A stretch of DNA of 64,000 nt from Candidatus Deferrimicrobiaceae bacterium (GCA_963792415.1 CAWBVY010000008.1:32001-96000); one strand, 5' to 3'; counted from the stretch's first letter, positions 1 through 64,000 are shown. Notes: generated from the letters alone by a model not told the origin. Numbers and translations: made by a program.

Positions 1-1089
1 AATCGGCCGGGATCTTCCGGAACTCGGGGGGAGCTTGTCCGGCGCCACGAATTCCCACGGTCCGCCGGCAAGGGACGGGGTGGCGAACCATCGGCCCGAG
101 AGAAGGGCGAAATGTTTCTGCGTGCCGATCGGCAGGAACAGGTCGGTCGCGGTGTTCTCCACGTACAGCAGTTCGTTTCCCGGGATGGAAGCGTACTTCG
201 GGCCGCCGTCGGTCTGGATGAGCTCGGTGGGCTCCGTGGCCACGACGACCTCCGGGGGCACGGGTTTCTCCTCGCCCTTGGCGGGGGAAGCCTTCTTTTC
301 GGTCTTTTGCCCGCCCCCTTTCTCCTCGGCCTTGGCCGCCACCGTCGCCTGCAGTTTCCGGACGGAGGCCGGAGGATTGGCACCCGCCTTCCACGTTCCG
401 GCGGGGTCCGGGGCGCTGTACCAGAACTCCCCGAGGCTCAGATACCATGGCCCCGTGGCGTCCCGCACCACGAAGAACGGCGTGTTCTCCGCCCGTTTCA
501 GGTTCGTCCCGTCGACCGCGCGGACGCGGGGCTTCCCGTCGTACAGGAGCAGCACGGAGGGATGGGTGCGGAACACGATCTTCGGCGGATCCGTCCGGAA
601 CCGCTCGACCGCGGTCTGCTCCTTCTTCGCCAGCTCCAGCGCCGGAAGGATCGTGTCGAGGGAGCCGTGGATGTTCCACTTCGGTATCTCTTTTTCGAGC
701 AACCGGGCGGTCTTCTCGGCATTCTCCGGGTCGGGCTCGGAGAACTTGACGCCGGGCACCTTGATCTTTTCAAGGGTGTAGGTTCGGGAATCCCGGTCGG
801 TCCGGAGCTTCGCCTCGAACCAGAAGGCCCCGAAGGTCGGATCGCCTCCGGTGGGCGCGAAGGAGATCGCGGCCCTCCCCGTCAGCGTGTCGCCTTCCAG
901 GGATTCGAGCTGGGGCTGGTAGACCAGGACCTTCCCTTCCTTCGTCAGGATCTCCTGGGGCCAGTCGTTCGCCGCGGCGAATTCCTCCGCCGGCGAGGGA
1001 TGGACGGAAAGGAGGAGGAGCAGCAGGGCGGCCGCGAGGGCCACCGAAAGGATCCTCTCCGGCAGGCGGTTTTGCGGTTCGGTGCGCAT
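1..1089 (-). CDS. Exported hypothetical protein of the family often annotated 'carbohydrate-binding family V/XII'; runs off the left edge
   Basis: Not in the ORF track (no stop in window). Manual translation: MRTEPQNRLPERILSVALAAALLLLLLSVHPSPAEEFAAANDWPQEILTKEGKVLVYQPQLESLEGDTLTGRAAIS...FGAFWF...; signal peptide; GA-rich RBS upstream. Confidence 0.75.
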   Translation of the reverse strand, partial: MRTEPQNRLPERILSVALAAALLLLLLSVHPSPAEEFAAANDWPQEILTKEGKVLVYQPQLESLEGDTLTGRAAISFAPTGGDPTFGAFWFEAKLRTDRDSRTYTLEKIKVPGVKFSEPDPENAEKTARLLEKEIPKWNIHGSLDTILPALELAKKEQTAVERFRTDPPKIVFRTHPSVLLLYDGKPRVRAVDGTNLKRAENTPFFVVRDATGPWYLSLGEFWYSAPDPAGTWKAGANPPASVRKLQATVAAKAEEKGGGQKTEKKASPAKGEEKPVPPEVVVATEPTELIQTDGGPKYASIPGNELLYVENTATDLFLPIGTQKHFALLSGRWFATPSLAGGPWEFVAPDKLPPSSGRSRPI

Positions 1090-1384
1090 AATGCCTCTCT
1101 CTCCCGACGGAACCTTCACCATATCTCCGGCCTTGAATGCCATATCCATACGATACCGCTCCGTCCCGGGTAGATGCAATCATCGATGTCGAAACTTTGA
1201 TGCTCGTGGGGGGGAGAATATTCATCTGTCCCGTTTGTGAACAATTTTCCGGGAAGGCAAGCCGATTCGCAGCGGAAACCGTATGAAAACAGCGGTTTTT
1301 CATGGTGGATCAAGGTGTTATTATGACGCGGTGTCGACGGGGTGATCCCGCAGCGGGAAGAGCGGACAAGAGGAGGGGGAGAGG

Positions 1385-2236
1385 ATGAGGATGCATGCCC
1401 GTACCGTGAAGGCCGGTCTGGTGTTTATGGCGCTGGTCGCGATCTCCCTTCCGGCGTATGCAGGGGAACCGGCGCCGGCCGACAAGTGGACCTTCGCCGT
1501 GAGGCCGTACCTGTGGGCCCCCGGCATCGGCGGGACGCTGAAATACGACATCCCGCCGAGCGGCGGCGGCGGGGCCACCGTGGACCTCTCGAGCTACATC
1601 CTCCAGAACCTCAACATGGCGTTGATGCTGAGCGCCGAGGCGCGGAAGGGGGAGTGGTCCGTCCTGACGGACGTGGTCTACCTGGACGTCGAATCCGACG
1701 ACAGCAAGGTGAAGTCCGTCAGCTTCACGACCCCCGGGGGCCGGGTCGATGTTTCCGCCGGGGCGGATGTGGGCACCAAGGTCAAGCTCACCGGGTTCGA
1801 GTGGGAATTGGCCGGGGCCTACACCGTTGCGCGCGGCGGGAATTCGTCGCTGGACGTCCTCGCCGGGGTCCGCTACCTGGGGATCGAGTTGAAAACCGAC
1901 TGGCAGCTTTCCGGTTCGATCACGGGGCCCGGGTCGGGCCAGTCCTTCGCCGCTTCGGGGAGCACCTCGGATAGAGTGGACCTCTGGGACGGGATCATCG
2001 GAGTCCGCGGCTATGTGGGCCTGGGTCAAAGCAAGTGGGCCATCCCGTACTACCTCGACGTGGGGACGGGCGACTCGGCCATCACGTCTCAGGCGATGGC
2101 GGGGATCGAGTACCGGTATTCCTGGGGCGAACTGCAGCTGTTGTATCGGTACCTGTATTACGACCTGAAGGGCGACAAACTGCTGCAGAACGTCAGCTTC
2201 AACGGCCCCGCTATCGGCGTGAACTTCCGATTCTGA
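1385..2236 (+). CDS. Outer-membrane beta-barrel protein of unknown function
   Basis: Signal peptide, amphipathic beta-strand pattern, C-terminal aromatic (GVNFRF), GGAGAGG RBS. Confidence 0.75.
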   Translation: MRMHARTVKAGLVFMALVAISLPAYAGEPAPADKWTFAVRPYLWAPGIGGTLKYDIPPSGGGGATVDLSSYILQNLNMALMLSAEARKGEWSVLTDVVYLDVESDDSKVKSVSFTTPGGRVDVSAGADVGTKVKLTGFEWELAGAYTVARGGNSSLDVLAGVRYLGIELKTDWQLSGSITGPGSGQSFAASGSTSDRVDLWDGIIGVRGYVGLGQSKWAIPYYLDVGTGDSAITSQAMAGIEYRYSWGELQLLYRYLYYDLKGDKLLQNVSFNGPAIGVNFRF

Positions 2237-2494
2237 CAGTCCGGACTACGGGACCGATCTCCTCTGTCCAGCTGCGGAACTCCTTCGTCCGCAGCGATTC
2301 GGCATCATCAAACACCAACAGGAGACGCCGGGACACAACCCGGTTTTGTCTCAGATAGGGGTCGCGCGGGCCTCTGCCTCGATCGTTCCCTTTTCGGCAT
2401 CGTTTGTTTCCGATTCTACCGTATTTCCGCATGCGGCAAACCGTCGCGAAAAATACTTCCTTATTATTCCGTTTGATTGCTATTCTGGCCGAAA

Positions 2495-4060
2495 ATGGGA
2501 AAAGGATCCTTCACGATGGTTGTTGCGGTTCTGGCGGCGCTGACGTTCGTCAACGGCTGCGCCACCTTGCCGAAGAACGTGAACCGCCCCGAATCGTTCG
2601 CCTACACCGACACGTTGGATACCGAATCCGGCAGGAGGTACGCCGAGGAAACGGCGGCGCATCCCGGAGAGTCCGGATTTTACCTGCTGGCGAAGGGCCT
2701 GGATGCCTTCGTGGCCCGCGCGGTCCTCGCGCATCTGGCCGAACGCAGCATCGACGTGCAGTATTACCTTTACCACGACGATCTCGTCGGCCGTCTGTTC
2801 ACCTGGCAGTTGATACAGGCGGCCGACCGGGGAGTCCGGGTTCGCCTGCTGGTCGACGACATGGATCTCGGCGGAAGGGACCTCGGCGCGGCCGTCCTGG
2901 ACAGCCACCCGAACGTGGAAGTCCGCCTCTTCAATCCCTTCAGCCGGAAGACGGGCAGAATCTCCCAATTCGTGACCCGGATGGGCGAGGTGACCCGCCG
3001 GATGCACAACAAGTCGTTCACGGTCGACAGCCAGGCGACCATCCTGGGCGGCCGCAACATCGGCAACGAATACTTCGAGGCAGATCCGGACCTCGCGTTC
3101 GCGGACCTGGACGTCCTCGCCATCGGGCCGGTCGCACGGGAGGTTTCGACCGCCTTCGACCTGTACTGGAACAGCGAGCTGGCCTATCCCGTATCGGTCC
3201 TGGTCGATGCGCCCCCGACCCCGGAAGAAATCGCGCAAAAGCGTCGGCAGTTGAGCGATTTCGTCGCGACGCAGGAGGATTCGGCCTACCTGCAGGCCCT
3301 GCGGAGCTCCGATCTGGCCGAAAAGCTCCGGAAGAATCAGGTCCGGCTCGTCTGGGGAAACGCCGTCGTCGTCTACGACCGGCCGGAAAAGATCCGCGAC
3401 GACACCGGCAAGAAGGAGTATCGCCTGCTCCCGCAGCTGCTGGCGTACGGGGAGGGGGTTCAAAAAGAGCTGATCATCTTCTCCCCCTATTTCGTGCCCG
3501 GGAAAGAGGGAACGGCCTTTCTGACAGGGCTTGTCGCTCGCGGCGTCCGGGTGCGGATCCTGACAAATTCGCTGGCCTCGAACGACGTGAGCGTCGTGCA
3601 CGCCGGGTATGCCAACTACCGCAAGGCGCTTCTGCGGGGGGGGGTCGAGCTGTACGAGATGAACAGGAAGCTGACCCCGGAACAACGGAAGGAGAAGAAG
3701 GGGGCGGAGGGATCGTCCAAGGCGAGCCTCCACGCCAAATCGTTCGTGTACGACCGCCGGCAGGTCTTCATCGGCTCCCTGAACCTCGATCCCCGGGCGG
3801 TGGAGCACAACACCGAGATCGGCGTCGTGCTGACCTCCCCGGAGATCGCGCAGGGAATGGGGGAATGGTTCGATAACAACATCGGGAAACTGGCGTTTCG
3901 CCTGGAGCTGAAGCGAGGCGAAGACGGGTCTGAGACCCTCCTCTGGCACGGCATCGTCGACGGCAAGCCGGAGACCTTCGACGCGGAGCCGTACACGGGG
4001 TTCTGGAAGCGGCTGGGGATCGGGTTCCTGCGCCTGCTTCCCATCGAGTCGCAACTTTAG
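2495..4060 (+). CDS. Phospholipase D family lipoprotein (ClsC/YmdC-like cardiolipin synthase)
   Basis: Two HKD motifs (RMHNKSFTVD, LHAKSFVYD), GGRNIGNEYF, GSLNLDPR; lipobox-like VNGC. Start could be 2495 or 2516. Confidence 0.9.
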   Translation: MGKGSFTMVVAVLAALTFVNGCATLPKNVNRPESFAYTDTLDTESGRRYAEETAAHPGESGFYLLAKGLDAFVARAVLAHLAERSIDVQYYLYHDDLVGRLFTWQLIQAADRGVRVRLLVDDMDLGGRDLGAAVLDSHPNVEVRLFNPFSRKTGRISQFVTRMGEVTRRMHNKSFTVDSQATILGGRNIGNEYFEADPDLAFADLDVLAIGPVAREVSTAFDLYWNSELAYPVSVLVDAPPTPEEIAQKRRQLSDFVATQEDSAYLQALRSSDLAEKLRKNQVRLVWGNAVVVYDRPEKIRDDTGKKEYRLLPQLLAYGEGVQKELIIFSPYFVPGKEGTAFLTGLVARGVRVRILTNSLASNDVSVVHAGYANYRKALLRGGVELYEMNRKLTPEQRKEKKGAEGSSKASLHAKSFVYDRRQVFIGSLNLDPRAVEHNTEIGVVLTSPEIAQGMGEWFDNNIGKLAFRLELKRGEDGSETLLWHGIVDGKPETFDAEPYTGFWKRLGIGFLRLLPIESQL

Positions 4061-4225
4061 GGTCGGGCCTGAAATCGCAGGACACACGAAACGACCACGG
4101 ATTCTCCTTCATCGAAATTGATAAGAATCCGAATGTCTGGTATATTTAGGAACACGAATCCTCAAAGGGAAGATGAGAGCCGGAACTCTTCAGAATTACT
4201 CGGGATCACCGACCAGGAGGGGACG

Positions 4226-5809
4226 ATGCGATCACAAGGGAGAAAGGTCAGGGTCCGGTGGTTTACGGGATTGGCGGTGGTCGCCTTGGTGTGCGCCGTC
4301 ATGATTGCCGCCTCGCCGGCGGCCGCGGTGGACAAGAAACCGAACATCCTCGTGATCTGGGGCGACGACATCGGCTGGTTCAACGTCAGCGCCTACAATC
4401 ACGGCATGATGGGGTACAAAACCCCCAACATCGACAGCATCGCCAAGGAAGGAGCGCTGTTCACCGACTGGTACGGCGAGCAGAGTTGTACCGCCGGACG
4501 CTCGGCGTTCATCACGGGGCAGAGCGGCTTCCGCACCGGAAACCTCAAGGTCGGCCTGCCAGGTGCGAAGGAAGGGCTGCAGGCGCGTGACGTCACGCTC
4601 GCCCAGCTGCTCAAGGCGCAGGGATACATGACCGCGCAGTTCGGCAAGAACCACCTGGGTGATGCCGACGAGACTCTGCCGACCATGCACGGCTTCGACG
4701 AGTTCTTCGGCTCGCTCTACCACCTCAACGCGGAGCAGGAGCCGGAAAATCCGGACTACTTCAAGGATCCGGCGTTGCAGAAGAGGTTCGGCACGCGCGG
4801 CGTGATCCATACCTGGGCCAACCCGGACGGGACCCAGAGGATCGAGTCCACCGGTCCGCTCACCATCAAGCGGATGGAGACGATCGACGAGGAAGTCACC
4901 AGGGCCTCGCTCGAATACCTCGAGAAGGCGGCGAAGTCCGGCAAGCCGTTCTTCCTCTGGTGGAACTCCACCCGCATGCACGTCTGGACGCACCTTAAGA
5001 AGGAGAGCCAGGGGGTGACCGGCCTGGGCACCTACCCGGACGGCATGGTGGAGCACGACGGCCACGTCGGCCAGCTGCTCGACAAGCTCAAGGCGCTTGG
5101 CCTCGACGAGAACACCATCGTCATGTATTCCAGCGACAACGGCGCGGAGAAATTCACCTGGCCCGACGGGGGCACGTCGCCCTTCCGCGGCGAGAAGAAC
5201 GAGAACTGGGAAGGCGGCTACCGCGTTCCCACGCTGATCAAGTGGCCCGGCCTCATCAAGCCCGGCACGGTCAGCAACGACATCTTCTCGCACATGGACA
5301 TGCTGCCCACGATCATGGCCGCTGTGGGCGTTCCGGACGTCAAGGAGCAGCTCCTGAAAGGGATGAAGGTCGGCGACAAGACCTTCAAGGTGCACCTCGA
5401 CGGGTACGACGTGACCGACGCCTTTGCGGGAAAAGGCCCGAATCCGCGCCACGAGTTCTTCTATTTCAACGACGACGGCTCGCTGGTGGCGCTGCGTTTC
5501 AACCAGTGGAAGCTCGTGTTCCAGGAGCAGCGCGCGCACGGCTTCGATGTCTGGCAGGAGCCGTTCGTGGCGCTGCGCGTGCCCAAGCTCTTCAACCTCC
5601 GGACCGACCCGTTCGAGGAGGCCGACCACATCGCCATGGACTACGGCCACTGGCGGTTTGACCGCATCTTCCTGCTCGTGCCGGCGCAGCAGTACGTCGG
5701 GAAATTCCTCGCCACCTTCAAGGAATTCCCTCCGAGCCAGAAAGTCGGCAGCTTCAGCCTCGACCAGGTGATGCAACAGCTCACGGCTCCGGCGAAGGGC
5801 AGCAACTGA
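4226..5809 (+). CDS. Exported arylsulfatase (formylglycine-dependent, Cys type)
   Basis: KPNILVIWGDDIG, SCTAGRSAFITG, FGKNHLG, SSDNG, GEKNENWEGG; AGGAGG RBS before ATG 4226; signal peptide. Confidence 0.92.
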   Translation: MRSQGRKVRVRWFTGLAVVALVCAVMIAASPAAAVDKKPNILVIWGDDIGWFNVSAYNHGMMGYKTPNIDSIAKEGALFTDWYGEQSCTAGRSAFITGQSGFRTGNLKVGLPGAKEGLQARDVTLAQLLKAQGYMTAQFGKNHLGDADETLPTMHGFDEFFGSLYHLNAEQEPENPDYFKDPALQKRFGTRGVIHTWANPDGTQRIESTGPLTIKRMETIDEEVTRASLEYLEKAAKSGKPFFLWWNSTRMHVWTHLKKESQGVTGLGTYPDGMVEHDGHVGQLLDKLKALGLDENTIVMYSSDNGAEKFTWPDGGTSPFRGEKNENWEGGYRVPTLIKWPGLIKPGTVSNDIFSHMDMLPTIMAAVGVPDVKEQLLKGMKVGDKTFKVHLDGYDVTDAFAGKGPNPRHEFFYFNDDGSLVALRFNQWKLVFQEQRAHGFDVWQEPFVALRVPKLFNLRTDPFEEADHIAMDYGHWRFDRIFLLVPAQQYVGKFLATFKEFPPSQKVGSFSLDQVMQQLTAPAKGSN

Positions 5810-5839
5810 CACGGCACACGGAAACATCGGGCCAACCTG

Positions 5840-5870
5840 GGGCCGCACCCGTTCCAAGCGGGTGCGGCCC
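5840..5870 (+). terminator. Intergenic 12-bp GC hairpin (terminator or mRNA stabiliser)
   Basis: GGGCCGCACCCG-TTCCAAG-CGGGTGCGGCCC; weak U tract. Confidence 0.5.
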
Positions 5871-5895
5871 TGCTTTCTGCGGAAGGATCATCCGT

Positions 5896-6888
5896 ATGAA
5901 ATTCGCAAAACAGTTATTCCCTGTTGCCCTGTGCGTCGCCAGCCTGGCGCTGCCAGCGTTCGCCGCCGATCCCTTGCCGTCCTGGAACGACACCGCGCCG
6001 AAGAAGGCCATCGTCGCATTCGTCGAGCGCGTTACGAAATCAGGCTCGCCCGACTTCGTTCCGCCCGCCGAGCGGATCGCCACGTTCGACCAGGACGGCA
6101 CGCTTTGGGCCGAGCAGCCGATGTATGCCCAACTCGCCTTCGCGCTCAGCCGCGTGAAGGCGCTCGCGCCGCAGCACTCCGAATGGAAGGAAAAACAGCC
6201 GTTCAAGGCCGCCCTGGAGGGCAACCTGAAGACGGTCTTCGCCGGCGGCGAACATGCCTTGCTGGAACTTGTCATGGCCTCGCACGCCGGCAACACCACG
6301 GAGGAGTTCGCGCAAACCGTCAAGGAGTGGATCGCGACGGCACGGCATCCGAAGATCGGCCGGCTTTACACGGAGATGGTCTATCAGCCGATGCTCGAAC
6401 TGCTCGCCTACCTGCGTGCGAACGGGTTCAAGACCTACATCGTGTCCGGCGGCGGGATCGAGTTCATGCGCCCGTGGACGGAAAAGGTCTACGGGATCCC
6501 CCCCGAGCAGGTCATCGGCAGCAGCATCAGGACGAAGTTCGAGGTGCGCGACGGCAAACCCTTGCTCTTGCGCTTGCCGGAGATCGACTTCATTGACGAC
6601 AAAGAGGGCAAACCGGTCGGCATCAACCGGCACATCGGCCGCCGTCCCATCGCGGCCTTCGGCAACTCCGACGGCGATTTCGAAATGCTCGAGTGGACCA
6701 CCGCCGGGCCGGGCCCGCGACTGGGGGTCTACGTCCACCACGACGACGCCGGCCGCGAGTGGGCCTACGACCGCACGTCGCCCATCGGGAAACTCGACCG
6801 CGGGCTCGACGAAGCCCCCAAACGCGGATGGGTCGTCATCAGCATGAAGAACGACTGGAAGCGGGTGTTCCCGTTCGAGCGTCCTTGA
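5896..6888 (+). CDS. Exported HAD-superfamily hydrolase / acid phosphatase
   Basis: Motif I FDQDGTLW, IVSGGG, FGNSDGD; signal peptide. Confidence 0.88.
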   Translation: MKFAKQLFPVALCVASLALPAFAADPLPSWNDTAPKKAIVAFVERVTKSGSPDFVPPAERIATFDQDGTLWAEQPMYAQLAFALSRVKALAPQHSEWKEKQPFKAALEGNLKTVFAGGEHALLELVMASHAGNTTEEFAQTVKEWIATARHPKIGRLYTEMVYQPMLELLAYLRANGFKTYIVSGGGIEFMRPWTEKVYGIPPEQVIGSSIRTKFEVRDGKPLLLRLPEIDFIDDKEGKPVGINRHIGRRPIAAFGNSDGDFEMLEWTTAGPGPRLGVYVHHDDAGREWAYDRTSPIGKLDRGLDEAPKRGWVVISMKNDWKRVFPFERP

Positions 6889-7002
6889 ACGGCTCGCGAA
6901 CAGCAGGCATTTGTTGATCGGCGCGCAAATAAATTACCTGCATCGGCCGCAATCCTTTCCCGAAAAGCGGCCGGGATGGGGAAAGGAACAGGACCCCGGG
7001 GT

Positions 7003-9402
7003 CTATTTCCCCATCGACTGGAGCTTGTTCCGGAATTGCGCCCGGTCGGGCTCCGGCAGCTCCGCGTTGTCCGCGGCCTTCCGGTAGACCTTCTTCGCCT
7101 CGCCGGCCTTCCCCTGTTTCTCGTAGATCGTGCCGAGCATCACGTATGCGGGCGAGTACGGCTGGTTCCGGTCCACGATCTTGCGTAACACCGGGATCGC
7201 CTTCGCCGTGTCCCCCTTCCGGTCCAGAAAGTACGCGTACGTGAATCCGTATTTCGGTTCTTCCGGGCGAAGGGCCGTCGCCTTCCTGCACCACGTGAGC
7301 GCCTCGTCCATCCGGTCCTTCGACGCGACCACGCACAGGTTGTAGGCCGCCTGTGCGGATTTCGGATCGGCCTTCGCCGCCGCACGGAACTCCTTTTCCG
7401 CCTCCTTCTCCTTCCCCATCTCCCCCAGCAGCATCCCGAGGTTCAGGCGCGCGGCCACGTTTTCCGGGGCGATCTTCACGGCCCGGCGCAGCGCCTTCTC
7501 GGCATTCTCCTTGTCGCCGAGGGCGTAGTAGGCCATCGACGCGTTGACCAGCGGCGGCACGCTGTCGGGGCGGAGCCTGGAGGAGATCCCGTATTCTTCG
7601 ATGGCTTTCTTCGGTTCGCCTTCGGCGAGGTAGAGGTTCCCGAGGTTGTAGTGGGAGGCGTGGTCGTCAGGCCGGGCCCGGAACGATGTAACCGCCTCCT
7701 CCCGCGCATTTTCCAGGGACCGCCGGTCCACTTCCCCGAGCCGGTCCGGCGGCATGCCGGCGAGCGCCTCGGCCGCGCGGACGCGAACCAGCCGGTAGTC
7801 GTCCCGGGTCGCCGCGAGGAGGGGTTGCAGGGATTGCGGAGTGACGTGCCCGGTCAGTGCAACCGCCGCTGCGCCGCGGACCAGGGGGGAGGGGTCCGAG
7901 AGGGCCTTGATGAACGCGGGCCATTTCTTCCCGTCCGGGCACGCCCGCAGGAGGCGGACGAGGGAGGTGGCGACGATCTCGTCCCGGTCCTTCTCCTCGA
8001 GATAGGCGAACATCTCCGGCAGATTTTTCCACTCCCGCTTCCGGGCGGCGGCCACGAGTCCGGCCTGCCGCAGCACCGGCGCCTGGTAATCCCGCGGACG
8101 CCACGCCCGGACGAGGTTGTCCGCCCACCCGGCGCCCTTGTCCGCGTGGCACAGGTTGCAGGCGTTGGGGGACTTGTAGGCGAGGGTCGCCGCCGGCGTC
8201 GGCGGCAGCATCGAGTGGTCGCTCCGGCGCATCCGGGCGAACTCCGTCATCGGCATGTGGCAGGAGATGCACCGGCTCGCCTCGCTCTCCGTCGGGTGGT
8301 GGCTGTGGGTGGAGGCGTTCGCCACCCGCTCCTCGTGGCAAGGGAGGCACGCCTTGTTCGCGTCCTCAGGCTTCTTGAAGCGATACCGTCCGCTCGAGGT
8401 GTGGCAGTGCATGCAGCTGAGTTTCCCGGACTTCACGCACGGGCTCATCCGCCAGCGCGTGTAGGTGTAGTTCTCCCCGAGGTCCCGGCCGTCCGGGGAG
8501 AAGTCCGTGTCCTCCAGGGTGGTGAGGTCGAAATGGTCGAAGAACCGCTCCCCGGGCGTGAAGGCCGGGGAGACGGGGGACATCTTCGCGTGGCACGGGC
8601 CGCAGTTGGAGTTGTGCTGCTCCACGGTGAACGTCTTGGTGACGATGATCTTCGGGTCCTTGAGCGGTTCCCCCTTCGGGGTCTCCCGGGCGACCCGCAC
8701 GTGCTCGGCCCCGGGATTGTGGCACGTCTCGCAGTTGATCCCCGGCTCCGTCCAGGTGGTGCGGTAAGTGTCCGTCGACAGGTCGTAGTTGATCGAGACC
8801 TGGCTCACGTGGCAGCCGTGGCACGCGGTGTTGAAGGTGTAGAGCGGATCGGTCCATGGGAGGGCCACAGCGTTGTCGGAAAAGGGACGGAGGTGGCTGT
8901 CGGTGGTCAGGAACCACTCCTGCTTCCGCACGTCGTAGGCGACGGGGAGGACCTGCAGGCGCCCTTTCTCGAGGGGCGTGAGGAAGTAAAAAACGTTTTT
9001 CCCGCCAACGGCGAAGTCGATCCGGTACTTCAGTTCCCCCTTCGGGCCACGCTCGACGACCCACGCGGTTTCCCCGTTGATGTCGGCACGGTAGCGCAGG
9101 TTTCCGGCCGCGAGATCCCCCGACGGCTCCGTAAGTTTCTCCTTCGCAAGCTTCGGGGTGAAGGATTGCATCGCGAGTCCGTGGAAGGAGGCGGACCAGA
9201 GCTGGTAGAACCGCTCGTGGCACTCCCTGCACCCCTTGGAGCCGGTCACGCCGGCCGTGGAGACCCCGGGGAGGGCGCCGTTGTCCCCGGCGGGGAGTCC
9301 CGGCGGGGATTGCGGGAACGCGATGCCGGCAGCGAGAAGCGTCGAAAGGAGGAGTGCGGCCAAAACGGCGGCTATCCGGTTCCGGGAAGGTTTCCTGTGC
9401 AA
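7003..9402 (-). CDS. Octaheme c-type cytochrome fused to HEAT and TPR repeats
   Basis: Eight CxxCH motifs (CRECH, CHGCH, CETCH, CGPCH, CMHCH, CLPCH, CISCH, CNLCH); HEAT-like DPSPLVRGAAA; TPR-like HYNLGNLY, RLNLGMLL; signal peptide; TTG start. Confidence 0.88.
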   Translation of the reverse strand: MHRKPSRNRIAAVLAALLLSTLLAAGIAFPQSPPGLPAGDNGALPGVSTAGVTGSKGCRECHERFYQLWSASFHGLAMQSFTPKLAKEKLTEPSGDLAAGNLRYRADINGETAWVVERGPKGELKYRIDFAVGGKNVFYFLTPLEKGRLQVLPVAYDVRKQEWFLTTDSHLRPFSDNAVALPWTDPLYTFNTACHGCHVSQVSINYDLSTDTYRTTWTEPGINCETCHNPGAEHVRVARETPKGEPLKDPKIIVTKTFTVEQHNSNCGPCHAKMSPVSPAFTPGERFFDHFDLTTLEDTDFSPDGRDLGENYTYTRWRMSPCVKSGKLSCMHCHTSSGRYRFKKPEDANKACLPCHEERVANASTHSHHPTESEASRCISCHMPMTEFARMRRSDHSMLPPTPAATLAYKSPNACNLCHADKGAGWADNLVRAWRPRDYQAPVLRQAGLVAAARKREWKNLPEMFAYLEEKDRDEIVATSLVRLLRACPDGKKWPAFIKALSDPSPLVRGAAAVALTGHVTPQSLQPLLAATRDDYRLVRVRAAEALAGMPPDRLGEVDRRSLENAREEAVTSFRARPDDHASHYNLGNLYLAEGEPKKAIEEYGISSRLRPDSVPPLVNASMAYYALGDKENAEKALRRAVKIAPENVAARLNLGMLLGEMGKEKEAEKEFRAAAKADPKSAQAAYNLCVVASKDRMDEALTWCRKATALRPEEPKYGFTYAYFLDRKGDTAKAIPVLRKIVDRNQPYSPAYVMLGTIYEKQGKAGEAKKVYRKAADNAELPEPDRAQFRNKLQSMGK

Positions 9403-9721
9403 TTCGGCACCTCGCGGGGAATCAGTGGAAGAGATCGGCCTACTCCGAATCTTAATGTAAGAACCTTGCCAAAGTCTCGGGGAAAGTTTTTGATGCGGAA
9501 AACCGCGCGGGAACCGGTGGTTTTCCGACCGGGAACGGGGGAAACCGGCCTTTTACAAATTCATTGCAATTATTCCTCCACCAAAATATGCTTCACGTAA
9601 ATCGGCACCAGGCTTTTCCTCCTGCTTCTCCGGCGGATCCGGCATGACGCCTTGCGGTGTTGCACGTGAAGTGGTTTCAAATGCCAGGGGATTCCATCTC
9701 AAGATTACCAGGAGGAAATGT

Positions 9722-10558
9722 ATGTTGAGAAAGGTCTCCGTCGGTCTGCTCCTTGCGCTCTCCTTCGCGATCCTTCCCCTGTCGGCCCACGCCGCGGACG
9801 ACACCGTTTACAAGCTTCCTTGGGAGAAGTTCAGCGTCGCGGGCGGCATCTTCTTTGCGGGGTTGAACAACAAGGTGACGGTCGGGACCGAGGGCACCGG
9901 GGTCGCCGTCGACGTGGAACAGGCCCTTGGGCTGGATACGCAGAACACCGTCTTCCGCCTGGGGACGCTGTATCGCATCGACCAGAAACGCCGGCACCGG
10001 GTGGACCTGGACTACCTGTACTTCAACCGGAGTGCCTCCACGACGATCGGGAAGGAAATCGAGGTGGACAACGTCGTCCTCGCCGTAGGCACGAAGGTGG
10101 AGACCACGTTCAACTACCAGATCATCCGGGCCGCGTACAGCTACTCGTTCTTCCAGGACGACCGGATGGACCTTGCGGCCTCCATCGGGCTCTTCGTGAT
10201 GCCCATCAAGTTCGAGATGAGCGCGTCCGGTCTCGGTTCCGGGAAGGGGGATTTCAATTTCACGGCCCCCCTTCCCGTGCTCGGGCTGCGCGGCGACTTC
10301 GCCATCACCCCCCGGTGGATGCTGCGGACCAACATCGATTTCTTCTACCTGGAGTACCAGACGTTCAAGGGGTCGCTCGTGGACTCGAGAATCGCCGTCG
10401 AATACAACCCCTGGGAGCATTTCGGCTTCGGCGTGGGATTGGACAACTTCCGGATGAAATTGGAGGCAAAGGATAAGGATTATCCGGCCATCGATTTCCA
10501 GGGGGACGTCAAGTCCGCGTTCATAGGCGTGCAACTGTACGCGAGGTACTTTTTCTAA
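9722..10558 (+). CDS. Outer-membrane beta-barrel protein of unknown function
   Basis: AGGAGG RBS, signal peptide (AHA), beta-strand pattern, ends LYARYFF. Confidence 0.75.
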   Translation: MLRKVSVGLLLALSFAILPLSAHAADDTVYKLPWEKFSVAGGIFFAGLNNKVTVGTEGTGVAVDVEQALGLDTQNTVFRLGTLYRIDQKRRHRVDLDYLYFNRSASTTIGKEIEVDNVVLAVGTKVETTFNYQIIRAAYSYSFFQDDRMDLAASIGLFVMPIKFEMSASGLGSGKGDFNFTAPLPVLGLRGDFAITPRWMLRTNIDFFYLEYQTFKGSLVDSRIAVEYNPWEHFGFGVGLDNFRMKLEAKDKDYPAIDFQGDVKSAFIGVQLYARYFF

Positions 10559-10593
10559 AAGGGGATTCCCGGATTCCCCGCACCCCTTATCGG

Positions 10594-10626
10594 AACCCCC
10601 TCGAGGCGGTACGCCTCGAGGGGGTT
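10594..10626. terminator. Perfect 15-bp inverted repeat, probable terminator
   Basis: AACCCCCTCGAGGCG-GTA-CGCCTCGAGGGGGTT followed by ATTCTT. Confidence 0.65.
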
Positions 10627-10713
10627 ATTCTTGCCACCCTGACGAGGTACTATTAGGCAACGGTCCGATTCCGATAGGGAAAGACCCCGTCGGGGGGGCA
10701 TGGAGGTGACACG

Positions 10714-12519
10714 GTGACCTGGCGCAGGACCTTCATCATCGCGTTGCTGCTCGGGCTGGTTTCCGCCGCCTCGACCGCGGCCCCGCCGAAGGAAACTCCC
10801 GCGATTTCCACCCCCGCCGCCCCCGCAGCTTCGAAGCCGGCACCCGCCCCCGCTGCCCCCGCACCCACGAAGCCGGCGCCCACCCCAGCGGCTCCCGCGC
10901 CGTCGAAACCGACGCCCGCCCCCGTCGTCCTGAAAGGGAAAACCCTCTTCGACATCCGGGCGGCGGTTTTCTCCGCCACGCCGGAGGAGCGTGCGAGGGG
11001 GATCAACGAACGCCTGGCGAAATTGGTGAAGAACCGGCCGTTTCGCACGGACTTGCTCCGGGTGATCGACGACCAGGGGGTCTCCCTGATCGTTGCGGAG
11101 GGGACGACACTGCTCGGCGTGTTCGACGTGGACGCCGCCGCGGAAGGGATGAACCGCAAGGACCTTGCGGAACAGCGTGTCGAAGCGATCCGCGCGGCGA
11201 TCGAGGCGCACAACGAGGCGTTCAGCTTCCGGAGCCTCCTGATCGGCGCGCTCTACGCGGTCCTGGCGACCGCGGTCCTCCTCGGGATCCTGTTCCTCTA
11301 CCGGTACCTGTTCCCACGGATCTATGCGAAGATCCGGGCCTGGAGCGGGACGCGGATCCGCTCCATCCAGTTCCAGTCCCTGGAGCTCCTGAACGCCGAA
11401 CGGATCGTGGCGCTTTTCATCGGCCTGGTGCGCTGGTTCCGGATTATCACGACAGCTCTCTTCGTCTACTCCTACCTCCTCTTCGTGCTGAGTCTCTTCC
11501 CCTGGACGCACGGGATCGCCGCGGCGATCATCGGGTACATCCTCGACCCGCTCCGGCGCTTCGCGGCGGCCGTCGTGGACTTCCTGCCGGACCTCTTCTT
11601 CCTGATCGTCATCGCTTTCATCACGCGGTACGTCAACAAGCTCGCGCGGTTCTTTTTCAGCGAGGTGGAGAAAGGGAAGATCGTCCTCCCCGGCTTCTAC
11701 GCCGACTGGGCGACGCCCACCTTCAAGATCGTCCGCTTCTTCATCATCGCCTTCGCGGTGACCGTCGCCTTCCCGTTCATCCCGGGCTCCAAGTCGGAAG
11801 CGTTCAAGGGCGTCTCCATCTTCCTCGGGGTCCTCTTCTCCCTCGGCTCCACCTCGACGATCTCGAACGTGATGGCGGGCCTGAGCATCACCTACATGCG
11901 CGCCTTCAAGATCGGCGACCGGGTCCGGATCGGAGACACCGTCGGGGACGTGATCGACCAGTCGCTCCTGGTGACCCACGTCCGGACCATCAAGAACGAG
12001 GACGTCACCGTCCCCAACTCGATGGTGCTGAACACCCACATCGTGAACTACAGCGCCCGGGCGAGGGAGGGGGGGCTCATCCTCCACACCTCGGTCACCA
12101 TCGGGTACGACGCACCCTGGCGGACGGTCCACGAGCTCCTGATCGAGGCGGCGCGGAAGACCCCGTGCATCCTCGTGGAGCCTGCGCCTTTCGTGCTGCA
12201 GACCGCCCTCAACGACTTCTACGTGACGTACGAGCTGAACGCCTACACCGACGAGCCCCGGCAGATGGCGATCACCTACTCGTCGCTCCACCGCTACATC
12301 CAGGACACCTTCAACGAGGCGGGGGTGGAGATCATGTCGCCCCACTACGCGCAGCTCCGGGACGGGAACAGGACCGCGATCCCCGACGCCTACCTCCCGA
12401 AGGAGTACGTGCCGCGGTCCCTTCGGGTGGAGATCGTGCCGGGGGATCGGGGAACGCCGGGAGAGGCGGACGGAGAGCCGGCGGGGAAAGGACCCGAGGG
12501 AGCGGGTCCGTCGAAGTGA
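10714..12519 (+). CDS. MscS-family mechanosensitive channel with periplasmic N-terminal domain
   Basis: TM helices then RAFKIGDRVRIG, VTVPNS, IVNYS, VTIGYD, FNEAGVEIMSPH; GGAGG RBS with GTG start. Confidence 0.9.
   Translation: MTWRRTFIIALLLGLVSAASTAAPPKETPAISTPAAPAASKPAPAPAAPAPTKPAPTPAAPAPSKPTPAPVVLKGKTLFDIRAAVFSATPEERARGINERLAKLVKNRPFRTDLLRVIDDQGVSLIVAEGTTLLGVFDVDAAAEGMNRKDLAEQRVEAIRAAIEAHNEAFSFRSLLIGALYAVLATAVLLGILFLYRYLFPRIYAKIRAWSGTRIRSIQFQSLELLNAERIVALFIGLVRWFRIITTALFVYSYLLFVLSLFPWTHGIAAAIIGYILDPLRRFAAAVVDFLPDLFFLIVIAFITRYVNKLARFFFSEVEKGKIVLPGFYADWATPTFKIVRFFIIAFAVTVAFPFIPGSKSEAFKGVSIFLGVLFSLGSTSTISNVMAGLSITYMRAFKIGDRVRIGDTVGDVIDQSLLVTHVRTIKNEDVTVPNSMVLNTHIVNYSARAREGGLILHTSVTIGYDAPWRTVHELLIEAARKTPCILVEPAPFVLQTALNDFYVTYELNAYTDEPRQMAITYSSLHRYIQDTFNEAGVEIMSPHYAQLRDGNRTAIPDAYLPKEYVPRSLRVEIVPGDRGTPGEADGEPAGKGPEGAGPSK
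10813..10920 (+). repeat. 3 x 36-bp degenerate tandem repeat encoding a Pro/Ala linker
   Basis: PAAPAASKPAPA / PAAPAPTKPAPT / PAAPAPSKPTPA. Confidence 0.8.
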
Positions 12520-12529
12520 CCCGCGGGAG

Positions 12530-13858
12530 ATGGGAGCGGAGTTGATGGACATCCGGGAGCGTATCCGGGCGCGCAGTCGAGCCGTGAGGTTGGCCCTTAT
12601 CGCCGCGGGTGCGGTCGCCCTCGCCGCCCTCATCTGGGCGATTTTGCTCCTGAACCCGGTGCCGCCGCGCACGGTGACGATGACCACGGGGGGGGAGGGC
12701 GGCGCCTATCACGAGCTCGGGAAGCGGTATCGGGAGATCCTTGCGCGCTCCGGCGTGGAGGTGCGGCTTCTTGTATCGGAGGGGGGAATCGAGAACCTCC
12801 GGCGGCTCTCCGACCCCCGATCGGGCGTCAGCGCGGGGTTCGTGCAGGGGGGCGCCACCGGGGATGCCGACCGGACGGACCTCGTTTCGCTGGGAACCGT
12901 CGCGTACGAGCCGCTCTGGTTCTTCTACCGCGGCCGGAACCCCGGAAGGAAGCTGGAGGGATTGCGCGGCAGGCGCCTCTCGATCGGCCCGGAGGGGAGC
13001 GGCACGAGGGACCTGGCGGTTACGCTGCTCGCGGCAAACGGGATCGACCGGGGCGTGGTGCAGCTTCTCCCCCTGAGCGCGTTCGACGCCGGGGAGCAGC
13101 TCCTGAGCGGACGGATCGACGCCGCCCTGATGGTCGCAGGGTGGGAATCCCCCGTCGTGCGGCGGCTGCTCGCCTCGAAAGACGTCGACCTCGTGAGTTT
13201 CCCCCGCGCCGACGCCTATACGGCGCTGTACCCGTTCCTCAACAAGGTGACGGTTCCCGCCGGTGTCGGGGACCTGGCAAGCAACCGGCCGCCCGCGGAC
13301 GCGGTCCTCCTCGCCCCCAAGACCAGCCTGGTGGTGCGGAAGGATCTGCACCACGCGATCCAGTACCTCCTGCTCGACGCGGCGGTGCAGATCCATTCCG
13401 GGGCGGGGATCTTCCGGAAGGCGGGGCAGTTCCCGGCCGCCGAGCCGGGCGATCTTCCGTTGAGCGATACGGCGCAGCAGTTCCACAAGACCGGGAGGCC
13501 CTTCCTCCAGCGCTATCTCCCCTTCTGGGCCGCCATGTTCCTGTGGGGGCTGATCCTCCTGCTGATCCCCGTGGTCGGGGCGTTCTACCCGATCTTCCGG
13601 ATCGCCCCGGCCTTGTACGGCTGGGGGATGCGGCGGCGCATTTTCCGGCTGTACGGGGAGCTGAAGTTCCTCGAAGGGGATCTGGAACGGCGCGATTCCG
13701 GGGAAGAGGCGGGTGACCTCATGGAGCAGCTGGAACGGCTGGACGTCCGTGCGAACCAGCTCCAGGTCCCGTTGGCCTACGAGAACCTGCTGTACAACCT
13801 GCGGCGCGACATCCAGCTGGTGCGGGAACGGCTTGCGGTGCGGCGGGCGGGTCCCTAG
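12530..13858 (+). CDS. TAXI-family TRAP solute-binding protein with N- and C-terminal TM segments
   Basis: TGGEGGAY, GFVQGG, YEPLWFFYR, IGPEGSGT; C-terminal hydrophobic helix plus helical tail. Confidence 0.82.
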   Translation: MGAELMDIRERIRARSRAVRLALIAAGAVALAALIWAILLLNPVPPRTVTMTTGGEGGAYHELGKRYREILARSGVEVRLLVSEGGIENLRRLSDPRSGVSAGFVQGGATGDADRTDLVSLGTVAYEPLWFFYRGRNPGRKLEGLRGRRLSIGPEGSGTRDLAVTLLAANGIDRGVVQLLPLSAFDAGEQLLSGRIDAALMVAGWESPVVRRLLASKDVDLVSFPRADAYTALYPFLNKVTVPAGVGDLASNRPPADAVLLAPKTSLVVRKDLHHAIQYLLLDAAVQIHSGAGIFRKAGQFPAAEPGDLPLSDTAQQFHKTGRPFLQRYLPFWAAMFLWGLILLLIPVVGAFYPIFRIAPALYGWGMRRRIFRLYGELKFLEGDLERRDSGEEAGDLMEQLERLDVRANQLQVPLAYENLLYNLRRDIQLVRERLAVRRAGP

Positions 13859-16800
13859 GGCGAGAGGATGTGGACCGGAGCCTTCAACGTCCTTTCGACG
13901 ATCCCCAGGAGTCCCTCCCCCACGGCGGCCGGATCCAGCGGCGTCACCTTCGGGTCGTTGATATCCCCCCGGACGGCGACCGGGATCGTCACCAGCGTCC
14001 CGCCGAGGATGTAGCCGAGGACCGGGATCTTCCGGACGACGGCGTCCACCGTCCCGAACGGCGAAACCAGCACCTTCAGGTCCTCTTCCCGACGGAGGAA
14101 GTCCACCTCGCCGGTTGCCGCGATCCCCATCGACGGCGCGTCCATCGTCAATTCCCCCAGGAGGAACTTCCCGTCTTTCGCCTCCCCCCGGACGACGAGG
14201 GTCCTGTAAGGGAATCCCTCCTTCCCGAGGTCGGGGAGCTTTCCCCGGAGGAGTTCGGTGACGTTCAGGTAGGAGAAGACCCTCGAGAGGAAGGTCATCT
14301 TGTTGATCCGGCCGTCCTTCAACGTCAGTTCCCCCGGACCCCGGAGGGATCGCAGCAGCGCCTCGCCCGTCCCTTTCCCTGCGAGCCGGACCGACGCGCC
14401 GTACGTCCCGGTCAAGGAAACCTTCTTTCCGGACAGGCACATCATCGTCGCCTCGACGTCTTCGCCGGCGGCCGAAACGGCCAGTTCGATCGCCGGGCCG
14501 GTGGCATCCAGCGTCAGGGTGCCCAGCGTGGAGACCCCGCAAAGGTTCGCCTCGGAGAGGGCGAAGCGGAGCCGGTCTTCCCCGATCTCCGCCTCCGCCC
14601 GGACCGGCCGCCACGTGAGGCTGCCGTGCGACAAGGAGGCCGCGCGGAACCGGAGGACGCCCTGGACCGGGAGGCGTGGCGATCCGGGGGGTTTCGCCGT
14701 TCCTTCCTGCAGCGACTCCGCCACCCCGGGTGCGCCGGCTTCCGGTTTCCCGGAGCCTTCCGGCCGGATGCTGCGCGCCAGTTTGTCGACGTCGATGTCC
14801 CCCGCGGAGAGGTCGAGGTCCGCGACGACCTTCTCGCCACCGAATTCCGCCGTCCCGATCAACGAGAACGGGACGTTGTCCCACGCAAGATCGGACGATG
14901 CCACGCGGACTTTTCTTCCTTCCGCGGAAAATGAAACGTGCCGGATCGCGAGGGGGGCCAGCGGCTTCCACGGGATGGCGAGATCATCCACCTCGAGCGT
15001 CCCAAGGGCCGAGGACCGCTCGGGATTTCCGCGGTCAAGGACCGCTTCCATCTCTCCCTGGATCCGTTGGCCGGACCGCACTTGGACCGGCACGACCTTC
15101 CCGACCGTCGAACTCGAGAGCGTGCCGGTGAACTTCACTTTCGCCGTTCCCGGTTCGAGGTGGAAGGCTACTTTCGCGTCCGACGCCTCGTCCCGAATCA
15201 CGAGCGGGTCGACCGACAGCGTCTCCGGGGTCTTCCGGAGGGAGAGCGAGATGTCCGGTCCCTCTGGCCACGCGAGCGTCGCATCCACGACGACGGCGCC
15301 GCCCTTTTCCCAGGAGAACGTTGACCCGGTCACGGTGAAGGGCGCCTTGGGAGCGTACGGATGCGGGACCTCGATGCTTGCGAATGCCCACTTCGCCGCC
15401 TCCGCTTCGACGCGCCCGTGGAGAGACGCGGCGACCTGGTCGACCCCCTTCCTGTGCCCGCGCACCTGCACCCCTCCCCGGAATGTCGTGTCCAGGAGGG
15501 ACGCCTCGACGTCCGTGAAGGAGAGCTCTTCCGGGAGGATGCGGAATCGACCGCGCGGGATCGTGACGGGGCCGGGCAGCAGGCTGGTATCCACTTCCAG
15601 GTTCTCGACGCTCCCCCCGGCCTCGAACCTCCACGCCCCGGGTTCGCGCAATGGCCCGTCGCAGGACAGCGTCGCGATTTCCGCCACCCCCTGAACCGAT
15701 CGAACCGGCTTCACCGCATTCCGGATCCCGTCGAGCGATGCGATCCAGGGGTATACCTCCTCCAGCGCGATGCGCGCCGTGCCGCCGCGGATGGAGATCG
15801 CCGGGGGGTTCCCGAGGTCCAGCCGGCCGGTCAGCCCGGAGAACGTGGACCCGCCCAGGTTTCCCCGGAGATCCGTCACCGCGAAGGAAACGCCGTCGTA
15901 GGAGGCTTTTCCCCCGCGGATCGCGATGGGGAAGGGGATCGGGTCGTACTTCCCGGCGAGGTCCACGCTCGCGAGGGCCACCGTGGGTCGGATCGAAGAG
16001 AGGCGCTCCCCGAGGGTCAGGCGTCCGGATGCGGTGCCGCGCACTCCGTGGACCCGGTCGATCTCCTCGCGGAACCGCTCGTTCCGGACCAGCCGGCGGA
16101 GAAGCGGCTGCAATTCCGCGAGGTCGGCGTCCGCCGGGAGATCCGCGTGGAACGGCGCGTCGCGCCCCGTGATCCCCATCCGGAGCGTCCCCTCGCGAAC
16201 GCGGGAGTTCCCGAGGCGGGCCGACAGCCCCTGGCCGGTGAGGATCCCGCCGGAGAGGGACACCTCCCCGCCGACGTCGACCAGCGTCAAGTCGATCTTC
16301 GGCACCGTGAACGTGCTGCCGGCCACGGTCGCCCGGGCCTCAAGCTTCCGGAGCCCTTCCGTTTCGATTCTTCCGCGGAGGGAAACGACCGTTTCGCGGA
16401 GCCAGGGGACGGCTCCCGGTGCGATCCGGGAGACGAAATCGCGGACGCGGAACCTCGCCGTCTCCACATGGGTGTCCCCGCGAAGACCCTCCGGGTGCAG
16501 GCTCGACTCGATCGAAAGGTCCTCCCAAAACCCGGACGTGCAGCGGAGCTGAAGCGTCATCCGTTCCGGCGGGAAGCCGACCCGGGCATTCAGCTCGCGC
16601 AGGGACACGATCGGCCCGTCCCCGTCCGAGATTTCGAGGCGCCCGTTCCGCACCGTTACGACCATTGCGGGCGCGCTCCTTCGCAGGGTGTCGAGGAGGG
16701 AAGAGAGGTTCCCCTCGAACTCCTCCAGGGAGAACGCTTTTTCGGGCTTCGCCCTCGGGGGGATGCGCACCCGGAAGTCCGGGGCTTCCAGCAGGATGGC

Positions 16801-17118
16801 GCCGTTGCGAACGGTGCCGCGGAGCAGGGGGATCAGCTCCAGGTCGACCTGGAGGGTCGCGACCGTTCCGGCCGCCAGGCCGGGTACGTCGATGGAGGCG
16901 CCGCGGACCACTACCCGCGGCCGGGGGAAGAGGGTGACCTCGGCCCGGGCGTAAGAGAGGTGAATCCCGGTCCTGCGCTCGAGTTCCGCCGTGGCGAGGT
17001 CACGGACCGCCTTCGTGTTGAGGAGCAGCGGGCCGAGGAGGACCAGCGCGGCGAGGAGGGCCAGCAGAATCCCGGTTCCGGCGAGCAGGAAGGTGGAAAG
17101 GTGCCTGGATCGCGTCAT
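13855..17118 (-). CDS. AsmA-like (YhdP/TamB clan) large periplasmic protein
   Basis: N-terminal membrane anchor (MTRSRHLSTFLLAGTGILL...), long beta-rich body, AsmA-type C-terminus (KIPVLGYILGG, VRGDINDPKV). Start revised to ATG 17118. Confidence 0.8.
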   Translation of the reverse strand: MTRSRHLSTFLLAGTGILLALLAALVLLGPLLLNTKAVRDLATAELERRTGIHLSYARAEVTLFPRPRVVVRGASIDVPGLAAGTVATLQVDLELIPLLRGTVRNGAILLEAPDFRVRIPPRAKPEKAFSLEEFEGNLSSLLDTLRRSAPAMVVTVRNGRLEISDGDGPIVSLRELNARVGFPPERMTLQLRCTSGFWEDLSIESSLHPEGLRGDTHVETARFRVRDFVSRIAPGAVPWLRETVVSLRGRIETEGLRKLEARATVAGSTFTVPKIDLTLVDVGGEVSLSGGILTGQGLSARLGNSRVREGTLRMGITGRDAPFHADLPADADLAELQPLLRRLVRNERFREEIDRVHGVRGTASGRLTLGERLSSIRPTVALASVDLAGKYDPIPFPIAIRGGKASYDGVSFAVTDLRGNLGGSTFSGLTGRLDLGNPPAISIRGGTARIALEEVYPWIASLDGIRNAVKPVRSVQGVAEIATLSCDGPLREPGAWRFEAGGSVENLEVDTSLLPGPVTIPRGRFRILPEELSFTDVEASLLDTTFRGGVQVRGHRKGVDQVAASLHGRVEAEAAKWAFASIEVPHPYAPKAPFTVTGSTFSWEKGGAVVVDATLAWPEGPDISLSLRKTPETLSVDPLVIRDEASDAKVAFHLEPGTAKVKFTGTLSSSTVGKVVPVQVRSGQRIQGEMEAVLDRGNPERSSALGTLEVDDLAIPWKPLAPLAIRHVSFSAEGRKVRVASSDLAWDNVPFSLIGTAEFGGEKVVADLDLSAGDIDVDKLARSIRPEGSGKPEAGAPGVAESLQEGTAKPPGSPRLPVQGVLRFRAASLSHGSLTWRPVRAEAEIGEDRLRFALSEANLCGVSTLGTLTLDATGPAIELAVSAAGEDVEATMMCLSGKKVSLTGTYGASVRLAGKGTGEALLRSLRGPGELTLKDGRINKMTFLSRVFSYLNVTELLRGKLPDLGKEGFPYRTLVVRGEAKDGKFLLGELTMDAPSMGIAATGEVDFLRREEDLKVLVSPFGTVDAVVRKIPVLGYILGGTLVTIPVAVRGDINDPKVTPLDPAAVGEGLLGIVERTLKAPVHILSP

Positions 17119-17128
17119 CGCGGCGGCG

Positions 17129-18295
17129 TCAGAACCAGGAGTTCCCGAAGACGACGTAGGCGGCCCACTGCTCCGGGCCCCGTGCGACGTCGATCCCCAT
17201 GTGGAGGCCGAACTCCCGGGCGGTGAGATAGCGAAAACCCCCGCCGGCGTTCCACACGGTCTCCGCATCCTGCAGGGCGTCGAATCCGTCCGCCGCCTTG
17301 GCGATCCCGGCGAACCCGACAAGGCCCCAGCGCGGCGTGACCATCCACCGTTCCTCCGTTTCGAGCGTCAGCACGTCGGTCCCCTGATACCGCAGCGCCG
17401 GGATCCCCCGCAGCTGAACGAAGGGGAGGGCGTAGAACGGGGCGTCCCCGTCGACGAACTGCCCGTCGGCGCGGAGCCCCGCGACGACGTTCGGCACCAC
17501 CGGCCAATACCCGACGGCCTTGGCGCGCAGCTCCCGGTAGTCGTAGTCCCCGCCGAAGATCCTGTCGAAGACGCCCAGGGACGCCTTCGCGTGGATGCCC
17601 CGGTTGGGCGTAAAGAAATTGTCCCTGCTGTCGTATTCGAGGTACGGGATCAGCCCGCCGATCTTCGAGTTCCCCGTCCACTCCCGGTCGGTGATGCCGG
17701 GGATATTCCTCCCCGGCTCGAACGTGATGTCCGAGGAGACGAATACGTATCGCAGTCCGGCGAAGAAGTCGCTCCCGGGGATCCGTACGCCGATGTCCTG
17801 CAGGAACGGGACCGTCCGGATCTCGACGTCGCGGGAGACGTCGGATGTTTGCGGCAGGGTGCCGTAAAACGTGAGCTGCAGATCCGCGTACCCCAGTCCG
17901 CCGAGGTACCGGATCCGGTCCTCCTTCCAGACCCCGCGGTGGCCGCCGAAGACGCCCCAGCTCCCGTTTTCCGTCGCGAAGCCCCCGACCGCCGTGAGGC
18001 TGGGCGGGACCATGCGGCCCTCCCCGGCGGGCGCCGGGCCCGGCGGGGAATCCCCTTCCTTCCGGTGGAAGAAAACGACCCCTCCCGCCGCCCCGTACCC
18101 CACCGCAGGCTCGGTGATGGGCGCGAGGATCGGGACGAACCCCGTCCGGGTCTTGATGAACCGGCTCACGTCGAAGGCCCCGTCCGCCGGATCGGTGAAA
18201 AGTTCCTTGAAGGAGGTTTCGGCGGCGGCAGAGGTTGTCGACAGGAGAAGAATCGTCGCGGTGAAAACCCCGAGTATCGCGACGCTCCTGCCCAT
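17129..18295 (-). CDS. BamA/TamA (Omp85) family outer-membrane barrel, apparently without POTRA domains
   Basis: PITEPAVGYG, YDSRDNFFTPNRG, LRGIPALRYQG, GGGFRY, ends FGNSWF; about 388 aa from ATG 18295. Confidence 0.82.
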   Translation of the reverse strand: MGRSVAILGVFTATILLLSTTSAAAETSFKELFTDPADGAFDVSRFIKTRTGFVPILAPITEPAVGYGAAGGVVFFHRKEGDSPPGPAPAGEGRMVPPSLTAVGGFATENGSWGVFGGHRGVWKEDRIRYLGGLGYADLQLTFYGTLPQTSDVSRDVEIRTVPFLQDIGVRIPGSDFFAGLRYVFVSSDITFEPGRNIPGITDREWTGNSKIGGLIPYLEYDSRDNFFTPNRGIHAKASLGVFDRIFGGDYDYRELRAKAVGYWPVVPNVVAGLRADGQFVDGDAPFYALPFVQLRGIPALRYQGTDVLTLETEERWMVTPRWGLVGFAGIAKAADGFDALQDAETVWNAGGGFRYLTAREFGLHMGIDVARGPEQWAAYVVFGNSWF

Positions 18296-18468
18296 GTGCC
18301 CGATTATAGCAAGGCCCGCGCCGCGCGGGGGAATCGTGGGGCGGAGCCGCGTGTCGATCCGGCATGGCGTTCCCTCCCCGGGGGTTGATACTGACACCAC
18401 GTGCCTGATCGGCGTGTTCCTGCGCGCAAGGGGCCTTGACCAAGACCCCGGAAGAAGGAGGAATCATC

Positions 18469-19084
18469 ATGATGAGGATCCCATCGAAGGCGTCCGGGAT
18501 GTTTCATGTGCCGGGGATCTTCGTCGTCTGTCCTGCTGCTGGCTGCCGTGGCGTCTCCGCCGCTCGCGTCCGGGGCCGATGACGCGAAGAAGAAGGAGAA
18601 GGCCCGCGCGGACATCAACAAGATGTCGGACGCGACCCTCTCCCGGCTCTACAAGGCGCAGCCGCAGGCCAAAGACCGCCGTCGCGAAAGCGGCGGGGTA
18701 CGCCGTCTTCAGCAACTTCGGCATGAAGATCTTCTTCGCGGGGGGCGGCTCCGGCAAGGGGGTCGCCGTGAACAACGCGACGAAGAAGAGGACGTACATG
18801 AAGATGATCGAGGTCCAGGCCGGGCTGGGGATGGGGATCAAGAAGTTCCGGCTGGTATGGGTGTTCGAGAAGCAGAAGGACCTGGACGCCTTCGTCAACT
18901 CGGGGTGGGAAATCGGCGGGCAGACGAGCGCGGCGGCGCAGGCGAGCGGCCAGGGAGTGGCGTTCGCCGGGGCCATGTCCGATCGCTCCGGGAGTCTGGC
19001 TCTACCAGCTCACCGACGACGGGCTCGCGCTGGAACTGACCGCCAAGGGAACGAAGTATTACAAGGACGAACGACCTGAACTGA
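18469..19084 (+). CDS. Ysc84/SYLF lipid-binding protein, split by about four single-base insertions (probable assembly errors)
   Basis: Pieced across frames: LLLAAVAS...TLSRLYKAQPQAK / AAGYAVFSNFGMKIFFAGGGSGKGVA...MIEVQAGLGMG / APGVWLYQLTDDGLALELTAKGTKYYKD-DLN*; AAGGAGG RBS. Confidence 0.75.
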
Positions 19085-19095
19085 GAAATACGCCA

Positions 19096-19125
19096 TTGTA
19101 TACAACGACGGCATTGTGTACAATG
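19096..19125 (+). promoter_or_regulatory. Sigma-70 promoter of the TA operon overlapped by two operator palindromes
   Basis: TTGTAT-N17-TACAAT; palindromes TTGTATACAA (19096-19105) and CATTGT-GT-ACAATG (19112-19125). Confidence 0.75.
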
Positions 19126-19153
19126 TGATACAAGACAATCGGGAGGTGTCGCC

Positions 19154-19372
19154 ATGAGTGTCGCAATATCGATCCGACTCCCTGACGAATTGGCGGAACA
19201 TCTGAAGGGGATCGCTAAAGAGACGGACCGGCCGAGGTCGTACATCATACAGAAAGCTATAGAGGTTTACCTGGAGGATTACTCCGACCTGCAGGTCGCG
19301 CTTGATCGGCTCCGGGACAAGACCGACGCGGTGATCACCGGCAAAGAGCTGAAGAAATCGCTTGGCATATAA
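19154..19372 (+). CDS. Ribbon-helix-helix antitoxin (RelB/CopG-like)
   Basis: ISIRLPDELAEHLKGIAKETDRPRSYIIQKAI; GGAGG RBS; overlaps the toxin gene. Confidence 0.88.
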   Translation: MSVAISIRLPDELAEHLKGIAKETDRPRSYIIQKAIEVYLEDYSDLQVALDRLRDKTDAVITGKELKKSLGI

Positions 19373-19616
19373 AATCGTTTACAAGAAATCGGTATACAGG
19401 GATTTGAAGAAATTCGACAAGAAGGAAGCATCCAACCTGTTGGATCAGATCGAAAACATTTTATCGGAGCACCCCGCGTCTTTTCCCGTCTTGAAAGGGA
19501 AGTTCTCCGGTCTGAGAAAATATCGTGTCGGGGATTACAGAGTTATTTATGTGATTCTCGAAGCGGACGTGGTCATACTTCGAATTGGCCACAGGCGAGA
19601 CGTCTATAAGAAATAA
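19362..19616 (+). CDS. relE: RelE/ParE-family type II toxin
   Basis: YKIVY...LKGKFSGLRKYRVGDYRVIY...IGHRRDVY; basic 84 aa; TTG start; AT-rich. Confidence 0.88.
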   Translation: MAYKIVYKKSVYRDLKKFDKKEASNLLDQIENILSEHPASFPVLKGKFSGLRKYRVGDYRVIYVILEADVVILRIGHRRDVYKK

Positions 19617-19667
19617 GCCGATTCATGAAATCGAACCGGTAGCGCCCGGTTCCGCCCTGTTTGGGTC

Positions 19668-21999
19668 CTACGACTCCGGGAGGCCGCGGTCCCCGGGGAG
19701 GAGCTTTACCTCGATCGGCCCCTTCGCGTCCAGGTGAACGTCCCGCTGGGGGAAGGCGATGACGATCCCCGCCTGGTCGAGGGCCTCGGCGATCCGGTGG
19801 CGGAGGTCGCTGCACACGACCCGGTTGTCCTTATCATGGGCCAGCGTCAGCCAGAAGAAGGCGCGGAACATCAGCGCGTTGTCCCCGAAGCTCTCGAAGA
19901 TCACCACCGGTTCCGGTGAGGCCAGGACGCGATCGTCCTCCCGGATGACGCCGAGGATCCGCCCGGACGTTTCCCGCGTCGGGGAGCCGTACGCCGCGCC
20001 CACGGCGATCTCGTAGCGCACCCTCTGGTCCGACAGCGTCCAGTTCGTCACCTTGTTCTCCATGAACTGGCTGTTCGGGACGAGCACCTCCACCCCGTCG
20101 AACCGCCGGATGTTCGAACTCCGCAGGCCGATGGACTTCACCCGGCCGAGCTGCCCCTCCATCTCCACGACGTCCCCCACGGAGATGGTACGGTCGAACA
20201 TCAGGATGACGCTGCTGATGAAGTTGCCGATGAGGTGCTGGGCCCCGAAGCCGATGCCGATGGCCAGGATGCCGCCGAAGAACGCGAAGACGGCCAGCGG
20301 GATGTTCACGAAGGTCAGCGAGAGGGGGAAGATAGGAGGAAGCGAGAAGAAGTCCCATTTCCTTTCCATCCGGTTCATGCGGGAGGCGGTCCTGCGAAGC
20401 GCCGGGCGGCGAGACGCTTCATCAGGTTCCCAATCTTCCGCGTTCCCCAGAGCCCCGCCAGCAGGATGATGAGCGCCTTCCCGACCTTCCCGACGGTGAC
20501 GCTGAACGGGCGGACGATCTTCTGACCCTCGATGACCGTCGTCTCTTCCGCCACGTAGAGTTCCGTGTTCCACAGCTTCCCGAAGACGGAGAGGAGGGAC
20601 TTGCCGGTCTCCCGGGCCCGGGCGGCCGTCGCGACGTGCTCCGACGCGGTAATCCAGGTCCTCCTTCCAGCGGGTGGCGACCCGTTCCACCTGGTTGATC
20701 GCCTGGACGACCTGCATCCAGAGGTTCTCGCGCTCCCGGTAGGCGGCGACCCGGGAGCGGACGGATGCCTCTTCCGCTTCCGATAGCTTCCCGGAGAGCA
20801 GCCTCTCGTTTTCGGACAGGACCAGGGGGCCGTACGAGAAGGCGGTTTTTCCGAACGCCTCCTTCCAGGAGCCGAGCCGCTTCAGCGCCTTGTCGACCTC
20901 CGACCGCTTTCCCCGCAGATCTGCCAGGTCCTCGACCTGATCCAGCCGGTACCGGTCCTGCCAGAGCGCTTCCTCGAAATTCACGATCTTGATCGAACCC
21001 TGGTAGATCCCGATTTTCGAGGACGCCGTCTCCAGCCGGATCCGTTCGGTCTCGCCGTCGGTTTTCGACCGGCCGGTACGGGCCTTCTCCAACGCCGCTT
21101 TCGCGGTCCCCTCCTCCTGGATGGCCGCGGCAAGGAGTTTCTCCCGGTCCTTCCTCGTCCCTTCGAGTTCCGCCAGCTTCCGGTCCAGATCCTCCCTGGA
21201 AAGAGGGGACTGGACCTCCGCGCTGCGGTACTGCTCCTCGAAGGACCGGAGTCCCTCCCGTTTGGACCGGATCTTCTCCGCCGAGAGGAGTTGTGCCACG
21301 TCCTCGGCGAGGGCACCTTCGCTGTTGACCTCGTTGCGGAGCCTCGCCAGGTCCAACTGCCGGCGCGCGCGGACCGCGCTCTCCTTCCCGGCGGATTTCT
21401 TCAGAAGGTCCTCCGCCTGGCGAAGCTGTTTCTCGGTCGCTTCGCGGGATTTCAGGAACGCGTTGAGGTTGGCCTCCCGGAGCCGCCCGCTGGATCTCGA
21501 GCGTGTCGATCTCGCTGCGCAGGGCATAGATGTAGTCATAGAGGTTGACCACGGCGGCGAGCGGATACGGAGGGGATCCCGAAAAGCCTTTCCACGCGGA
21601 CCGGCCAGGATCCTCAGGGACTTCGTGCCGCAGCGTCTTGAGGTCCTTCAGGGCCTGCTCGTGCGTTTCGAGCAGGTAGACCAGCTGGAGGTTCAATCGC
21701 CGCCATTCCGCGGCTTCGTCGGGGGTCGTGCCGGGACCGGCGACGTTGTCCTGTCCCGCCGCCGACTGGAGGTGAAGTTCGCCGAGCCTCTCCTGGATCT
21801 GCCCGATCTTCCTGTCGATCTCTTCATCGGTGGCTGGAAGCGACTTCTCCGCACCGGGGGATGCCCGCCCGTCGGCCTTCTTTTCCGCCGACAGCAGGGG
21901 ATTCTGCGCGCCGGTCGAAGACGCCGGGAGGAGCAGGGAAGACGTTGCGGTCAGGAACGCCAGGAAGGCGAGCGTTGCCGGATGCACGAGGCGGCGCAT
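19668..21999 (-). CDS. Large MscS/MscK-like mechanosensitive channel with coiled-coil periplasmic domain, frameshifted
   Basis: Signal peptide in ORF 20422-21999; C-terminal MscS core (GIGFGAQHLIGNFISS, VGDVVEM, VPNS, VTNWT, AFPQRDVH); frame breaks near 21485 and within about 20640-20390. Confidence 0.8.
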
Positions 22000-22002
22000 C
22001 GT

Positions 22003-23125
22003 CTATCCTTGCGCGGGCGGCGGTCCGGGAGCGGCCGGAGGGAGCGGTTCCTCCAAGTCGGGGACCGCGTTGCGGGACTCTTCAAGGACGAACAGCAGGA
22101 CGGTGAGAATCAGCGGGCCGAGGATCAGCCCCATGAGCCCGTAGGCGAACAGATCCCCCGAGGATGCCGACGATCAGCAGGGGCAGGGGCATGCCGGCTT
22201 TCCCGCCGATCAGCAGGGGGCGCAGCACGTTGTCGGCGTTGCCGACCACCAGGACGCACCAGAGGAGCAGCCCCACGCCCCAGGCGGTCTGTCCCGTGAA
22301 GAACAGGTAGAGGACCCCCGGGATCCAGACGATCGCGGTCCCCACGAGCGGAATCAGCCCCGAGAACGCCATCACGGTGCCGAAGAGGAGCGGGGAGGGG
22401 AGTCCCGCGACCAGGAATCCCAACCCCCCGAGGACGCCCTGCGCGATGCAGGTCAACCCGACTCCTTTCACCACGGCTTTCGTGACCATCCCGAGGCGGG
22501 AGATCAACTCCCGGGTCCGCTCCCGGGGAAGCGGAACCAGCGCGGGCACCTCGCCGAGCAGGGACTCCCCCTGGACGTAGAAAATGCCCATGACCAGCAG
22601 CGCGAGGATCAGGTTGATGATAAACGTCAGCACGTTCGCGAGGATCGAGGTGAGCATCCCCGTGACGGCGCCGATCCCCTTCTTCATCGCGGCGGGCACC
22701 GTGTTCTTCGCATCCGCGGCGAATGCCGCGACCTGCGGCTGGACCCACTCGACGAACCGGCCGAGAAGGCCCTGGCCCCGGTACGCGTCGAGCTTGTCCA
22801 GGAATTGCTGCGCCGCGTTGTCCTGACCCGCCGTCTTTTCGATCCAGCCGTAAACGTCCGTCGCCTGCTGGCCCAGGGCGCCGATCAGCCCCACGGCCGG
22901 GATCACCAGCAGGAGGAGGACCAGCAGGACCATCAGCGTCGCCGCCGCCCCGTCTCTCCCGCCGAGTTTCCGCCGGAGTCGCTCGTAGAGCGGGAAGGTG
23001 ATCACCGTCAGGACCGCCCCGACGCCGATGGCGGCCAGGAACGGCCGGGCGAGCTGGTACACAAGATAGGCGAGAAATGCGAGCAGGGTGCAGGCGATGA
23101 AGGGTGCGATCACTCTTCGATACAT
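22003..23125 (-). CDS. AI-2E family transporter, frameshift near 22155
   Basis: IPLVGTAIVWIP, DNVLRPLLIG, then shifted GLFAYGLMGLILGPLILTV...PPPAQG*. Confidence 0.85.
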
Positions 23126-23285
23126 GACGTGGTCCTCTTCCCGTTTTTTCCGGGGTGTAATGTATCACAGGAGTCGTTCCGGGGACGGGGGACGACCGGA
23201 TATTTTGCGTGCGATCAACGTGCTATGATTCGAGCTACCACCCCGTAGCGGGGGAGGAATATAACGGAACCGATGGGAGGAAACC

Positions 23286-23837
23286 ATGCGTCCCGCAGGG
23301 AAATGGTTTGCCGCGCTGGCCGTCTTCACCCTCTGCGTTCTTGCCTTCGCCGTGCGCCCCCCCGAGGCCTTGTCGGGGGACAGCTATCTCCTGGTGAAGG
23401 CGGGCGCCTACACTCCCCAGGCGAGCGACATGGACAACTTCGGCACGGGGGCCAACGTCGGTGTCGCGGTCGGGCATTACTTCCTGCCGTTCTTATCCGG
23501 CGAATTGGAGGGCGGCTACTTCGAATCCAAGGACGGTGGGGATAAGCTCAGCGTATACCCCCTGACCCTCGCCGCGCGGCTCCGGGTCCCCCTGCCGGTC
23601 GTCAAGCCGTACGCCATCCTGGGCGGAGGAGCCTATTTCACCACCCTGGACACCTCGGCCGGATCGAAGGATGACACCGCCTACGGGTACTTCGCGGGGG
23701 CCGGCGTGGACTTCAAGATCACGTTCCTCCTCCTGAACATCGAGGCGAAGTACCTTTGGGTGGAGCCGTCTTTTTCCGGGACCGACAGAAATGTCGAAGG
23801 CGTGGTAGTCACGGCGGGGGTGGGGGTGGAATTCTAG
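23286..23837 (+). CDS. Small 8-stranded outer-membrane beta-barrel (OmpW/OmpA-barrel-like)
   Basis: Signal peptide, VKPYAILGGG, ends GVGVEF. Confidence 0.8.
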   Translation: MRPAGKWFAALAVFTLCVLAFAVRPPEALSGDSYLLVKAGAYTPQASDMDNFGTGANVGVAVGHYFLPFLSGELEGGYFESKDGGDKLSVYPLTLAARLRVPLPVVKPYAILGGGAYFTTLDTSAGSKDDTAYGYFAGAGVDFKITFLLLNIEAKYLWVEPSFSGTDRNVEGVVVTAGVGVEF

Positions 23838-23927
23838 CGTTATCACCTTTTCGTTGGGAGGCGGGCGGGAACGCGAACCGAACACGAACACGAACGGTTG
23901 GACATTCCACTCCAAGGTGACGAAATC

Positions 23928-24731
23928 ATGAAGAAGTTGCGGGCGATGGTCTTATCGGTGCTGGCATTGACTCTCGCATTCCACGGGACGGCGGCCGCCG
24001 GCACGGTCCTGGACCGTATCCAGAAGAAGGGGGAACTGGTGGTGGGGATGTCCGGGGACCAGCCGCCCCTCAACGCCACTACCCGGGACGGGAAGATCAT
24101 CGGTCTCGAGGCCGACATCTCTTCGAGCATGGCCTCCGCCATGGGGGTGAAGCTCAGGATCGCGCGCATGCCCTTTTCGGAGCTGCTGCCGGCGCTTTCG
24201 GAGGGGAAAATCGACGTGATCCTGTCCGGCATGACCATGTCGCCGGCCCGGAACCTGAAGGTGGCGTTCATCGGGCCCTACTACGTCACCGGGAAGGCCT
24301 TTCTGACGAAGAAGGAGACGATCGCCTCGCTGAAGAACGCGGACGGCATCGATTCGCCGGAGTATGTCGTGGTCGCCCTGAAAGGCTCCACCAGCCAGGC
24401 ATATGTCGAAGAGGTTTTGCCCAAGGCGAAGCTTGTGACGACGAAAAATTACGACGAGGCGCTCGACATGGTCCTCCAGGACAAGGCCCACGTGATGGTC
24501 GCGGATTACCATTACTGCGTGGTATCGGCGGTTCGCTTCAAGGAAAAAGGGTTGACCACGGTGACGGCGCCCTTCACCTTCGAGCCCATCGGCGTCGCCA
24601 TGCCGGACGGGGACCCGCTTCTGGTCAACTGGATGCAGAACTTTTTCGTCACCCTGAGCGGATCCGGGGACCTGAAGAAGATGACCGAGCGCTGGTTCAC
24701 CGACGCTTCCTGGCTGAAGGAACTGCCCTGA
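23928..24731 (+). CDS. Polar amino-acid ABC-type substrate-binding protein (family 3)
   Basis: LDRIQKKGELVVG, DQPPL, LLPALSEGKIDVILSGMT, KGST, EPIGVA. Confidence 0.88.
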   Translation: MKKLRAMVLSVLALTLAFHGTAAAGTVLDRIQKKGELVVGMSGDQPPLNATTRDGKIIGLEADISSSMASAMGVKLRIARMPFSELLPALSEGKIDVILSGMTMSPARNLKVAFIGPYYVTGKAFLTKKETIASLKNADGIDSPEYVVVALKGSTSQAYVEEVLPKAKLVTTKNYDEALDMVLQDKAHVMVADYHYCVVSAVRFKEKGLTTVTAPFTFEPIGVAMPDGDPLLVNWMQNFFVTLSGSGDLKKMTERWFTDASWLKELP

Positions 24732-24751
24732 GCCCACAAGGAGAGGAAACG

Positions 24752-25357
24752 ATGAAACCCTTCGCGAAACGGTTCGTGCCGTTCCTGGTGGCCTGTTTCC
24801 TTCTGCCGGCCTCCTGCGCCACGACGAAGATGACGGATGTCTCGCGGGACGAGAATTACCGGGGAACGATCCGGAAGGTCGTCGTCGTCGGGATCTTCAA
24901 GGAGCCGGACACCCGGAAGATCTTCGAGGATGAATTCGCGGACCGCCTGAGGGCACGCGGCCTGGAGGCCATCGCAAGCCGCAAACTCGTCACCGACGCC
25001 GAAATGCCGGACAAGGATCTCATGATCCGGAAGATCAGGGAATTCGGGGCGGACACCGTGGCGGTGACGAGGGTGATGGACATGGAAACCGTGAAAAACT
25101 ACGTTCCGGGACAAGCCTATGCCATGCCGACGTATTACGGCTACTACGGTGCGTACTACAGTTACAGCTACCGGCCGGCGTACACGGAAACGAAGGGGTT
25201 CGCCTACATGGAAACGAACCTGTACAACACCGGCGACGAGAAACTGATCTGGTCGGGCCGCTCCACGACGAAATTGACCGAAACCCGGTATGAACTGATC
25301 CAGGCCTACGTCAAGACCATGATCGACGGGCTGGCGGAGGCCAAGCTGGTCCGGTAG
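24752..25357 (+). CDS. Lipoprotein of unknown function (DUF4136-like)
   Basis: Lipobox-like PASC; Tyr-rich stretch; ETNLY...LIWSG. Confidence 0.7.
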   Translation: MKPFAKRFVPFLVACFLLPASCATTKMTDVSRDENYRGTIRKVVVVGIFKEPDTRKIFEDEFADRLRARGLEAIASRKLVTDAEMPDKDLMIRKIREFGADTVAVTRVMDMETVKNYVPGQAYAMPTYYGYYGAYYSYSYRPAYTETKGFAYMETNLYNTGDEKLIWSGRSTTKLTETRYELIQAYVKTMIDGLAEAKLVR

Positions 25358-25400
25358 GACAACCGTTTCAGGAACGCTTGTTCGCGAGGGCCGGGGGACT

Positions 25401-25430
25401 GCCGTAACGGGCGGCCCCCCCTGTTACGGC
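25401..25430. terminator. Hairpin between convergent genes
   Basis: GCCGTAACGGG...CCTGTTACGGC. Confidence 0.5.
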
Positions 25431-25458
25431 CCTCCGCCATGCCGCGCGGGTGCGCCGG

Positions 25459-26925
25459 CTACTTCCCGGCCGGGGGGGACTCCGCGGATTCCACTCCGCG
25501 CGGCGGGCCGGTCGCCCCGGCGGTCAGTTTGTCCGCTTCCGTCACCCACCCCCCGCCCATGGCCTTGTACAGGTTGATCATGGCCTGGAACAGGACCCCC
25601 TGGTTCCGGGTGTAGCTCAGCTGGACGTTGAACAGCGTGCGCTGGGCGTCGAGCACCTCGAGGTAGCTGGAGTAGCCGTTGTCGAACCGGAGTTGGGCCA
25701 GCTCCACGTACTTCTGCAGCGCCTCCATCTGCCTGCCCTGGGCGGCCAGCTGCTCCCGCGTCCGGGCCTGGTCGGCGAGGGCGTCGTCGAATTCGCGGAA
25801 CCCCGCCTGGATGGATTGCCGGTACCCGGCCAGCGCCTGCCGCTGGATCGCCTCGGCCGCCTCGACGTCGCCGGCGATCTTCCCCGCGGTGAAGATCGGC
25901 ATGGTGATCGGGGCGCTGTAACTCCAGACCTGCGCGGGCCCGGTGAACAGGGTGGACAGGTCGGTGCTGGCGGACCCGTAGAAGCCGGTCAGGCTGATGG
26001 TCGGATAGTACGCGGCCTTCGCGACGCCGATCCTCGCGTTGGCGGCGATCAGGTTCTGCTCGGCCCGGAGGATGTCGGGCCGGCGCGCGAGCAGGTCCGA
26101 GGGGAGCCCGGCGGGGATCGCGGGGAGCGTCAGCTGGTCGATGGTTTTTCCCCTCGGGATCGGCCCCGGGTTTCGCCCAAGCAGGAAGGAAAGCCCGTTC
26201 TCCTGCTGGGTGATCGCCTTCTCGACCGCCGGGATGACGGCCATCGCCTCTTCGTACTGGGACTTCACCTGGACGTACTCCACCTCGGAGGTGAACCCGC
26301 TCTCGAACCGGAGCTTGAAGATGCCCAGCGACTCCCCGCGGGTCTTCGCCGTCTCCTTTGCGATCTCCAGCTGCCGGTCGAGGTCGAGGAGGTTGACGTA
26401 GGAGCCGGCGACGGAGCCGACCAGGGAGAGGATGACGGCCCGGCGGCCTTCCTCGCTCGCGACGAGTTCCGCGCGGGCGGATTCGGTGGCCCGACGGATG
26501 CGGCCCCAGATGTCCAGTTCCCAGCCGGCGCCGAGCACGGCCGAGTAGCTGTCGAGCGTGCGGTTGTACCCCGGGGGGAGGGTGTTTCCCGTCTCCTGTG
26601 TGGTCTGCTGGCGGCCCGCCGCCGCACTGGCCCCGACCTGGGGGAAGAGGTCGGCGCGGACGAAGCCGTACCGTCCGGCGAACTCATCAACCCGCGCGGA
26701 GGCGATCTGCAGGTCCAGGTTCTCCCGGAGCGCGCTGCCGATCAGGTTGTCGAGCACCGGGTCGTTGAACTGTCCCCACCAGGCGGTGTCGGCGACGTCC
26801 TTCGCCTGGGCGTCCGTCATGCGCCAGGCGGGGGGTGTGTCCACCGCGGGACGCACGTAGTTGGGTCCGACCGTGCATCCGCCGAGGGTCAGGGCGATCA
26901 CGGACAGGAGGATCAATTTACGCAT
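25459..26925 (-). CDS. RND outer-membrane factor lipoprotein (NodT/OprM family)
   Basis: LGGCTVGPNY lipobox, WELDIWGRIRR, LLARRPDI, LYKAMGGGW. Confidence 0.93.
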   Translation of the reverse strand: MRKLILLSVIALTLGGCTVGPNYVRPAVDTPPAWRMTDAQAKDVADTAWWGQFNDPVLDNLIGSALRENLDLQIASARVDEFAGRYGFVRADLFPQVGASAAAGRQQTTQETGNTLPPGYNRTLDSYSAVLGAGWELDIWGRIRRATESARAELVASEEGRRAVILSLVGSVAGSYVNLLDLDRQLEIAKETAKTRGESLGIFKLRFESGFTSEVEYVQVKSQYEEAMAVIPAVEKAITQQENGLSFLLGRNPGPIPRGKTIDQLTLPAIPAGLPSDLLARRPDILRAEQNLIAANARIGVAKAAYYPTISLTGFYGSASTDLSTLFTGPAQVWSYSAPITMPIFTAGKIAGDVEAAEAIQRQALAGYRQSIQAGFREFDDALADQARTREQLAAQGRQMEALQKYVELAQLRFDNGYSSYLEVLDAQRTLFNVQLSYTRNQGVLFQAMINLYKAMGGGWVTEADKLTAGATGPPRGVESAESPPAGK

Positions 26926-29900
26926 GGGGGCCGCCCTCCTTCCCGGCGGGATCTCCCGGCGGCGCGTGGTCTTTCGGACCCTCGTGCTTCCCGAACCGGA
27001 TGGCGAACCGTTCCATCACGTAGAAGAGCACCGGGATGAGAAAGACGCCGATGGCCGTGGCGACCAGCATCCCGCCGATGACGGTGGACCCCATGACCTG
27101 CCGGGAGATGGCGCCGGCGCCGCTGGCGATGGCCAGCGGCACGCAGCCGAGCATGAAGGCGAAGGAGGTCATCAGGATCGGCCGCAGTCGCAGCTTTGCG
27201 CCTTCCAGGGTCGCTTCCACGAGGGGCCGCCCCTTGTCGTACTCCATCTTCGCGAACTCGACGATCAGGATGGCGTTCTTGGCGGCAAGGCCGATCAGCA
27301 TGACCAGGCCGATCTGGGCGTAGACGTTGTTCTCCTGCCCCCGCAGCAGGAGGGCGCCGAAGGCGCCGGCCACGGCGAACGGGGTGCCCAGGAGGACGCT
27401 GAAGGGGAGGGACCAGCTCTCGTACTGGGCCGCCAGGATCAGGAAGACGCACAGCAGCGAGAAGGCGAAGATGACCGCCGGGGAGACCCCTTTCTGCGCC
27501 TGCTGCTCCTGGAACGACATCCCGAGGTAGTCGAACCCCATCTCCCGCGGCATGGTCCGTGCGAAGACCTCCTCCAGGGCTTTCATCGCCTGGGCGGAGC
27601 TGAACCCCGGGGCGGCCGAGGCGTTGATCTGGGCGGACCGGTACAGGTTGTACCGCATGGTGAACTCCGGCCCCGCGATGTTGCGGGCCGACGTGAGCGC
27701 CGAGAGCGGGACCGTCTGCCCCTCGTTGTTGCGCACGTAGAATTGCCCAACGGACTCCGCCTTGGTGCGGTACTCCCCCTCCGCCTGGACGTAGACCTGC
27801 CACTGGCGGCCGAACCGGTTGAAGTAGTTGACGAAGCCGCTTCCCAGGAAGACCTGGAGGGTCTTGTACACGTCGGAGAGGTTGACGCCCTGCTTCAGCA
27901 CCTTGTCCCGGTCCACGTCCAGAAAGATCTGGGGCACCGAGGGGAGGAACGTGGTGCTGACGCTGGCCAGTTCGGGGCGTTTCCGCGCCGCCTCCATGAA
28001 CTTGTTGACGTTCTCAGCGAGGAACGGGATGTCCTTGCCGGCCCGGTCCTCGAGGATGAACGTGACCCCTCCCGAAGTGCCGATGCCGGGGATGGCGGGC
28101 GGTGGGAAGGCGAAGCCGATGGCCCCCGGGATCTTCCGCAGCTCGTCGGAGATGTGGTCCTTGATCGCGTTGTACTGCTCTTCGGGTTTTTTCCGCTTCG
28201 CCCACTCCTCCAGGTTGATGAAGAAGAAGGTGCTGTAGGTGCTGCTGACGTTGCTCAGCATGTTGTACCCGACGACGGTGGCGCAATCCTTCACCCCCGG
28301 CGTCTTCCGGATGATCTCCTCGGCCGTCCGGGCGATATCGTCGGTGCGCTGCAGGGAGGCGGCGTTCGGGAGCTGGATGCCGGCGAAGAGGTACCCCTGG
28401 TCCTCCTCGGGGAGGAAGCTGGTGGCGATCGACTTTCCGAGAAATCCGGTCAGCACCACCACCCCGACCAGGAAGAGGAGGCTCACCCCGCTCTTCCGGA
28501 TCGCCAGGTCGCAGGTGCTGACGTACCCGTTCGTGGCCCGGCCGAAGAGCCGGTTGAACCCGTCGTAGAACTTCTGCAGGAGGCCGGTTCCCCTCACCTT
28601 CGGTTTCAGCAGCATCGCCGCAAGCGCCGGGCTCAGGGTCAGGGCGTTGAACGCCGAGAGGATGACCGAGACGGCGATCGTCACGGCGAACTGCTGGTAC
28701 AGCCTCCCCGTGATTCCCGGGATGAAGGCGGTCGGGATGAACACGGCGGACAGGATGATCGCGATCGCGATGACCGGCCCGGACACCTCCTCCATCGCCT
28801 TGAGGGCCGCCTCCTTCGGGGCCATGCCGTGTTCGATGTGGTGTTCCACCGCCTCGACGACGACGATGGCGTCGTCCACGACGAGCCCGATGGCGAGGAC
28901 CAGCCCGAAGAGCGACAGGGTGTTGATGGAGAAGCCGAAGAGCGGGAAGAGGGCGAAGGTCCCCACCAGCGACACCGGGACCGCCAGGAGCGGGATGAGC
29001 GTCGCCCGCCACCCCTGGAGGAAGATGAACACCACGATGATCACGAGGATGAGCGCCTCGAAGAGGGTGTGGACGATCTCGGTGATCCCCTCGGAGACCG
29101 CCAGGGTGGTGTCGAGGCAGACCGTGTAGTCCAGGTCGTCGGGGAAGCGGGTTTTCAGCTCTTCCATCAATTTCCGGGTGCCGCGTGCGGCCTCGAGGGC
29201 GTTGGTGCCCGGCATCTGGTAGAGGGCGATCAGCGCCGCCGGCTTCCCGTTGAGGCGGGTGTTCTGGCTGTACGTCTGCGCGCCCAGTTCGACGCGGGCC
29301 ACGTCCTTCAGGCGGAGGATGGAGCCGTCGGGGTTGGCGCGGACCACGATCCGGCCGAACTCCTCCTCGGTCTCGAGCCGCCCCTGCGCGCGGACCGCGT
29401 ACGTGAACTCCTGCCCCTTGGGAACCGGCTCCGCGCCGACCTGCCCGGCGGGGTTCACCTTGTTCTGCGCGTTGATGGCGTTGACGATCTCGGGGATCGT
29501 GACGTTGAGCTTGGCCAGCTGGTCCGGCTTCACCCAGAAGCGCATGGCGTACTGGCCGGCGCCGAACACGGAGACGCTGGCGATCCCCTTCACCCGGGTC
29601 ATCTGGTCGTTGATGTTGATGTAGGCGTAGTTGGCCAGGAAGACGCTGTCGTAGGTCCCTTTCGGCGAGTAGAGGGCGAACATGATCAGCGGGGAGGCGG
29701 TGGACTTCAGGACCGTCACGCCGTAATCGCGCACTTCCGTCGGCAGCTGGGACGCCGCCTGCCCTTGCCGCATGTACGAGAGCACCTGGTCGATGCTCGT
29801 GTCCGTCTTGACGTCGAAGTTGACCTTCAGCGTCATCTGCCCGTTGTTGGCGTTCGTGGAGTACATGTAGGCCATGTCGTCCACGCCGGACATCTGCTGC

Positions 29901-30097
29901 TCGATCGGGGTGGCCACCGACTGCTCGACCGTGAGGGCGTCCGCGCCGGTGTACGTGGTCGCCACCTGGATCTCGGGCGGGACGATGTTGGGGAACTGGG
30001 CGACGGGGAGCCCCGTCATGGCGACCGCACCGATGATCACCATGAGGATGGCGATCACCATGGCCACGATCGGGCGGTTGATGAAGAATTTGGCCAT
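26918..30097 (-). CDS. RND efflux permease, HAE1 (AcrB/MexF-like)
   Basis: FFINRPI, GLVVDDAIVVVE, AKNAILIVEFA, RLRPILMTS. Confidence 0.95.
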   Translation of the reverse strand: MAKFFINRPIVAMVIAILMVIIGAVAMTGLPVAQFPNIVPPEIQVATTYTGADALTVEQSVATPIEQQMSGVDDMAYMYSTNANNGQMTLKVNFDVKTDTSIDQVLSYMRQGQAASQLPTEVRDYGVTVLKSTASPLIMFALYSPKGTYDSVFLANYAYININDQMTRVKGIASVSVFGAGQYAMRFWVKPDQLAKLNVTIPEIVNAINAQNKVNPAGQVGAEPVPKGQEFTYAVRAQGRLETEEEFGRIVVRANPDGSILRLKDVARVELGAQTYSQNTRLNGKPAALIALYQMPGTNALEAARGTRKLMEELKTRFPDDLDYTVCLDTTLAVSEGITEIVHTLFEALILVIIVVFIFLQGWRATLIPLLAVPVSLVGTFALFPLFGFSINTLSLFGLVLAIGLVVDDAIVVVEAVEHHIEHGMAPKEAALKAMEEVSGPVIAIAIILSAVFIPTAFIPGITGRLYQQFAVTIAVSVILSAFNALTLSPALAAMLLKPKVRGTGLLQKFYDGFNRLFGRATNGYVSTCDLAIRKSGVSLLFLVGVVVLTGFLGKSIATSFLPEEDQGYLFAGIQLPNAASLQRTDDIARTAEEIIRKTPGVKDCATVVGYNMLSNVSSTYSTFFFINLEEWAKRKKPEEQYNAIKDHISDELRKIPGAIGFAFPPPAIPGIGTSGGVTFILEDRAGKDIPFLAENVNKFMEAARKRPELASVSTTFLPSVPQIFLDVDRDKVLKQGVNLSDVYKTLQVFLGSGFVNYFNRFGRQWQVYVQAEGEYRTKAESVGQFYVRNNEGQTVPLSALTSARNIAGPEFTMRYNLYRSAQINASAAPGFSSAQAMKALEEVFARTMPREMGFDYLGMSFQEQQAQKGVSPAVIFAFSLLCVFLILAAQYESWSLPFSVLLGTPFAVAGAFGALLLRGQENNVYAQIGLVMLIGLAAKNAILIVEFAKMEYDKGRPLVEATLEGAKLRLRPILMTSFAFMLGCVPLAIASGAGAISRQVMGSTVIGGMLVATAIGVFLIPVLFYVMERFAIRFGKHEGPKDHAPPGDPAGKEGGPHA

Positions 30098-30104
30098 GCC
30101 GGGC

Positions 30105-31301
30105 CTACTTCTTCTCGCCCTTGGCGGGGGCGGGCGGCGGGGTTGCCGGCTTCGCTTCGCCTTCCGCGGCGGCGTGCGTCGGGTTGACGCGAACCCCGGT
30201 CTTTACCTTCTGGACCCCCTCGACCACGACCCTCTCGCCGGGTTTCAATCCCTCGTCGATGACCCACAGGGAGCCGACCCGCTCCGCGGGAGTGACCGGC
30301 CGGAGCTCGACGACGTTGTCACTGCCCACCACCGCGACGAGGAACTTCCCCTGCACCTCCGTCACCGCGCGCTGCGGGACCAGCAGCGCCCCCTTCTTCG
30401 TCTCCATGGTCGCCCGGACGGTTCCGTACTGGCCGGGGCGCAGCAGGTTGCCCGGGTTGGGGAAGAGCGCCCCGACCCGGATCGTGCCGGTCTTCACGTC
30501 GACCTGCCGGTCCGACAGGGAGAACTTCCCTTTGTGGGGGTGGACGCTGCCGTCGGCGAGGATCAGTTCGAGCGGGATGGCGTCCGCGGACCGTTCTCCT
30601 CCCCGTTTGTCCCTTCCCCGCCGGAACTTCATGTACTCCTGTTCGCTGACCGCGATGTACGCCTTGATGGGGTCCACCGTCGACACGGCGGTCAGTTCCT
30701 GGATCTGTCCCGGGCCCACCAGGTTCCCGATCTGGGCCTTCGCGATGCCGGCGATGCCGTCCACCGGCGAGGCGATCCGCGTGAACCCCAGGTTCAGACG
30801 CGCGGTCTCCAGCTGTGCCTTCGCGCTTTCGACGGACGCCCGGGTCGACAGTTCGGCGCCGATGCTGTCGTCCAGGTCCTTCTGGCTTACGGCGTTCTTC
30901 TCCGCCAGCGGCCTGACGCGGGCCAGGTTCGCCTTGGCCGTTTCCCAGCGCGCTTCCGCCTGGGCCAGGGAGCCCGCGGCCGCGTCCACGGCGGCCTGGA
31001 AGGTGCGCGGGTCGATCTCGAAGAGGACCTGCCCCTTCCGCACGAGTTCCCCTTCCCGGTAATCCTGCTTCACCAGGTAGCCGGTCACCTGGGCCTGGAT
31101 CGTCGCGTTCACCAGCCCGTCGGTGGTTCCGACCCACTCCGTGTAGATCGGGACGTCCTTCCGGATCACCTCCGACACCACGACGGCCGGGGGTGGCGGC
31201 GCCGCCGCCTTCTCCTCCTTGCCGCATCCGGCCGCGAGAAGCAGCGCCAGGCAGGACCCGACGAAGGCGGAACGTCGAAGGATACCGGGACAGGGAAGCA
31301 C
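30105..31301 (-). CDS. RND membrane-fusion (periplasmic adaptor) lipoprotein
   Basis: LAAGC lipobox, QVTGYL, IASPVDG, LRPGQY, VPQRAV. In-frame GTG at 31301; the RBS-associated ATG at 31323 is out of frame by one base. Confidence 0.9.
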   Translation of the reverse strand: MLPCPGILRRSAFVGSCLALLLAAGCGKEEKAAAPPPPAVVVSEVIRKDVPIYTEWVGTTDGLVNATIQAQVTGYLVKQDYREGELVRKGQVLFEIDPRTFQAAVDAAAGSLAQAEARWETAKANLARVRPLAEKNAVSQKDLDDSIGAELSTRASVESAKAQLETARLNLGFTRIASPVDGIAGIAKAQIGNLVGPGQIQELTAVSTVDPIKAYIAVSEQEYMKFRRGRDKRGGERSADAIPLELILADGSVHPHKGKFSLSDRQVDVKTGTIRVGALFPNPGNLLRPGQYGTVRATMETKKGALLVPQRAVTEVQGKFLVAVVGSDNVVELRPVTPAERVGSLWVIDEGLKPGERVVVEGVQKVKTGVRVNPTHAAAEGEAKPATPPPAPAKGEKK

Positions 31302-31477
31302 GTCGCATTCCAGGGAGAAACATAGACCCTCCTGCAACCGGAAATTCTTGATGGGATGAATCTTTTCCCCGCGATGCAAACGACCGATCGCCTTCGCAGA
31401 ACGCGTTATTTTGACATCGTTCCATGAGCGCGACAAGGGGGTCCGCACTCCTCCCCTTATTTGCGAACGTGCGGGCG

Positions 31478-32929
31478 TCAGTAGAGAAAGGCGAACCACG
31501 GCACGCCGATCAGCAGGTAGGCGGCGATGAAGATCGCACCGAAAATCGCTCCCATCCGCCAGTAGTCGGCGGAGGGGAGGTACCCGCTGCCGTAGTAGAC
31601 CGGGGACGGGCCGGTGGCATACGGGGTCTGGATTCCCATGATCCCCAGCGTTCCGCACAGCATCATGGCGAACTGCGGCATGTCGATCCCGGGGATCGCC
31701 GAACCGACGGCCAGCATCACCGGCAGCACCGCGGTGACGTGCGCGGTCACGCTGGCGAACATGTAGTGGATGAAGAAGAACATCAGGGTCAGCAGGATCA
31801 TGGCCATCCGCGGCGAGAGTCCGGTCATGTGACCGCCGATCACCTGTGCGAACCATTTGACGAAACCGACCTGGGAGAGTCCCGACGCCAGCGTCACCAG
31901 GGTGCCGAACCAGATCAGCGTGTTCCAGGCCTGCTTGTTGGCCAGGATGTCGTCCCAGGTCACCACCCGCAGGAAGACCATCAGAGCCATCACCGTGATG
32001 GCGACGGTGGTCGCGTCGATGAATCTTCCGCCGAAGATCCACAGGCCGAGCGCGATCAGCACCAGCACCGCGAGCAGCTTTTCTTTGCCGGTCATCGGCC
32101 CCTGCTTCTCCAACTCTTTGGCGGCCCAGGCCGGCACCTCCGGACCGCCCTTGACCCCCGGCGGGTAGAGGACGTAGCCGATCAGAGGCAGCGTTATCAG
32201 CATGAGGATGCCGAAGGGTGCCATGGCGCCGAACCACTGCACCCAGCTGATCTGTACGTTGCTGGTCTTCCTCACCAGCTCGACCGCCAGCGGATTGGGC
32301 GCCAGGCCGGTCAGGAACAGGGTGCTGGTGACGCACGTCGCCGATATCGCCATCCACATCAGGTAGGAGCCCATGCGCCGCGCCGAAGGGTCGTTGGGTT
32401 TGGAATCGTACAGCTCCGGCAGGTTGCGGATCACGGGGTAGATGGTGCCGCCGCTGCGGGCGGTGTTGGACGGCGTGAACGGCGCGATGATCAGGTCGGC
32501 GATGGTGACCGCGTAGCCCAGCGTCAGGGTGCGCTTCCCCATCAGCTTCACCAGTTGCAGCGCGATGCGCTTTCCCAGTCCGCTCTTCTCGTAGCCGAGG
32601 GCGAACATGAACGCCGCGAAGATCAGCCACACGGTGGAGTTGGAAAAGCCTGACAGCCCCCACTTGATCGCCTCGGCGGCCGGCTTGAATCCGGCCTTGG
32701 CGAGCTGCTCGGGAGTGAAGAGGACGAACCGCGACAGGACCATCACCAGCACGACGCCGATCAACCCCACGACGGCCCCGGGGAGATTCTCGATGATGAG
32801 ACCGGCGATGACGCCGGCAAAGATGGCGAAGTAGTACCAGGCGTGGGGAGCCAGTCCCTCCGGCGGCGGGATCAGCGCCAGTACGACAGCCACACTGACG
32901 GGAGCGAAATGTTTCCAGGTGATTTTCAC
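31478..32929 (-). CDS. DASS-family di/tricarboxylate antiporter (CitT/TtdT-like)
   Basis: GLGKRIAL, PSNTARSGG, FLTGLAPN, HYMFASVTAH, TPYATGPSPVYYGSGY. Confidence 0.92.
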   Translation of the reverse strand: MKITWKHFAPVSVAVVLALIPPPEGLAPHAWYYFAIFAGVIAGLIIENLPGAVVGLIGVVLVMVLSRFVLFTPEQLAKAGFKPAAEAIKWGLSGFSNSTVWLIFAAFMFALGYEKSGLGKRIALQLVKLMGKRTLTLGYAVTIADLIIAPFTPSNTARSGGTIYPVIRNLPELYDSKPNDPSARRMGSYLMWMAISATCVTSTLFLTGLAPNPLAVELVRKTSNVQISWVQWFGAMAPFGILMLITLPLIGYVLYPPGVKGGPEVPAWAAKELEKQGPMTGKEKLLAVLVLIALGLWIFGGRFIDATTVAITVMALMVFLRVVTWDDILANKQAWNTLIWFGTLVTLASGLSQVGFVKWFAQVIGGHMTGLSPRMAMILLTLMFFFIHYMFASVTAHVTAVLPVMLAVGSAIPGIDMPQFAMMLCGTLGIMGIQTPYATGPSPVYYGSGYLPSADYWRMGAIFGAIFIAAYLLIGVPWFAFLY

Positions 32930-33213
32930 GGTGTCCTCCCTTTCGTCAGAGCGATTATTTCAACAGTACCGGCTGTTTGTGCCCTCCGTGGAGCGGAACT
33001 TCGATAAGTCTATCTTTATTTGTTGATTGGCACAATTTTCACCCCGGATGTGGCACAACGGCTCGAAGTCATCGATCTTCGCGGCTGACGGGATGTCCCC
33101 CCGAAAATTGACATCCCGCCACGACAATCGGACAATCCGCCTGTCGGGACGCAAACCGGCAGGCGATCGCCCTCCGGCGAGGGCACAGTCCGGCGCGGCA
33201 TGGGAGGCGCGGC

Positions 33214-34425
33214 ATGGGCAGCGGGTCCATCCTGGTCGTAAACGCAGGCTCGTCGAGCCTGAAGTTCTCGCTCTTCCGCGTGGACGATGCCGCGGGCCTG
33301 CACCTGGCCGCCCGCGGACAGCTGGACGGTATCGGCACCCGGCCGCGCCTGAAGGCCAGCGACGGCGCGGGCACCCCGCTGGTCGACAGCGAGATCGCGG
33401 TCTCGGAGGCGCGCGAGGTGAAGGATGCGGTCGGACTCACCGGCGCCTGGCTGCGGACCCAGTTCACGGGCGAACCGCTGCTCGCCGTGGGCCACCGCGT
33501 GGTTCACGGCGGCGCGGAGTTCTCCCGCCCGGTGCTGGTCGACGTTCCGGTGCTCTCCGAACTCGAGCGCCTGGTCCCGCTCGCCCCGCTGCATCAGCCG
33601 CACAATCTGGCGGCGATCCGGATGCTGCGCGAGACGCAGCCGCAGATGCCGCAAGTCGCCTGCTTCGACACGGCCTTCCACCGCGCCCACCCGCAGCTCG
33701 CCGATCTCTACGCGCTTCCCTGGGAGTACTACGAGGCCGGGGTCCGCCGCTACGGGTTTCACGGGTTGTCCTACGAATACATCGCCACGGCACTGCCGAA
33801 GGTCGCGCCCGGGATCGCGGACGGGCGCGTCGTCGTCGCGCACCTCGGCAGCGGCGCGAGCCTCTGCGCCATGCGCGCCGGGGTGAGCGTGGACTCGACG
33901 ATGGGCTTCTCGACGCTCGACGGCGTGCCGATGGGCACGCGACCGGGCGGGATCGACCCCGGCGTCCTGCTGTACCTTGTCGCCCAGCGGGGCATGCCGC
34001 CCGCCGAGCTGGAAAAGCTGTTGTACAAGGATTCCGGGCTGCTCGGCCTCTCCGGCGTCAGCAACGACATGCGCGTGCTGCTCGAGAGCCGCGAGCCGCG
34101 GGCGCGGATCGCGGTCGATTACTTCGTCTACCGCGTCGCCCGGGAGATCGGTGCGCTCGCCGCGACGCTCGGCGGCGTCGACGGGCTGGTGTTCACGGCG
34201 GGCATCGGGGAGAACTCGGCGGAAATCCGCGCGCGGATCGTCGACGCCTGCGCCTGGCTGGGCGTGACGCTGGATGCCGAGGCCAACCGGCGCGGCGGTC
34301 CCCGCATCTCGCCGGACGGCGGCGCCGTCTCGGCCTGGGTGGTGCCGACCAACGAGGAGCTGATGATCGCCCGGCACACCCACGCCCTCGTGGCGGGTGC
34401 GCGGCGGCGGGACCCGGCTCGTTGA
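33214..34425 (+). CDS. ackA: Acetate/propionate kinase
   Basis: NAGSSSLKF, GHRVVHGG, APLH, FDTAFH, RRYGFHG, HLGSG, FTAGIGENS, PTNEEL. Confidence 0.95.
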   Translation: MGSGSILVVNAGSSSLKFSLFRVDDAAGLHLAARGQLDGIGTRPRLKASDGAGTPLVDSEIAVSEAREVKDAVGLTGAWLRTQFTGEPLLAVGHRVVHGGAEFSRPVLVDVPVLSELERLVPLAPLHQPHNLAAIRMLRETQPQMPQVACFDTAFHRAHPQLADLYALPWEYYEAGVRRYGFHGLSYEYIATALPKVAPGIADGRVVVAHLGSGASLCAMRAGVSVDSTMGFSTLDGVPMGTRPGGIDPGVLLYLVAQRGMPPAELEKLLYKDSGLLGLSGVSNDMRVLLESREPRARIAVDYFVYRVAREIGALAATLGGVDGLVFTAGIGENSAEIRARIVDACAWLGVTLDAEANRRGGPRISPDGGAVSAWVVPTNEELMIARHTHALVAGARRRDPAR

Positions 34426-34442
34426 CCGGGGGGAGGCGGAAG

Positions 34443-36542
34443 ATGTCGAACAGCGTGTACATCACCGGGACAGGGCCGGGGAGCGGAAAATCCGTCGTCG
34501 TGCTCGGGGTGATGGAGCTGCTCGCCGGGCACGGACGGAAGATCGGCTTCTTTCGTCCCGTCGTCGGGGAAGGGGCGACCTCCGACCCCCTGGCGGCGCT
34601 CGTCAGGGGCCGGTACGGGATCGCGGACCCGTCCGAAAGCACGTTCGGGGTCACCGGCGGGACGGCGCGGGAGCTGATCGCCGGAGGCAGGGAAGACGAG
34701 TTGTACGGGCGAATCCTCGAGAAGCACCGGGATCTCGCGCGCGGGTGCGATTTCGTCGTCTGCGCGGGCACCGATTACCGGTACCTGCACGTCGCGCTCG
34801 AGTTCGAGTTCAACGTCGAGGTGGCACGGAACCTCGGCGCACCGCTCCTGGCCGTCGTTGCCGGTCAGGGGAGGGCCGGCGGGGAGATCGTCGTCGCCGT
34901 GCGCGCGCTGGCGGAATCCCTCGAGGAAAGGAAGTGCGACGTCCTCGCGGTGATCGTCAACCGGGTGGCACCCGGTGACGCGGCCGGGGCGGCTGCGGGA
35001 CTTCGGGAAAGCGCGCCCGACGGTATTCCCGTGTTCGTCCTGCCGGAGCACCCCCTCCTCGACAAGCCCACGGTCGGCGAGATACGGACGGCGCTCGGCG
35101 CCGAGATGCTCCACGGGGACGAGCAGCGGCTCGACCGGGAGGTGCTTCACTACAAGGTCGGGGCGATGGAGCTGCCCCACTTCCTGGACCACCTGGAGGA
35201 GGGGAGCCTGGTCATCACGCCCGGCGACCGCTCGGACATCCTGATCGGGACGCTCCTGGCCGATGCGGCCACGTCCTATCCGGGTGTCGCCGGAGTCGTC
35301 CTTACCGGAGGTCTCAGGCCGGCGCCCCAGGTGCAGCGTCTCCTCGCGGGATTGAGACGGTCCCCGGTGCCCATCGTCGTCGTGGGGACGGACACCTTTG
35401 CGACGGCCACGACGGTCGACTCCCTTCACGTGGGGTTCGCCCCGGGGAATCCGAGGAAGATCGCCCGGGCCCTCGGTGTTTTCGAATCCAACGTCGACCT
35501 GGGCCGGCTGAAGCGGCGGATCGCCGTCATGCCCTCCGGCCGTGTCACGCCGCTGATGTTCCAGCAGGAACTTCTGAGCCGTGCCCGGGCGCAGCGACGG
35601 CACATCGTCCTTCCCGAAGGAACCGAGGAGCGGATCCTCAGGGCGGCGGAGATCCTGTGCCTGCGGGATGCCGTGGACCTCACGCTGCTCGGGAATCGCG
35701 GCGAGGTCGAGGACAGGATCGCCTCCCTCGGGTTGTCCCTCGGCGGTGTGCGCCGCGTCGACCCCGTCTCGTCGGAGCTCCGGGAGGATTTCGGAAAGAC
35801 CTATTATGAACTCCGCAAGCACAAGGGGATCTCCCCGGAGATGGCCCTCGACGCCATGACCGACGTGAGCGCCTTCGGGACCATGATGGTCCATCGGGGG
35901 ATTGCCGACGGGATGGTTTCCGGGGCGGTCCACACGACGCAGCACACCATCCGCCCGGCCCTGGAGTTCGTCAGGACCCGCCCGGGATGCCCGATCGTTT
36001 CGAGCGTGTTCTTCATGTGCCTTCCGGACCGGGTCCTCGTGTACGGCGACTGCGCCATCAATCCAGACCCCGACGCCGAACAGCTCGCGCACATCGCCGT
36101 CAGCTCCGCCGATACCGCCCGGAGCTTCGGCATCGAGCCCCGCGTCGCGATGCTGTCGTACTCGACGGGGGAGTCCGGGAAGGGGGCCGACGTCGACAAG
36201 GTGAAGGAGGCGACCCGGATCGCCAGGCGGCTTCGCCCGGATCTTCTGCTCGAAGGGCCCATCCAGTACGACGCGGCCATCGACCCCGACGTGGCCAGGG
36301 TGAAGCTGCCCGGCAGCGAGGTCGCGGGGCGCGCGACCGTCTTCATCTTCCCCGATCTCGACGCCGGCAACAATGCGTACAAGGCCGTCCAGCGCGCGGC
36401 GGACGCCGTCGCGATCGGGCCGGTGCTGCAGGGGTTGAACAAACCGGTGAACGACTTGAGCCGCGGCTGCACCGTCACCGACATCGTCAACACCGTCGTC
36501 ATCACCGCCATCCAGGCACAGCAGGGTGGAGGCGCCGGATAA
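34443..36542 (+). CDS. pta: Phosphate acetyltransferase, long form with DRTGG domain
   Basis: GSGKS, ITPGDRSD, IVLPEG, GPIQYDAA, FPDLDAGN, QGLNKPVNDLSRG; GGAGG RBS before ATG 34443. Confidence 0.93.
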   Translation: MSNSVYITGTGPGSGKSVVVLGVMELLAGHGRKIGFFRPVVGEGATSDPLAALVRGRYGIADPSESTFGVTGGTARELIAGGREDELYGRILEKHRDLARGCDFVVCAGTDYRYLHVALEFEFNVEVARNLGAPLLAVVAGQGRAGGEIVVAVRALAESLEERKCDVLAVIVNRVAPGDAAGAAAGLRESAPDGIPVFVLPEHPLLDKPTVGEIRTALGAEMLHGDEQRLDREVLHYKVGAMELPHFLDHLEEGSLVITPGDRSDILIGTLLADAATSYPGVAGVVLTGGLRPAPQVQRLLAGLRRSPVPIVVVGTDTFATATTVDSLHVGFAPGNPRKIARALGVFESNVDLGRLKRRIAVMPSGRVTPLMFQQELLSRARAQRRHIVLPEGTEERILRAAEILCLRDAVDLTLLGNRGEVEDRIASLGLSLGGVRRVDPVSSELREDFGKTYYELRKHKGISPEMALDAMTDVSAFGTMMVHRGIADGMVSGAVHTTQHTIRPALEFVRTRPGCPIVSSVFFMCLPDRVLVYGDCAINPDPDAEQLAHIAVSSADTARSFGIEPRVAMLSYSTGESGKGADVDKVKEATRIARRLRPDLLLEGPIQYDAAIDPDVARVKLPGSEVAGRATVFIFPDLDAGNNAYKAVQRAADAVAIGPVLQGLNKPVNDLSRGCTVTDIVNTVVITAIQAQQGGGAG

Positions 36543-36607
36543 AGTCGGGCCCGACTGTGTCACAATGGGTTTCAACGCAAGGCGGGAAAGAGGAGCGACA
36601 GGGAACC

Positions 36608-38059
<1,452 letters not shown>

Positions 38060-38095
38060 CCGCGCCGGCGCGCCGCCGGGGAGAGGAGAGCGATC

Positions 38096-39955
38096 ATGCG
38101 GCAGGAAGTCCTCGAGGTCACCGGGCGGATCGTCCGCCGCAGTCGCGAGCGTCGCGCCCGGTACCTGCGGAACATGGACAAGGCCCTGGCGGCCGGGCCG
38201 TCCCGGAACCGTCTCCCGGCCAGCAACCTGGCGCACGCCATGGCGGTCTGCCGGGGGGAGGATCGGGAGCGCATGCGCGACGGCCGCTCCCCCCACATCG
38301 CCATCGTCACCTCCTACAACGACCTGCTCTCGGCCCACCACACCTACGAGAGCTACCCCGCGATCCTCAAGAGGGCGGTGGCCGCGGCCGGCGGCGTGGC
38401 CCAGGTCGCGGCCGGCGTGCCCGCGATGTGCGACGGGATCACGCAGGGCGAGCCGGGGATGGACCTGAGCCTCCTCAGCCGCGATGTGATCGCGATGGCG
38501 ACGGTGATCGGCCTCTCCCACAACGTGTTCGACGGCGCACTGCTGCTCGGCATCTGCGACAAGATCCTGCCGGGGCTGCTGATGGGGGCGCTGCAGTTCG
38601 GGCACCTGCCGGTGGTCCTGGTTCCGGGAGGCCCCATGCGCTCGGGGCTTTCCAACAAGGAGAAGGCGCACGCCCGGGAGCTCTTCGCCGAGGGCAGGAT
38701 CGGCCCGGAGGAGATGCTGGAGGTGGAGTGCCGCTCGTACCACGGCGCCGGGACCTGCACCTTCTACGGCACCGCCAACAGCAACCAGCTCGTCGCGGAG
38801 ATGCTGGGGCTGCACCTGCCCGGCGCCTCCTTCGTCAACCCCGACGACCCGCTGCGGGAGGCGCTCACCGTCGCCGCCGCCGCGCGGGTCGCCGGCATGA
38901 CCCACCTGGGGGAGGCCTACGCCCCGATCGGCCGGATCGTCAGCGAGAAGTCCGTGGTGAACGCCATCGTCGGGGTCCTGGCCACGGGAGGCTCCACGAA
39001 CCAGACCATGCACCTGGTGGCCGTGGCCAGGGCCGCCGGCATCCGCATCACCTGGGACGATTTCTCCGACCTCTCCCGGACGGTGCCCCTGCTGGTGCGG
39101 ATCTACCCCAACGGGCCCGGGGACATCAACACGTTTCAGCAGGCGGGCGGCATGGCGGCGCTCGTCGCGGAGCTCCTGGACGGCGGCTATCTGCACGACG
39201 ACGTGCAGACCGTCGCGGGACGGGGGCTGGAAGCGTACTCCCACAGGCCGGTGCTCGACGGGGGCGCCCTGACGTGGCGGGCGGAGACGGAGCGCTCTTC
39301 GGATCCCGCGGTGATCGCCCCGCAGGGAGCGCCGTTCTCGCCCGTGGGCGGTCTCAAGGTCCTCTCCGGCAACCTCGGCCGGGCCGTCATCAAGGTGTCC
39401 GCTCTCGCGGACGGGGCCGACACGGTCATCGAGGCCCCCGCCATGGTCTTCCACACCCAGGAGGAGCTCGCCGCGGCCTTCCGGGAGGGCCGGCTGAACC
39501 GCGACCTCGTCGCGGTGGTGCGCTTCCAGGGCCCCCGGGCAACGGGGATGCCGGAGCTCCACAAGCTGATCACGCCGCTTTCCGTGGTGATGGACCACGG
39601 CCACCGGGTGGCCATGGTGACGGACGGCAGGCTCTCCGGCGCCTCCGGCAAGGTGCCCGCCGCCATCCACGTGACGCCGGAGGCGCTCTGCGGCGGCGTG
39701 CTCGCCAAGGTGCGGGACGGCGACCGGGTCCGTATCGACGTCGGGGCCGGCAGGCTCGACCTGCTGCTCGACGACGCGGCGATTGCGGCGAGGGAGTACG
39801 CCGACCCCGGCGTGAGGGAGGTCCGCTACGGCACCGGCCGGCATATCTTCGCCCCGCTCCGCGGCAACCTGCAGAGCGCCGAGGAGGGCGCGAGTTCGCT
39901 GTTCACCTACGTCCACGAGAAGTCCGAGGTGCACATCCCGTTCGGGGAGGAGTGA
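38096..39955 (+). CDS. edd: 6-phosphogluconate dehydratase
   Basis: [54 protein letters not shown]. Confidence 0.95.
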
Positions 39956-40606
39956 TGGAAGCGAAGAGACAGGTGGCGGATCCAGCCGGGGGAGGTCCTG
40001 CGCCAGGGGCCGGTGGTGCCGGTCATGGTCATTCACAAGCTGGAGCACGCGGTACCCCTGGCGAACGCCCTGCTGGCCGGCGGCATCCGCGTGCTGGAGA
40101 TCACGCTGCGCACGCCCGTGGCCGTGGAGTCGATCCGTGCCATCCGGCGCGAGGTCCCCGACGCGATCGTCGGCGCCGGCACCGTGACGCGCGGCGAGGA
40201 GCTGGACGCGGTCGCCGCGGCCGGGGCGGCCTTCGCCATCAGCCCGGGACTGACCGCGGAGCTGCTCGACGCGGCCAATCGGGGCCCCATCCCCCTGATC
40301 CCCGGCATCGCGACGGTATCGGAGCTGATGACCGGGGTGGCGCGGGGGTACGACCACTTCAAGTTCTTCCCGGCCGAGGCCGCGGGCGGCGTGAGGATGG
40401 TCCAGGCCATCGCCGGGCCCTTCCCCGGGATCACCTTCTGCCCAACGGGAGGGATCACGCCGGCCAACTACCGGGAGTACCTCGCGCTGGACAACGTCGC
40501 CTGCGTCGGCGGCTCGTGGGTCGCGCCGCAGGGGGCGATGGACCAGGGGGACTGGGCGCGGATCACGGCGCTCGCGCGCGAGGCCGTCGGAAGATCGGGG
40601 CGGTGA
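39955..40606 (+). CDS. eda: KDPG/KHG aldolase (5' end carries a probable 1-base insertion)
   Basis: LEITLRT, GAGTV, ISPG, KFFPA, FCPTGG; [18 protein letters not shown] upstream of the 40013 ORF matches the Eda N-terminus, and ATG 39955 overlaps the edd stop but is one base out of frame. Confidence 0.92.
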
Positions 40607-40610
40607 GGCG

Positions 40611-41597
40611 ATGATGATCCTGGCGGGAGACATCGGCGGCACGAACACGAGGCTGGCGTTCGTCGACGCAGCCTCGGGGGGGATGCGGATCCTCGTCAAG
40701 AAGACCTTCCCGAGCCGCGAGCGGTCGAGCCTCGAAGCGGCGCTCGCGGAGTTCCTCTCCCTGCACCGCGCCGCTTTCACCAGGGCTTCCTTCGGCATCG
40801 CCGGCCCGGTGCGCAACGGACGCTGCGAGGCCACGAACCTCCCCTGGGTGGTCGACGCGAAGAGCGTCGCGAAGCGGCTGCGCCTGAAGCGCGTCGGCCT
40901 GATCAACGACCTGGTGGCCAACGCCTACGGGATCGCGACGCTCCGGGCGAAGGACTTCGTCACCCTGAACAGAGGCGCCCGCAACGCAAAAGGGAACCAG
41001 GCGCTCATCTCCGCCGGCACGGGCCTCGGCGAGGCGGGCCTGCTCTGGGACGGCAAGACGCACCGGCCGTTCGGCTCGGAGGGCGGGCACGCGGACTTCG
41101 CCCCCCGCAACCGCCTCGAGATGGAGTTTCTCGACCACCTGATGAAGCGCCACGGGCGGGTGAGCTACGAGCGACTCGTCTCGGGGCCGGGGATCGTGAA
41201 CGCGTATCGCTTCCTGAGGGACACGGGGAAGGGCGAGGAGCCGCCCTGGCTGGCGGAGCAAATGCGCCACGGCGACCCGGCTCCCGTCATCTCGCAGCAC
41301 GCCCTGGACGGGAAGAGCCCGCTGTGCGTCCAGGCGCTCGATCTCTTCGTGTCCGTCTACGGCGCCCAGGCCGGAAACCTGGCGCTCACGATCATGGCGA
41401 CCGGCGGCGTGTACCTGGGCGGCGGCATCGCCCCGAAGATCGTCTCGAAGCTGAAGGAGCCCGGGTTCATGAACGCGTTCACGGCGAAGGGGCGGCTGAG
41501 CCCGCTGCTCAGGGACATCCCCGTCCGGGTGATCATGAACCCGCAGACCGCCCTCCTCGGCGCCGCCCGACACGCTGCGTTGGGGCTGGCGGAATGA
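40611..41597 (+). CDS. glk: Glucokinase (Glk family)
   Basis: GDIGGTNTR, INDL, AGTGLGE, SEGGH, SYERLVSGPG, GGVYLGGGI. Confidence 0.94.
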   Translation: MMILAGDIGGTNTRLAFVDAASGGMRILVKKTFPSRERSSLEAALAEFLSLHRAAFTRASFGIAGPVRNGRCEATNLPWVVDAKSVAKRLRLKRVGLINDLVANAYGIATLRAKDFVTLNRGARNAKGNQALISAGTGLGEAGLLWDGKTHRPFGSEGGHADFAPRNRLEMEFLDHLMKRHGRVSYERLVSGPGIVNAYRFLRDTGKGEEPPWLAEQMRHGDPAPVISQHALDGKSPLCVQALDLFVSVYGAQAGNLALTIMATGGVYLGGGIAPKIVSKLKEPGFMNAFTAKGRLSPLLRDIPVRVIMNPQTALLGAARHAALGLAE

Positions 41598-41606
41598 CGA
41601 CGAAAT

Positions 41607-41620
41607 GGCGAAATATCGCC
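41607..41620. promoter_or_regulatory. Palindrome upstream of the sigma-54 activator gene, same core as the downstream enhancer sites
   Basis: GGCGA-AATA-TCGCC (CGA-N4-TCG core). Confidence 0.45.
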
Positions 41621-41666
41621 ACCGACGGGGTGTTCTTCAAATATGGGGCATAGTACGATATCCGGC

Positions 41667-43292
41667 ATGAAACAGAACATCCTCCCGACGGCAGCGCCCC
41701 CCGCCCCCCCGCGTCGCTCCCTGGAAGGGCGCCTGCGATTCGAGACGCTGCTGGCCGATCTGTCGGCACGTTTCGTCAACCTGCCGGCGGACCAGCTGGA
41801 TGCCGCCATCGAGGATGCCCAGCGACGGGTTTGCGAATGCCTGGACCTCGATCTCTCCCTGCTCTGGCAGCTGCCCCCGGACCATACGGACACGATGTTC
41901 CTGACCCATAGACATCTGCCCCCGGGGTTTCCTCCCTTGCCGGAGGCCTGGGACTGCAAGGAGAATTTTCCGTGGGCCCTGGAGAGATTCCTCGTGGGCG
42001 AGACCATCGTCCTGTCCCGGATGACGGATGCTCCCGCCGAGGCCGCTCTCGACGTGGAGGTCGTGCGCCGGTTCGGCGTCAAATCGCTCGTGGCCATCCC
42101 ACTGGCCACGGGGGGCGGTCCGACCTTCGGCGCGCTGAATTTCGATGTCGTCCGGGAAGAGCGGGAGTGGCCGTCGGAACTCGTCGCCCGGCTGAAGCTT
42201 GTCGCGGACGTGTTCGCCAACGCCCTCGCCCGCAAGCGCGATGAGGAGGCGCTGCGGGAAAGGGATGCGCAGCTTCGGCAGACGCTGGAGGAGGTGCGGC
42301 GGCTTCGCGACCGGCTGCAGGTGGAGAACGTGTACCTGCGGGAGCAGCTTCGACGGGACGACGGGCACGCATCCATCGTTGGCGAGAGCGACGGAATCCT
42401 GAAGATGCTCGCGCAGGCGAAGCGGGTGGCGCCGACGGACGCGGCGGTGCTCATCACCGGCGAGACGGGCACGGGCAAGGAGTTGCTCGCGCAGGCGATT
42501 CACGACATGAGCGGCCGCAGCGCGAAGACCATGGTGATCGTCAACTGCGCCGCCCTGCCGCCGCCGCTGATCGAGAGCGAGCTGTTCGGGCGGGAGAAGG
42601 GCGCCTACACCGGGGCGATGACCCGTCAGGTCGGCCGCTTCGAAGTGGCGGACGGTTCGACGCTCTTTCTCGACGAGATCGGGGACCTTCCCACCGATCT
42701 CCAGGTCAAGCTGCTGCGCGTGCTGCAGGACGGACGGTTCGAGCGGCTGGGAAGCAACCGCACCCTCACGGCGAACGTCCGGGTGATCGCCGCCACGAAC
42801 CACGACCTGGGCGCCATGGTCCGGGACGGCAGGTTCCGGGAGGACCTGTTCCATCGCCTCAACGTCTTTCCGGTCGAGGTGCCCCCGTTGCGCGCCAGGG
42901 TCTCCGACATTCCGCTCCTGGTCTGGAACTTCGTGCAGGAGTTCAACAAGAAGATGGGGAAGTCGATCGACTCGATCCCCACGCAAGCCATGGAGCGGCT
43001 CAAGCAGTTCCCGTGGCCGGGCAATGTCCGCGAACTGCGGAATCTGATCGAGCGGGCGATGATCGTCAGCGACGGCCGCTCGTTGACCATCGACTTTCCG
43101 GCCGGCACCCGGGGACCGACCTCGATCCCCGTCACGCTGGAGGAGGTCGAGCGAAAGCATATCCGCGAGGTGCTGAAACGCGTGCATTGGAGGATCAGCG
43201 GCAAGGGGGGCGCGGCCGAGATCCTCGGGCTTCGTCCCACCACGCTCCATTCGCGGATGAAGAAGCTGGGCATTTCCCGCCCAAGGCTCTGA
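41667..43292 (+). CDS. Sigma-54-dependent enhancer-binding protein (GAF + AAA+ + HTH, FhlA/NifA-like)
   Basis: [36 protein letters not shown]-terminal [11 protein letters not shown]; N-terminal GAF-like region. Confidence 0.92.
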
Positions 43293-43323
43293 CTGCAGGC
43301 TCTCTCCCTGTCCATACAGGGTA

Positions 43324-43353
43324 ACGATATGTCGTAACTTTGTCGAGATTTCG
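43324..43353. promoter_or_regulatory. Putative enhancer (UAS): two CGA-N4-TCG dyads
   Basis: ACGA-TATG-TCGT (43324-43335) and CGA-GATT-TCG (43344-43353), centres 19 bp apart. Confidence 0.55.
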
Positions 43354-43413
43354 CTAAAACCGAACTGCACCCCCCCCCCGCCTATCAGGAAAATAACAAA
43401 GAAAAACGAATTG

Positions 43414-43426
43414 AAACAAATGGTTG
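43414..43426 (+). promoter_or_regulatory. IHF-like binding site
   Basis: AAACAA-ATGG-TTG (one mismatch to WATCAANNNNTTR) preceded by A tracts, between UAS and -24/-12. Confidence 0.5.
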
Positions 43427-43453
43427 TAGAGATGCCCCCAGGCCATCGTCCGG

Positions 43454-43469
43454 TGGTACGAATAGTGCG
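43454..43469 (+). promoter_or_regulatory. Sigma-54 -24/-12 promoter
   Basis: TGGTACGAATAGTGCG: GG-N10-GC spacing, close to TGGCACG-N4-TTGC. Confidence 0.7.
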
Positions 43470-43527
43470 TTACCAGTCTCCATGATTTCCGGAGACAGGT
43501 AAGATTCTGACGACCTGCGCGATCGAC

Positions 43528-43851
43528 ATGCATTTCGCGTCCAAGGACGTGGAGCACGCGGTCCTGCTGCTCCTCTCCGTCAAGGAGAACATCCGGGCGA
43601 AGCACGGCTGCCGCGCCTGCAAGGTCGGGTTGGATGCCACCGATGCAAATATCGTCCATTACTTCGAGGAGTGGGAATCGGCGGAGCTCTTCCAGAAGCA
43701 CATCCCGTCGGAAGAGTTCCGGCGTGTCCTCATTGCGATGGACCTGTGCTGCGAGGAACCCCGGATCGTGACAGGGGACCTGTCCGGGCACACCGGGTTG
43801 GAATATCTGCGCAAACTGCGGGAAGAAAAGGACAGGATACTGATCGCCTGA
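43528..43851 (+). CDS. ABM (antibiotic biosynthesis monooxygenase)/putative quinol monooxygenase-like protein
   Basis: GCRAC...HYFEEWESAELFQKHIPSEEFR pattern; the true start may be slightly upstream (CTG/ATT). Confidence 0.7.
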   Translation: MHFASKDVEHAVLLLLSVKENIRAKHGCRACKVGLDATDANIVHYFEEWESAELFQKHIPSEEFRRVLIAMDLCCEEPRIVTGDLSGHTGLEYLRKLREEKDRILIA

Positions 43852-43890
43852 CCGGAACGGGAAAGGAATCCACACACGGAGGAGGACGTC

Positions 43891-44775
43891 ATGAAGGAAC
43901 GGGACGAGGAACCCAGAGTAGCCCCCGGGGAAGGGGAAGGAGACTGTTCCCGCCGGAGCATCCTGCTGGGGTCTGCCGCGCTCCTCGCGGGGGGGATCGC
44001 GGGGCGCGTCAGCACCGCCTACTCCGCGATGGAACCGGCATGCGCCCCGGCGCCGCCCCTGCCCTGGAAGTGGCCCAAGCTCGACCCCCTGGAGGCCGGA
44101 ACGCGGACCTACGAGGCGTACCTGAAGAACAAAGGCTGAGGGAACGGCACATGGCTGGGGGTCCTCAGCCTTCTGAAAGAGCAGGGCGGTTATCCCTGGA
44201 CGACCCTTGCCGGACTACATGTTCGAGCACGCAGGCCAGGGGTACGCCGGGCACGGCACCCTTTGCGGCGCTCTTGGCGTCTGTTCGTGTCTCATCAACC
44301 TCGTTATCTACGACAAGGAACACAGCTATGCGGCGGTGATCGACCGGCTCTTCTGGTGGTACGCGCAGATGCGATTTCCCGACGGAGCGGTTCGACGCGA
44401 TCTCCGCGTTTCCCAATCAGGTCAAGGCCCAGGCGATGACCCCGCTCTGCCACTCCTCGGTCTCGAAGTGGACATTGGCCGCCGGCGCCGAGGTCAATTC
44501 CAAGGAGAAGTACGAACGGTGCGCCAAGGTGGCGGGGGAGGTCGTCTACACCGTGGTGTATTACCTGAACGAATATTTCGCGGGAAGGTGGAAGCCCGCC
44601 GTATGGACGCCGTCGAAGGAGACCGCGCACTGCATCGAATGCCACGGCCCGGACGGTTTTTTGCAATTATAGAAACGGCATGAACCAGCAGCAGGGCCAC
44701 ATGGAGTGCCTCCTCTGTCACAAGGACCACATGAAGGCCTTGATGGACAGGAGGGCGAGGAAGGTGAGGAAGTGA
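43891..44775 (+). CDS. Tat-exported C-GCAxxG-C-C family / split-Soret cytochrome c-like diheme protein, putative selenoprotein (UGA 44137-44139); three 1-base insertions
   Basis: GGAGG RBS; SRRSILL Tat motif; PLPWKWPKLDP; NKG-U-GNGTW; GYAGHGTLCGALG; PLCHSSVSKW; ERCAKV; CIECH; CLLCH. Frame shifts near 44206, 44380 and 44660. Confidence 0.8.
44153..44170 (+). promoter_or_regulatory. Putative bacterial SECIS hairpin for UGA 44137
   Basis: GGCTGGG-GGTC-CTCAGCC, a 7-bp stem with GGUC loop starting 13 nt after the UGA. Confidence 0.65.
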
Positions 44776-44842
44776 CCAGGTCCTGCGCACCTGGTGATGG
44801 AATCGCGTTTCCGAATCGCACGATACGGAAGGAGATGAACAG

Positions 44843-47800
44843 ATGGAGATAACCCGACGGGACTTTCTGAAGGTATCGGGTGCGGCCGGGACGGTCCTCA
44901 TCGGCGGACTGGGATTCGACCTGTCCCCGGCGGAGGCCTATGCCCGGGAGTTGAGGATCAAAGGGGCGAAGGTGACGACGTCGATCTGCTGTTACTGTTC
45001 GGTCGGCTGCGGCATCCTCGTGCACACCAGCGAGGGGAAGGTGATCAACACCGAGGGGGACCCCGAGCACCCGGTCAGCGAGGGGGCGCTCTGCTCCAAA
45101 GGTGGGTCGATCTACCAGGTGGTCAACAATGAGAACCGCCTTCAGAAGCCGCGCTACCGCGCGCCCGGCGCCACCGCGTGGAAGGATGTGGAGTGGGATT
45201 GGGCCCTGGACCAGATCGCCCGCAGGATCAAGGATACGCGGGACAAGACCTTCCGGGCGACCGTAACGGCAGGGGAGAAGAAGTTCCAGGTGAACAGGAC
45301 CGACGGCATCGCCCACGTGGGAAGCGCGGCCCTGGACAATGAAGAGTGCTACCTCATCCAGAAACTCGTGCGGTCCTGGGGCCTGGTGTACGTCGAACAC
45401 CAGGCGAGGCTTTGACACTCCGCCACTGTAGCGGCTCTGGGAGAGTCGTTCGGTCGCGGTGCGATGACGAATCACTGGAACGATCTGAAAAATGCCGACG
45501 TCATCCTCGTCATGGGGGCGAACCCGGCGTCGAACCACCCCATTTCGATGAAGTGGATGACGAGGGCGAGGGAACGCGGCGCGAAGCTCGTCTGCGTCGA
45601 TCCTCGCTTCACGCAGACCGCGGCGGTGGCCGACCTGTATGCGCCCCTGCGCTCCGGAACCGACATCGCGTTCCTCGGGGGGATGATCCACTACATTCTG
45701 GAACGGAACCTCTTCTTCAGGGAATACGTCGTCAACTACACCGACGCCCCGTTCCTCGTCCATGCGGACTTCAAGATGCCGGGCGAGCTCGACGGCGTCT
45801 TTTCGGGCTACAACGAAAAGGAAACGAAATACGACAGGAAGACGTGGGCGTTCCAGCTGGACGAGAAGGGCGTTCCCAAAAAGGATCCGACCCTGAAGGA
45901 TCCGAATTGCGTCTTCCAGCTGTTGAAGAAGCACTACTCCCGCTACACGGTGGAGAAGGTATCGCAGGTCACCGGGACCCCGAAGGAGAAACTCGAAGAG
46001 GTCTATGAAACCATCGGTTCGACGGGGAAGCCGGACCGGGCGGCGACGGGCTGCTACGCCATGGGGTGGACGCAGCATACGGTCGGCGTGCAGAACATAC
46101 GTGCCTTCACCATCGTGCAGCTCCTCCTCGGCAACATGGGGATGGCGGGGGGCGGAGTGAACGCGATGCGGGGGGAAGGGAACGTCCAGGGATCCACGGA
46201 CCACGCGATCCTCTTCCATATCCTGCCCGGATACCTCCCCACGCCGTCGGCCTCCCTCGTAAGCCTGAAGGACTATACCGGCAAGTACACGCCCACGACG
46301 AAGGAGCCGAAGAGCGTCAACTGGTGGGGGAACCGGGGGAAGTACATCACCAGCTACCTCAAGGCCCTCTACGGCGACCACGCGACGAAGGAGAACGACT
46401 TCGCCTACTCCTGGCTTCCGAAGCTCGACGAGGGGATGCAGGCGTCGTGGCTCCCGATGTTCGTCCAGATGTATCGGGGCGCGTTCGAAGGGTTCTTCGC
46501 CTGGGGGATGAACCCCGCCTGTTCGAGCCCGGGTGCGGGGAAGGCGAGAGAGGCTCTCGGAAAGCTGAAGTGGATGGTCAACGTCAACCTCTACGACAAC
46601 GAGACGGCCTCCTTCTGGAGAGGTCCGGGCATGAAGCCCGAAGAAGATCAGGACGGAGGTCTTCCTGTTGCCGTGCTGTTCCTCCGTCGAGAAGGAAGGG
46701 AGCATCTCGAACTCCGGCCGTCTCGCGCAGTGGAGATACAAGGCGATCGAGCCGCTCGGGCAGTCGATGCCCGACGCGGAGATCATGAACGAGCTCTACT
46801 TCCGGGTGAAGAAGCTCTACCAGAAGGGGAAAGGGGCCTTCCCCGATCCGATCGTGAATCTCACGTGGGAGTACGGGGAGAAGGACCCGCAGGGGAAGGT
46901 GAAGCACCTCGACATTCACAAGGTCGCGATGGAGATCAACGGGTATTACCACGAAGACGTGTACGACCAGAAGGCGACCCCCCCGAAGCTCATCGGCAGG
47001 AAAGGGAACCTGGTGCCGAACTTCGTGAGCCTGCGGGACGACGGATCCACGTCGAGCGGGAACTGGCTCTACAGCGGGAGCTACACCATGAAAGACGGAA
47101 AGGCCGTCAACATGATGGCCCGCAGGGGGAAGGAAGACCCGACCGGCCTCGGGCTCTATCCGAACTGGGCGTGGGCATGGCCGGTGAACCGGAGGGTCCT
47201 CTACAACCGCGCCTCCGTCGACTTGAACGGGAATCCGTGGGACCCGAACCGCCCGGTACTCAAATGGAACCCGGCGGACCCCGCTGCCGGGAAACCGGGC
47301 GGGTGGGCAGGAGACGTCCCCGACGGCCCGGCACCTCCCTCTGGGGAACGAGGGAGGGAAACTCCCCTTCATCATGAAGCCGCTCGGCGTCGGCACGATC
47401 TTCGGGAACCTTGGAGACGGTCCGTTTCCCGAGCATTACGAGCCGTTGGAGAGCCCGGTCCCGGCGAACCCCATGTCGAAAAAGCACCGGGTGAACCCGA
47501 CGCTTCCTCTTGCGAAACTGCAGGCGATGGCGAAGGACCCGACCTTCCTCTTCTCCTTCGATTTCAAGCGGTACCCCATCGTGGCGACGACATACCGCAT
47601 GAGCGAACATTGGCAGACGGGCGTCATGACCCGACACCTCCCCTGGCAGCTGGAGATGCAGCCCCAGATGTTCGTCGAGATGGACAAGGATCTGGCGGCG
47701 GAGAAGGGGATCAAAAACGGCGACACGGTGGTTGTGGCCTCCGCCAGGGGGAAGCTCTCCTGCCCCGCGATCGTGACGGATCGATTCAGGCCGTTCAGGA

Positions 47801-48024
47801 TCATGGACACCACGGTCCACCTGGTGGGGATGCCGTGGCACTTCGGGTGGCAGTTTCCCGCGGACGGCAGCGGAGGGGACAGCGCCAACCTCCTGACGCC
47901 GTTTCTCGGCGATCCGAACACCTGGATACCGGAATCGAAGGCCTTCATGGTCAACATCAGCAGACTCGCTGACCAGTCGGTTGAACCGGCGGCCGCGAAG
48001 ACCAAGAAGAGCAAGGGGAGGTAG
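44843..48024 (+). CDS. fdnG: Selenocysteine-containing formate dehydrogenase alpha subunit (FdnG/FdhA); two 1-base insertions
   Basis: TRRDFLK Tat signal, CCYCSVGC...ALCSKG, VEHQARL-U-HSATVAALGESFGRGAMTNHW (UGA 45413-45415), GWTQH, RGEGNVQG, PFPEHYEP; shifts near 46642 and 47340. Confidence 0.93.
45432..45448 (+). promoter_or_regulatory. Putative SECIS hairpin of fdnG
   Basis: CGGCTCT-GGG-AGAGTCG, starting 16 nt after the in-frame UGA. Confidence 0.7.
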
Positions 48025-48029
48025 CCGAC

Positions 48030-48758
48030 ATGGCGGGGAAATCCTTTTTCATAGACACGAGCCGGTGCACGGGGTGCCGGGGGTGCCAGGTTGCCTGCAA
48101 ACAGTGGAACCAGAACCCGGCAACGAAAACGTCCCAGCGGGGAACGTACCAGAACCCGCCGGACCTTTCGACCGCCACCTTCAAGTTGGTCAGATTCAGC
48201 GAAACGCCCGGCACGGGAGGGGACCCGAACTGGTTCTTCTTCCCCGACCAGTGCAGGCACTGCCTCTATCCCCTCTGTAAAATGGCGGCGGATCGAAAGG
48301 CGAAGGGGGCGATCGCCATCGATTCGAGAACCCGGGCCGTCACCTTCAATCCCGCGGTAAAGATATCTCCGGAAGATTTCAAGGAGGTCCGCGAGATCTG
48401 CCCGTTCGACATCCCCCGGTACGACGAGAAGTCCGGCGGCATGGCCAAATGCACGATGTGCTTCGACCGGATCACCGAGGGGATGCTTCCGTCCTGCGTC
48501 AAGGCGTGTCCCACGGGGACGATGAGTTTCGGCGATCGGGATGCCATCCTCAAGATGGCCGAAAACCGGCTTGATGAAGTGAGGAGAATCCACAGAAGAG
48601 CTTCGTTGATCGTTCCCGAGTCCGTCCGGGTGATCTTCCTCGTGAAGGATGATCCCGAGAAGTATTACGAGTTCGCCGCCGAGAGAACCGGGAGCGGGAA
48701 CATAAGGATGACGGCGATGGAGCGCCTCCGTCACCTTTCCTCCCTATACGGGGCATGA
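48030..48758 (+). CDS. fdnH: Formate dehydrogenase beta (Fe-S) subunit, no TM anchor
   Basis: CTGCRGCQVACKQWN, QCRHCLYPLC, CPFDIPR, KCTMCFDR, CVKACPTG. Confidence 0.92.
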   Translation: MAGKSFFIDTSRCTGCRGCQVACKQWNQNPATKTSQRGTYQNPPDLSTATFKLVRFSETPGTGGDPNWFFFPDQCRHCLYPLCKMAADRKAKGAIAIDSRTRAVTFNPAVKISPEDFKEVREICPFDIPRYDEKSGGMAKCTMCFDRITEGMLPSCVKACPTGTMSFGDRDAILKMAENRLDEVRRIHRRASLIVPESVRVIFLVKDDPEKYYEFAAERTGSGNIRMTAMERLRHLSSLYGA

Positions 48759-48801
48759 TCGGGGAGGCGATCCCGAAATTTCATGACGATGGAGAGGGAA
48801 T

Positions 48802-49623
48802 TTGGGGAAAACAGGAGAGAGGGTTCGGCAACTCAAAGGAAAACGACCAGGCTACGCGGAGATTCTGGACTTTTACGCAAAGGTCAGGGAGTTGCAGGAC
48901 CGATCGAAGTCCTCTTTGAAAACGGATCCGATAAAGCTCGAAAAGGAACGGAAGGAGCTCCTGGCCAGGGAAGGTTTTCCGTTGATCCGGAAAGAGGATT
49001 TTCCGTTGGACATCGAGGCGTCGATCCGGCTTTTCCGGTCCCTCTGCCGGATCGGGAAAGCGGCGAACTCTCACATGGCCGGGCAGGTGGAAAAGATCCG
49101 GGATCTTCTCGCCAAGAAAAAGATCGATCTGAAGAAATTATTCGATGGGGGAGTGAAGGAAGAAACGATCGAACAGGTTGCCGCCGAATCGGGATTGGAT
49201 CAATCGATCCTTTCGTTTCTCCTTCAGAGCAGCATCCGGCCTTCGATCGAGGCGGGAGTGGAGCAGCTTCGCGGGGAAGTCGATCCGGAAACCTGGCGAA
49301 AAGGTCACTGTCCCGCCTGTGGCTCCCCTCCCTCCCTGAGTCTGCTGAAAGGGGTGGAGGGGAAACGGTACCTTCTCTGCTCCTGCTGCGGTTCTCAATG
49401 GAGAGCGGACCGGCTCCGCTGCCCCGCCTGCGACAACAAGGAGCAGGAATCCCTGGGATATTTCTGCGCCGAGGGAGAGGAGGCCTTCCGCATCGATCTC
49501 TGCGATCGATGCCACCGGTATATCAAGACGATCGATTACAGAAACCTGGAAGAGTCCGATCCGTGCCTGGAGGATCTCGCCACCCTCCACCTCGATCTCC
49601 TGGCCTCCGAAGAAGGGGTATAA
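48802..49623 (+). CDS. fdhE: Formate dehydrogenase accessory protein FdhE
   Basis: CPACGS, RYLLCSCCGSQW, CPAC, IDLCDRCHRYIK, LATLHLD. True ends may be 48783 and 49687 if single-base insertions are removed. Confidence 0.9.
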   Translation: MGKTGERVRQLKGKRPGYAEILDFYAKVRELQDRSKSSLKTDPIKLEKERKELLAREGFPLIRKEDFPLDIEASIRLFRSLCRIGKAANSHMAGQVEKIRDLLAKKKIDLKKLFDGGVKEETIEQVAAESGLDQSILSFLLQSSIRPSIEAGVEQLRGEVDPETWRKGHCPACGSPPSLSLLKGVEGKRYLLCSCCGSQWRADRLRCPACDNKEQESLGYFCAEGEEAFRIDLCDRCHRYIKTIDYRNLEESDPCLEDLATLHLDLLASEEGV

Positions 49624-49733
49624 AAGACCCGATGGGGTGGGTCGGGATCTGAAATCCGCACTGCTGGGAATTCCCAGGCGGGAGTAGATCCGGTGGTGCA
49701 CTTCATCTCAAGCAACGGAAAAGGAGACGGATC

Positions 49734-51461
49734 ATGAAGGTCATCATCGTTGGGGGAGTGGCCGGCGGCGCGTCGTGCGCGGCGCGTTTGCGCAGGGTGG
49801 ACGAAAAGGCCGAGATCCTCATGGTCGAGCGCGGGCCGTACGTCTCGTATGCGAACTGCGGGCTGCCGTACCACGTCGGGGGCGCGATCGAAAAGGAGTC
49901 GAGCCTCCTGGTGGCGACGGAACAGACGTTCCGCGGGGTGTTCGGGATCGATTGCCGGACGCGCTGCGAGGTCGTCGGCATCTCGTCGAAGAAGAAGACC
50001 GTGGACCTCAAGAACCACGGTACCGGGGAGGTGACCACCGAGAAGTACGACAAACTCGTGCTGTCGCCCGGGGCGGCGCCGATCCGCCCGCCGCTGCCCG
50101 GCATCGATCTTCCGGGGATCTTCTCCGTGAGAACCGTGCCGGACGCCCGGAGCATACGCGAGTGGCTCGACCGCGGGACGGAGGTTCGATCCGGCATGGG
50201 TTCGTACACGGGATTCCAGACGGCGACGAAGACGAAGCGCGCGGTGGTGGTCGGCGGCGGGTTCATCGGCCTCGAGATGGTGGAGAACCTGGTCCACCGC
50301 GGGGGCGAGCGGCACGATCTTCCGCCCCAGGAGGCTCCCCGGGTCGAAGTGACGCTGATCGAGAAGCTCGATCAGGTCATGCCCCCGCTCGATCCGGAGA
50401 TGGCGCACGTCGTCGAGCGATACATGACAAAGCACGGCGTCCGGCTCGAGCTCAACGACGGCGTGGCCGGATTCCGGCAGACCGGAGACGGTTCGCTGGA
50501 AGTCCTGACCGGTTCCGGAAAGGTGCACCCGGCGGATATCGTGATCCTCGCGATCGGGGTCCGCCCGGAGACCGAGCTGGCGAAGATGGCCGGGATCGAG
50601 ATCGGCCAGCGCGGCGGGATCCGCGTCGACGAGCAGATGCGCACGAGCGACCCGGACATCTTCGCCGTCGGCGACGCGGTCGAGGTCAAGGATTTCGTCA
50701 CCGGCGAATGGACGCTCATTCCCCTCGCCGGGCCGGCCAACCGGCAGGGCCGGATCGTGGCCGACGTGATCGCCGGGCGCGACTCCCGCTACCGCGGCAC
50801 GCAGGGGACCTCGATCTGCAAGATCTTCGAGGGGGTGATCGCCCAGACCGGCGCCAGCGAGAAGACCCTTGTCCGGCTCGGGGACAAGGATTTCGAGAAG
50901 ATCTACCTTTACCCGAATTCGCACGCGGGGTACTACCCGGGCGCGAAGATGCTCGCGATCAAGGTCCTCTTCCGGAAATCGGACGGGCGTCTCCTCGGGG
51001 CGCAGGTGCTGGGCGAGGAAGGTGTTCCAAAGCGGATCGACTCCTTCGCCATGGCGATCCAGATGGGCTGCACGGTTTACGACCTGGAGGAGGCGGAGCT
51101 TTGCTACGCTCCCCCGTTCGGCAGCGCGAAGGACCCCGTCAACTTCGCGGGGATGATCGCGGCGAATCTCCTGCGCGGCGACATGCCGCTCTGCCACTGG
51201 GACTCCGTGGACGGTGCGTTCCTCCTCGACGTGCGCAATCCCCAGGAACTCGCCGTGGAGTCCGTTCCGGGCGCGCACAACATCCCGCTGCCGCAGCTCC
51301 GCGCACGCCTGGGCGAACTTCCCCGCGACCGCGAGATCCTCACCATCTGCCGCTCCGCCACGCGCGCCTACTATGCCACGCGCATCCTTCTGCAGAACGG
51401 GTTCAAGGCCCGGAACATCTCCGGCGGCATGCTGTCGCGTTCGATGCTCGCGGCAAAGTGA
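49734..51461 (+). CDS. CoA-disulfide / persulfide reductase with C-terminal rhodanese domain (Cdr/Npsr-like)
   Basis: GGVAGG, SYANCGLPY, GGGFIGLE, FAVGD, HAGYYPG, YAPPF, rhodanese LLDVR...CRSATRA. Confidence 0.9.
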   Translation: MKVIIVGGVAGGASCAARLRRVDEKAEILMVERGPYVSYANCGLPYHVGGAIEKESSLLVATEQTFRGVFGIDCRTRCEVVGISSKKKTVDLKNHGTGEVTTEKYDKLVLSPGAAPIRPPLPGIDLPGIFSVRTVPDARSIREWLDRGTEVRSGMGSYTGFQTATKTKRAVVVGGGFIGLEMVENLVHRGGERHDLPPQEAPRVEVTLIEKLDQVMPPLDPEMAHVVERYMTKHGVRLELNDGVAGFRQTGDGSLEVLTGSGKVHPADIVILAIGVRPETELAKMAGIEIGQRGGIRVDEQMRTSDPDIFAVGDAVEVKDFVTGEWTLIPLAGPANRQGRIVADVIAGRDSRYRGTQGTSICKIFEGVIAQTGASEKTLVRLGDKDFEKIYLYPNSHAGYYPGAKMLAIKVLFRKSDGRLLGAQVLGEEGVPKRIDSFAMAIQMGCTVYDLEEAELCYAPPFGSAKDPVNFAGMIAANLLRGDMPLCHWDSVDGAFLLDVRNPQELAVESVPGAHNIPLPQLRARLGELPRDREILTICRSATRAYYATRILLQNGFKARNISGGMLSRSMLAAK

Positions 51462-51492
51462 AACAGCGGAAGGCGATGGAGGGCGATAGATC

Positions 51493-52047
51493 ATGAGCAG
51501 CACAGGAAAGAAAAAAGGGGACCTGAAGAAGAAGATCGTCCACGAACTGGTCGAGTACTGGATCAATGTCATTTATCTCGCCCTCGTGTTCGCCGCCTTC
51601 ACGCAGTACCGGAGGCTCCTTCTGGCCGCACACGACATCACGTACACGAATTACGGATTTGCCGTGATCGAAGCGTTGATTCTCGCGAAAGTCATCATGA
51701 TCGGAGACGTGTTCCGCCTCGGCCGCGGCCTGGAACGGAAGCCCTTGATCTATCCCACCCTGTACAAGACGGTCGTTTTCACTCTCTTTGTCGCCGTCTT
51801 TACCCTCGTCGAGCATGGGATCAAGGGTCTTTGGAAGGGGGAGGGATTCACGGGTGGCATCGTTGACTTCTTCGGGAAAGGATCCGATGAAATCCTCGCC
51901 AATTCCCTGGTCGTTTTTGTCGCATTCATCCCCTTCTTCGCCATCAAGGAGTTGGGGCGGGTGTTAGGGCAGGACAGGATAAGAGCTCTCTTTTTCCGGA
52001 GAAGGGACGAGCAAGGAGCCGGAAGTTTCGACCCGCGGAAGATATGA
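51493..52047 (+). CDS. Hypothetical integral membrane protein (about 4 TM helices)
   Basis: Hydrophobic helices, ALILAKVI, FIPFFA; GGAGG RBS. Confidence 0.75.
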   Translation: MSSTGKKKGDLKKKIVHELVEYWINVIYLALVFAAFTQYRRLLLAAHDITYTNYGFAVIEALILAKVIMIGDVFRLGRGLERKPLIYPTLYKTVVFTLFVAVFTLVEHGIKGLWKGEGFTGGIVDFFGKGSDEILANSLVVFVAFIPFFAIKELGRVLGQDRIRALFFRRRDEQGAGSFDPRKI

Positions 52048-52127
52048 CGACGATGGAGCGAAGAAGGCGTCGATCGGAATAATCTGCTCCCTGATTGGAG
52101 GCGAACCTCCAGCGCAATGCTGGAAAC

Positions 52128-52162
52128 AAAGGGGATTCCGGTAAGATCCGGAGTCCCCTTTT
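52128..52162 (+). terminator. Rho-independent terminator
   Basis: AAAGGGGATTCCGG-TAAGAT-CCGGAGTCCCCTTTT. Confidence 0.65.
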
Positions 52163-52268
52163 CCGTTGGAAAACGGCCCGTGGGGAAGTTTCGGGGGAAT
52201 TCGTACTGGACCCCGTGTGAATCATCCATCGAAAGAGTAAAATTGAAAATAATGGATATGGATACCGG

Positions 52269-52284
52269 TGGACCGATCTCTGCA
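52269..52284 (+). promoter_or_regulatory. Possible sigma-54 -24/-12 promoter of the glycosidase operon
   Basis: TGGACCGATCTCTGCA (GG-N10-GC) after an AT-rich tract, 35 bp before ATG 52319. Confidence 0.5.
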
Positions 52285-52318
52285 GCCAACCCGATGTTGA
52301 GGCAAACGGAGGCGCCCC

Positions 52319-55084
52319 ATGAACGCCGAACACGACCGACTGAAGGAATCCCGGGAGCGGAAGGTCCTCTGGAAGAAATGGGGGCCGTACCTGAGCGAGC
52401 GGCAGTGGGGGACGGTCCGCGAGGATTACAGCGAGGGGGGCGACGCCTGGAACTTCTTCACCCACGACCATGCCCGCTCGCGCGCCTATCGCTGGGGCGA
52501 GGACGGCATCGCCGGCATTTCCGATGACAAGCAGCGCCTCTGCTTCGCGCTGGCCCTGTGGAACGGGAAGGACCCCATCCTCAAGGAACGGCTCTTCGGC
52601 CTGACCAACAGCGAAGGCAACCACGGCGAGGACGTCAAGGAGTACTACTTCTACCTCGACAGCACGCCGACCCACTCCTACATGAAGTACCTCTACAAGT
52701 ACCCGCAGGCGGCCTTTCCCTACGCCGACCTGGTGGAGACGAACCGCCGTCGCACCCGGGAGGAGATGGAGTACGAACTCCTCGACACCGGCGTCTTCAA
52801 TGACGACCGCTACTTCGACGTCTTCGTGGAGTACGCCAAGGACGGTCCGGACGACATCCTGGTGAAGATCACCGCGGCCAACCGGGGACCGGACGGCGGC
52901 CGAACTGCACCTCCTGCCGACGCTCTGGTTCCGGAACGACTGGTCTGCGTGGATCGCCGAGTCAGCAGGGCCGCCGAGAAACCGAACCTCAAGCAGATCA
53001 AGGCGGCGGCGGGCACGAGCGCGGTCGCGGCGACGCATCCGGTGCTGGGGGAGTACATCCTCTGCTGCGAAGGCGAGGTGCCGCTGCTCTTCACCGAGAA
53101 CGAGACGAACCACGAGCGGCTCTTCCCCGGGACAGAAGAACGAGAGCCCCCACGTCAAGGACGGCATCAACGACTGCGTGGTACAGGGCAATCAGGGCGC
53201 GGTGAACCCCGAAAAGCAGGGCACCAAGGTCGCGGCGCACTACCGGCTGAAGGTCGGCCCCGGCCAGTCGGCGACGGTGCGGCTGCGCCTGACGGCTCGG
53301 CCGCTGCCGTGCGAGCGGAAAACCAAGGCAGCGCAGCCCCTTCGGCCCGGAGTTCGACGAAGATCCTGGCCGCCCGGCTGCAGGAGGCGGACGAGTTCTA
53401 CCGGTCGGTGACCCCGCCTTCCGTCTCGCCGGACGCGGCCAACGTGATGCGCCAGGCCATCGCCGGCATGCTGTGGAGCAAGCAGTTCTACTTCTTCGAC
53501 GGCGACAACTGGCTGGACGAGCACAACTCCAATCCCCTCCATGCCGGGTATCGCGCCTCCCGGAACTCGGAGTGGTTCCACATGGTCAACGAGGACATCA
53601 TCTCGATGCCCGACAAGTGGGAGTACCCCTGGTACGCGGCCTGGGACCTGGCCTTCCACACGCTCCCGCTCGCGATCGTGGACCCCGACTTCGCCAAGGA
53701 GCAGATGGAACTGATGCTGCGCGGGGTCTACCTGCACCCCAGCGGCCAGATGCCCGCCTACGAGTGGAACTTCAGCGACGTGAACCCCCCGGTCCACGCC
53801 TTCGCGACGCTCTTCCTGCACCGCACCGAGCAGGCCCTGCGCGGCGAGACGGACGTCGATTTCCTCAAGTCGGCGTTCAACAAGCTGCTGCTGAACTTCA
53901 CCTGGTGGGTGAACCGCAAGGACCGGTTCGGCAAGAACGTCTTCGAGGGGGGCTTCCTCGGCCTCGACAACATCGGCGTCTTCGACCGCAGCGCCCCGCT
54001 GCCGACCGGCGGCCACCTGGAGCAGGCGGACGGCACGGCGTGGATGGCCCTCTTCAGCCAGAACATGCTGGAACTTGCGGTCGGAGACTCGCCGCCCACG
54101 ACCCCACCTACGAGGACATGGTCTCGAAGTTCGCCGAGCACTTCTACTACATCGCCGCCGCCATGAACCGCCCGGGCCAGGACGGCATGTGGGACGAGGA
54201 GGACGGCTTCTACTACGACCTGCTGCGGCTCCCCGACGGCAGCGCCACGCGGCTCAAGGTGCGCTCGATGGTGGGGCTCCTGCCCCTGTGCGCGACGACG
54301 GTGATCGAGGCGTGGCAGCGGGAGCGCGTTCCGCGGGCGATGGCCCAGATCCAGGAACGCCTGCGCCGGATGCCCGAGCTGCTGACAGTCCATCCACCCC
54401 ACGGGCCCGGGACACTTCGGCGTGGCCGACCGGGGGATCATGGCCCTGGTCAACCCGGAGCGGCTCCGCCGGATCCTCACGAAGATGCTCGACGAGAACG
54501 AGTTCCTGGGCCCCTACGGCATCCGCTCGCTCTCCAAGTTCCACGAGCAGCACCCGTACGTCTTCCACGTGAACGGCCAGGAGTACCGGGTGGACTACCT
54601 GCCGGCCGAGTCGAACACCGGCATGTTCGGCGGCAACTCCAACTGGCGGGGCCCGGTCTGGATGCCGGTGAACGCGCTCATCATCCGGGCGCTGCTGAAC
54701 TTCTACCTGTACTACGGCGACAACTTCAAGATCGAATGCCCCACCGGCTCCGGGCAAGATGATGAACCTCTTCGAGGTCGCCAAGGAGATCGCCGACCGG
54801 CTCAGCCGGATCTTCCTGCGCGACGAACACGGCCGGCGCCCCGTCTACGGCGGCACGGAGAAGTTCCAGACCGATCCCCACTGGCGCGATCACCTCCTCT
54901 TCTACGAGTACTTCCACGGCGACAACGGCGCCGGGCTGGGCGCCAGCCACCAGACCGGCTGGACCGGGCTCGTGGCCAAGACCATCCAGCTGTACGGGCT
55001 CCTGGATTCCAAGCGGGCGCTGGAGGGGGGCAAGCAGGCCGCGTTCATAAGGGCGCCCGCGGCGCCGGGGGGCAGAAGGGATGA
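52319..55084 (+). CDS. MGH1-like glycoside hydrolase family 63 (glucosidase), multiply frameshifted
   Basis: [83 protein letters not shown] spread over ORFs 52319, 53178, 53473, 54422 and 54759. Confidence 0.85.
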
Positions 55085-56556
55085 GAGAGTGGCCCAGGCA
55101 TCCGGTCATCTACGAGATCAACACGTGGGTGTGGCTGGGCGACCTGAGCCGGAAATACCGGAGGGTCGTGGATGTCGCCACGGTTCCGGAGCGGGAGTGG
55201 GATGCCGTTGCCTCCCATGGGGTTGACGCCGTATGGCTCATGGGGGTGTGGGAGCGGAGCCCGGCCGGGATCGAAATTTCCATGCGCAACCAGGGGCTCC
55301 TCGAGGATTTCCGGAGAGCCCTCCCCGACGTTTCGGCGGAGGACAATGTCGGCTCCCCCTACTGCGTGCGCCGCTACGTCGTCGACGAACACCTCGGCGG
55401 TCCGCACGGGCTCGCGGCAGCCCGTGACACCCTCGCGAGGCGCGGCATCCGTCTCATCCTCGATTTCGTGCCGAACCATGTCGCTCCGGACCACCCCTGG
55501 GTCGTCGAACATCCGGAATACTTCGTCCAGGGGAGCGCCGACGATGCGGGGAACGATCCGGCATCCTTCGTGGAGGCGGGAGGAACGGTGTTCGCCCGCG
55601 GCCGGGATCCCTACTTCCCGGCGTGGCCCGACGTGCTCCAGCTCAACGCCTTCCAGCCGGGGCTCCGGCAGGCGGTGATCGGGACGGTCTCGGAGATCGC
55701 CGGACAGTGCGACGGCATCCGGTGCGACATGGCGATGCTCATGCTGAACGATGTCTTCGAGCGAACCTGGGGGGCTCGTGCGGGAGCAAAGCCGGGCGAC
55801 GATTTTTGGACGACGGTCATCCCGGCGGTCAAAGGGAGGCATCGGGAGTTCCGGTTCCTGGCCGAGGCGTACTGGGACCTCGAGTGGGAGCTGCAGCAGC
55901 AGGGGTTCGACTGGTGCTACGACAAGAAGCTCTACGACCGGATGGAGCACGGGGACGCCGAGAGCGTGCGCCTGCACCTCCTTGCGGATTCTTCCTACCA
56001 GGAGAGAATGGTCCGGTTCCTCGAGAACCACGACGAGCCGAGGGCGGCCGCCACGTTTCCTTCTCCGAAAGGGCGCGCCGCGGCAGTGGCGATCCTCACG
56101 CTTCCGGGGGCGAAGCTGCTGCACGAGGGTCAGTTCGAGGGAAGGAAGGTGAGATTGCCCGTCTTCCTGGGCCGCCGCCCGGCAGAGCCGGTCGATCCGG
56201 ACCTCGCGGCCTTCTACGACAATCTTCTGAAGGTGACCAATCTCGATGTTTTTCGGAACGGTCAATGGCGCCTCTGCGAGCGGAGCGGCTGGCCCGACAA
56301 CCAGAGCTGCCGGAATCTCCTGGCCTGGTGCTGGCGCAAGGACGAAGAGCGCTTCCTCGTCGTCGTGAATTTTTCCGACAGGACCTCGCAGGCGCTCGTC
56401 CGTGTGCCGTGGGAGGAACTGGGAGGGAGGACGTGGCGTCTTACGGATGCCTTCTCGGGAGATGTCTACGGCCGCAGCGGTGACGCGATGAGGGATTCCG
56501 GTCTGTACGTCGACCTGAAGCCCTGGGGGTACCACATCTTCGCCCTGGGCAGCTGA
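55081..56556 (+). CDS. Alpha-amylase family (GH13) glycosidase
   Basis: [28 protein letters not shown]. Confidence 0.9.
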
Positions 56557-56581
56557 TGCACACGAATCAGGAGGTGATCAA

Positions 56582-57631
56582 ATGAAAGCCATCACGGTGG
56601 AGCCGAAGAAGCCGGGGACCGCGCGGTACGAAGATGTTCCGGAGCCGGATCTGCATGAAGGCTCGGTTCTCGTGGAGGCGGTCGCCGTCGGGGTCTGCGG
56701 GACCGACGTCGAGATCGCAGAGGGGAAATACGGCTGGGCGCCGCCGGGAAAGACACGCCTGGTGCTGGGGCACGAATCCCTGGGCCGCGTCCTGGACCCT
56801 GGGCCGGCCGGCGGACTCAAGAAGGGCGATCTGGTGGTGGGCATCGTCCGGCGCCCGGACCCGGTCCCCTGCCCGAACTGCGCCGTGGGCGAGTGGGACA
56901 TGTGCCGGAACGGACAGTACACCGAGCGCGGCATCAAGCAGATCGACGGATATATGTCGGAGCGTTGGCGGATCGAGCCCGCATATGCGGTCAAGGTGGA
57001 CGCTACCCTCGGGATCCTGGGCGTTCTGCTCGAGCCGACGACGGTCGTCACCAAGGCGTGGGAGCATACCCTTGCGGTGGGGCGGCGGGCGTTCTGGGAG
57101 CCGAAAACCGTGCTCGTGACCGGGGCGGGGCCGATCGGCCTGCTCGGCGCCCTGCTCGGAAAGCAGCTCGGGCTGGAGGTTCACGTTCTGGACCGGGCCG
57201 AGACGGGTCCCAAGCCTGAGCTCGTGCGCGCACTGGGTGCTACCTACCACACCTGCAGCGTCGCAAAGATCGGATTCGAGCCGGACGTCATATTGGAGTG
57301 CACGGGTGTGGGGCAGGTGATCGCCGAGTCGGTGCTCGCCATCGGTGCAAGCGGCGTCGTGTGCCTCGCGGGCGTCGGGCATGGCGGCGCCGTGCCGAAG
57401 GTCGCCACGGCGGATATCGCGACCACGGCAGTGCTGAAGAACAACGTGGTGTTCGGCAGCGTCAACGCCAACAAGCGGCACTGGTACAAGGCCGCGGAGG
57501 CGCTGGCTCGCGCGGACCGGAAGTGGCTGAGCCGCCTGATCACGCGTCGTGAAAAGCCGGAGAATTTCCGGCAGGCTCTGGACAGGCAGCCCGACGACAT
57601 CAAGGTCGTCCTCCAGTTTTCGGGGGTGTGA
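56582..57631 (+). CDS. Zn-dependent glucose 1-dehydrogenase (MDR family)
   Basis: GVCGTD, LGHESLG, CPNC...C, ERGI, GAGPIG, FGSVNA. Confidence 0.85.
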   Translation: MKAITVEPKKPGTARYEDVPEPDLHEGSVLVEAVAVGVCGTDVEIAEGKYGWAPPGKTRLVLGHESLGRVLDPGPAGGLKKGDLVVGIVRRPDPVPCPNCAVGEWDMCRNGQYTERGIKQIDGYMSERWRIEPAYAVKVDATLGILGVLLEPTTVVTKAWEHTLAVGRRAFWEPKTVLVTGAGPIGLLGALLGKQLGLEVHVLDRAETGPKPELVRALGATYHTCSVAKIGFEPDVILECTGVGQVIAESVLAIGASGVVCLAGVGHGGAVPKVATADIATTAVLKNNVVFGSVNANKRHWYKAAEALARADRKWLSRLITRREKPENFRQALDRQPDDIKVVLQFSGV

Positions 57632-57663
57632 TCGCAACGCGCCGATCCCGGGGAGGTTTGCAC

Positions 57664-59445
57664 ATGGCCCTGAGAATCGAAGACTATGCGATGATCGGCG
57701 ACACGGAGTCGGGGGCGCTCGTCGGCAAGAACGGCTCCATCGACTGGTTGTGCGCCCCGCGGTTCGACTCGCCGGCGTTCTTCGCCGCGCTCCTCGGCAC
57801 CGAAGCCAACGGCCACTGGCAGGTCGCGCCGGCGGGGGAGGTGCGCAGCGTCCGGCGGCGCTACCGCCAGGGCACCGTCGTTCTCGAGACCGACTTCGAG
57901 ACGGTTGACGGCGAGGTCCGTCTGGTGGATTGCATGCCGCCGCAAAACGGACACACCGATCTTGTTCGAGTGGTCGAGGGCATTCGTGGGCGCGTCGCGA
58001 TGCGGATGCGCTTCGCGCCCCGGTTCGATTACGGGCGGCTCATCCCGGCCCTTGCGCGCATCGACCAGGGCGCATTCGCCGTCGCGGGGCCGGACGCGGT
58101 ATGCCTGCGCACCCCCGTGGACCTGCGGGAGGGCGGGGCGGCGACCTCGGCGGCGTTCACCGTCTCCGCCGGCGAACGGGTGCCTTTTCACCTCGTCTGG
58201 TATCCCTCCCACCTCCCCCCCCCGGAGCCGGCCGATCCGTTCGAGATGGTGGCGCGCACGGAGGCCTGGTGGCGGGAATGGTCCGGGCGCTGCCGGTACG
58301 AGGGGCCGTACCGGGACGACGTGGTTCGGTCGCTGATCACGCTGAAGGCGCTCACGTATGCGCCGACGGGCGCGATCGTGGCGGCACTCACGACGTCGCT
58401 GCCGGAAGAGATCGGCGGGGAACGGAACTGGGACTACCGGTACTGCTGGCTGCGCGACGGCGCCTTCACCCTCGCCCCGCTCGTCCGGATGGGCTACCTG
58501 GACGAGGCCGTGGCGTGGCGGGACTGGCTCTTTCGCTCCATCGCCGGCGACCCCGGCCAGATGCAGCTCATGTACGGCATCGGGGGCGAGCACCGGCTGC
58601 CCGAATTCGAGCTGCCCTGGTTGTCGGGGTACGAGGACTCCAGGCCGGTCCGCATCGGCAACGCCGCCAGCGATCAGTTCCAGCTCGACATCTTCGGCGA
58701 AGTCCTCGCGGTCGGTTATAGAGCATGGCAGGCCGGTCTCCAGGAACGCGATTTCACTCGAACGCCGGGAATCGACCTCCCGGCGATGATCGACGTCGTG
58801 GAGCGTCGCTGGCGCGAGCCGGACGAGGGGATCTGGGAAGTCCGCGGGGAGCGGAAGCACTTCACCTATTCCAAGGTCTCGGCATGGGCCGCCCTCGAGA
58901 GCGCGATCCAGCTGGCGGAGGGGACCGGCCGCGCGGCGCCGCTTGAGCATTGGCGCCGGGTGCGCGACGAGATCCACGCCGATGTGTGCGCGCATGGTTT
59001 CGACACGACACGCAACTCGTTCGTGCAGCATTACGGGGGAACGGGATTGGATGCCAGCCTTCTGCTCATCCCCATCTTCGGCTTCCTCCCGCCACGGGAT
59101 CCCCGGGTGCTGTCCACGATCGATGCGATCCAGCGGGAGATCAGTTCCGGCCCGTTCGTCTGGCGGTACTCTACCGACGATGGGTTAGACGGGTTGGCCG
59201 GCAGCGAGGGGGCGTTCCTCATCTGCTCGTTCTGGCTGGTCAGCGCTCTGGCGCTCGCGGGACGCGTCGAGGAGGCGGAGCGCAACCTCGAGCAGCTGCG
59301 GGCGCTTCAAAATGACGTCGGCCTGTTCAGCGAGGAATACGACCCCGGCGCCCGGCGCCTGCTGGGCAACTTCCCCCAGGCGTTCTCGCATATCGGGCTG
59401 CTGCATTCGATCCTCACGATCGCGGAAGCAAAGGCCGGACGGTAG
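57664..59445 (+). CDS. Glycoside hydrolase family 15 (trehalase/glucoamylase-like)
   Basis: IEDYAMIGD, TSLPE, RNWDYRYCWLRD, QLDIFGE, GIWEVRG, LGNFPQAFSH; GGAGG RBS. Confidence 0.92.
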   Translation: MALRIEDYAMIGDTESGALVGKNGSIDWLCAPRFDSPAFFAALLGTEANGHWQVAPAGEVRSVRRRYRQGTVVLETDFETVDGEVRLVDCMPPQNGHTDLVRVVEGIRGRVAMRMRFAPRFDYGRLIPALARIDQGAFAVAGPDAVCLRTPVDLREGGAATSAAFTVSAGERVPFHLVWYPSHLPPPEPADPFEMVARTEAWWREWSGRCRYEGPYRDDVVRSLITLKALTYAPTGAIVAALTTSLPEEIGGERNWDYRYCWLRDGAFTLAPLVRMGYLDEAVAWRDWLFRSIAGDPGQMQLMYGIGGEHRLPEFELPWLSGYEDSRPVRIGNAASDQFQLDIFGEVLAVGYRAWQAGLQERDFTRTPGIDLPAMIDVVERRWREPDEGIWEVRGERKHFTYSKVSAWAALESAIQLAEGTGRAAPLEHWRRVRDEIHADVCAHGFDTTRNSFVQHYGGTGLDASLLLIPIFGFLPPRDPRVLSTIDAIQREISSGPFVWRYSTDDGLDGLAGSEGAFLICSFWLVSALALAGRVEEAERNLEQLRALQNDVGLFSEEYDPGARRLLGNFPQAFSHIGLLHSILTIAEAKAGR

Positions 59446-59486
59446 CGGAGCGTCTCGAAATTGTCTGACGATCCACTGGTTCTCGC

Positions 59487-60269
59487 ATGATGAAACAGAA
59501 GAACGGTCAAATCACCCCCTGGCAGCTGTTCGTGTCCGAGTTGATCGGCACGGCGTTGCTGGTTCTGGTCGGTCTTTCGCTGGTCATCCTGATGTTCGGG
59601 GCCGGCAGCCCGGTCGCACGGGTCGTGCCGGGTGAAGGGACGCGCCGGCTGATCACCGGTTTCCTGTTCGGCACCACGGGCGCGCTCATCGCGCTGTCCC
59701 CTGTCGGGAAGGAAAGCGGAGCCCATATCAATCCGGTCGTCACCCTGGGCTTCTGGCTGATGGGAAAACTCGACTTGCCGACCACCCTTGGATATATTGG
59801 GGCTCAGTTGATCGGTGCGGTCATCGGGTCGCTGCCTCTTCTTTTGTGGGGAGCGATGGGGAAAAGCGTGGCATTCGGAGCGACCTTGCCGGGTCCCGGC
59901 TTCACTCTCACGACGGTTTTCCTGGGCGAAGTGGTCACGACTTTTGCGATGGTCTCCCTGCTCGCCGTCTTTCTGGGTTTCCGGAAGATCCGTCCCTTCA
60001 CCCCGGCGATCTTCCCCCCCCTCTACGGAATCATGGTGTGGGCCGAGGCTCCGATATCGGGCACCAGCACGAATCCCGCCCGCAGCTTCGGTCCGGCGAT
60101 CGTGTCCGGACAATGGCACGGCTGGTGGATTTACTGGGCGGGCCCGCTGGCCGGCATGTTCCTGGCGATCCTCGTCTTCAGTTTCCTGGCGGAGCGGATC
60201 GAGGTGGCGAAGTTGTATCATTTCGAGAGCGACCGTCGCCGGTTTTTCCGGAAGTCGAATACTTCATAG
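59487..60269 (+). CDS. MIP/aquaporin family channel
   Basis: SGAHINPVVT and SGTSTNPARSFGP loops, six TM helices. Confidence 0.9.
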   Translation: MMKQKNGQITPWQLFVSELIGTALLVLVGLSLVILMFGAGSPVARVVPGEGTRRLITGFLFGTTGALIALSPVGKESGAHINPVVTLGFWLMGKLDLPTTLGYIGAQLIGAVIGSLPLLLWGAMGKSVAFGATLPGPGFTLTTVFLGEVVTTFAMVSLLAVFLGFRKIRPFTPAIFPPLYGIMVWAEAPISGTSTNPARSFGPAIVSGQWHGWWIYWAGPLAGMFLAILVFSFLAERIEVAKLYHFESDRRRFFRKSNTS

Positions 60270-60296
60270 GCCCACAAGAGGAAAGGGGAAAAGGTC

Positions 60297-60788
60297 ATGA
60301 ACAGGATCATCCGTTATTTCGCAGGGGTTTTATCGGTTCTCGCTTTCGCTTCCTGCGCATCCATGCCTGTCGCCCCGATGGAAGAGCGATCCATGCAGAA
60401 GGTTCACGACGTGGACCTCACGAAAAACGAGATATATGACGTTTCGCTGGAATGGATGGCTCGGACATTCTTCGATAACAGGGAAGTAATCGAGATAACG
60501 GACAAGGAGAACGGAAAGATCATAGCGAAAGGAATGATCCTATTTAAAGGGAAAATCGGTTGGTTTTCCGGAGACATGCCTTGCAGGTTCACTTTGACGG
60601 TAGAAGCGAAGGACAATAAATACAGGACGACGTACAATAACTTTGTCGCTTTGCATGGCGAGAGTCAAAATCGGCCGGTGCCTCTTGAGGAAAAGGAATA
60701 CGTTGATGCCGTTAAAGCGAAATTAGCCGTAATCGATGAGGACTTGTACGCTTACCTGAAAAAATACAAATCGAATACGGATTGGTAA
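60297..60788 (+). CDS. Lipoprotein of unknown function (DUF4468-like), AT-rich
   Basis: FASC lipobox; EIYD..LEW...DKENGKIIAKG...KDNKYR. Confidence 0.7.
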   Translation: MNRIIRYFAGVLSVLAFASCASMPVAPMEERSMQKVHDVDLTKNEIYDVSLEWMARTFFDNREVIEITDKENGKIIAKGMILFKGKIGWFSGDMPCRFTLTVEAKDNKYRTTYNNFVALHGESQNRPVPLEEKEYVDAVKAKLAVIDEDLYAYLKKYKSNTDW

Positions 60789-60802
60789 TATGGGGGAAGG
60801 GT

Positions 60803-60842
60803 AAAGAAAGAAAAGGGGCCACCGGTAAAACGGTGACCCCTT
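60803..60842 (-). terminator. Rho-independent terminator of the minus-strand Ysc84 gene
   Basis: Minus strand AAGGGGTCACCG-TTTTAC-CGGTGGCCCC-TTTTCTTTCTTT. Confidence 0.7.
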
Positions 60843-60873
60843 CCTTCCATGCCGAACAAAGTGCCGCCCGTGC

Positions 60874-61578
60874 CTATTGCGCCTTCTTCAGTTCTTCTTT
60901 CAGCGGGGCAGCCCCCTTGTTGCCGACCGATCTCTTGACGGTGATGTCCACGGGAGTGGCCGCTTCGCCGTAGTAGGATTTGTTGAGGCTTTCCCGGACG
61001 GAGAGGTACGATCCATCCAGATTCAGCCCTGCGTATAACCCTTTCGACTTCGCGAAGGAAATGAAATCGGCGGTGACGTTCGCCTTCGCCCCGGCGCCTA
61101 CCGGCCCGAGAGCGATCGAGGTGTCTCCACCCAGCTTGAATTTCGAGGTGAGCAGGGAATCGACGCCTTTCTGGCTCATCACCAGCAGGACCACTTCCGC
61201 CGCTTCCCCGCCGATCTGCAGACCGAAACTCACCGAACCCAACGTGTAGAACGCGGGGTCGCTCCACGCCCCCGTCTTGCCGTCTCTCACCAGGAGGACG
61301 CCGGTGCCGCCCGAGCCGCCGAGGATGAACCCCGCCTTGAGCACCGACGGATAGATCAGCACGCCTTTCGCCTTCTTGATGTTCTCGCGCAACCAGTCGT
61401 AGTCCTTGTCCCGCATGAAGGAACTGAGGGTGACGCGCGCGTTGTCGACGATCCCCTGTGCGTCCTCCTTGTCGGCCGCCATCGCTCCCGGCGCTGCGAC
61501 GATGAGGAGCATTGCCGCGAGGATCGTTGCGAGTGCAACTGCCAGGATTCCGGCCCTGCCTGTCCGCCTTGGTGTCAT
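60874..61578 (-). CDS. Ysc84/SYLF lipid-binding domain protein
   Basis: AKGVLIYP, KAGFILGGSGGTG, WSDPAF, SFGLQIG, SKGLYAG; signal peptide. Confidence 0.88.
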   Translation of the reverse strand: MTPRRTGRAGILAVALATILAAMLLIVAAPGAMAADKEDAQGIVDNARVTLSSFMRDKDYDWLRENIKKAKGVLIYPSVLKAGFILGGSGGTGVLLVRDGKTGAWSDPAFYTLGSVSFGLQIGGEAAEVVLLVMSQKGVDSLLTSKFKLGGDTSIALGPVGAGAKANVTADFISFAKSKGLYAGLNLDGSYLSVRESLNKSYYGEAATPVDITVKRSVGNKGAAPLKEELKKAQ

Positions 61579-61851
61579 TTTCGTGCCCTCCTCACGCGGA
61601 TTTGATTGGACGTGCGATCATTATATAATCGGGATATATTTTAGCGTAGAGGGAATATAGGAACGCAAACACCGTGCAAACAAACGGCCACACGTTCCGG
61701 ATTCGCCGAGGCGACCACTTTATTTGGCGGAAGGGAAGGGGCGGTGGAATATTTCTTTGCCCCATAATGGGATTTCGATATGCTTTCGTCATCGTAACCG
61801 ACAAGGTGAATTATGAAGTTGTCCTATCCTCGTTCGGAAGGGGGGTTCCCG

Positions 61852-62307
61852 ATGCGTGTATTCAAAGGAAAAGAACGGTGGGCAGTGATAGCGACGGTGC
61901 TTTTGTCAGTCACGATCATGGCGGGCTGCGCACCGACTTTCAAGTATTCCTTCGACAAGAAGACCGGATTCGCGGATCTGAAGAGTTATACATGGGCTCC
62001 GTCATCCTCTTTGGACCGCCTGGTCGAAACGAATGTCCAGGATATTTCGGATCAGCTCCTCGCACAGAAAGGCTTCAGGAAGGTGTCCGAGAAGGCCGAC
62101 CTGGTGATAAAGATGGGATACGATTCCTACTACGGATATCAGAACCGCTATGAACTCCAGGGGCTGAACTTGTTCATCTACAAAGCCGAGAGTATGGAGT
62201 TGGTCTGGCGGGGGACGGCATTCGGTACCATCGACACCGATGCGGCTTCGGGCGACTTGAAGCAGGCAGTGCAGGGAATTCTTTCGAATTTTCCGCCAAA
62301 GGAATAG
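61852..62307 (+). CDS. DUF4136-like lipoprotein
   Basis: MAGC lipobox, LKSYTW, LVWRGTA, ILSNFPP. Confidence 0.75.
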   Translation: MRVFKGKERWAVIATVLLSVTIMAGCAPTFKYSFDKKTGFADLKSYTWAPSSSLDRLVETNVQDISDQLLAQKGFRKVSEKADLVIKMGYDSYYGYQNRYELQGLNLFIYKAESMELVWRGTAFGTIDTDAASGDLKQAVQGILSNFPPKE

Positions 62308-62368
62308 TTGCCGATAACTGTTTGATACTGAAGATGATTCTTTCTGAGGTCGCCTTCTCTCCATCGGG

Positions 62369-62400
62369 AGGTTGAAGGTTCGGGCCCTTCATGGCCACCA
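62369..62400 (+). pseudogene. Degenerate 3' half of a tRNA (att-site-like remnant), not a functional tRNA
   Basis: T-arm GAAGG-TTCGGGC-CCTTC followed by ATGGCC-ACCA; no 5' half recognisable upstream. Confidence 0.55.
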
Positions 62401-62404
62401 GTAA

Positions 62405-62443
62405 AATCAAGGGGTTACGGCAATCGCCGTGGCCCCTTTTTTT
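62405..62443 (+). terminator. Terminator hairpin overlapping an exact IHF consensus
   Basis: AATCAA-GGGG-TTA; stem AAGGGGTTACGGC-AATC-GCCGTGGCCCCTT plus T run. Confidence 0.7.
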
Positions 62444-62627
62444 GGGGGGGGGGTGAAAATCCGTCCGTTGGGCGTCAGCCGGTACCGGCTGGCGAAGGAA
62501 ATCTGCGTCCCCGCGCCGTCGCCGGCGGATCGAAGGCCGTTGGGGCCGCAAATGACTGGAAATATAATGGATTTTAATATAATGTGAATGGCATGGCCGC
62601 AAGGGCGAGAGAGGAAATGCAAACCCG

Positions 62628-63605
62628 TTGAATCGATCCGCCTCCATCGACCCGGCGGTGTGGGCACGGAACGCGCTTGCAGCGGCGCTTGCGTTCGGGC
62701 TGCTGCTGGCCGCTTCGCCGGCGGCGTGCCTCGATTCCACGGTGATCGGAATCAGCCTCCAGGAGCGTGTGAACGGCGCTCTGGCGATGATGCAGTACTC
62801 CATTTCCCCCGACGTGACCAGCTCTTCCCTTTCGATCAGTTCCGGGGAAGGAGGCACCAACGGGATGTTCATAACGCAGTTCGGCGGCGGTTTCACCTGG
62901 AGCAAGTCGCTCCCGCTCTATCTGGAAGGGAACGCCGCGTTCAGCCGCTACGACCCCGTGTTCATCGCTAGCGACGGTACCCTGCAGCGACCGGTGCCGG
63001 TGCAATGGAACAGCATGGTGGGTACTGCAGGCGTCGGTTGGGATTTCCGGATCGGGAAGGAGCTCGTTCTGCGTCCTATCGGCAACTTCTCGCTCGGGCG
63101 CGTGACGAGCGATCTTCGCATCGCCGGGCGCGTTATCGAGGGCGAGACAGGCCGGGAGATCGAATTCCTGAGGCACGGTCAACTCAACGCGGTGGGCTAC
63201 GGCGGATCGTTGATGCTCGACTACGAACATTATCGCGAGGCGCACGATATCGACGTTGAGGTCCGGTTGACGAACGTCTGGCTGCAGAGCTACGGCGGCA
63301 CGTCGGAGGCGGTGCAGGGGTTGGCGCTGGCGGAGAGCCTGGGGATATGGACCCGATGGCGCGCCCCCACCGGGCTTCGGTCGCTGGACCGCCCGGTCCG
63401 GTACGTCCTGGAGTACGCCTTCACGCGCTATTTCGGGCCGGACGGGGACATGCTGGGCTTCAATAACCTGAACTCCGTCGGCGCCGGCCTCGAACTCGAT
63501 GCCAGCGCGCTGGAGAGGTGGGCCACGCGGTGGCGCCTGATCGGCCGGTATCGGTTCGGGCAGAACGTGAGCGGGTGGGGTGTCAGTCTAGGGATCAGCT
63601 TCTAG
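62628..63605 (+). CDS. Outer-membrane beta-barrel protein (solitary autotransporter-barrel-like)
   Basis: Signal-like N-terminus, beta-strand pattern, ends GVSLGISF; start uncertain. Confidence 0.7.
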   Translation: MNRSASIDPAVWARNALAAALAFGLLLAASPAACLDSTVIGISLQERVNGALAMMQYSISPDVTSSSLSISSGEGGTNGMFITQFGGGFTWSKSLPLYLEGNAAFSRYDPVFIASDGTLQRPVPVQWNSMVGTAGVGWDFRIGKELVLRPIGNFSLGRVTSDLRIAGRVIEGETGREIEFLRHGQLNAVGYGGSLMLDYEHYREAHDIDVEVRLTNVWLQSYGGTSEAVQGLALAESLGIWTRWRAPTGLRSLDRPVRYVLEYAFTRYFGPDGDMLGFNNLNSVGAGLELDASALERWATRWRLIGRYRFGQNVSGWGVSLGISF

Positions 63606-64000
63606 CATCGCTCCGAAACAGTTTTCCGACAGGGGATTCCATCGCTCGTCGCGGCAGACGGGAATCATGCCGCGGCTCCGGAGCAACCGGTTCGGCGATG
63701 CCGAAAAACACCAGGGCAAGCAGGGTAAGAACGCTGACGGACAGCCATAGGGTAACGCCCTGCAACAGGGGCCGCACTCCGACATACCTCAGCACCTCCC
63801 TGCTCAATCCTGCGCCGATCAGAAACAGCGTCACCACCAGGCACTGTTTCGCGACGGTCGCCAGTCCATCCCAGAAAGCTCCATGCTGCGGCAGCACGGT
63901 TCTTATCGCGGCGGCCAGGACGAATCCGATGATGAACAGAGGTACTTTGGCTCTCGTTTCCGATTTCTTGAGCAGTGCCGCCCCGAGGACGATGGGTGTG
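63595..64000 (-). CDS. YeiH/putative sulfate exporter family membrane protein, C-terminal part (starts beyond the window)
   Basis: VPLFIIGFVLAA...LVVTLFLIGAGLS...GVRPLLQGVTLW. Confidence 0.8.
   Translation of the reverse strand, partial: TPIVLGAALLKKSETRAKVPLFIIGFVLAAAIRTVLPQHGAFWDGLATVAKQCLVVTLFLIGAGLSREVLRYVGVRPLLQGVTLWLSVSVLTLLALVFFGIAEPVAPEPRHDSRLPRRAMESPVGKLFRSDARS

Follow-up and report, generated by a model that had tools for sequence, protein, structure and literature searches.

In the window, the whole 64,000-nt stretch of DNA that was analysed, the gene at 43891-44775 most probably encodes an intact, Tat-exported homologue of split-Soret cytochrome c in which a UGA codon is translated as selenocysteine (Sec) by means of a downstream hairpin, and the frameshifts that interrupt it are assembly errors. 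We give this reading a probability of about 0.85. The predicted protein would consist of an N-terminal C-GCAxxG-C-C domain of the four-Cys type followed by two C-terminal CxxCH haem sites, and would be periplasmic. The gene is a real selenoprotein gene that is mis-annotated in public collections, and it is an addition to a family of which selenium forms are known.

The ORF listing contains an 82-aa ORF (43891-44139) that terminates at the TGA at 44137-44139. Three-frame translation revealed that the same frame continues past this TGA as GNGTWLGVLSLLKEQGGYPWTT, and that the coding sense within the gene passes from frame one to the second, then to the third and finally to the first again. When one base is omitted at each of three single-base insertions, the gene comprises 293 codons and a stop, and its sole in-frame TGA is codon 83. 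This agrees with the first-pass annotation, which had described an 82-aa ORF whose frame stays open beyond its TGA, a product of about 293 aa once three single-base insertions are dropped, and a Tat signal together with the motifs GTLCGALG, PLCH, ERCAK, CIECH and CLLCH, each of which was located at verified coordinates. The features of the gene are:

43891..44775, + strand: ssc-like gene, predicted to encode a Tat-signal, Sec-containing split-Soret / C-GCAxxG-C-C dihaem cytochrome c
43948..43965, + strand: twin-arginine motif SRRSIL of the signal peptide, with a hydrophobic stretch after it
44137..44139, + strand: in-frame TGA predicted to be read as selenocysteine (codon 83), at the first Cys position of the four-Cys signature
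44153..44170, + strand: SECIS-like hairpin with a 7-bp stem and the loop GGUC
44204..44209, + strand: first extra base (public contigs are without 44204 or without 44209)
44264..44266, + strand: second conserved Cys (GTLCGALG), from the homologue alignment
44373..44375, + strand: second extra base (public contigs are without 44373 or without 44375)
44448..44450, + strand: third conserved Cys (PLCH), from the homologue alignment
44520..44522, + strand: fourth conserved Cys (ERCAK), from the homologue alignment
44631..44645, + strand: haem c site 1, CIECH, aligned with a site of 1H21
44667..44668, + strand: third extra base (public contigs and the G014 alignment)
44707..44721, + strand: haem c site 2, CLLCH, aligned with a site of 1H21
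44773..44775, + strand: the ssc-like gene's own stop, TGA

The Pfam TAT_signal match in the window was weak (E 0.041; 14.3 bits vs the cut-off of 22.7), and the SRR of the signal peptide was found to be conserved in the alignment of full-length homologues. The pieces of the window gene are collinear on the NCBIfam model for split-Soret cytochrome c, NF047622 (profile positions 2-94, 97-147 and 171-245), and a broken piece on its own gave a weak match of 17.1 bits to the Pfam family C_GCAxxG_C_C. A genome of the same genus, G014, carries the ssc-like gene (locus L004) in a single frame, with a TGA at the same place and with fdhA following. The protein of this one-frame orthologue with the TGA read as U, P0001, matched the split-Soret cytochrome c of PDB entry 1H21 with an E of 5.8e-25 over 220 residues (37-256 vs 18-234). 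In this alignment the TGA of P0001 stands opposite the first of 1H21's four conserved Cys, and the remaining three Cys and both CxxCH motifs were aligned as well. P0001 also passed the gathering score of Pfam PF09719 (30.0 vs 27 bits), a domain that it shares with the C-GCAxxG-C-C selenoproteins. Collectively, the 1H21 match, the PF09719 score and the collinear NF047622 pieces support the split-Soret-like dihaem cytochrome identity that had been proposed from the window sequence.

P0001 scored 127 bits on NF047622, below the equivalog cut-off of 400 bits. A Cys homologue from a second same-genus genome, G009, reached 140 bits, also under this cut-off, and no genome among the 60 relatives searched gave a score over it. 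On TIGR01909 (cut-off 47.4 bits) there was no match for P0001, and the G009 homologue scored 16.5 bits. Because 127 bits falls short of the 400-bit equivalog cut-off, the predicted window protein is, by profile score, a distant homologue of Desulfovibrio Ssc that belongs to a separate orthologous group. The architecture and length are like those of Ssc from Desulfovibrio desulfuricans ATCC 27774 (1H21; NF047622), and both proteins have a Tat-type signal. In contrast to Desulfovibrio Ssc, the window gene is predicted to carry selenocysteine at the first Cys and heads a formate dehydrogenase cluster. In D. alaskensis, mutants of both split-Soret genes had no phenotype, according to the partial text of PMC4215793.

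To compare the TGA position between species, one genome per species was scanned, giving 115 relatives, and the best 80 of 115 loci were kept; these are the loci nearest to the query, and counts among them give no natural frequency. One of them, L008, duplicates the G014 sequence. At the Sec column, the best 80 of the 115 loci have TGA in 30, TGC in 47 and TGT in 3, which amounts to Cys in 50/80 and TGA in 30/80. Cys was also found at this column in all 11 full-length database homologues aligned and in the same-genus G009 homologue. The alignments thus contain both Cys and UGA at the column, the comparison that the first-pass annotation had proposed, and its claim that Sec replaces the first Cys is supported by the Cys in 1H21 and in 50 of the best 80 loci. 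At the level of sequence, we therefore consider a selenocysteine at the first of the four conserved cysteines of the Cys homologues to be supported. Between the TGA and the next ATG, the reading frame shows conservation at the protein level in 31/31 TGA sequences. Since the TGA, the frame beyond it and the hairpin recur together in 30 other loci, the pattern is more than chance. A genome-wide reassignment of TGA was rejected, as the stops of the ssc-like gene and of fdhB are both TGA; with the ssc-like gene's own stop being TGA, the recoding is local and the codon is not reassigned.

The nearest database proteins (77-96% identity) are calls of 182-196 aa that start downstream of the TGA, and the full-length database matches (56-67% identity) have Cys at the TGA column. 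In the five closest database clusters, which were looked up and have 570 members, the clade appears either as two separate fragment calls or as one shortened 'hypothetical protein', and the members read include N-terminal fragments of 66-82 aa. Because the clade is mis-called, it is missed when selenoproteins are counted or cytochromes inventoried in anaerobic sediment bacteria. Two public calls, P0171 and P0187, are full length and have W at the TGA column, evidently through use of a code in which TGA is Trp.

The hairpin described in the first-pass annotation, with a GGUC loop and starting 13 nt past the UGA, was found on the sequence as a stem of GGCTGGG (44153-44159) and CTCAGCC (44164-44170) that encloses the loop GGTC (44160-44163). 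An ungapped alignment of the 31 TGA sequences (30 distinct) was used for the hairpin tests. The 7-bp hairpin was kept in 31/31 of these sequences, with 98.1% of cells paired compared to 37.6-71.4% when the partner columns were slid. Wobble positions within the stem were invariant or nearly so (0-0.27 bits), whereas those outside the stem were variable (0.68-1.98 bits). At least 6 of the 7 pairs were formed in 22/22 Sec rows tested compared to 0/50 Cys rows, and the mean hairpin energy was -11.8 kcal/mol for Sec rows compared to -3.2 kcal/mol for Cys rows. The hairpin was thus kept in every TGA form and could form in 0/50 Cys forms. No compensatory double change occurred at any hairpin pair among the 31 TGA sequences. 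Five of the seven pairs are invariant and the other two vary on one side, for which reason the covariation shuffles equalled the observed values. When the 45 nt past the UGA were folded as a single sequence, the result was no better than shuffles (z 0.11). A 76-nt fold gave a z of -2.56, and its minimum-energy structure pairs an arm containing the UGA with the 3' arm. This alternative pairing was rejected as a conserved structure, its 5' arm being altered in 8/31 sequences in which the downstream hairpin is retained. Rfam gave 0 matches in the whole window at gathering scores; at E up to 10, the region 44080-44260 returned a chance lncRNA match and no SECIS. We propose that SelB and tRNA-Sec would insert selenocysteine at the UGA at 44137-44139 under the direction of the downstream hairpin.

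The source genome (2.84 Mb in 11 contigs) was found to contain all four of selA, selB, selC and selD, the genes that the first-pass annotation had named as a check. A tRNA-Sec was found, and profile matches across the genome gave 324 bits for selB and 555 bits for selA, both unbroken, and 317 bits for selD. A TatC gene is present and cytochrome c assembly proteins are encoded. The selD gene (L007, G000:C4:526405-527208) has an in-frame TGA in SCAG*ASK and is itself a selenoprotein gene; its family match ends at profile position 272/311, and it may have a break near its end.

Aligned with the G014 orthologue, the window gene is 95% identical in DNA and has exactly three one-base insertions, near 44204, 44373 and 44667. 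The reframed window protein and the G014 protein are identical at 251/271 aligned residues. We aligned to 43500-48000 the short-read contigs of four public runs, one from each of four studies (three DNA libraries and one RNA library); the runs come from relatives or are of unknown source, and none contained more than 0.52 of the stretch's words. At 44204/44209, 44373/44375, 44668 and 46636, all covering contig depth in the four studies was without one base. At 47337/47340, contigs without a base were found in 3/4 runs, in X1 for part of the depth. The contig of X1 record 2 (289 nt) had 2 gaps and 0 substitutions relative to the window, and that of X6 record 27 (219 nt) had 1 gap and 0 substitutions. 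At 3/5 sites, two in the ssc-like gene and one in fdhA, strains differed in which of the neighbouring bases was missing. The window carries both bases at both such sites of the ssc-like gene, and this looks like a merge of co-occurring strain alleles. The first-pass annotation had proposed to confirm the insertions in reads; in the public contigs of the four studies, the extra bases are missing. Programmed frameshifting was rejected on the basis of the public contigs without the extra bases. Contigs of the RNA library, run X15, span the ssc-like gene and the fdhA junction, which is no proof of transcription. Elsewhere in the window, seven genes at 33-43 kb have end-to-end Pfam matches in one frame. 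A gene for a GH63 / MGH1-like glycosidase at about 52301-55100 has at least three frame changes, near 54090, 54390 and 54770; because it also breaks frame, clustered indel errors that extend beyond the fdh locus are suggested.

The insertions in the ssc-like gene and in fdhA could instead be real and inactivate a decaying formate dehydrogenase cluster, which would make the gene a genuine pseudogene. They are present in the window sequence as given, and the family is sporadic in the genus, with matches in 2/27 other same-genus genomes, of which one has a Cys homologue whose gene context differs. The source reads are also probably outside the runs compared, each of which holds 0.52 or less of the stretch's words, and for this reason decay keeps some probability. 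We nevertheless regard it as improbable. Contigs that are otherwise letter-identical to the window (over 289 nt and 219 nt) are without the extra bases, and all five changes are +1 insertions with no accompanying nonsense or other change. The strain-dependent missing bases, with both bases in the window at two sites, resemble a merged consensus, and an unrelated glycosidase gene 8 kb off shows the same kind of breaks. It is far less credible that the TGA at 44137 is a true stop, so that the locus would encode a short peptide with a Tat signal and, downstream, a second protein, even though public collections hold calls of 66-82 aa and 172-198 aa for the two halves. The downstream half would have two haem c sites yet no signal peptide, and the stretch from the TGA to the next ATG shows protein-level conservation in every one of the 31 sequences. 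Furthermore, 50 loci encode the protein uninterrupted with Cys at the column, the hairpin occurs with TGA only, and the genome has the Sec machinery. Most likely, the three extra bases are assembly errors and the gene is intact in the organism. A metagenome-assembled genome with clustered one-base insertions can thus appear to contain pseudogenes.

Among the 60 relatives, two genomes gave matches, both of the same genus (G014 and G009). The G009 homologue (L003:1468-2277, - strand) is a Cys form of 270 aa with one CxxCH. It is flanked by a porin-like gene on one side and a multihaem cytochrome gene on the other, a context unlike that of the fdh-linked Sec form. A quick maximum-likelihood tree of 80 proteins was built with the Sec/Cys column masked, with the neighbouring columns constrained by the hairpin retained, and with a midpoint root. 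One branch, with an SH-aLRT of 100, has all 30 Sec rows on one side and all 50 Cys rows on the other, which corresponds to one change on the tree. The Sec rows are labelled as Thermodesulfobacteriota, Nitrospirota, Pseudomonadota and others (at least three phyla), labels of bins that can be wrong.

The C-GCAxxG-C-C family is catalogued with Sec forms in two reviews (PMC13188914, PMC9312934), one from 2026 that lists 'form 1' and 'form 2' as selenoproteins and one from 2022 that lists the family as such, and the NCBIfam name of TIGR01909 is 'C-GCAxxG-C-C family (seleno)protein'. This name and the review tables bear out the statement in the first-pass annotation that Sec variants of the family had already been predicted. 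The catalogued Sec forms differ from the description of the window gene in that the tables, in the parts of the two reviews available (PMC13188914, PMC9312934), list them with no Sec position, haem or split-Soret. Judging by adjacent entries of the table, reference 60 of the 2026 review, given for form 1, is probably the study of the Olavius symbiont, in which a selenoprotein is termed a 'putative redox protein' (PMC1976440, in excerpt). Among the papers searched, none combines 'split-Soret' with 'selenocysteine'.

The genes downstream of the ssc-like gene form a formate dehydrogenase cluster with the following features:

44843..48024, + strand: fdhA, Tat-signal formate dehydrogenase alpha subunit, with a Sec TGA at 45413-45415
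near 46636 and 47337-47340, + strand: two one-base frame breaks in fdhA
48030..48758, + strand: fdhB, 4Fe-4S subunit, with no hydrophobic C-terminal tail by eye
48787..49620, + strand: fdhE-like maturation gene, an open frame whose start codon is not fixed

The local order is a sigma-54 activator gene, a small ABM-family gene, the ssc-like gene, fdhA, fdhB, the fdhE-like gene and a pyridine-nucleotide disulfide oxidoreductase gene, and fdhA begins 67 nt past the ssc-like gene. Between 48.7 and 52 kb, Pfam searches detected no cytochrome b gene. A 185-aa hydrophobic membrane protein with no Pfam family, which might be a membrane-bound partner for the dehydrogenase, is encoded just past the fdh cluster, at 51490-52044. 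Among the best 80 loci, fdhA directly follows the cytochrome gene in 10, all of them Sec forms of one subclade. The other 70/80 have no fdhA beside the cytochrome gene, their neighbours being heterogeneous, and for this reason a role with formate dehydrogenase cannot be general. Pfam scans of 78 downstream and 40/78 upstream frames revealed no conserved partner outside the formate dehydrogenase subclade.

In Desulfovibrio vulgaris, FdhABC3 consists of a periplasmic FdhAB with a dedicated cytochrome c3 subunit. The cluster in the window is similar to FdhABC3 in that it is predicted to encode a Tat-exported Sec-FdhA, a 4Fe-4S FdhB and a c-type cytochrome of the periplasm, and none of its genes was recognised as one for a membrane cytochrome b. 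In contrast, the window cytochrome is predicted to be a dihaem split-Soret protein with a four-residue site rather than a tetrahaem c3, and it is encoded first in the cluster. Because the gene stands first in a Sec-fdhA/fdhB/fdhE cluster in which no membrane cytochrome b was recognised, its product may well be a periplasmic acceptor for formate dehydrogenase. Within the fdh-linked subclade, we put it at about even odds that the cytochrome, as a soluble acceptor, would take up electrons from the periplasmic, Sec-containing FdhAB encoded downstream. The link to a Sec-FdhAB for which no membrane subunit was recognised points to a possible function of split-Soret cytochromes.

Split-Soret cytochrome c reportedly contains a non-haem iron centre bound by the four Cys, as described by Abreu et al. 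in 2003. The four-residue site of the window protein may hold the same kind of centre as the Desulfovibrio protein, in which case Sec would be either a ligand or a redox-tuning neighbour of the iron. In FdhA and in [NiFeSe] hydrogenase, Sec binds Mo/W or Ni at the catalytic site. As in these enzymes, the Sec position would be that of a Cys metal ligand in homologues, whereas by analogy with the Desulfovibrio protein the Sec site predicted here would be an electron-transfer iron centre. We hold only tentatively, and as somewhat doubtful, the combined proposal that Sec ligates non-haem iron and that the cytochrome is a dedicated electron-accepting subunit of Sec-FdhAB. If true, an electron-transfer protein would contain a naturally occurring Fe-Se bond, and two selenoproteins would make up a periplasmic formate-oxidising module. 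A comparison of the matched Sec and Cys forms of this small, soluble protein that occur in the clade could reveal the effect of selenium at an iron centre.

Sec may also be incorporated with no role as an iron ligand, and instead form a selenol or a selenenyl-sulfide with a conserved Cys in a thiol-type redox module. We consider this unlikely, although Pfam describes the domain merely as a 'putative redox-active protein' and prokaryotic selenoproteins mostly use Sec in thiol-like redox chemistry, according to the portion of PMC1976440 available. The Sec of the window protein would lie outside any UxxC/CxxU motif, with the next conserved Cys 42 residues away. In addition, a Tat signal suits a cofactor that is inserted in the cytoplasm, and the solved homologue is said to carry the non-haem iron centre described by Abreu et al. 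in 2003.

The uninterrupted pyridine-nucleotide disulfide oxidoreductase gene at 49653-51458 has a C-terminal rhodanese domain. The cytochrome gene has a similar Pyr_redox_2 gene immediately downstream in L017 and L041, and a rhodanese gene downstream in L039. Sec forms of the CoA-disulfide-reductase family are listed in the accessible part of a review. A sigma-54 -24/-12 consensus pattern was not enriched in the window (36 matches vs 45 expected), a sigma-70 scan of the window gave 0 sites, and terminators occurred at chance rate. A weak sigma-54-like site at 43454-43468, no more than a hint, lies between the GAF/sigma-54 activator gene (41643-43292) and the ABM gene. Sigma-54 activator or ABM genes also flank the cytochrome gene in L013, L021 and L036.
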